IMG/VR virus record: IMGVR_UViG_3300040985_001718
Location: 1-28,720 of that record
Origin: a virus
Taxonomy: Duplodnaviria > Caudoviricetes
DNA length: 28,720 bases
Direction: 5' to 3' (one strand)
The position numbers and the translations under genes were made by a program. The notes beneath the pieces were generated by a model. It did not search any database and was not told where the DNA came from. It saw only the letters and a program-made list of their open reading frames with translations. Of the stretch, positions 1 through 28,720 are shown in pieces (positions within the stretch are counted from its first letter, which is position 1; each line of letters starts with the position of its first letter).

Positions 1-1031
1 AGATCGTCAAATGCTAGTCGGTTGCCACGGAAAAGGCGCGTCCTGCGCTCTCCCAGTACGGCAACCTGTGATGCGCGGTCTTGTTTGCGCAGCCATTGTG
101 GGTATTTCGGGCGGTCAGGTAACACGCCAGATAGCCCGGTCTTAACGTCCCGATGAGCGCGGCCACCGATGCGCGGGTCTTTCGCGTTGATGCCGAGTTC
201 CTTCCAGCTTTTGGTCAATGGGATGGTGGTGGATCGGCATGAATGATGGGCGGGCGGAGAGGGGCCGTCGAGCAGCCCAAATACCTGTCCGTCCAAACTT
301 TGACATATATCAGTAGTCCTAACATCCAGCGTAGAAACCCACTGACGGCCCTTCAATACGTCCGAATTCGCTTCATAGGTCGCTTGCCTCGCGCCGTTAA
401 ATACGCCGTTGGACATGGTGCGAACCACCGAGCGCACGTTCCGCCGTTGCGCTTTCATCGTGGCTGCGCCGGTGAATGCCCTACTCGCCACTGGATCGCC
501 CATTATCCGCCGCGTGATGGCGTCGATGCTCTCCCCAGATGTCAGCCCGATATTGAGTTGACGTCGCAAAGACTTTTTCGCAGCAGATCCAACCGAGGCC
601 GCCCAATCCTTGAGTAATTCGCCGTCGAACGGGTTTTTGCGTACCAATTCTTGCAGCACGCTAGGAGCAGGGACGTTGTAGCCGATAGTGAGCGGGATAG
701 ATTGGCGCAGGTATCCAGCGGCTTGCTTTGCTGCCACCAAGGCGAAAGCGTCCATCCTTTCCAGCAGAATAGCGCCAAAGTTGGCGTTTGCCTTATCAAC
801 GATCCGATCCAGATTCCTTAGCAAGTCCTTGTAACGCCGCGTCTTAAACGGTGACGGCGCACGATCCAACCGCGCCAGCTCCCGGTCAAGTAGCGCTTGG
901 ATCTGCGGTTTGGTCTGACCCTCAACGAGTCGCACCATCTTTTCGATTTCCGTATTCGTGACCTGCTCTGCGTAGAGTGAGCCACGGATAACGAGGTCAA
1001 AAAGCCGCTCATTCGCCGTCTGAATCGCCAT
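1..1031 (-). CDS. Minor head morphogenesis protein (SPP1 gp7 / Mu gpF family), truncated by the window edge
   Basis: Translated by hand; absent from the ORF track because it runs off the edge. AGGAGG precedes ATG at 1031. Protein MAIQTANERLFDLVIRG...WVSTLDVRTTDICQSLDGQVF...PPAHHSCRST has the family's D-RT-C and PP-H-CRS motifs and follows the portal. Confidence 0.9.
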   Translation of the reverse strand, partial: MAIQTANERLFDLVIRGSLYAEQVTNTEIEKMVRLVEGQTKPQIQALLDRELARLDRAPSPFKTRRYKDLLRNLDRIVDKANANFGAILLERMDAFALVAAKQAAGYLRQSIPLTIGYNVPAPSVLQELVRKNPFDGELLKDWAASVGSAAKKSLRRQLNIGLTSGESIDAITRRIMGDPVASRAFTGAATMKAQRRNVRSVVRTMSNGVFNGARQATYEANSDVLKGRQWVSTLDVRTTDICQSLDGQVFGLLDGPSPPAHHSCRSTTIPLTKSWKELGINAKDPRIGGRAHRDVKTGLSGVLPDRPKYPQWLRKQDRASQVAVLGERRTRLFRGNRLAFDD

Positions 1032-2454
1032 CTACCTCCTTATTGGCTTTGATTTCAGCCTTTAGCTTGGTCATCGCTTCACCTTCCAGCGCGTCCGCTT
1101 CGGCGGTTACGTCAAGGCTTTCATTCAGAATGCCGCGACGGATGAACTCTTTGAGCAGCGTTGCCGTGGTGATCGCACCGGCAGTCCACATTTCCAGCAG
1201 GAGCTTGCCGTCCTGGTTGCCGCCGACGCCGACTTTGAAATCGCTGAAGATGTCAACGTCGAACTCGCCCAGGTCGGCATTTTGCCACTCACCGGCCAGC
1301 TTGATTGCTTCCTCTAGGCCAGTTTCAGTCGCCCTGACCCATGCTTGAGCTTTGGACATCTTGGAGCTTTCCGAATTCACTACCGCCGTTGCCGTGGTGT
1401 CGGAAGTCATTTCGATAAATGGCGCCAGGCCGAATACCTGCATTCGAGCTTCTAGCTTGTCCAGGTCTTTCTCCCCGGCCTCGATCGCTCCGCCTGACCC
1501 GTACTCGACATATTCCAGCTCGGCCTCGGTATTCCGGCACAGCACCACGTTATCCGGCCCGATGACGAACTGGTTTTCATCGTCGCCGAACCCCTTGGCA
1601 AACAAAATGGCCACTCGCGCAACCCTGAGAATATGCCTTTGATCGCTGAGGGATTGCCAGTGCAGCAGGTTCAGCCATGCCAAGTTCTCAAGCGGTGGAC
1701 GCGCCACCATGTCAGATCCACGGAAATAGATCGTGATGAGCGGAACCTTTCTCAGGGTGTTCAGGAGTGGATCTCCGACCGCAACAAACCCCTCATCCTT
1801 GCCATCGTCGCCCGTGGATGATTCGTAAATGGTCGTTTCCGTCGGCGTGATGACCCGAACCCTGGTTTTTTCGTCCTCGGTGAAGTCCTCGCCCTGCTCG
1901 GTGATGGTTTCCTTGATCCGCGCTTCAGTCAGGACGGTTTCACCGCTCTCCGTTACCTCGCTTTTCCACCCAATCAGGTCGGGAACTTCAATCACCGAAA
2001 GTGAAGCTCGAACGCCTGATTTCCTCTCAGTTGCGGCGTTTTGGGTCGCCTCAGTCGCCGGGAAATCAACCAGGATATGCGCCTTGCCGTAAATCGCTCC
2101 CTGCTCGTAAACGTCGCGGGCAAACTGCGTTAGGTTGCGGCCTCGACGGTCGGCATTGTGAACAATGCTTTGGATGAGGTCGGGCAATTCCTCGTCATTG
2201 CCAGCCGAAACGCTCACCGGCTCGGCGAACGGGCGATCCGCAATCGATGAAACCGTGTCCTCATACCCGTTGAACAGCACCGACATTGCTTTTCGTCGGT
2301 CATAGGACGGCTGCTGCTCTGCCGTTTCCTTGGGCAGCCACTTCACGCCAGCCGCCCGCATCTTGAGGGTTCCGCCTAGCAAATCGTGGATCAGCTCCCA
2401 ACGCTCCGCCATCGTGTTGTAAGCCGTGCAGGGTGTGTTTACGTTGTCGCTCAT
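1009..2454 (-). CDS. Portal protein (DUF4055 type)
   Basis: 481 aa directly after TerL. Motifs W..I.DLLGG...MR.AG..WLP, HILVDFP and PPL.NLA.LNL.HWQ..SD. Confidence 0.9.
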   Translation of the reverse strand: MSDNVNTPCTAYNTMAERWELIHDLLGGTLKMRAAGVKWLPKETAEQQPSYDRRKAMSVLFNGYEDTVSSIADRPFAEPVSVSAGNDEELPDLIQSIVHNADRRGRNLTQFARDVYEQGAIYGKAHILVDFPATEATQNAATERKSGVRASLSVIEVPDLIGWKSEVTESGETVLTEARIKETITEQGEDFTEDEKTRVRVITPTETTIYESSTGDDGKDEGFVAVGDPLLNTLRKVPLITIYFRGSDMVARPPLENLAWLNLLHWQSLSDQRHILRVARVAILFAKGFGDDENQFVIGPDNVVLCRNTEAELEYVEYGSGGAIEAGEKDLDKLEARMQVFGLAPFIEMTSDTTATAVVNSESSKMSKAQAWVRATETGLEEAIKLAGEWQNADLGEFDVDIFSDFKVGVGGNQDGKLLLEMWTAGAITTATLLKEFIRRGILNESLDVTAEADALEGEAMTKLKAEIKANKEVDGDSDGE

Positions 2455-2456
2455 TT

Positions 2457-3803
2457 TTAGAACATTTCGCGGCGAGTGAACCCGCGCCCCTGAATTGGGA
2501 ACTTCTCTTCGATGTAGTAGCCGAGGCCGTCCGTCCAGTGCGTCAGCAGGTCGTTTGATTTGTCCAATTCCCCGCTGCCACCCTTCAAAAGCACTACGCC
2601 CTCTAGGTCTTTGACAACTGCGGGAGCTTTGGTTTCGTCCACGAGTAGCCGAATCGTACCATCCATGGCCTTGATTCTGGAGTTCACCGCGTTAATTCTG
2701 CTGCGCTCGGTGGGGTTTGACCGCTTAAACCGCATGGATAGCTGGCCCTGAAACTTTGGCCGCAGGACTTGCTCGATCAAATCGACGTCGGAACCCATGA
2801 CCGCAGTCGTTCCACCAGCTCCGCCGGTTGCGTCACCGTAAACATGGATTTCGTGCTTATGGCTCGCCCAATCCTGCACCAAGCGCTTACACACGGCCAC
2901 GGTCGTACTGTTCCGGGGGATATGCACTTCCCCGATGATGCAAGTCACCGATTCGTCAGCCGGTACGCCGTCGAGTGGATTCCCTACCTGCAATTCTTGG
3001 CAGACCACTGCAACGCCGGGCGAGATGTTGAAGTCCAGGCAGAATATAAGCGGTTTCGTAGGATCGTAGCGCAGGTCTTGGCAGTGAGTCTCACGGGTAA
3101 AATCTCGGTAGGCTCGGCCCGCGAAGTTGATAAATGAGCCGTAGTATTCCTGCTGGAAGGTGAGTTCGTCCAGCTCCCGCCGTGCCTGTTCGATAATGGA
3201 ATCGTCCAGGATGTCAGCGGAAGGCCAGCACCCGGTATGGTGTAGCGCGGATTCCTCCTTATGAAGCGCTTGCCAGTCCATCGCAATATCGTAGAAGTGA
3301 TTTCGGCCCTCTGGAACGCCTGAGAGCATCGCAAATCCGGGAGGTCTGCCCTTGGTGGCTAAAGCTGGCAGTACCTTCTCCCCCCATAGATTAGCTTTCA
3401 TGGACGCAAACTCATCCCCGCCCCATCCATCCAGCGGTCGGCCCTCGATGCGGTCTGGCTGATCCATCCCCATAATGGTTATCTCAGTTCCAGTCACTAG
3501 CCGGATCGTCAGTTCGGACTCTGACGGCTTCCCTGCCCTCATCCAATCTGGGACGAACTTCTTAGCGTCGCGCCAGAAAATGCGCTTCGCTTGGCTATGA
3601 GTTGGCGCCGTAAGCACGAACCAGCCGTCATCGGTGGTGTCGTAATCAATGGCCTTCTTGATGATCCGCCGTTTGACGATCTCGGTCTTTCCTGATCGTC
3701 TACCGGCCCAGGTAGCGCAAAAGCGGGCATCTGAATGGAATAGCTGGCTCTGCTGCCTGTGATAATCCAGCGGATACCAGCGAGGGGTGAGCAGTTCCGT
3801 CAT
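2457..3803 (-). CDS. terL: Terminase large subunit
   Basis: Walker A AGRRSGKT, Walker B-like GWGGDE, PEGRNHFY, F.QEY, RNase H-like LDFN and HWTDGLGY. Confidence 0.95.
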   Translation of the reverse strand: MTELLTPRWYPLDYHRQQSQLFHSDARFCATWAGRRSGKTEIVKRRIIKKAIDYDTTDDGWFVLTAPTHSQAKRIFWRDAKKFVPDWMRAGKPSESELTIRLVTGTEITIMGMDQPDRIEGRPLDGWGGDEFASMKANLWGEKVLPALATKGRPPGFAMLSGVPEGRNHFYDIAMDWQALHKEESALHHTGCWPSADILDDSIIEQARRELDELTFQQEYYGSFINFAGRAYRDFTRETHCQDLRYDPTKPLIFCLDFNISPGVAVVCQELQVGNPLDGVPADESVTCIIGEVHIPRNSTTVAVCKRLVQDWASHKHEIHVYGDATGGAGGTTAVMGSDVDLIEQVLRPKFQGQLSMRFKRSNPTERSRINAVNSRIKAMDGTIRLLVDETKAPAVVKDLEGVVLLKGGSGELDKSNDLLTHWTDGLGYYIEEKFPIQGRGFTRREMF

Positions 3804-4159
3804 TCGTCGCCCTCGACTAATTCCACCTCTGCATCCTCGGCCTCTTCTTCAAGCGGGACGGTTGCTTCCATTTTCCGCTTGGCTTCCCTGATCTTGGCTG
3901 CGATGTCATCGACTGACTCAGATCCCACAGCATTCTTGCCATCCGTGCGGCCTTCATCGCGGTTGATGAATTCCTGGATGAAGTTCCACATCTTCGCTGG
4001 GTTCGTTAGCGCCTCCTTTACCATGATTTCGGCAAGGGCATCCGCGAGAACGATCCCGCCGCGTTCCTCTTCTAGGACTAGGCGGATACGGCGCATCATT
4101 CCCACCGACCCTTTGGGACGGCCCCCAGGGTTGCCGGATTGCCCAGGCTTAAACGTCAT
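3800..4159 (-). CDS. terS: Terminase small subunit (DUF5681-like N-terminus)
   Basis: FKPGQSGNPGGRPKG motif; ATGA overlap with terL. Confidence 0.8.
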   Translation of the reverse strand: MTFKPGQSGNPGGRPKGSVGMMRRIRLVLEEERGGIVLADALAEIMVKEALTNPAKMWNFIQEFINRDEGRTDGKNAVGSESVDDIAAKIREAKRKMEATVPLEEEAEDAEVELVEGDE

Positions 4160-4850
4160 CTCCCCCTCTGCGCTCGCCGCGTTGCTTTCGCGTTGATACT
4201 GAGCGGCTAGAACTAGAGGGTGCGCTTGTCCCGGCTAACCTAGCGCGGATCAATCTCCGACCGTGTCGAGTAAGCCCGATAAAGAAACGGTGTTTCCCTT
4301 TGCAAACATGGCTTTGCGTCTCCGCCCCGTACCTCTGCCGCGCAATTTCGAGCGACGTTACCCCGCTACCGCCAGCCGTTCTACTGTGTATATACCCCTC
4401 TGGCGTATCGTATCCATTCTTTTGTCCCTCTGAACTGATGCCGGAATACGCCCAATTCCCCGCCCGATAGATCGTCCCTTCGTGGCCCTGGTCCCTATCG
4501 GCGAACGAAAATACAACATGGATCGTAGGGTTATTGAGCTTCAGGCATTTCAAGGCGAGGGCTAGAACCTTCGTTGTCTCCGCCCTACGCATTTCGCCAC
4601 GGTCGAGAAGTGCAACCCGTAAAAGCTCGCAAGCCTCCGTTTGTAGCAGATCCCATTTCTTGTAAAAAGGCGAGCTAGCCCCACGCCCAAAGATTACCGC
4701 CCCAACGAAGCGGCCCGCCTCCCATACGCCAAAGCTCGATATCTTGAATACCGGCATACACCTAGAATAATGCCAGCTCATTACGGCATATTTTGCCGCC
4801 TTACGGGTACACGGCGCGATAACTAGATTTCCTTTCCGCAGCTCGGACAT
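4149..4850 (-). CDS. mom: Mom-family GNAT DNA base-modifying acyltransferase
   Basis: Motifs WHYS, GAVIFG, ELLRVAL and SFADRDQGHEGTIYRAGNWAYSG are characteristic of phage Mu Mom homologues. Confidence 0.85.
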   Translation of the reverse strand: MSELRKGNLVIAPCTRKAAKYAVMSWHYSRCMPVFKISSFGVWEAGRFVGAVIFGRGASSPFYKKWDLLQTEACELLRVALLDRGEMRRAETTKVLALALKCLKLNNPTIHVVFSFADRDQGHEGTIYRAGNWAYSGISSEGQKNGYDTPEGYIHSRTAGGSGVTSLEIARQRYGAETQSHVCKGKHRFFIGLTRHGRRLIRARLAGTSAPSSSSRSVSTRKQRGERRGGDDV

Positions 4851-5293
4851 TTCTCCACCTCATTTATCTCCCCAAGGTTGGCGGTTCCCCCCTGCGGGGC
4901 AAACGTGGCGAGAAGTGCCTCTAGCTCGCCCTCAGTGAATCCCGTTTCCGCCAGCATATCGGCGGAATTGAGGCTATCTAGGATCGTCGCCAATCCCTCA
5001 TCGTCCCATTCTGCAAGTTCGGCGGTTCGGTTATCGGCGATGGCGAACGCCACTGCCTCAGCCCCTTCCAGCTCGGTTCTGACGATTTCGATTTCGCTCC
5101 ATCCCAAGGTTCTAGCGGCTTGTAGCGTCCCGTTCCCTGCGACAACGACGCCGTTTTTATCGACAACGATGGGCTTCTGCTGCCCGAACTTCTGCAAGCT
5201 GGCCGCGATGGCCTCGATATTTCGCTCATCGTGTCGGCGCACGTTGGCCGGGTCAAAAGAGAGCGATTCTATGCTGATTTTTTCGACTTCCAT
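4823..5293 (-). CDS. ParB/Srx N-terminal domain protein with C-terminal CxxC
   Basis: DPANVRRH...SLQKFGQQKPIVVD..GVVVAGNGTLQAA...ADNRTAELAEWD; ends in CPSCG. Confidence 0.9.
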   Translation of the reverse strand: MEVEKISIESLSFDPANVRRHDERNIEAIAASLQKFGQQKPIVVDKNGVVVAGNGTLQAARTLGWSEIEIVRTELEGAEAVAFAIADNRTAELAEWDDEGLATILDSLNSADMLAETGFTEGELEALLATFAPQGGTANLGEINEVEKCPSCGKEI

Positions 5294-5413
5294 TCCCTAT
5301 GCCCCTCCTGGGCGGTTGAGACGTTCGGAACCCACGCCCCGGCGTGAACCCTTCAACAGTCTCCCTAAGCGTACCACCGAGAAAAGGCGGGCGCACCCTC
5401 GCTAAACTATGAC

Positions 5414-5731
5414 ATGGCGAAAACATCCGATGGGCGGCGGCTCGATGGCTTGACCCTGCGCGAATATGAGCCGGTCAGTAAACAGGAGTTACGGGCGCTG
5501 ACTTGCGCGAATCTGGCTGGCCCTGCACTGTCCGTGGATCGAATATTGCTGGCTCGGCTGCTGATGGAGCGGGACGAGCTTTTGGCCACCTTTGAATCTG
5601 CGCGGCTGCTTTTGGAGGAATTGGAGTCGGAAGGGTTGATTGCTCCCGCCGGCGACGATGAAACCGCCCTTGCTCGATATGCGGTGGCTCTCAAGCGTTA
5701 CATGGATATTGCGGAGAGCGTTGAGGGGTAA
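5414..5731 (+). CDS. Hypothetical protein; lone plus-strand gene between the late and early minus-strand blocks
   Basis: 105-aa helical-looking ORF that fills the gap; TAAACT (5403-5408) lies 5 nt before the ATG. Confidence 0.6.
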   Translation: MAKTSDGRRLDGLTLREYEPVSKQELRALTCANLAGPALSVDRILLARLLMERDELLATFESARLLLEELESEGLIAPAGDDETALARYAVALKRYMDIAESVEG

Positions 5732-5735
5732 AAGC

Positions 5736-5981
5736 CTAGATCTCAGAATTCTCATCCAGCCCCACCAGATAGTCCGTCGTCGTACCCAAATGCGACGCCA
5801 ACGCTACCAGTGAATCGACCGAAAGGGAAAAGCCAGATTCAATCTTGCGAATCATTATTTCAGATCGGTTGCACTTATCCGCGAGTTGCGATTGAGTCAG
5901 TCCAATCTCATCACGCAATAGCTTTACCCGTTTCCCAATCGTTTGAGTGATCCGCGTTTGCGGTCGGCGGTGGGCTGCCAT
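5736..5981 (-). CDS. XRE/Cro-C1 HTH transcriptional regulator
   Basis: IGKRVKLLR...GLTQSQLA...IESG...LASHLGTTTDYLVG. Confidence 0.9.
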   Translation of the reverse strand: MAAHRRPQTRITQTIGKRVKLLRDEIGLTQSQLADKCNRSEIMIRKIESGFSLSVDSLVALASHLGTTTDYLVGLDENSEI

Positions 5982-6265
5982 TACTTCAAAGGTTCCTCAT
6001 CCAGGCCGAGCAGGTAATCCGCTGAGCATCCTAAGTGAGTTGCCAGCCGCGCCAACGACGTAGCCGAAGGCAAAAACTGCCCGCGCTCAAATTGACCTAT
6101 CGCCTGGTTGGTTACGCCGATCAGTGATCCGAGTTGCGATTGATAAAGCCCGGCCTCAGTCCTCAGCTTTAGGATTCGCTGGCCGGTCAATACGGCAAGC
6201 TCGGTATCTGCGCGGGTGTAAACCTTGGCGTAGAGTGATTGGCGTTTGCATTTACTTCTTTCCAA
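5981..6265 (-). CDS. XRE/Cro-C1 HTH transcriptional regulator
   Basis: GQRILKLR..AGLYQSQLG...FERG...PS...LA..LGCSADYLLG. Start reassigned to TTG 6265, which has GGAGGA 6 nt upstream. Confidence 0.85.
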   Translation of the reverse strand: MERSKCKRQSLYAKVYTRADTELAVLTGQRILKLRTEAGLYQSQLGSLIGVTNQAIGQFERGQFLPSATSLARLATHLGCSADYLLGLDEEPLK

Positions 6266-6527
6266 TTGTCTTCCTCCAACATTCTCCGTCCCAATCGTAT
6301 TTACCAAGCTCGCGGCGATTCTGGAAATTCGGTTGCTCAACTGTGTAAAAGTCCGCACTTAATGGCGCGTATCTACCCGGCTGTAATTCAAGCCGGAATT
6401 CATTAAGCATTTCGAGCATGTCATCCATTGATATGCCCCAAACTTCACGCTTCCAGCAGTCGGCGGGCTTGTCAATTGGTCGAACCCATACGGTTGCTCG
6501 GAATTGAATGGTGGCGGCGCGTTTCAT
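6252..6527 (-). CDS. Hypothetical protein
   Basis: 91-aa ORF in the tightly packed operon; GAAGGTG before ATG. Confidence 0.6.
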   Translation of the reverse strand: MKRAATIQFRATVWVRPIDKPADCWKREVWGISMDDMLEMLNEFRLELQPGRYAPLSADFYTVEQPNFQNRRELGKYDWDGECWRKTIGKK

Positions 6528-6568
6528 TTCACCTTCTCAGCGATCAGGGCGGGTAGGCTTGTCGGCGT

Positions 6569-6979
6569 TCACGATGGAAGCTCCGATTTGAGGCGCAGGA
6601 CCATGCCGTACCCAACTTCGTAGTGTGCCACGAAAGGGTCAGCGGCTAGGCCAAGTCCGCCAACGTCCTCAACTGCTGCAACAACGTAGCGTGAGCAGGG
6701 GAGAAGGGAAACGACACCAGGCACAACCTGGGTAGCTTCGCTTAGGTCTTCCACCAGGCGCAAAGGTTTGGCCGCACCGCACCAGGCTTCCCAATGTTCG
6801 CGGACATCCTCGATAGCCTCTGAGGGCTCATCACCAAAGCCCCAGACGCAACGCTCATGCTCGCCAGCTATCCCAATTTCAAAGCCTGACCAATGCGTCG
6901 GGCGGGTCAGCTTGACCGGCAATGGCTTAGGCGACGGGGGACGTCCGAACATGTCGAACACAGGTTGGTTATGGCTCAT
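6569..6979 (-). CDS. Hypothetical protein
   Basis: 136-aa ORF; GAGGA upstream; ATGA-coupled to the preceding small ORF. Confidence 0.65.
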   Translation of the reverse strand: MSHNQPVFDMFGRPPSPKPLPVKLTRPTHWSGFEIGIAGEHERCVWGFGDEPSEAIEDVREHWEAWCGAAKPLRLVEDLSEATQVVPGVVSLLPCSRYVVAAVEDVGGLGLAADPFVAHYEVGYGMVLRLKSELPS

Positions 6980-7047
6980 AGCAAATCCTCATCGACTGCA
7001 AAGCTCCAATCAGGAGTACTAACTAAGTGTTTGATTTTATTACTCAT
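6976..7047 (-). CDS. Small 23-aa ORF (MSNKIKHLVSTPDWSFAVDEDLL)
   Basis: Read by hand; overlaps the stop or start of both neighbours. Confidence 0.4.
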   Translation of the reverse strand: MSNKIKHLVSTPDWSFAVDEDLL

Positions 7048-7195
7048 CGCCCTCTGCCTCCGATTGTCTCAAAGTTTTTTTGATTGAGTTTACGCCGATA
7101 CATGAATTGCAGTTGACTACGAAAATTAGAACCAGCGCCAACCCTATGAAATTGAGTTCGCCCAAGATTTTCTCAAGTAGCTTTTTCTCACTCAT
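7040..7195 (-). CDS. Small 51-aa membrane protein
   Basis: Read by hand: MSEKKLLEKILGELNFIGLALVLIFVVNCNSCIG...; ATGA overlap with the upstream HTH gene. Confidence 0.6.
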   Translation of the reverse strand: MSEKKLLEKILGELNFIGLALVLIFVVNCNSCIGVNSIKKTLRQSEAEGDE

Positions 7196-7452
7196 CGCTC
7201 AACCCCACACTTTCCGCCGACCAGCCTAGTAATATCGCCGATCTTGCACTTTAGGACTTTGCAGATTCCGCCAACGGTGTCGAGGTTCGCAGAGCCTACG
7301 CCTTCCCCGTGGGTATCGATGCGAAAGTTCTTAACGGATATCTCATCCAGTCGTCGGCGTAGATCATTGTTGGATTCCATGCCGCGCTTTTTCATCAAGG
7401 CTTTCACCTTGCGCGGGCAGATAGTGGCGTGTTGGATTTTCTTCTTTTTCAT
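7192..7452 (-). CDS. Cro/C1-like HTH protein (HTH_26-like)
   Basis: KVKALMKKRGM...LDTVGGICKVLKCKIGDI. Confidence 0.7.
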   Translation of the reverse strand: MKKKKIQHATICPRKVKALMKKRGMESNNDLRRRLDEISVKNFRIDTHGEGVGSANLDTVGGICKVLKCKIGDITRLVGGKCGVER

Positions 7453-7619
7453 CGTGTAGCGTCCTCGATCTCTTGCTTGAGGATGTAGATTTGCACGTTT
7501 AGCTTAGTCTCGATTGGCCGTAGAGTCGGCTGAGTCTTCTTCAGGTGCAGGACTTGCGCTTTGAACTCGCCGAGCTTTGCGCGTAGGTCTTCTAGGTGGG
7601 TGAATTGGTCGAAGGTCAT
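7449..7619 (-). CDS. Hypothetical 56-aa helical protein
   Basis: Read by hand (MTFDQFTHLEDLRAKLGEFK...); ATGA overlaps at both ends. Confidence 0.65.
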   Translation of the reverse strand: MTFDQFTHLEDLRAKLGEFKAQVLHLKKTQPTLRPIETKLNVQIYILKQEIEDATR

Positions 7620-8005
7620 TTTGTCTCCCTCAATCTAAACCAGTGGTCGCCGCCCTCGCGGACGGTTTCGATGCTCATGCCCTCGTTGCGCAGCTCATGG
7701 ATTCGAGCGGCCAACCGGGTATGGTTAAACATGCGGATAGCGTCAAGGCTTGTTAAGCCTTTGGGGTTATCCAGCAGGTACTTTTTGATTTGCAGCTTTG
7801 CGGTAAGGCATCGCGTCTTCTCTGGCGAGTTTTGCGAGTTGCAAGCGTCGCAGAGGTAGTGCGTTTGATCGTGCGGGAAATAGCAGAAAGCTTTGCACCT
7901 TGAGCAATTCCCAATATCCTCACATTTCAAGCAAGGAATCTTGCCCCCATTGCACAAACATTCCGCCCGCTCCCAGACCTGCCTTCTAGTTAATTGTTCA
8001 CTCAT
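7616..8005 (-). CDS. Cys-rich Zn-binding domain fused to a winged helix (HTH_39-like)
   Basis: Several CxxC motifs, then IKKYLL...LTSLDAIRMF..TRLAARIHELRNEGMSIET. Confidence 0.8.
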   Translation of the reverse strand: MSEQLTRRQVWERAECLCNGGKIPCLKCEDIGNCSRCKAFCYFPHDQTHYLCDACNSQNSPEKTRCLTAKLQIKKYLLDNPKGLTSLDAIRMFNHTRLAARIHELRNEGMSIETVREGGDHWFRLRETK

Positions 8006-8078
8006 GCCATTAGTTCACACGGGGAGAAGGATTGCAGTAGTTTTTTCTAATCCGTTCATGTTCATTTCCTCGTCAAAA

Positions 8079-8153
8079 GCCCCAGGGTCGGGCAGCCGTG
8101 GCTATTGCTTGCATGTCCTCCCTAACAAGCACCACCGCCCGATCCTCTGAGGC
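8079..8153 (-). terminator. Long imperfect stem-loop followed by UUUU, downstream of recT
   Basis: Pairings GCCUCAG/CUGGGGC, UCGGGCGGU/GCUGCCCGA and UGCUUGU/GCAAGCA; loop UAGGGAGGACAU. Confidence 0.5.
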
Positions 8154-8159
8154 AGGTTT

Positions 8160-9122
8160 TTACCAGCCCAACCCGCTAGGGTTTTCCTGGTTGAAGTCGG
8201 AAGCCGCCGGAAAATCCTCGGCGGCATCAGGCTTAGTTGCGGGTTTTTGCGCTGCCGCAATGGCCTTACCCCTGTCATCAGGTTCCGGGGTTGACTCGCT
8301 CTCATCATTCGCCAACGCTTGCGGTTGATCTGCTGGCGGTGCAAGTGCAGCGGCTACGTCTGCTGGCATTTCCAGCATTTGCGCAGGGTTATGCACTCCC
8401 GCTTCGCCCTGGTCATCCAGAGCGATCATGCGGCGAGCCGTCGTAGACTTTGGCGCATACTTTGCAACACGCTTTAGAACAGTTTTCTTGCTCATTTGCG
8501 CCGGGTATTTCGTCCACGGCGAGTAGGCCGAGTCAGTACCCCTGACGCCTAGACGGATGGCTTGGATTTCCGATTCCGGCATGTAATCAAAGATGGCCTC
8601 GCCAGTCGTCAGCTTCACCATTGCCCAAGCTCCGATGCGATCCCCGCGATCCTCGAACGCCGGAACGTGATTAAGAACTGAGTTCAGCCCCTTTGCGTAC
8701 TCGAATTTGTCATTCCCGTGGACTACGTCAGCGTCAACCAGCGCCACCATTTCATTTTGGTAGAGCGCCTTCACGCAACCGTGATAGCCCATCTCCAGGT
8801 TTGCTACCCACTGGCCGGAGATGAAGCGCGGAATCAGATAGCAAAGCCCCTCTGCGCTTCCCGGCTCCATCCCCAAGCGGATAGCCTCAAGAGCCGCGCA
8901 GGTCAGCGAGTCAAAGGTGCATTGCAGTAGCTTCGGCGTATCCCTGATACAAGTCCAAATCACAGCCTTAAAGCGATCTACCGCCTTGTCTGGCGTCAAT
9001 CCAGGCGTAACTGGCAAAAGGCCGGATATGGCTTTGCGAATGTTGGGGGAATCAAACCATGCGAAAAACTGCACTTGCATATTCGCGGGTTGATTCGTCG
9101 GCGGTTGCTGGTTATCACTCAT
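8160..9122 (-). CDS. recT: RecT-family single-strand annealing protein
   Basis: LGMEP...G.CYLIP, MGYHG, PW..YP.QM.KKTVLKR; YqaJ gene nearby. Confidence 0.92.
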   Translation of the reverse strand: MSDNQQPPTNQPANMQVQFFAWFDSPNIRKAISGLLPVTPGLTPDKAVDRFKAVIWTCIRDTPKLLQCTFDSLTCAALEAIRLGMEPGSAEGLCYLIPRFISGQWVANLEMGYHGCVKALYQNEMVALVDADVVHGNDKFEYAKGLNSVLNHVPAFEDRGDRIGAWAMVKLTTGEAIFDYMPESEIQAIRLGVRGTDSAYSPWTKYPAQMSKKTVLKRVAKYAPKSTTARRMIALDDQGEAGVHNPAQMLEMPADVAAALAPPADQPQALANDESESTPEPDDRGKAIAAAQKPATKPDAAEDFPAASDFNQENPSGLGW

Positions 9123-9136
9123 GCGGTTAGTTTACT

Positions 9137-10144
9137 CTATCGGTTGGGGGTTGGAAGGGTTTTTTCAACTTGCACGATTCTTTCACCGATCCAGCGCATG
9201 ACTGGCACGGCCATACTGTTTCCAATTGCCTTATATCGCGGCCCGTCCTTGGCCGGTTTCCCTCGGTATGTCACCCGCGTATAGTTGTCTGGAAATCCTT
9301 GTAGCCGCTCGCATTCCTTCGGCGTTAGGCGGCGTACCTGCTGCCGCCGAGCGTTAATCGAAACCGCCGGCGCATGAGATCCAGCAGCTAGTGTATGGCA
9401 CGGGTCACCCTGCTTTGGGTCACTCCGGTTCGCCGCACTGGTGATTTGCGTCGTGTCAAATGCCAAATAAGTTTCGTCCGCATTATTGCGACCCGTTCCG
9501 CCCTTCGCCATCAACGCACTAGCTACGCGACCGCCACCATTTCCAAGATTTCCCGCAGCAAGTCCGGCAGTATCTTGCCGCGTTTCTTTGCCCGGCGCAG
9601 GATGCCCGCGCAAGCTTTCACGCTCAAGCAATACCGCCGCAGGTGGTCGCCAGTCTCCAAAATATCCGACAACGAAGACACGGCGGCGACGTTGGGGAAC
9701 TCCGAAATATTGAGCGTCCAAAACGCGGTAGGCGAACCCATACCCGATTTCCCCCAGCCCCCCGAGGAAGGAACCAAAATCCCGTCCGTCGTTTGACGAC
9801 AGGACACCGGGGACGTTTTCCCAGACAATCCACTTGGCGCGTGTTGCATCAGCAAGTCGCAAAAATTCGAGCGCCAGGTTGCCACGAGGATCGTCCATTC
9901 CGCCTCTGAGTCCCGCGACGCTGAAGGATTGGCAGGGGGTTCCTCCCACAAGAAGGTTGATTGATCCATGATTTCTGGGCTTGATTTTCGTCATGTCCCC
10001 CAAGTTGGGAACGCTTGGAAACCGCTCGGCTAACACCGCCGACGGAAACTTGTCTATTTCGGAAAACCATTGAGGCTCCCACCCCAACGGCTCCCATGCG
10101 ACACTGGCGGCCTCTATACCGCTACAAACTGAGCCATACCTCAC
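9137..10144 (-). CDS. DNA (cytosine-5) methyltransferase
   Basis: Motif I SVCSGIEA, motif IV GGTPCQSFS, motif VI ENVPG, motif VIII PQRRRRVF, motif IX RRLTPKECERLQGFPD, motif X YKAIGNS. Confidence 0.95.
   Translation of the reverse strand: MRYGSVCSGIEAASVAWEPLGWEPQWFSEIDKFPSAVLAERFPSVPNLGDMTKIKPRNHGSINLLVGGTPCQSFSVAGLRGGMDDPRGNLALEFLRLADATRAKWIVWENVPGVLSSNDGRDFGSFLGGLGEIGYGFAYRVLDAQYFGVPQRRRRVFVVGYFGDWRPPAAVLLERESLRGHPAPGKETRQDTAGLAAGNLGNGGGRVASALMAKGGTGRNNADETYLAFDTTQITSAANRSDPKQGDPCHTLAAGSHAPAVSINARRQQVRRLTPKECERLQGFPDNYTRVTYRGKPAKDGPRYKAIGNSMAVPVMRWIGERIVQVEKTLPTPNR
9523..9969 (-). CDS. Nested alternative-frame ORF, M.EcoHK31I beta-like methyltransferase partner
   Basis: W.KSGM....FWTLN.SE.P....SSLSDILET....RY.LS.KACAGILRRA.KRGK.LP resembles, from recall, the alternative-frame polypeptide of this MTase class. 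Confidence 0.7.
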   Translation of the reverse strand: MDQSTFLWEEPPANPSASRDSEAEWTILVATWRSNFCDLLMQHAPSGLSGKTSPVSCRQTTDGILVPSSGGWGKSGMGSPTAFWTLNISEFPNVAAVSSLSDILETGDHLRRYCLSVKACAGILRRAKKRGKILPDLLREILEMVAVA

Positions 10145-11134
10145 CTATTCATGCTCCGCTTTCCGACGGTTGAGGGTTCGCCCACGCGCACCCTTCCGAT
10201 GCGTCCAGCAAGCGCCAGATGGCAAATGAAGTTCGTTCGATTTCCCCATCACTTGCTTAATGCGATTGCGGATTCCTTCCCATTCTTCGAGCGCTTCCTT
10301 TTTCTTCGCTTCGACGTCGATGTATTTTCGATCAAGCTCGCAAATCTCCTCCATCGTTTCACTTGGAAGCTCAAGCGCTTGGATCGGTGGCGCTCCGTCG
10401 TCAGGGTTCAGCTTCTTTAGAATCGCCGTATCCTTCTCGGTTGCCGGTGGCTCGTTCCCTTCGACAATATGGCCTTCATACCATGATGAAAGGAATTCGA
10501 GGTTTTCCATCGGTGCTTGCGGTTCGGGAATGAAATGGTATTGATCGTCGCCGAATCCAATCAGCGCGGATAGATACGTTCCCTGCAATCCCATCACGGC
10601 GGCGTTGTGGCTTGCCTGAGTCTGGTAATACAGCGGAACCCCGCTATACCATTCCTTGCGCATGAACTCGCTGCTCGTCTTGGCTTCCCAAACCCACAGC
10701 TTGCCGGTCACAGTGTCCAGCAGCAAGCCGTCAGGTGACGCATGGCAGCGCGGGTAGTCAGGATGGCGCACCAAAAGAATCGACGCTTCACCCTCACCGA
10801 AAACGTGGATTTGCAGCTTTAGACCTGACTCCGAATGATACCTTTTCAGCCACGCCCGCATCAATTCGCCGTCGGTGATTAACTGATAGCGGCCAGGGTT
10901 GGTACGCTCCAAATAATCCATCGTCAAATCGCGGATCATCGGTTCAGCCATCAAGCCAACCTTTAGCCGAGTGGTCGGCGCTTCGGGTTCAACTAGCCCG
11001 CTCTTTTTCAGGTAGACCGAAAGCGGAGTATCCCAGTTGCTATTGCCAGCGATTGCAGCGGCCTCACTTCCGCCGATTGAGTTATGGCGTTCATCGAGCC
11101 ATTGCTGAATGATTGCATTGCTTAGGCGGGTCAT
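10145..11134 (-). CDS. YqaJ / lambda-exonuclease family nuclease
   Basis: IGGSEAAAI, ASPDGL, EAKT, YY.TQ. Start reassigned to ATG 11134 (TAATG overlap with the upstream gene). Confidence 0.9.
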   Translation of the reverse strand: MTRLSNAIIQQWLDERHNSIGGSEAAAIAGNSNWDTPLSVYLKKSGLVEPEAPTTRLKVGLMAEPMIRDLTMDYLERTNPGRYQLITDGELMRAWLKRYHSESGLKLQIHVFGEGEASILLVRHPDYPRCHASPDGLLLDTVTGKLWVWEAKTSSEFMRKEWYSGVPLYYQTQASHNAAVMGLQGTYLSALIGFGDDQYHFIPEPQAPMENLEFLSSWYEGHIVEGNEPPATEKDTAILKKLNPDDGAPPIQALELPSETMEEICELDRKYIDVEAKKKEALEEWEGIRNRIKQVMGKSNELHLPSGACWTHRKGARGRTLNRRKAEHE

Positions 11135-11376
11135 TAGTTCGCCCCCATCAATGCGGAAATCACGATGTACGCGCCGCCCCAAAAGATAGCGCAGGATGCG
11201 AAGATGAAGCCCATAGCAAGCCAAGGGTTCCCCTTCATGCGGTCATCTTCGCTCAACTTCACCCGCGTATTGTGCGACTTGCAAGATGGGCAGTTGGCGT
11301 TGCCGCTCCATTCATCGGGCAAGGGTTCGCAGTGTCCACAGATGAGACATTTCAGGATTGATTGATTTTCACTCAT
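11134..11376 (-). CDS. Zn-ribbon plus C-terminal transmembrane small protein; first gene of the leftward early arm
   Basis: CLICGH...CPSCKS, followed by a hydrophobic C-terminal helix. Confidence 0.75.
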   Translation of the reverse strand: MSENQSILKCLICGHCEPLPDEWSGNANCPSCKSHNTRVKLSEDDRMKGNPWLAMGFIFASCAIFWGGAYIVISALMGAN

Positions 11377-11533
11377 GCCGTTACTCTACATCATCCCGCG
11401 AGAAAAAAAGACTTATTTTGCTTTATTTGCATTCATTTCGTGGTGGGAAATATTTACCACCTTGGGCATAAATTGAAAAATGAGGGGCAAAAACTTCCAA
11501 TGGATCGCGCCGACTGGTTGTATTATGCCCCTC
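11377..11533. promoter_or_regulatory. Divergent early promoter region
   Basis: AT-rich. Leftward TAGAGT (11383-88) is 6 nt before ATG 11376; rightward TATTAT (11521-26) is 7 nt before ATG 11534. GTGGT-N11-ACCAC inverted repeat at 11440-11460. Confidence 0.6.
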
Positions 11534-11977
11534 ATGGGTAAGCACCATAAGGATACGCCAACGGGCAACAATGCGCAAACTCAGCGCGTGAAAGGTTCGG
11601 GACGCCCCAAAAAAGGCGACACCAGCAAGCGGAAAGTCGGGCAACCGAGCAAACCCAACCTTTTCTGCCAGCTAACACGCCAGGAAATGGCCTGCGCTTG
11701 GGCCGAACGCTTAGGCGCAGCCGAAATCCTGGTTTACTGCTTCCTGCGAACCTGGGCCGTCAACTTTGGCAAAGGCCAGGACAGCATGAGCAACAAGGAT
11801 ATGCCTAGCTATGCGGAGATGGCCGAGCAATTAGGGATGCCCTACAGCACATTCCGGCGAGCCGTAGACGGGCTGAGAAAGGCCCGCCTAGTGCGCGTGA
11901 TTAAGAAGTCGAGAAAGGGCGAAAAGGTGCGCATTTTGATTTGCTCGATTCACGCCGCAGATGCCAAAATCTCATAA
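11534..11977 (+). CDS. Winged-HTH protein, probable replication initiator / origin-binding protein
   Basis: LVYCFL...PSYAEMAEQLGMPYSTFRRAVDGLRKARLV; immediately followed by iteron-like repeats. The start could alternatively be 11480. Confidence 0.7.
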   Translation: MGKHHKDTPTGNNAQTQRVKGSGRPKKGDTSKRKVGQPSKPNLFCQLTRQEMACAWAERLGAAEILVYCFLRTWAVNFGKGQDSMSNKDMPSYAEMAEQLGMPYSTFRRAVDGLRKARLVRVIKKSRKGEKVRILICSIHAADAKIS

Positions 11978-11981
11978 TGAT

Positions 11982-12045
11982 GCGCCATTATTTGGGCGGT
12001 CAAAGCGCCATTATTTGGGCGGTAAAAACGCTCAAATAATGGCCC
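11982..12045. repeat. Iteron-like repeats, putative replication origin
   Basis: GCGCCATTATTTGGGCGGT occurs exactly at 11982-12000 and 12005-12023 (23-bp period); an inverted copy (15/18 match) lies at 12028-12045. Confidence 0.75.
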
Positions 12046-12162
12046 CCAGGGAGAGTAGAAGAAAAAGAAGGAGAAGCTGCTGCTTCAAGATCATGCCGAC
12101 ACATAAATAATAGGTAGTCCAAGTCCCTTACGCAGCAGCAGCCATTTCATTAAAAAATAACC

Positions 12163-12783
12163 ATGAGCGAAGAACAAGAGCCAACCCAATTTGCCCCCAC
12201 GATTGAACACGCCGAACGCCTGGGATACTTCATCGCCAGCAAATGCAATAACCCAGTCCCTGCCGGTGATGAGATTAAATCTCTTTTGGCCTTCCTACGG
12301 GAGCGAAAAGAACCCATCGCGCCGTACATTCGCAATGGTGCTTGGCTAGAGCAGGTACGGCAAGACACCGTAGAGATGTTTTCGCGCACCTCTGGCGCGT
12401 CGTTGATCCAATGCTGGATCACCAAGGCCGGAGACAGACTAAACCGCTCAGCGGCGCTTAAAACGGCTGCTGTCGAGCGCGACAAAGACGGCCACGCCCT
12501 GCTTGCCGGTGAAAAACGGTGGACTTTCGAGCAGTTGGAGCGCGACATTGCCCGGTTGCAGTCCCTAATCCCATTCTTCGAGGGGCAGATTTTGGACACG
12601 GAAGGCCGGATCAAGTTCACCGAAACGGAGCAAAGCGAAGCTGACTTCGCCGATTTCACGTTTACCCGGCTGGAATACCTGCGAAATGAGCGGGAAACGC
12701 TCGCCTCATTTGAGAAGGAACTGGCCGACTCCAAAGAGGTTTTGCGACTTCGGCAGCTTACCCGTGACAATTTCCACGCATAA
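12163..12783 (+). CDS. Hypothetical protein, replication-region
   Basis: 206-aa ORF with a helical or coiled-coil C-terminus. Confidence 0.7.
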   Translation: MSEEQEPTQFAPTIEHAERLGYFIASKCNNPVPAGDEIKSLLAFLRERKEPIAPYIRNGAWLEQVRQDTVEMFSRTSGASLIQCWITKAGDRLNRSAALKTAAVERDKDGHALLAGEKRWTFEQLERDIARLQSLIPFFEGQILDTEGRIKFTETEQSEADFADFTFTRLEYLRNERETLASFEKELADSKEVLRLRQLTRDNFHA

Positions 12784-12823
12784 ACCCCTCACACGCCCGC
12801 TAGGAATGCTGTATCATTCCCCG

Positions 12824-12890
12824 GTATCAATCTCTGGTGGATTGGTTCACTCATACTTTCCGGGCGACTTTCGGGTTTCCCGGAATTTTT
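12824..12890 (+). ncRNA. Candidate small RNA antisense to AUGAGUGA gene starts
   Basis: -10-like TATCAT at 12812-17; 5' hairpin 12826-12846; unpaired UCACUCAU at 12847-54; terminator 12858-90. The 5' end is estimated. Confidence 0.6.
12858..12890 (+). terminator. Intrinsic terminator
   Basis: TTCCGGG-c-GACT-ttcg-GGTT-t-CCCGGAA followed by TTTTT. Confidence 0.8.
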
Positions 12891-12925
12891 CTGTTTTATG
12901 CTAGAGGGTGGTGTATTCTAACCGC

Positions 12926-13426
12926 ATGAGTGAAGCCTACGAATCTAGCCACATAAATAAAACCCACTCCTTCCACTGTGGAGCGTGCAACTACTCTGCT
13001 GAGGTTGTTACATCAAAAAGACCTGAGCAAATAAAATGCCCTAAATGCGCAAAGGAAGGTGAAGAACACCCAACAGGAAGTATGGCCGACGCCTTGAAAG
13101 GACCGTCTGACGCTATCGGCGATTTCGACGCGGCTACCAATAAGGTTTTCCCTGATTCGGATCGAGGGAATGCGGTTGACGTAAACGCAAAAAACCTCTG
13201 CCTTACTTGGGATTACTGCCCAGACGATTCAGATGAAACCTTTGACGCTGAGGCCCACATCATGCGCAACGGCATAGGCGCAGTTTCCGGCGTGAACTTC
13301 TGCTTTGGCAGCATTGACGACACCGTAATTGACTTCACCATCGACGGCGCAGCAGATCAACTCCTAGAGGTCTTTGAAGGCGTCTGCGCCCTTATCCGAA
13401 ACCAAACGAACAAACTAAAAGGCTAA
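12926..13426 (+). CDS. Zn-ribbon-containing hypothetical protein
   Basis: CGAC...CPKC N-terminus. Start reassigned to ATG 12926, which lies 6 nt after TATTCT. Confidence 0.75.
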   Translation: MSEAYESSHINKTHSFHCGACNYSAEVVTSKRPEQIKCPKCAKEGEEHPTGSMADALKGPSDAIGDFDAATNKVFPDSDRGNAVDVNAKNLCLTWDYCPDDSDETFDAEAHIMRNGIGAVSGVNFCFGSIDDTVIDFTIDGAADQLLEVFEGVCALIRNQTNKLKG

Positions 13427-13491
13427 ATCCCCACCTCCAGCGTTACGCCGCTCTACGCTAAAGGGCGGCAATTCACTACGAATCACAAAAC

Positions 13492-14886
13492 ATGAGCGAA
13501 TCAAAATCACTTCTTCGAGTTAAAGCCGTTCGCGGTCGCAACTGCGCAATCCTTGAGTCCTTCGATCTCCAATTTGACAAGGACAAGCACCTAATCCCAG
13601 TCCGTGGGAAGAACGGCGCGGGCAAAACTACCTTCCTGAATATCCTCCGCTCAATGCAAGGCGGAGCCAGCGCAATTGCCGCTGAACCCGTAACGCATGG
13701 CCAGGAAGACGGCTTTCACGAAATCGAACTTGAGCCAATCGACGGGAACGGCGACGTCGTAGAAATCACCCGCAAGTTCAATGATGAAGGCAAGAAGTCG
13801 CTGACCGTCATGGAAGGCGACCGGGCCAAGAATCAAACCTATCTCAGCGGCTTGGTTGGTGAACTGCGTGACCCTTTAGCGTTTACCGCTATGGAGGGGA
13901 AGAAGCTCACTGAGGCCGTTATGAAGATGGTGGACTTAGGCGATTTCAGCTTGTCCGACAATCGCGCCGAATTGAAGGCAGCGGAAGACCGACGAACCGA
14001 TCAAGGCCGCGAGGTGAAGCGGATCAAGGGTTCAGTTGATAGCCTGAAAAAAGAGCTTGGCAGCTTCGACAAAGCCGCTCCCGGCCTTTCCGCTTTGATG
14101 GACGAGATTCAGGCTGCGAATGATTTGCGGAGTGCCGCGCAGATAAAGGCAAATGCGGCTGCGGCGTTGGATGAAACCTTGAAAAATTCCAGCCTTAATC
14201 ATCTGGCGCATGATGTCAGCATTGACAATGAGTGCGCTCTGATCGAATCACTCAAGGTGCAAATAGAGGAGGCCGAGGGGAGCATCGTAGAGTTCAGGAG
14301 AGAGAAGCGGCTTGCCTACGATAAGGTGCAGTCAGACACTAAAGCCCTCGCCGCTGCGAAAAAAGCCGCAGCTAAGGCCGAGAAGGCCGTTCCAGACATG
14401 GAAGCCTTGAACGCCAAACGCGAGTCCGCACAAGCCAACGATGCCAAGCGCCAGCAAGCCAAGATCTACGAAACTGCGAAGGCTGACCACAAAGCCGCAG
14501 AAAAGGAATACGCCGCTAGAGCTGAGCGTATCGAAGGATTGCGCGAGGCCGCTAAGGTTGCGCTATCCGCTGCAACTTGGCCAGCCAACGGCATGAGCTT
14601 TGACAATGATGCCGAGGTTCTACGCCTTCACGGCGCACGCTGGGAGCAATCAGGTAGCGGCGAGAAGTTCACCGCAGCCGTTGAAATCGCACTTGCTCAA
14701 CCCTCGGTACTCCAAGCACTTTGGATCAAGGATGCGTCCCTCATGGACGATGACCGCTTGCAGCACTTGGATCAACTGATGGTCGAGAAAAACTGTTGGG
14801 CATTCCTCGAAATGGTTGACAGCAAGCCAACTGAAGGCGAGAAAGACGGCGTAGCTATCCTTGACGGAGTAGCCTCAAACCTTTAA
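13492..14886 (+). CDS. SMC/Rad50-like coiled-coil ABC ATPase
   Basis: Walker A GKNGAGKTT, long Ala/Lys/Glu coiled coil, signature-like SGSGEK, Walker B/D-loop LWIKDASLMD. Confidence 0.85.
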   Translation: MSESKSLLRVKAVRGRNCAILESFDLQFDKDKHLIPVRGKNGAGKTTFLNILRSMQGGASAIAAEPVTHGQEDGFHEIELEPIDGNGDVVEITRKFNDEGKKSLTVMEGDRAKNQTYLSGLVGELRDPLAFTAMEGKKLTEAVMKMVDLGDFSLSDNRAELKAAEDRRTDQGREVKRIKGSVDSLKKELGSFDKAAPGLSALMDEIQAANDLRSAAQIKANAAAALDETLKNSSLNHLAHDVSIDNECALIESLKVQIEEAEGSIVEFRREKRLAYDKVQSDTKALAAAKKAAAKAEKAVPDMEALNAKRESAQANDAKRQQAKIYETAKADHKAAEKEYAARAERIEGLREAAKVALSAATWPANGMSFDNDAEVLRLHGARWEQSGSGEKFTAAVEIALAQPSVLQALWIKDASLMDDDRLQHLDQLMVEKNCWAFLEMVDSKPTEGEKDGVAILDGVASNL

Positions 14887-14932
14887 TAATCACCACGGCC
14901 CCGGCTTCGGTCGGGGCAACTACAATCAGAAA

Positions 14933-15151
14933 ATGAGTGAAATCGAAAAATACATCCCGCCCTTCACGTTCGGCGAGTGGATTCCCGTTACCGCGATGCT
15001 GCCGGATGATGCCAACCCCGTTTTGGTGATTGAAGCAAACGGTAGCGTTCATATCGACGGATACAACGGCGGCAAGGCTGGGTATTGGAATGGATCAGAG
15101 CCTACCCACTGGATGCCGATTCCATCTCCGCCGGAGAAAACTAATGCCTAA
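14933..15151 (+). CDS. DUF551 family protein
   Basis: WIPV...LP....VLV...THWMPIPSPP. Confidence 0.85.
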   Translation: MSEIEKYIPPFTFGEWIPVTAMLPDDANPVLVIEANGSVHIDGYNGGKAGYWNGSEPTHWMPIPSPPEKTNA

Positions 15152-15506
15152 ACCCACCCCCACGAAACCACCCGCCGACGATCTCCAAAAAGCTCTACTG
15201 GAAGCCGTCAGAACCGCAAAGCCCGTGGAACTGCTCGCCATGTTCAAAGCGATCTGCCAGCGCATCGAAACGCGGCGAAAGATTGCACCTGAGCAAATCG
15301 GCGCTGAATCGTTGTACGTCGCTTACATCCCACCAAGTGGGCCAGCAGACGGTCAATTGATGTTTGCCGGTCAGATCGACTTGCTCACTCAAGGGGTGGT
15401 CGGCTCCATGAATGATTTGATGATTGAAGCGCTCCAAATCGCAGCGCAGAAAGGGGCCGCTCAGTACGCGGAACAGCAGTACGCTCAGCGAGGGAAAGGG
15501 AACTGA
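15144..15506 (+). CDS. Hypothetical protein
   Basis: Start reassigned to ATG 15144 (GGAG upstream; overlaps the end of the DUF551 gene). Confidence 0.65.
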   Translation: MPKPTPTKPPADDLQKALLEAVRTAKPVELLAMFKAICQRIETRRKIAPEQIGAESLYVAYIPPSGPADGQLMFAGQIDLLTQGVVGSMNDLMIEALQIAAQKGAAQYAEQQYAQRGKGN

Positions 15507-15640
15507 TGGAAAGCCTAATTGAAGCTGGCCGAATCATGCGAGATTATCTCGATGCGATTGGGATTATACTTCTCCCAATTTCTGCCATCATCTTTCTGTT
15601 CATCGTGGCGATAAGGCTAAAGCGCTGGAATGACGACTAA
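15506..15640 (+). CDS. Small 44-aa single-TM protein
   Basis: Read by hand: MESLIEAGRIMRDYLDAIGIILLPISAIIFLFIVAIRLKRWNDD; TGATG coupling. Confidence 0.6.
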   Translation: MESLIEAGRIMRDYLDAIGIILLPISAIIFLFIVAIRLKRWNDD

Positions 15641-15938
15641 ATTCTGCGCCCTATGCGAGGGTAGGCCGTGCCGCTGTGGCCGGTCTGCCCTTCTTGATTT
15701 ATACAGCGACGGAATCTCAGCAGACAAGGTGCGCATTTTTTCCCGCCCTCATGCGACCACCGGCCAATTCTGCCATGCTGTAGTTGACTTTGAAGACGGC
15801 CAGATATTCGAGTATTACGGCGAAACCCTGCTCTATCCCATCGGCCCATTCATGCCTGGACAGGGAGTGCTTGCTTTTGAAGCGTTCGTTACGGCGATCC
15901 AAGATCAGGCGGAATCGACCTTTCCAGCACCTTTTTAA
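15630..15938 (+). CDS. Hypothetical protein, last gene of the rightward arm
   Basis: 102 aa with CxxC...CxC N-terminus; overlaps the convergent gene by 50 bp. Confidence 0.55.
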   Translation: MTTKFCALCEGRPCRCGRSALLDLYSDGISADKVRIFSRPHATTGQFCHAVVDFEDGQIFEYYGETLLYPIGPFMPGQGVLAFEAFVTAIQDQAESTFPAPF

Positions 15939-16464
15939 CGACGCTTTCAGTCCTAGCGGCTTCTTTTTCCTCGCGCTTACGGCGTGTCCACCACTTATAA
16001 GCCAGCGGCAAGAGTTGAGTTAGCGCCAGGTAGGCAATAACTGCCTTGATTGCCAGCATTCCTAGCGCGGTCAAATCGTCTTTGGTCTGCTCAATCCAAC
16101 CTTTCGCCTTTTCCTCTGCGGCCTCGGCCTGAGCTTTGGCCGTTGTCGCCAAGTCTCCGGCGATCTCGTCTCGAACCTGCGGCGAGGCTTTCTCGACTAC
16201 CTGCAAAACGAGGCTTTGGAACTGTTCGCGCTGAGCCGCCTCCCGTGCCTCTAGATCGTCGATCTCTTCACCCTGAAAGTAGAGTTCCGCTAGGCCATAC
16301 CCGCCAGCAGCGCCAGCCATTGCGCCAGCAGGACTAAAGATCGCACCGGCTCCACCACCAGCGGCAGCAGCGGAACCCTTCACGATAGATTGACAACTAC
16401 AGCAGGTCAGCATGAATAGGACGATTGCGCCCCATTCATAGGCCGTCAACCGGCTGGACTTCAA
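15889..16464 (-). CDS. Membrane protein: lipoprotein-like signal, glycine zipper, coiled coil and C-terminal TM (candidate unimolecular spanin)
   Basis: TTG start overlapping the upstream TGA; AIVLFMLTCCSC, GxxxG-rich segment, ALGMLAIKAVIAYLALTQLLPLAYKWW. Confidence 0.6.
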   Translation of the reverse strand: MKSSRLTAYEWGAIVLFMLTCCSCQSIVKGSAAAAGGGAGAIFSPAGAMAGAAGGYGLAELYFQGEEIDDLEAREAAQREQFQSLVLQVVEKASPQVRDEIAGDLATTAKAQAEAAEEKAKGWIEQTKDDLTALGMLAIKAVIAYLALTQLLPLAYKWWTRRKREEKEAARTESVVKKVLERSIPPDLGSP

Positions 16465-16562
16465 CCGACTGCGCCCCAAATTCCGGCAGCGCAGAGCGCG
16501 AGGAAGGCCGCTACCTTTTTGCGGTGCAGCCAGAGCATTGCCAAAGTCTTGTTAGATTTCAT
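16461..16562 (-). CDS. 33-aa membrane peptide (MKSNKTLAMLWLHRKKVAAFLALCAAGIWGAVG)
   Basis: Read by hand; GGAAGG before ATG; fills the gap and is coupled to the next gene. Confidence 0.5.
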   Translation of the reverse strand: MKSNKTLAMLWLHRKKVAAFLALCAAGIWGAVG

Positions 16563-16569
16563 CCTTCCG

Positions 16570-16869
16570 TTATACCGTGCCAGGTGGGAAAAGTGCCTTG
16601 AGTGCGTCTACGCCAGCCTTATGCTTCGCCGCCCACTCGGCGACAGGCTCCCAATCTCCATTTGAATCCTTCTCGCGGGGAGTATCAACCTTATGCTCAA
16701 TGCCGTCCGCATCGTTCCATTTTGAGATTAACTTTGGTGATGGGGTTTGCTCAACCATGAGTTGGCCTATCGTTTGGGTTAATTGATCGGATGCCTTTTC
16801 TGTTCGCCCAGATGCCCATACTAGAGTAAGGAGAGCTATGAGTATGAGCGTAAGGGTAAGCGAGCGCAC
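16570..16869 (-). CDS. Signal-peptide or N-terminal TM hypothetical protein
   Basis: MRSLTLTLILIALLTLVWA N-terminus. Confidence 0.65.
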   Translation of the reverse strand: MRSLTLTLILIALLTLVWASGRTEKASDQLTQTIGQLMVEQTPSPKLISKWNDADGIEHKVDTPREKDSNGDWEPVAEWAAKHKAGVDALKALFPPGTV

Positions 16870-16905
16870 TGTTTGGGATATGGCGACCCACCCATCCTAG
16901 CGCAC

Positions 16906-17127
16906 TCATTCCCTTTCTTCCCTATCGTTTAGGATTGCAATGTCTGTTTCATGCTGATACACCATCCGCTTGATCTCCTTTTGAGTGGCAACCACTTCTT
17001 TGAGGACAACTGACGTTTCGTGCCATTGCTTCATTGCCGCTAAGCCCATGCCAAAGCCGCCGATGATTCCAGTGACGGCCACTGGCACTATGATCTTTTC
17101 GTAGAGGTTCATTTTGGAGGCGGTCAT
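16906..17127 (-). CDS. Single-TM plus coiled-coil protein (holin-like position)
   Basis: IIVPVAVTGIIGGFGMGLAAM followed by a heptad-like tail; directly after the tail fibre gene. Confidence 0.6.
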   Translation of the reverse strand: MTASKMNLYEKIIVPVAVTGIIGGFGMGLAAMKQWHETSVVLKEVVATQKEIKRMVYQHETDIAILNDREERE

Positions 17128-17135
17128 CTTTTTAT

Positions 17136-17795
17136 CTATGCTTTCTGGTATTCCAAGCGAACGTCGCAAGTGTATGAGGATAGGTCTACGTTGGACTTGA
17201 GAATGTAGTTCGTCGCATTCAGTTCGGCGTAAATCCTTGCCGTCCCAGAGTCGTAATTGATCTCTGAGGCAGTTGTCCCATTGTGAAACGTATCCTGAAA
17301 CTTAATCGGAGCGGTAAGCGTTACCGATGTAATGCCGTGCGCAGTATTGACAGTGCCAGAGTTCGGGCAGGTAATGCCCTCTAGGCATTTGCTCCAAATC
17401 TTCGCGCCTGATTTGCCATATTTCCCCGTCCAATGCTCGGTAGTTGACCACCGCTCCTGAACTGGGAACCAAAGGCTCTCTTGGCTGGAATAGCAGTTCA
17501 GCTCCTTTTCATCGTGGATAAAGACCTGCATTCCACCAGTTGGCGCGACGAATTGCCAACCGTTCGTAGTGTCGTAGATTGCAAGGTTTCCGTCTTGCCC
17601 CGCCCAATCGCCCGTTGCACTGGCCCCGACGATATACATTTTCCCGTTTACGCCGGTTGGCGGGGTTGTTAAATCTCGATCCTCGACGCGGTGAGCGATC
17701 AGCCCGTCCACGATCTTGAGCGCATCGTTTACCTGCGACTCGTTATTGGTCGCGCCCTCGGTGACGGCTGGAAGCGAAAGGTTAGGGGTAGCCAT
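17136..17795 (-). CDS. DUF2793-domain tail fibre / receptor-binding protein
   Basis: TPNLSLP...VNDAL..VD...DRDLTTPP....G..YIVG.SATGDWAGQDG.LA....GWQF..P. Confidence 0.85.
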   Translation of the reverse strand: MATPNLSLPAVTEGATNNESQVNDALKIVDGLIAHRVEDRDLTTPPTGVNGKMYIVGASATGDWAGQDGNLAIYDTTNGWQFVAPTGGMQVFIHDEKELNCYSSQESLWFPVQERWSTTEHWTGKYGKSGAKIWSKCLEGITCPNSGTVNTAHGITSVTLTAPIKFQDTFHNGTTASEINYDSGTARIYAELNATNYILKSNVDLSSYTCDVRLEYQKA

Positions 17796-18967
17796 TAGTC
17801 AATTCTCGACGCGGTTAGTTTAGCCGATGGTGTGGGAGTTCCACTACCACCTGCATTTGCTGGAATCGTCCAAGTGGAGTAAAGCCCCCACCCGCCGACG
17901 TTGGATTTTTGGTAAATGCGGATATTGGTTGCCGCGCCCGCTGTCAATCCGTCCGTGGAATGCTGCGCAGCGGTGTAACTGGCAGTCTCCGCCGAAACCT
18001 CAATCGTTCGCTCGACCGTGTACGGCCCAGCCACGGAAAGGATCTCCACCTTGTATTCGGCGACATCCTCACCATACGGCCATGCCTTCACGCCAAAGGT
18101 GCGCACTTGGCTCCGGGTTCGACGCGCCCAGTTGATTGTGAGGTTATTGCTGGAATCCCGCGTCCCGTATGCCGCAGCAACCGGCAGCGGAAGCACGTTT
18201 TTACCAGTTGGGGTCAGGGTGAACGGCTCCGCGTCGGCCAAGTCAAAGCCAGCCGTGGCCGCCTTGAAGATCAGTTCTTTGGACAAATCCCCGGCATTGA
18301 TCGGCACGAAAAGCACGCTCGCTGGATCAACCGCGACCACCAAATCGCCAGCATCCCTGCCCGCGATCTCGTTTTCAGTTCCGCGCAAACCCCTCAAAAG
18401 GGCGGAATGCCAGTAAACGCCGTAGGTCGTTCCGTCATCCGATCCAAACCCGGACGAATAGGGAGTAGCTTCGATGGTCTTATAGGCCATGATCTCAGAT
18501 CCGACGATAACCCGATTCGCGCCATTCAAGACCTCTACCTCGGTGGTGGAGGCCGGAGCGTAGGCATCCCGCCACTGAACCGGCATTTTTGAAACGCTCT
18601 CCCAACCTATCGCAAGTTGCGCACCAGCAGCAGCCCGCAGGTATTTCCCGAACGTGCCACTTTCGCCCATTTTATTGGTGGCCGTGGCAAGCAGTTTGCC
18701 CATGTAAGCATGAACCGAAAGCTGGCAGAATTGCGTGAATACGGTTCCACCATCGCGGGAAATGTAAACCACTATCGGTGGAATGCCGCCCACCCTCGCA
18801 GCCGTCCCGTTTCCATCTAGCCCGGTTCCGGCCTCCTTTCCACCTGTCCGAGCGGCAACGTAAACACCCGGCGTCAATTCATCGCCAGGGAATAGCGGCG
18901 GCAGATCCATTACAACCAGGTCAACCGGCGGTGCAATGTAAATGCTATCCCGTGTGCTTGCGCCCAT
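17795..18967 (-). CDS. Tail-tip protein matching the C-terminal part of GTA megatron-like proteins
   Basis: VMDLPPL, VLNGAN...VGSEI, LLRGLRGTE, LTINWARRTR, EYKVEI, RIYQKS..GG.G. Confidence 0.8.
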   Translation of the reverse strand: MGASTRDSIYIAPPVDLVVMDLPPLFPGDELTPGVYVAARTGGKEAGTGLDGNGTAARVGGIPPIVVYISRDGGTVFTQFCQLSVHAYMGKLLATATNKMGESGTFGKYLRAAAGAQLAIGWESVSKMPVQWRDAYAPASTTEVEVLNGANRVIVGSEIMAYKTIEATPYSSGFGSDDGTTYGVYWHSALLRGLRGTENEIAGRDAGDLVVAVDPASVLFVPINAGDLSKELIFKAATAGFDLADAEPFTLTPTGKNVLPLPVAAAYGTRDSSNNLTINWARRTRSQVRTFGVKAWPYGEDVAEYKVEILSVAGPYTVERTIEVSAETASYTAAQHSTDGLTAGAATNIRIYQKSNVGGWGLYSTWTIPANAGGSGTPTPSAKLTASRID

Positions 18968-18969
18968 TT

Positions 18970-20679
18970 CTAGTCATCCCAGAACGTGAAGCCCTGTTCT
19001 ACCGCTACGTCCAAGGTAGCTTCGATTTCGAGCATGAGATTTGCACCAATGTCCACTTGGGAAATCAGCGCGGAGTAGGAGACGCCGCCACTTGTGAAGG
19101 AAATGCGGTCATTCTCCTGCAAGTGAAGGTATCGCGGCGGCAGTTTCATCTTGAAGGTCAGGACGTCGGCGTGCGAGTGCGCCAGCAGCCGGTATGCAAT
19201 CTCTCGCGCATCGCCAGCGGTCAGCGTCATGTCGAAATTGACCGCTAACTTCGTCCATCGGTAGGGTGTTTCCCGGTTGGCGACCGTGCCTTCACTGAGG
19301 TATTGCGCCCTTTCCATGCCCTTTTGGTAGGTTTCGGAGTCGTAATCGGTAAACGATACGGCCACTTCACCCACCCGCTGATCCATAGGCGTTTCCTGCA
19401 CTTTGATCCCGCCACCTGACCCATCGCCCACGAAAGAAGAGTCCACAGCAATCGTGGTTGCGATGTTGTCAGCGCGGTCTACGAAATAGAGCTTCTTGCC
19501 GCGCTCCTGAGCGACGATATCAAAGGCCAGCATCAAGGGTTGCAGAGCTTTCAAACCTTCCATCGGGCCGCGTACAACGTAGCCAAGCACCGTCGCGCTG
19601 TTGTCCACGGCTGAGACGTCGAATTCGGCAGCCTCAAGCCCCGTTTGCAGCAGGATATGCTCGACGATCGCTTTTGGGGTTCGCAATGATGAGTCAGCGG
19701 AAACCACCATTTCAATATTTGGAACCCTGTTGCCAAAGTCCGACATATTGAGTTTTTTCAACGGCAGCCAAGCCATATCGAGCCAGCCGGGAGCGTTATC
19801 AGCCCCAACCTCATCCCGATAAACAGACCAGCTCGAACTATGCGAACCATCGCGCACGGTGGCGATTGTGCCTTGAAATAAGCCGTCAGCCCATCCCGTG
19901 CCAGCAATGCCCGTAGCGGTGATGTCCGTTCCGATGATGCCCGTTGGATCTGCCGCCGTGCCGGAATACTCTTTCGTCTTCCCCTTTTGCGTGCGGAATG
20001 CGGGGAGTCGGCGATATCCAGGGTCTGCGGTCTGCGGAATGTAAAGGAATTCAATCTTGTCTAGGATCTGGTCGGAAGTGTCATTGTTGGCCGCCGTACC
20101 CCATCCCGTCCAGTCGATTCGATCCCCCACCACCCATTTATCGAAGAAGTTGGTTTTCAGGTTGGCGTCGATATCGGTATCGAAAACGATGTATTTCCGC
20201 GTCCCTTGAACCCATACGAAAAGGGCATCCTCGGTAGTCGCGCTCGGCTGAGTCGTCGCCGCGTTGGCGAAAACCCGCTTTTGATCCATGAATACCTGAT
20301 CGACGCTATCAATCGAACCCGGCGACCAGTTCTCACCGAGATAGGAGATCATGGCGATGGCGTCAACGTAATAGGTCGCGCCCGTTTGCAGGTTGTTTTT
20401 GCCCGCTTTAGTGGAGTGCGTAACCGCTTCCGGCGTATCACTGAGCCACCCAATTTGCGCGGCCACCTTGGCATATTGCCCAAAGACCATAGGCACGCCG
20501 TCCCCCTCTGATGCTCCCATGACGCCGAATTCACCCAACCGCCCGGAATCTACCGGGTCAGCAGGAAATAGCGTCGGCATGATGAGCAAATTGTCAATCA
20601 TGCTGCCAGCCATCACCGCGAGCGCGTAACCTCCCGGCCCTGCGCCCGATGCCGCCGACGCAAATGCTACGGTTGCCAT
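18970..20679 (-). CDS. Tail-tip protein matching the N-terminal / Phage-tail_3 part of megatron-like proteins
   Basis: GSMID, ASEGDGVPMVFG..KVAAQIGW, DFGNRVPNI, ALQPL..AF.....E.GKKLYF, LPPRYLHL..ND. Confidence 0.8.
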   Translation of the reverse strand: MATVAFASAASGAGPGGYALAVMAGSMIDNLLIMPTLFPADPVDSGRLGEFGVMGASEGDGVPMVFGQYAKVAAQIGWLSDTPEAVTHSTKAGKNNLQTGATYYVDAIAMISYLGENWSPGSIDSVDQVFMDQKRVFANAATTQPSATTEDALFVWVQGTRKYIVFDTDIDANLKTNFFDKWVVGDRIDWTGWGTAANNDTSDQILDKIEFLYIPQTADPGYRRLPAFRTQKGKTKEYSGTAADPTGIIGTDITATGIAGTGWADGLFQGTIATVRDGSHSSSWSVYRDEVGADNAPGWLDMAWLPLKKLNMSDFGNRVPNIEMVVSADSSLRTPKAIVEHILLQTGLEAAEFDVSAVDNSATVLGYVVRGPMEGLKALQPLMLAFDIVAQERGKKLYFVDRADNIATTIAVDSSFVGDGSGGGIKVQETPMDQRVGEVAVSFTDYDSETYQKGMERAQYLSEGTVANRETPYRWTKLAVNFDMTLTAGDAREIAYRLLAHSHADVLTFKMKLPPRYLHLQENDRISFTSGGVSYSALISQVDIGANLMLEIEATLDVAVEQGFTFWDD

Positions 20680-21125
20680 TCTTTGAGCCTCCAAAAGGAT
20701 TCTACCCGCTGCAACCAGCCATGCTCTAACGGTTCCTCGATCACTCGGTCGGCCACTTCATGGGTATGGATAAATAGCCAAGTACCGCCCACCTGCTCGG
20801 TAATGATTCCCAAATGACGCACTCGCCCCGGTCTTTGCAACCAGAAGCCAACCAATGCGCCACCAGACGGCTTTTCAGCCTCTGTGAACGCCTCGCCAAC
20901 TCGCCCGATAAGTTCCCCGGAATAATCAGAGAAAGGCGCGTAGTCCGCACGGTCTGGCAGCGTGATCCCGCATTCCTTGAACGCTGAGACAACCAGGCCG
21001 GAGCAATCGAGGCCCGTACCCGGCTCCCGGCCTTGCCAGCGAAAAGGGGTTTCGCGCATTTCACGCGCCGCCTTAATTACGTCCAAATAGGCCCACGGCG
21101 CGAAAGGATCGAGGCATTTAGACAT
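20667..21125 (-). CDS. NlpC/P60 tail-associated peptidase
   Basis: TPFRWQGR..G.GLDCSGLV...HLGI...FIH. Start reassigned to ATG 21125. Confidence 0.9.
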   Translation of the reverse strand: MSKCLDPFAPWAYLDVIKAAREMRETPFRWQGREPGTGLDCSGLVVSAFKECGITLPDRADYAPFSDYSGELIGRVGEAFTEAEKPSGGALVGFWLQRPGRVRHLGIITEQVGGTWLFIHTHEVADRVIEEPLEHGWLQRVESFWRLKEWQP

Positions 21126-22083
21126 CCAATTGTCCCGTTTGAACCACTTTTGACATCCCCGGCATATGGGGATAACCGCCAAAGTTTTCGTGGTTGTTGA
21201 CGCCACCGGCTAAGGTCGTGCTTTGGCAGGTATCGAGCTGCTTATCACAGCCAGCTATCAAGTTGAACGTGTCGCCGACCTGGATCTCTGCCCTGGTCGG
21301 GAATTGCAGCACTACGCGGGCATCGTTTGCCCCACCGCCACCGCTGACCTCAACAAAGCTCTTTTTGATCGGGTAGACCTTGCCTTTGTTGTTGCCGGTG
21401 AGCCACTTCAAATGCCCAGCCATGAAGTAATTATCGGACTTTGTATCTGCGATTTCGGAACTTGCGCCCTCGTCATAGCGGAAATTCACCCCGGCATCCA
21501 CTATTGCGGTGACGGCTTGAGCGCTGAACGTGGTCGTTCCGCCAGTCTTCGCAATCCCGCAAGCGTCATCCATGAAAGCGTGCCAGCAACTACGGCCATA
21601 CTGCCGCCCAAACTTGCGCCGAAGCTCAGAGAAAAGGTTGGTGGCTTGCGCCGTCCACTTCTCATCGTCGTACTCAAAGTCGGTAAGGCGCAGCACGTTA
21701 TGTCGAAATGCGCCCATCCAGGGGTAGCGCCAGTCTACCCAAGCAACGTCGAGCTTTGAATCATCGTAAATGCCAGCCCGAATATCCGCACTGGTGATCG
21801 ACGCCGACGAAAACACGCCGGAGAATTCCATACTGGCCGCCTTCATTCCCGCGGATTGGCGGCTCGCGCTGCCGTCCATGCCACTTGAAGGGGTATAGAT
21901 CTCGTCATTTGTCCATAAATCAGCAGACCCGTCAAGGAAGCCCTCGTGGAAGGTCAGCTTGCAATTGTGATCCGTGGTGCGGGAAACCACCCCATCACGC
22001 CGGGTAAGCCGAAAGATCCGGCAGAGGTACATCGCCCCGCCGTCAATCAGGCTTTGCAGTCCTTCCTTGGTGTCGTGAGCCAT
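21118..22083 (-). CDS. Baseplate hub protein (BR0599 / DUF2163 family)
   Basis: LTRRDG....TDH, DI.AG.YD, C.H.F.D..CG, AGCDK...TC, N..NFGGYPHMPG. Confidence 0.9.
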   Translation of the reverse strand: MAHDTKEGLQSLIDGGAMYLCRIFRLTRRDGVVSRTTDHNCKLTFHEGFLDGSADLWTNDEIYTPSSGMDGSASRQSAGMKAASMEFSGVFSSASITSADIRAGIYDDSKLDVAWVDWRYPWMGAFRHNVLRLTDFEYDDEKWTAQATNLFSELRRKFGRQYGRSCWHAFMDDACGIAKTGGTTTFSAQAVTAIVDAGVNFRYDEGASSEIADTKSDNYFMAGHLKWLTGNNKGKVYPIKKSFVEVSGGGGANDARVVLQFPTRAEIQVGDTFNLIAGCDKQLDTCQSTTLAGGVNNHENFGGYPHMPGMSKVVQTGQLDV

Positions 22084-22481
22084 TAAGCCATCCTCACTAA
22101 TCCGCTGTCTCGGCAGTTATAGCCCTTCCAAATATTCGTCTCATTGTTGACGCAAAAAACCACGGCCCGATTGTAGTTAGGGGCATTCTGCGGGCCGACT
22201 TCGCCAAGATAAAGGCCGGTCGGTGAGTAGATCCGAACGCCATAGGTAGCAGCGTCGAGGTTTTCAAAGTAGAACGTAGGGCCACCTTCTGGGATGTTCC
22301 AAGTGATCGCATTCGGAAGGCGTAAATAGGCCGTCGCATTCTGGGGAGTGATCGCCCAAACCCGCTTATAGTTCCAGGCATAGTCCGAATCCATATGGTA
22401 GGCATTCCCCCACGAGCTATAAACCGACCCGTCAAGCGTGAAGTTTTGCCATGATCCGCCCATGAAGTCGAGCATCTTCAT
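22083..22481 (-). CDS. Small beta-rich tail-tip protein, paralogous to the distal-tail C-terminal extension
   Basis: 132 aa filling the gap between distal tail and hub; contains GGPTFYF. Confidence 0.75.
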   Translation of the reverse strand: MKMLDFMGGSWQNFTLDGSVYSSWGNAYHMDSDYAWNYKRVWAITPQNATAYLRLPNAITWNIPEGGPTFYFENLDAATYGVRIYSPTGLYLGEVGPQNAPNYNRAVVFCVNNETNIWKGYNCRDSGLVRMA

Positions 22482-23453
22482 TTAAGTACCCCACACGATG
22501 AACTTCCTCGTTCCACTCGATATGCCCAGCAAGACAACGCACCCTTCCCCGGCGGCGAGCGTTACTTGAGTGACGGCTGCATAGTTTTTGATGATGAGGT
22601 TTCCCGCCGTGCCATCGTGCAGAAAGTAGAAATATGGGCCGCCTAGAGCGTAGTAATTGGTGGGCTGCGGCATCGTGAGCGTGATATCCCCGCTACTCTG
22701 CTCCGTCCAATGCACCCGGCCATCGGCAATACTGATTGAAGCGTCGGCAGCGTGCAGCTTTGCCCCGCCATAGTTGAAGTCATCCGCAACTACGGTTGGA
22801 TCTGCGATCTCCACGATGGGGATACTTGGAACGTCGGCAGTGTTGAAGCTGCTGTGTTTGACCTTGAATAGTTCGTCCGCCCCTTCCCCAAATCGGGTAG
22901 GGATGTCGAACTGGCAACCGGCGTAGATGGTCTTTCCATCCGCGCTGGAATCGGTGATTGTGATAACCCCGGTGGTGGTGTCCACCGTCCAGCCGCTTGA
23001 TTGCTCGGTGGGGGTTGAATCGCCATCGTGATCCCATCCCACCTTTACCGTGCCAGATACCGGCTTAGTCAGATTGCGGTAAACCGTGGAGCTGCCCGAA
23101 GTGTAAGCCTTGCGGAGCTGAATCGTGTCGGTAGCTGAACCGAAAACGCCTAAATCCTGATCGTCCCAGTCCGCCGTACTCCTGCCGGTTGAATCGGTAG
23201 AGAAGTCAGCCCAGTCCTTCCACCTGAACCCGTGCGTGGCGCCCAGCCTTGCGTGATAGAAGGCAAGCACGCTTGTTACGTCGGCATAGCTGCGAATCCC
23301 GTAGGCGGCGTTGAATTGGTGCAGAGCTTGCGACCAGCGCTGCGTCCTGATTTCATGGCCGCTATCGAGCTTTTGAATCAGGGTTGAGAACCCCGGCCCG
23401 CCCTCTGCGCCCCAGGAAATATCAGTAGGGAATTGGACTTCGTGAAATGCCAT
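22482..23453 (-). CDS. Distal tail protein (DUF2460 / TIGR02217) with ~100-aa C-terminal extension
   Basis: MAFHEVQFP.DIS.GA.GGP.F.T...SG.E.R...W, FRWKDWADF, KPVSGTV.V, FD.P.RF. Confidence 0.92.
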   Translation of the reverse strand: MAFHEVQFPTDISWGAEGGPGFSTLIQKLDSGHEIRTQRWSQALHQFNAAYGIRSYADVTSVLAFYHARLGATHGFRWKDWADFSTDSTGRSTADWDDQDLGVFGSATDTIQLRKAYTSGSSTVYRNLTKPVSGTVKVGWDHDGDSTPTEQSSGWTVDTTTGVITITDSSADGKTIYAGCQFDIPTRFGEGADELFKVKHSSFNTADVPSIPIVEIADPTVVADDFNYGGAKLHAADASISIADGRVHWTEQSSGDITLTMPQPTNYYALGGPYFYFLHDGTAGNLIIKNYAAVTQVTLAAGEGCVVLLGISSGTRKFIVWGT

Positions 23454-26400
23454 CAGTTACGCGCCCCCATGCGGCGGAAATCATCTGAGATTTGCCTTCT
23501 CGATTTGCGGAAACTTTCGTAGTCGGCAGCTTTGATGATCACATTGTAATTGTTGACGGTCTGCCCACCACCGCCACCCGCTGCGACTACGCCAAGGTTT
23601 CCTTTGCCGTCGCGCTTGAGTGGCATAACGGCCTCTGGTGATCCCGCTTCGGCAATGACGCCGTGGCCACCGGGGTAGCTGACTGGGGTTGTTTGGGTGA
23701 AAACGTCGCCCATCGCAAAGCGTCGCCCGCCGCCGTCGAACGATCCACCACGGGAAAGGTTTACGCCGGTACTCGCACCACCAGCGCCAGGGTTTGCATC
23801 AGCGCCAATCCCACCAAAAAAGGCATTCATCAGCGCCCGCTTCAGGATCATTTCCGTCATGGCCGCAACCATTCGCCTAGAGAATGCCTCGAAAGCATCT
23901 CCCGCCGATTCTGACCCGGTGATGATGTCGGAGAACATATCCACAAAGGCATTCTGCCCCTCATAGATCAGCCGCATTTGCTGCTCAGCCTCATAGGCCG
24001 CGTCAACGTAACCGAGCAACGCATCCCGCGCCGCTTTGATCTGGATGGCTTGCTCATCGCTGGCATTCGTGAGCAACGCTTGAGCCTCGGCCATGATCTC
24101 GGCCCGCTCGGTCGATTTGCTGTAACTCTCAGCAGTCATTCCGACTGAGTCAACCAGCAGTTTTCGTTGTGCGATTTCCTTTTGAAGCGTCTCAACTCCG
24201 CTCTGAGTGCGGTCGTAAGTTTGGGCGCTGGCTTCCCCTTCGTCCTTGCGCTTTTCAATCAACCGCTGCAATTCAGCGTTTAACAGCTTGAGCGATTCAG
24301 CCTCGCTGTCGCCCAAAATGATCCGCCGTCGCATTAACTCAAGGTCAAACTGCGCATCGGTTGCGGCAGCGGTTCGACCTTCGGCCAATGCTTTTTCTAT
24401 CTCAATCTTTTGCTCCAACTCGGCCCGCATCTCAGCGACGCCTTTAGCGTGCGCAGATAGCTTGTCCGCGCTCTCTTGCGCTTGCGCTTGAGACTCGGTT
24501 TCTAGGTCAATCTGCTTCTTAATGACGCCGTTCAGCCATTCTCTAGCCCTCGCCAAGAGCATGACCTTGGTAGCTTCCATTTGGGTAAGCTCGCCGCCTT
24601 TCTCCTGCTCCGCTTTCAGCAGTTCCCGCGCCACCATCTGCTTGGTGGCCGTATCCTTGGCGGTTTCGCCAAACTGCAACAGGACGCCGATTTCCTGGTT
24701 TACGCCAGAAATATATTTAGCCATCCCGTCGGCAGCATCTTTTTGGAGCAGGTTGAAGGCTTCTTGGGCTACCCCTGCATTCTTCAGATCATCCTCCAGC
24801 GTCTCTAAAGCCTTCTTCCTCGCCTCTGCGAGCTTAATTACATCCTCGCTTTGATACAGAGTTGTTGGCCCGAAGTCCTCCAGCCCTAATTGAGGCTGCA
24901 CTTCACGACTGCGCAACTGCTGACCCATGCCAGGGGGAAGCGCCGCCAGGGCCGCCGCTCCGGGTATCAAATCTCCCACGCGACTCTTGGCGATCTCATC
25001 TTGCTTGCTGGCAAACTCGATTAAGCCCTCTAGCTGCTTAATGCGCGTTGCGATGGCTTCCTCGGCAGCCTTGCCGCCTTCCGCCATGCTCTTAACGTAA
25101 TCCTTCTCCGACATTTCAGAGACTGACCGGCGCAAATCCTCGGACGCCACGAACGCAGCCCTAAACGACTTCTCGGCCTCTTTCGCGCTAGTCGCCGCAG
25201 TGTCGGTATTGATTGCCAGCACTGCAATAGCGCCGCCAAGCAAGGCCGCAGGGAGAATGAACGAACTGGCCGCAAAGCTCGCGCCAGCTAATGCAAATGC
25301 TAGTTTTTGAATTCCCAAAGTCAGCTTGGCCGCCCCAGCGACGCCACCAGAAAGGGCGAGTCCTGCAATGGCCGCAGCCGCCAGCTTGGCAGCAGTTCCG
25401 GCATCATCTAACGCGCCCTCCATTCCGCCTAATATGCGGATAGCGTCCGTCATCGTATCGAGCAACCCCTTAATGGCACCCGTCAACCCAGCGTCGCCGG
25501 TTTCGATCATCAACGCCTGAGTGGCCGATTTCAGCGCATTAAACTTACCAATGATGGTCTTATCCATCGCTTCGGCCATCTCAAGGTGGGCGTTTTTGCT
25601 CTTTTCGACTTCCTCCCAGTTCTCGGTCATCTTCTCAGTCGCAAGCCCCAGCGCTATGGCCGCCGCAGCATTTCTGCGCCCGAATATCTGCGCCGCTATA
25701 CCGGCAGCATCGTAAGCATTGGAAAGCGATCCAAAGCCATCAGATAGTTTTGCGGAAACCTCAAATAGATCATTCGTGGCAGGGTTTACGTCCTCATATT
25801 CCAGCCCCAGCTTGCGCAGACCTTTAATTACCTTTTCCGTTGGATCAGCAAGCGAAAGCAATACGCCCCGGTAATTTGTACCGGCCATGCTTCCCTTGAT
25901 TCCAACGTCGGCGAGCGCACCGATAGCTACCGCAGTCTTTTCAACCGAGATCCCGAACGTGGCCGAAATCGTACCGGCATAGCTCATAGACTCGGCAAGC
26001 TGCCGAACATCCATATTTGCATTGTTTGACGCGACTAGCAGCGTATCCGCCACCCGTGCAGCTTCTCCGGCCTCAAGGCTGAATTGCCTCAGCGTATTGG
26101 CAACAAATCCCGAAGCCTCGCCTAGTTCAAGCTCGGCAGCGGTCGCAAGCGCTAGGGTGTCTTCCAGCGCGACAAGCTGCTCGTTGACCGTGAAACCAGC
26201 CCGCGCAAGCTCAAGCGATCCCTCAGCAGCTTGCTCGGCAGTGAATCGAGTCGTCGCGCCGAGTTGCTTAGTTTTCTTCTCTAAAAGCTCAAGCTGTGCC
26301 GCCGTAGCGCCCGAAACCTTGCCCAATACAACCAACCGCTCTTCATATCCGGCAATAACCCGAATTGCGCTTCCAAGTGTCGCATAAGCTGCAAGGGCGG

Positions 26401-26545
26401 CAACCGCCTTAGAAAGCTGCGCCGTTGCCCCTGCTGCACCAAGAGCTGAACCCTTTACCTTATTTGCCGATGCACCAAAAGAAGCCGCGCCCGCCGCCGC
26501 TCCTCTTGCGTCAATCCCTAGCCTGAGTGTTTTGACCGTTACCAT
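23453..26545 (-). CDS. Tape measure protein (TP901 / PhageMin_Tail type)
   Basis: About 1030 aa, Ala-rich; LGATTRFTA.QAA, GIKGSMAGT and C-terminal AEAG.PEAVMPLKR..G.LGV. Confidence 0.95.
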   Translation of the reverse strand: MVTVKTLRLGIDARGAAAGAASFGASANKVKGSALGAAGATAQLSKAVAALAAYATLGSAIRVIAGYEERLVVLGKVSGATAAQLELLEKKTKQLGATTRFTAEQAAEGSLELARAGFTVNEQLVALEDTLALATAAELELGEASGFVANTLRQFSLEAGEAARVADTLLVASNNANMDVRQLAESMSYAGTISATFGISVEKTAVAIGALADVGIKGSMAGTNYRGVLLSLADPTEKVIKGLRKLGLEYEDVNPATNDLFEVSAKLSDGFGSLSNAYDAAGIAAQIFGRRNAAAAIALGLATEKMTENWEEVEKSKNAHLEMAEAMDKTIIGKFNALKSATQALMIETGDAGLTGAIKGLLDTMTDAIRILGGMEGALDDAGTAAKLAAAAIAGLALSGGVAGAAKLTLGIQKLAFALAGASFAASSFILPAALLGGAIAVLAINTDTAATSAKEAEKSFRAAFVASEDLRRSVSEMSEKDYVKSMAEGGKAAEEAIATRIKQLEGLIEFASKQDEIAKSRVGDLIPGAAALAALPPGMGQQLRSREVQPQLGLEDFGPTTLYQSEDVIKLAEARKKALETLEDDLKNAGVAQEAFNLLQKDAADGMAKYISGVNQEIGVLLQFGETAKDTATKQMVARELLKAEQEKGGELTQMEATKVMLLARAREWLNGVIKKQIDLETESQAQAQESADKLSAHAKGVAEMRAELEQKIEIEKALAEGRTAAATDAQFDLELMRRRIILGDSEAESLKLLNAELQRLIEKRKDEGEASAQTYDRTQSGVETLQKEIAQRKLLVDSVGMTAESYSKSTERAEIMAEAQALLTNASDEQAIQIKAARDALLGYVDAAYEAEQQMRLIYEGQNAFVDMFSDIITGSESAGDAFEAFSRRMVAAMTEMILKRALMNAFFGGIGADANPGAGGASTGVNLSRGGSFDGGGRRFAMGDVFTQTTPVSYPGGHGVIAEAGSPEAVMPLKRDGKGNLGVVAAGGGGGQTVNNYNVIIKAADYESFRKSRRQISDDFRRMGARN

Positions 26546-26891
26546 TACCCCCCCCAGGGTTCGACTCACCCTGCGACTTGAACCACTGCCGGTATTCCAA
26601 ATCTAGGCGAGTCAGGTACGCATCGTACCTTATGCGCTCGTCAAAATCCTCTATCCCGTGGATCGTGAAGAATGCAAGTAGCTTTTCCTGGGAAATCGGC
26701 TCAAGTCCATTCGGCCCGCACCTTTCCGCGTGCAGCTTCCAGAATGCAGCCCAATAGGGGAAAGCATCGGGGTAGGGTTCCGCTCGATCTTCAAGAATCG
26801 GCAGGTATGCACCGCGCTCTGCGGCAGCTTCCAGGTCGGCTAAATGCTCGCCATAGTCCAGCTTCCAGAGCAGCGCGGCAGCTAGTTTCCC
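26511..26891 (-). CDS. Tail assembly chaperone T segment, reached by -1 frameshift
   Basis: Open -1 frame after GGGAAAC with no start codon: KLAAALLWKLDYG...YWAAFWKLHAER..GLEPI...LTRLDLEY. Confidence 0.8.
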   Translation of the reverse strand, partial: GKLAAALLWKLDYGEHLADLEAAAERGAYLPILEDRAEPYPDAFPYWAAFWKLHAERCGPNGLEPISQEKLLAFFTIHGIEDFDERIRYDAYLTRLDLEYRQWFKSQGESNPGGGNGNGQNTQARD

Positions 26892-27283
26892 GCCGTATCC
26901 TCAGCCACTACTCGCCGGTAGTTCTCGGCGGAGTAGGCCACCTGCTGAACAAAGCCATACAGATCTTGCAGTTCTTCATCCTCGAAAAACTCTAGGGCTT
27001 GCTCGCTGGAATACTCAAGCGGTGAGCCGTCTTCAGCCTCCAAATCGCGCCAGTCCAGCAGCAATGTTTCAGCCGCAGCTTTCTTGGCCACAGTTTCGGC
27101 CATTCCGCCGTTGTTGCCTTCCTCGCGCACAATATGAAGCACAGGCTCCAAGTGCTTTTGCATCGCGGCGGCATGTTTCGGATTGTTGGCTCGTGCGATC
27201 AGTAATTCTATGCCGTTCCAACTCTTCCAAACGCCTTTCAGTTCCTTTTCAGTATCAACTCGGATTCGTGAGAGTTTTACCAT
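26882..27283 (-). CDS. Tail assembly chaperone G
   Basis: Between tail tube and tape measure; E..GVW, LLIARANNP, LLLDW......G.PLEYS. The start could alternatively be 27295. Confidence 0.85.
   Translation of the reverse strand: MVKLSRIRVDTEKELKGVWKSWNGIELLIARANNPKHAAAMQKHLEPVLHIVREEGNNGGMAETVAKKAAAETLLLDWRDLEAEDGSPLEYSSEQALEFFEDEELQDLYGFVQQVAYSAENYRRVVAEDTAGN
26885..26891 (-). other. -1 ribosomal slippery site G GGA AAC
   Basis: X XXY YYZ heptamer, correctly phased, immediately before the TAG of the chaperone gene. Confidence 0.85.
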
Positions 27284-27300
27284 GACCCGAATCATAACGA

Positions 27301-27328
27301 AAAAGGGAAGGGGCCGAAACCCCCTCCC
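27301..27328 (-). terminator. Intrinsic terminator after the tail tube gene
   Basis: GGGAGGGGGT-ttcg-GCCCCTTCCC-TTTT. Confidence 0.8.
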
Positions 27329-27354
27329 AACTACGAATCCATCCCCCCGTGCGC

Positions 27355-28551
27355 TTACGCGCTCGCGGTCTTAGCGATCTTCATTGTGGCTGCGGTGCCG
27401 CTGTGATAGCGGGCTTCCCAACTCAGATCAGCGATGATGTCCTGATTTCGACCGCCCGCAACCCTTCGCCCATCGGTGTAGCGAACATTTGGCCAGTCGT
27501 AAATGTTGGCGTTGCCCTTGGTGGTGGCTTGATCCCGTACTGCAAAGGCGAGCTTGGAGTCCGCCTGGTTGATGAACTTGTCGAACAGCGTTTCGGTGGC
27601 AAAATAAGCCTTGAGGTTTCCGCTCACGATGAAATCGCCCTGCTTGAATGCGCTCGCGCCAAAAGTGCCTTGCGCGTAACGCTTGCGAATGTTGTTTTGC
27701 ACCTGGAAGGATACGCCTAGAGCGGTCACGCCCGCGTAGTTCGAGCCTTCCCTGATCCAATCGCAGTTCTTAGGCGAAACATAGGCATCAGTCGCAGACG
27801 GCAGAACATCGGCGGAAATCGGGCTTGTGTTTGACGTCGCGCCGAACCCCAGGAAATCGAAGTTTTGCTTCATCGTCTCCTGCCCCTCACTCCCGAAGCT
27901 CCAGCCGTCAATGGCCATTCCTACGAAAAGCTCAGACTGGCTAGAAAGGTCGGTGTAGTTGCGCTGAATGGAGAGAGTGGTCAGCGTTTCCCCGTTGGTA
28001 ATCGAAGACATGACCACGATGGTCAGCGAAACGGAACTTTCGTCCGCGCCGATGTCGGTTTCCACGGTAAAAGTGTTGCTAGTCGCAATGGACTCTACCT
28101 TGTGGTAGCCGTTGGAAGCCGCATTTGCTGCGCCGGAGATGTAGACCCAATCGCCTACAGCCGGATCATTTGCCCAAGTGCTGGCATCCAATGCAAACGT
28201 GCGGCTAGTTGCCGTGATGGAGACAGCGGCTGCTGCTGCTACGCTCAGGTCAGCGCTTGAATTCGACCATGCGGACGCACCTAGCGCCCATTGCTGCATG
28301 TGCGCCGAACCGGCGTAGTTGTCGTCGTAATAGCCGTTCATATTGATGGAACCGCCCGCGCTCTTGTTGATCCAGTGCAGATCGCGGGTATCGCGCAAAG
28401 AGCGGATCTCATCTGAGCGGGTTACGTCGTTAGTGTGCTTTAACGAATCGCTGAGAGTCCGCAAGGTTCCCCAGGTTCCAGCTTCGCCGGGACTCGTTCC
28501 GAACGTCGATTCGGCTGCGATGGTGATGTCTACTTGATTGCTATCGGCCAT
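27355..28551 (-). CDS. Major tail (tube) protein with an inserted beta domain
   Basis: ESTFGTSP, SDEIRS.R, AGG.I, VSGNLKAYF....LFDKFINQ; position before the chaperones. Confidence 0.88.
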   Translation of the reverse strand: MADSNQVDITIAAESTFGTSPGEAGTWGTLRTLSDSLKHTNDVTRSDEIRSLRDTRDLHWINKSAGGSINMNGYYDDNYAGSAHMQQWALGASAWSNSSADLSVAAAAAVSITATSRTFALDASTWANDPAVGDWVYISGAANAASNGYHKVESIATSNTFTVETDIGADESSVSLTIVVMSSITNGETLTTLSIQRNYTDLSSQSELFVGMAIDGWSFGSEGQETMKQNFDFLGFGATSNTSPISADVLPSATDAYVSPKNCDWIREGSNYAGVTALGVSFQVQNNIRKRYAQGTFGASAFKQGDFIVSGNLKAYFATETLFDKFINQADSKLAFAVRDQATTKGNANIYDWPNVRYTDGRRVAGGRNQDIIADLSWEARYHSGTAATMKIAKTASA

Positions 28552-28555
28552 GTTT

Positions 28556-28720
28556 CTATGCGTCGTTTGTCCAGAAGGGAGTCCTTACGTTGATCTGCCA
28601 GAAAGCGCCTGATCGGCCTACCGGCGTAACCGTTGGGGTTCGGAAATCTACTCGCGCACCGCTTAGGGTGATGTCTGACTGCTTGAACTCTGCTACGAAA
28701 AGATCCGCGAAATCCAACCC
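28556..28720 (-). CDS. Tail terminator/completion protein (DUF4128-like), C-terminal part
   Basis: Read by hand: ...FADLFVAEFKQ...VDFRTPTVTPVGRSGAFWQINVRTPF. Confidence 0.7.
   Translation of the reverse strand, partial: GLDFADLFVAEFKQSDITLSGARVDFRTPTVTPVGRSGAFWQINVRTPFWTNDA

Follow-up and report, generated by a model that had tools for sequence, protein, structure and literature searches.

A candidate phage small RNA with a predicted seed against the first codons of five probably leaderless early genes

The window analysed here is a whole virus record of 28,720 bases with a G+C content of 55% that belongs to a tailed phage. In its middle part, a 142-nt gap without genes (12784-12925) separates the genes 12163-12783 and 12926-13426, and the following features are found in or predicted for this gap:

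12789..12854 (-), a 21-codon ORF that begins at the complement of the seed and provides a rival reading of the locus
12794..12799 (+), an upstream hexamer predicted to pair with the 5' arm of the terminator in read-through RNA from gene 12163-12783
12803..12820, a 6-bp inverted repeat around the -10 hexamer, unique within the window, a possible operator or RNA hairpin
12810..12817 (+), TG and the -10-like hexamer TATCAT, the candidate sRNA promoter, a TGTANNNT site that is also found by a promoter scan
12824..12890 (+), the predicted small RNA of ~67 nt, with a 5' end placed by the 6-nt spacing seen at the target promoters
12826..12846 (+), a weak 5' hairpin, of which the 3' arm and the loop can pair with target nucleotides 9-25
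12847..12854 (+), the seed, an exact reverse complement of ATGAGTGA, predicted to be single-stranded (mean unpaired probability 0.80)
12858..12890 (+), an intrinsic-terminator-like element, with a stem of 11 pairs (12858-85) capped by a UUCG loop and U5 behind it

Portal, terminase, Mom-like and ParB-like genes were assigned to the left part of the record by PHROGs and Pfam scans, and the right part contains tail genes. The middle is a divergent non-structural region, with recE, dcm, recT and several helix-turn-helix (HTH) genes transcribed leftward, and a replication-initiator-like gene, two family-less genes and genes for an SMC-like ATPase and a DUF551 protein transcribed rightward. At least five HTH proteins are encoded by the phage according to these scans, which covered 30 proteins with PHROGs and 18 window sequences with Pfam, including a minority of the tail-region ORFs; the record looks incomplete. 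No tRNA or tmRNA was found in the window. The record was found on contigs of marine metagenome runs. Contigs of the runs X1 and X2, which may be the source samples, span positions 12842-13188 and 12567-12892, respectively, with 0 differences, indicating that the sequence at the locus is not an assembly error, and no variants at the locus were seen in the runs X1-X4.

Several other features of the middle region are worth recording. The segment 11982-12043, directly 3' of the gene for the HTH replication-initiator-like protein (11534-11977), contains a 23-nt sequence twice in direct orientation (96% alike) and a third time inverted; an A-rich stretch follows, and the arrangement resembles an iteron origin. 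The 206-aa protein encoded upstream of the gap has a distant relative, P0148 (E 2e-15), with an additional N-terminal region of ~170 residues, which by eye is similar to an HTH replication protein and hints that 11534 and 12163 form a split replication module. The DNA cytosine methyltransferase gene 9137-10144 contains a 148-aa ORF in a different frame (9523-9969, (-)); overlapping genes of this kind are found in dcm genes.

At the level of sequence prediction, the gene-free gap contains the promoter and the intrinsic terminator expected of a small RNA gene, and the predictions of fold and complementarity add a single-stranded seed that is complementary to initiation regions elsewhere. From these elements, we infer a 5' end of the candidate RNA near 12824 and a 3' end at the U run near 12890. 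The initial annotation had described the unit as a hairpin, a linker and a terminator, and the predicted fold of 12824-12892 indeed consists of the 5' hairpin, an open linker with the seed, the terminator stem and U5 (-21.2 kcal/mol, z -3.07, 0/200 shuffles as good), but the 5' hairpin is not significant when taken alone (z -0.98, 31/200 shuffles as good). The UUCG loop is closed by a U-G rather than a C-G pair. Similarly, the -10-like element described previously is present (TATCAT, 12812-17), but the TG directly precedes the hexamer and does not have the classic TGn spacing. There are 4 TGTANNNT sites in the six larger gaps, and the three others precede the genes 11376, 11534 and 12926. The 12810-17 site is also listed by the promoter scan, which overall reports no more sites than are found in shuffles. 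As plain TANNNT is frequent in gaps (20 in 1,828 nt), we consider the TG-TATCAT form, which matches the target promoters, as modest evidence for a promoter. A search of 4,227 Rfam families, including the C4 and P4 CI antisense RNAs, gave 0 matches at E values up to 5.

As stated in the initial annotation, six genes begin with ATGAGTGA and its reverse complement lies in the intergenic unit. Counting both strands, the 8-mer is present in seven copies, at 7195(-), 8005(-), 9122(-), 11376(-), 12926(+), 14933(+) and 12854(-), while in 100 dinucleotide shuffles it has 0.62 copies on average and never more than 3. Six of the seven copies are the starts of ORFs of 51-320 aa, and the seventh, at 12847-54, is the reversed copy in the gap. 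A comparison of early and late starts, which had been suggested as a check, gave 6 occurrences at 21 non-structural starts versus none at 17 structural and packaging starts. AGT, the second codon of the tag, represents only 13 of the 178 internal Ser codons in the non-structural genes. The three starts said to have one mismatch (12163, 13492 and 2454) are also present; with pairing ranks of 90, 329 and 679 of 1,504, they were not taken as targets. Tandem palindromic repeats of ATGAGTGA and its complement were seen in two phage contigs (L094, 6877-6978; L096, 363-464).

The genes that begin with ATGAGTGA have the following start regions:

7188..7195 (-), a coupled start with ATGAGTGA that overlaps the upstream stop and belongs to a 51-aa gene
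7998..8017 (-), start of a 129-aa winged-helix gene with its spacer and TGAACT hexamer, the second-best partner of the candidate sRNA with ~20 predicted pairs
9115..9134 (-), -10-like hexamer, spacer and recT start, the best non-self partner
11369..11388 (-), start with ATGAGTGA of an 80-aa gene at the head of the recE-dcm unit, behind a -10-like hexamer and a 6-nt spacer
12914..12933 (+), start of the adjoining downstream 166-aa gene with its spacer and -10-like hexamer, for which pairing in cis is predicted in read-through RNA
14921..14940 (+), DUF551 gene start behind a spacer and a -10-like hexamer, the weakest among the five

A TANNNT hexamer ends exactly 6 nt before the ATG at 11376, 9122, 12926 and 14933, and TGAACT is found with the same spacing at 8005; the spacer AAYSGC is common to four targets. 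When leaderless starts are defined by a -10 hexamer 5-7 nt before the start codon, five of the six targets fall into this class, all with a spacing of exactly 6 nt, and we therefore regard 8005, 9122, 11376, 12926 and 14933 as probably leaderless. The strict TANNNT-N6 arrangement is present at 4 of 38 annotated starts, and all four of these begin with ATGAGTGA, compared with 2 of the 34 others (Fisher p 2e-4). The proposal that the targets are leaderless does not extend to the sixth gene, 7195, which has no -10-like hexamer at 6 nt and whose start overlaps the stop of the preceding gene 7192-7452, indicating that it is coupled and not leaderless. Initiation on leaderless mRNAs has been described as the loading of 70S ribosomes at the 5' AUG, which depends on an accessible start (PMC9031893; 10.1101/2020.05.06.081141), and the accessibility of the start codon is reported to govern this process (10.1101/2020.05.06.081141).

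Two other sites in the window resemble these promoters. The 12-nt -10 and spacer of the recT promoter recur exactly at 17811-17822 (-), inside the end of a tail gene and without the ATG tag; this copy lies 15 nt before the 17795 start and is a possible internal promoter. A lone 105-aa gene of no known family, located at 5403-5731 (+) on the strand opposite to its neighbours, has TANNNT 5 nt before its ATG and no seed, and is a probable leaderless gene outside the regulon.

In agreement with the initial annotation, complementarity to the candidate RNA ends at the A of the AUG, and the upstream spacer shared by four targets is not matched by the RNA. Since the match ignores this spacer, it covers only what a leaderless message would contain, as expected of selection on an RNA that starts with this A. 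For four targets, the match extends to 9 nt when position 12846 is included. Ranked by ensemble binding energy among 41 candidate starts, 8005, 9122, 12926 and 7195 take ranks 1-4, 11376 is seventh and 14933 ninth, with three non-seed starts within the top nine; among 1,504 ATG/GTG positions, the top two are on the opposite strand of the RNA itself, followed by recT and 8005 as the best non-self partners, and 7195, 11376, 12926 and 14933 rank 21, 44, 57 and 275, respectively, the seed itself being included in both rankings. The initial annotation had also proposed that pairing extends beyond the seed. While recT and 8005 come out as the best non-self partners, the controls for this extension are mixed. 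Only 10 of 1,000 RNAs with a shuffled 5' domain reached the observed value (p 0.01), as did 40 of 393 structure-matched shuffles (p 0.10), and random coding tails gave a p value of 0.12. With the N-termini of other genes, p was 0.14 by duplex and 0.0006 by binding energy, and with synonymous recoding 0.06 and, by binding energy, 0.01. With p values between 0.0006 and 0.14 in seven controls, predicted pairing past the seed is only suggestive, and an extended duplex is plausible for recT and 8005.

How often would such an arrangement arise by chance? With a second-order model, the expected number of reversed copies is 0.025 for the gaps (1,197 nt in total) and 0.0004 for positions up to 40 nt from this terminator, and 0.008 chance copies are expected from the 773 of 57,440 positions that precede a loosely defined terminator; these values have to be read against the scan of some 250,000 windows from which this one was drawn, in which a coincidence of the order of 1e-3 to 1e-4 is expected somewhere. 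A seed of 8-9 nt is short, and this was counted against a non-chance origin. Among 147 fetched loci, 3 of 145 copies of the 8-mer passed the loose before-terminator test, none of them with a single clean stem.

A bias in the starts of the host genes was considered and rejected as the whole explanation, as TANNNT-N6-ATGAGTGA is too sparse in the bacterial genomes sampled. It was found at 126 sites in 183 genomes of three phyla, with a maximum of 8 per genome, as compared to 4 in this 28.7 kb, the true host of the phage possibly differing from these phyla; the sites are distributed as 37, 49 and 40 over three 61-genome samples, taken from the phyla of the Haloferula, Pirellulaceae and Anaerolineaceae records. 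The outcome named in the initial annotation as speaking against its proposal, a motif equally common at late-gene or host starts, was not observed in this window or in the genomes sampled. In 10 genomes picked because they hold a related site, 11 sites were seen, and in five genomes the 213 TANNNT-N5-CATGA sites included 6 with the pattern, two of which had been the basis for selecting the genomes. When GTDB was scanned for ATG-AGY-GA behind a -10 and a spacer, 48 loci in many phyla were obtained, and 31 of these have an open frame of at least 100 codons, which indicates that this layout is a general leaderless configuration. A count of 3/57 leaderless-like starts in fetched loci was left out, as some of these loci had been selected for the motif. 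A stricter promoter-start pattern is present three times in the window and not twice on any contig of the matched loci (3 viral, 48 genome, 45 metagenome). The most frequent start 8-mer in each of two annotated phage halves is used by 2 of 58 and 2 of 61 genes, respectively. Because the pattern is sparse in the genomes sampled and is not repeated on any of the matched contigs, and because shared start 8-mers are rare in the two phage halves, we conclude that something keeps the five starts identical.

The searches for relatives provided little material for comparison. The upstream gene 12163-12783 had no matches in IMG/VR or the JGI metagenomes, either as a single sequence or as an alignment, and relatives of its 206-aa product at ~60% are P0002, P0022 (encoded on a 28,484-base ENA contig) and P0147. 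The SMC-like protein has a relative in P0004. The recT search returned no relatives, the terminase search one unrelated contig and the tail tube search no matches in GTDB. Eight loci were found with a portal alignment and have only structural genes in common with the phage, and among 401 Planctomycetota genomes, 4 encode distant portals (29-41%). For the 17-nt seed region, 24 matching viral loci were found, and none of them is related. The pattern of seed, gap and leaderless start gave 12 loci, of which none is related and none has the seed before a clean terminator, and the promoter-start pattern was present once in each of its 3 viral, 48 genome and 45 metagenome loci, none of them related in the viral and metagenome sets; such pattern scans may omit records very near the window. 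By blastn, 3 chance matches to the gap (E 6) were found in 50,697 phages. In the unrelated phage L026, an identical extended -10 and spacer precede two leaderless-type genes (6604 (-) and 7205 (-)), one of which starts with ATGAGTGA.

We propose, with moderate confidence and for this one genome, that the gap 12784-12925 encodes a trans-acting sRNA of ~67 nt that would block five leaderless early mRNAs by pairing with their 5' tips. An explanation at the DNA level seems unlikely to us. The repeats could be a copied promoter cassette or an asymmetric repressor site over +1, similar to stoperators or start-associated sequences (SAS), and the reversed copy would then be an operator or a coincidence beside an ordinary terminator. 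Such a view is consistent with the ~20 nt, including the spacer upstream of the ATG, that four targets share, with the HTH proteins encoded by the phage, and with the start-associated 13-mers of Cluster K mycobacteriophages, for which one reversed copy away from genes is described (PMC3203893); phage L026 also repeats a similar promoter before two genes. However, the repeat in L026 ends at the ATG and its coding bases differ. The seventh copy in our window does not have the upstream spacer of the promoters, its match being confined to the sequence that begins with the ATG. In addition, stoperators are described as asymmetric 13-mers, which are present in more than 20 copies that all point along transcription and are inactive when reversed (PMC9283540). 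In the phage studied here, there are 7 copies of an 8-mer (with a match of 8-9 nt), and the odd one is reversed with respect to plus-strand transcription. Least probable, in our opinion, is that the reversed copy represents a seventh gene start, belonging to the 21-codon minus-strand ORF or to the relic of a lost gene, with transcription from the back of the 12926 promoter. The ORF starts exactly at the motif, and the -10 box of 12926 overlaps with a minus-strand TAGAAT hexamer in the 18-bp divergent promoter arrangement that has been described as common in bacteria (10.1101/2020.01.31.928960); several chance matches of the architecture pattern are, moreover, true divergent gene pairs. Yet neither a -10-like hexamer at 6 nt nor a clear ribosome site precedes this start, a hairpin is located 3 nt before it, and the ORF has no Pfam match. 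The U run is on the plus strand, and the same overlapping hexamer is found at other target promoters, where it results from the shared spacer, and is not special to this site.

A role restricted to cis is improbable as well, though we rate it slightly above a seventh gene start and below a DNA-level repeat. In that case, the unit would be the tail of the mRNA of gene 12163, in which the upstream RNA disrupts the terminator and the seed of the read-through RNA folds onto the 12926 start, so that 12926 would be translated only from its own leaderless promoter. The predicted read-through fold contains a long hairpin with the seed half hidden and a terminator pair probability of 0.00, it is 6.1 kcal/mol better than the terminator-forced fold (2/500 shuffles of the upstream 40 nt are as strong), and for RNA that extends beyond 12945, cis pairing between the seed and the 12926 start has a probability of 0.86-1.0; these are equilibrium predictions that were found after the fact. 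On the other hand, cis pairing explains one target and leaves the 8-mer at the remaining four leaderless starts, some as far as 5 kb away, unaccounted for, the best partners are recT and 8005 and not 12926, and a 7-bp hairpin persists before the U run in the antiterminated fold. Action in cis and a trans-acting sRNA are compatible and can coexist. Tentatively, and with some doubt, one might go further and picture a phage riboregulon dedicated to leaderless messages. A single 67-nt RNA would recognise a tag in codons 1-3 of a group of leaderless early genes and switch them off jointly, and the same DNA would act as a two-state device, in which RNA made from its own promoter would terminate and expose the seed, whereas read-through from the upstream gene would hide the seed and weaken the terminator.

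Returning to the trans-acting sRNA, we envisage that an RNA is made from 12824 to the U run near 12890 and that its seed docks on the 5'-terminal AUG of the five leaderless messages. In the case of recT and 8005, pairing would then spread into the weak 5' hairpin. The covered AUG would prevent the loading of 70S ribosomes, and the double-stranded end may also alter the decay of the message. Leaderless messages lack an untranslated region, so that the target site must lie within codons 1-3, which would account for the Met-Ser-Glu/Asp N-termini and the rare AGT codon. The likely purpose would be a joint and delayed damping of the recombination and early units of both arms after accumulation of the RNA; we infer this timing role from the targets, as these are the lead genes of such units. 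For the immunity switch that the initial annotation had put forward as an alternative we found no support, as there was no integrase, plasmid-prophage module or cI/cro-type cassette among the 30 PHROGs-scanned proteins and 18 Pfam-scanned sequences of this apparently incomplete record.

Antisense RNAs with some of these properties have been reported. The c4 antisense RNA of P1/P7 is also made by a phage, pairs in trans through exposed single strands near an initiation region of a phage mRNA and blocks translation (PMC12197685), as is predicted here, but it acts on the ant mRNA around the ribosome binding site, whereas the candidate RNA would act on five separate, probably leaderless messages with the site in codons 1-3. 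SviR of the Vibrio phage satellite PLE is one small RNA that uses a seed against several operons of its own element (10.1101/2022.04.08.487710), which is again what we predict. It pairs, however, with 5' UTRs that hold the ribosome site, while our targets would have no UTR and the seed would lie over the first AUG. The B11 (6C) sRNA of Mycobacterium abscessus has a multi-target seed as well, and among the affected genes, one is leaderless and has complementarity over 6 nt near the beginning of its coding sequence (PMC10470900). In contrast to the dedicated set with a shared 5' tip proposed here, B11 is chromosomal, acts mainly as an anti-Shine-Dalgarno RNA and has this single leaderless gene. 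The start-associated sequences of Cluster K phages are asymmetric repeats at the ATG starts of non-structural genes with one reversed copy off any start, similar to our 8-mer, but they are 13-mers with a Shine-Dalgarno core located 3-7 bp upstream of the start, whereas ATGAGTGA is 8 nt long, begins with the ATG and has no such core (PMC3203893). In the two annotated phage halves, 15-18 forward copies of this sequence are present per half genome. The phage Anaya (JF704106) contains a single reversed start-associated sequence (29871-29883) in a 385-nt gap without genes, just behind a strong hairpin; by analogy with the layout described here, this copy may be part of an overlooked antisense RNA for SAS leaders.

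A 2022 review considers gene-specific control of leaderless mRNAs by sRNAs plausible, and its authors state that they are aware of no report (PMC9031893). Similarly, our search of the open-access literature found no phage sRNA aimed at leaderless starts. If the candidate RNA is real, it would show a way in which leaderless mRNAs can be controlled by an sRNA, with the regulatory site placed in the first three codons at the cost of a fixed protein N-terminus. It would also provide a searchable signature, consisting of shared first codons and one reversed copy before a terminator, in phages of leaderless-rich hosts. For the phage itself, the RNA would represent a protein-free timing device for early genes, which is compact and could be rebuilt in reporters.
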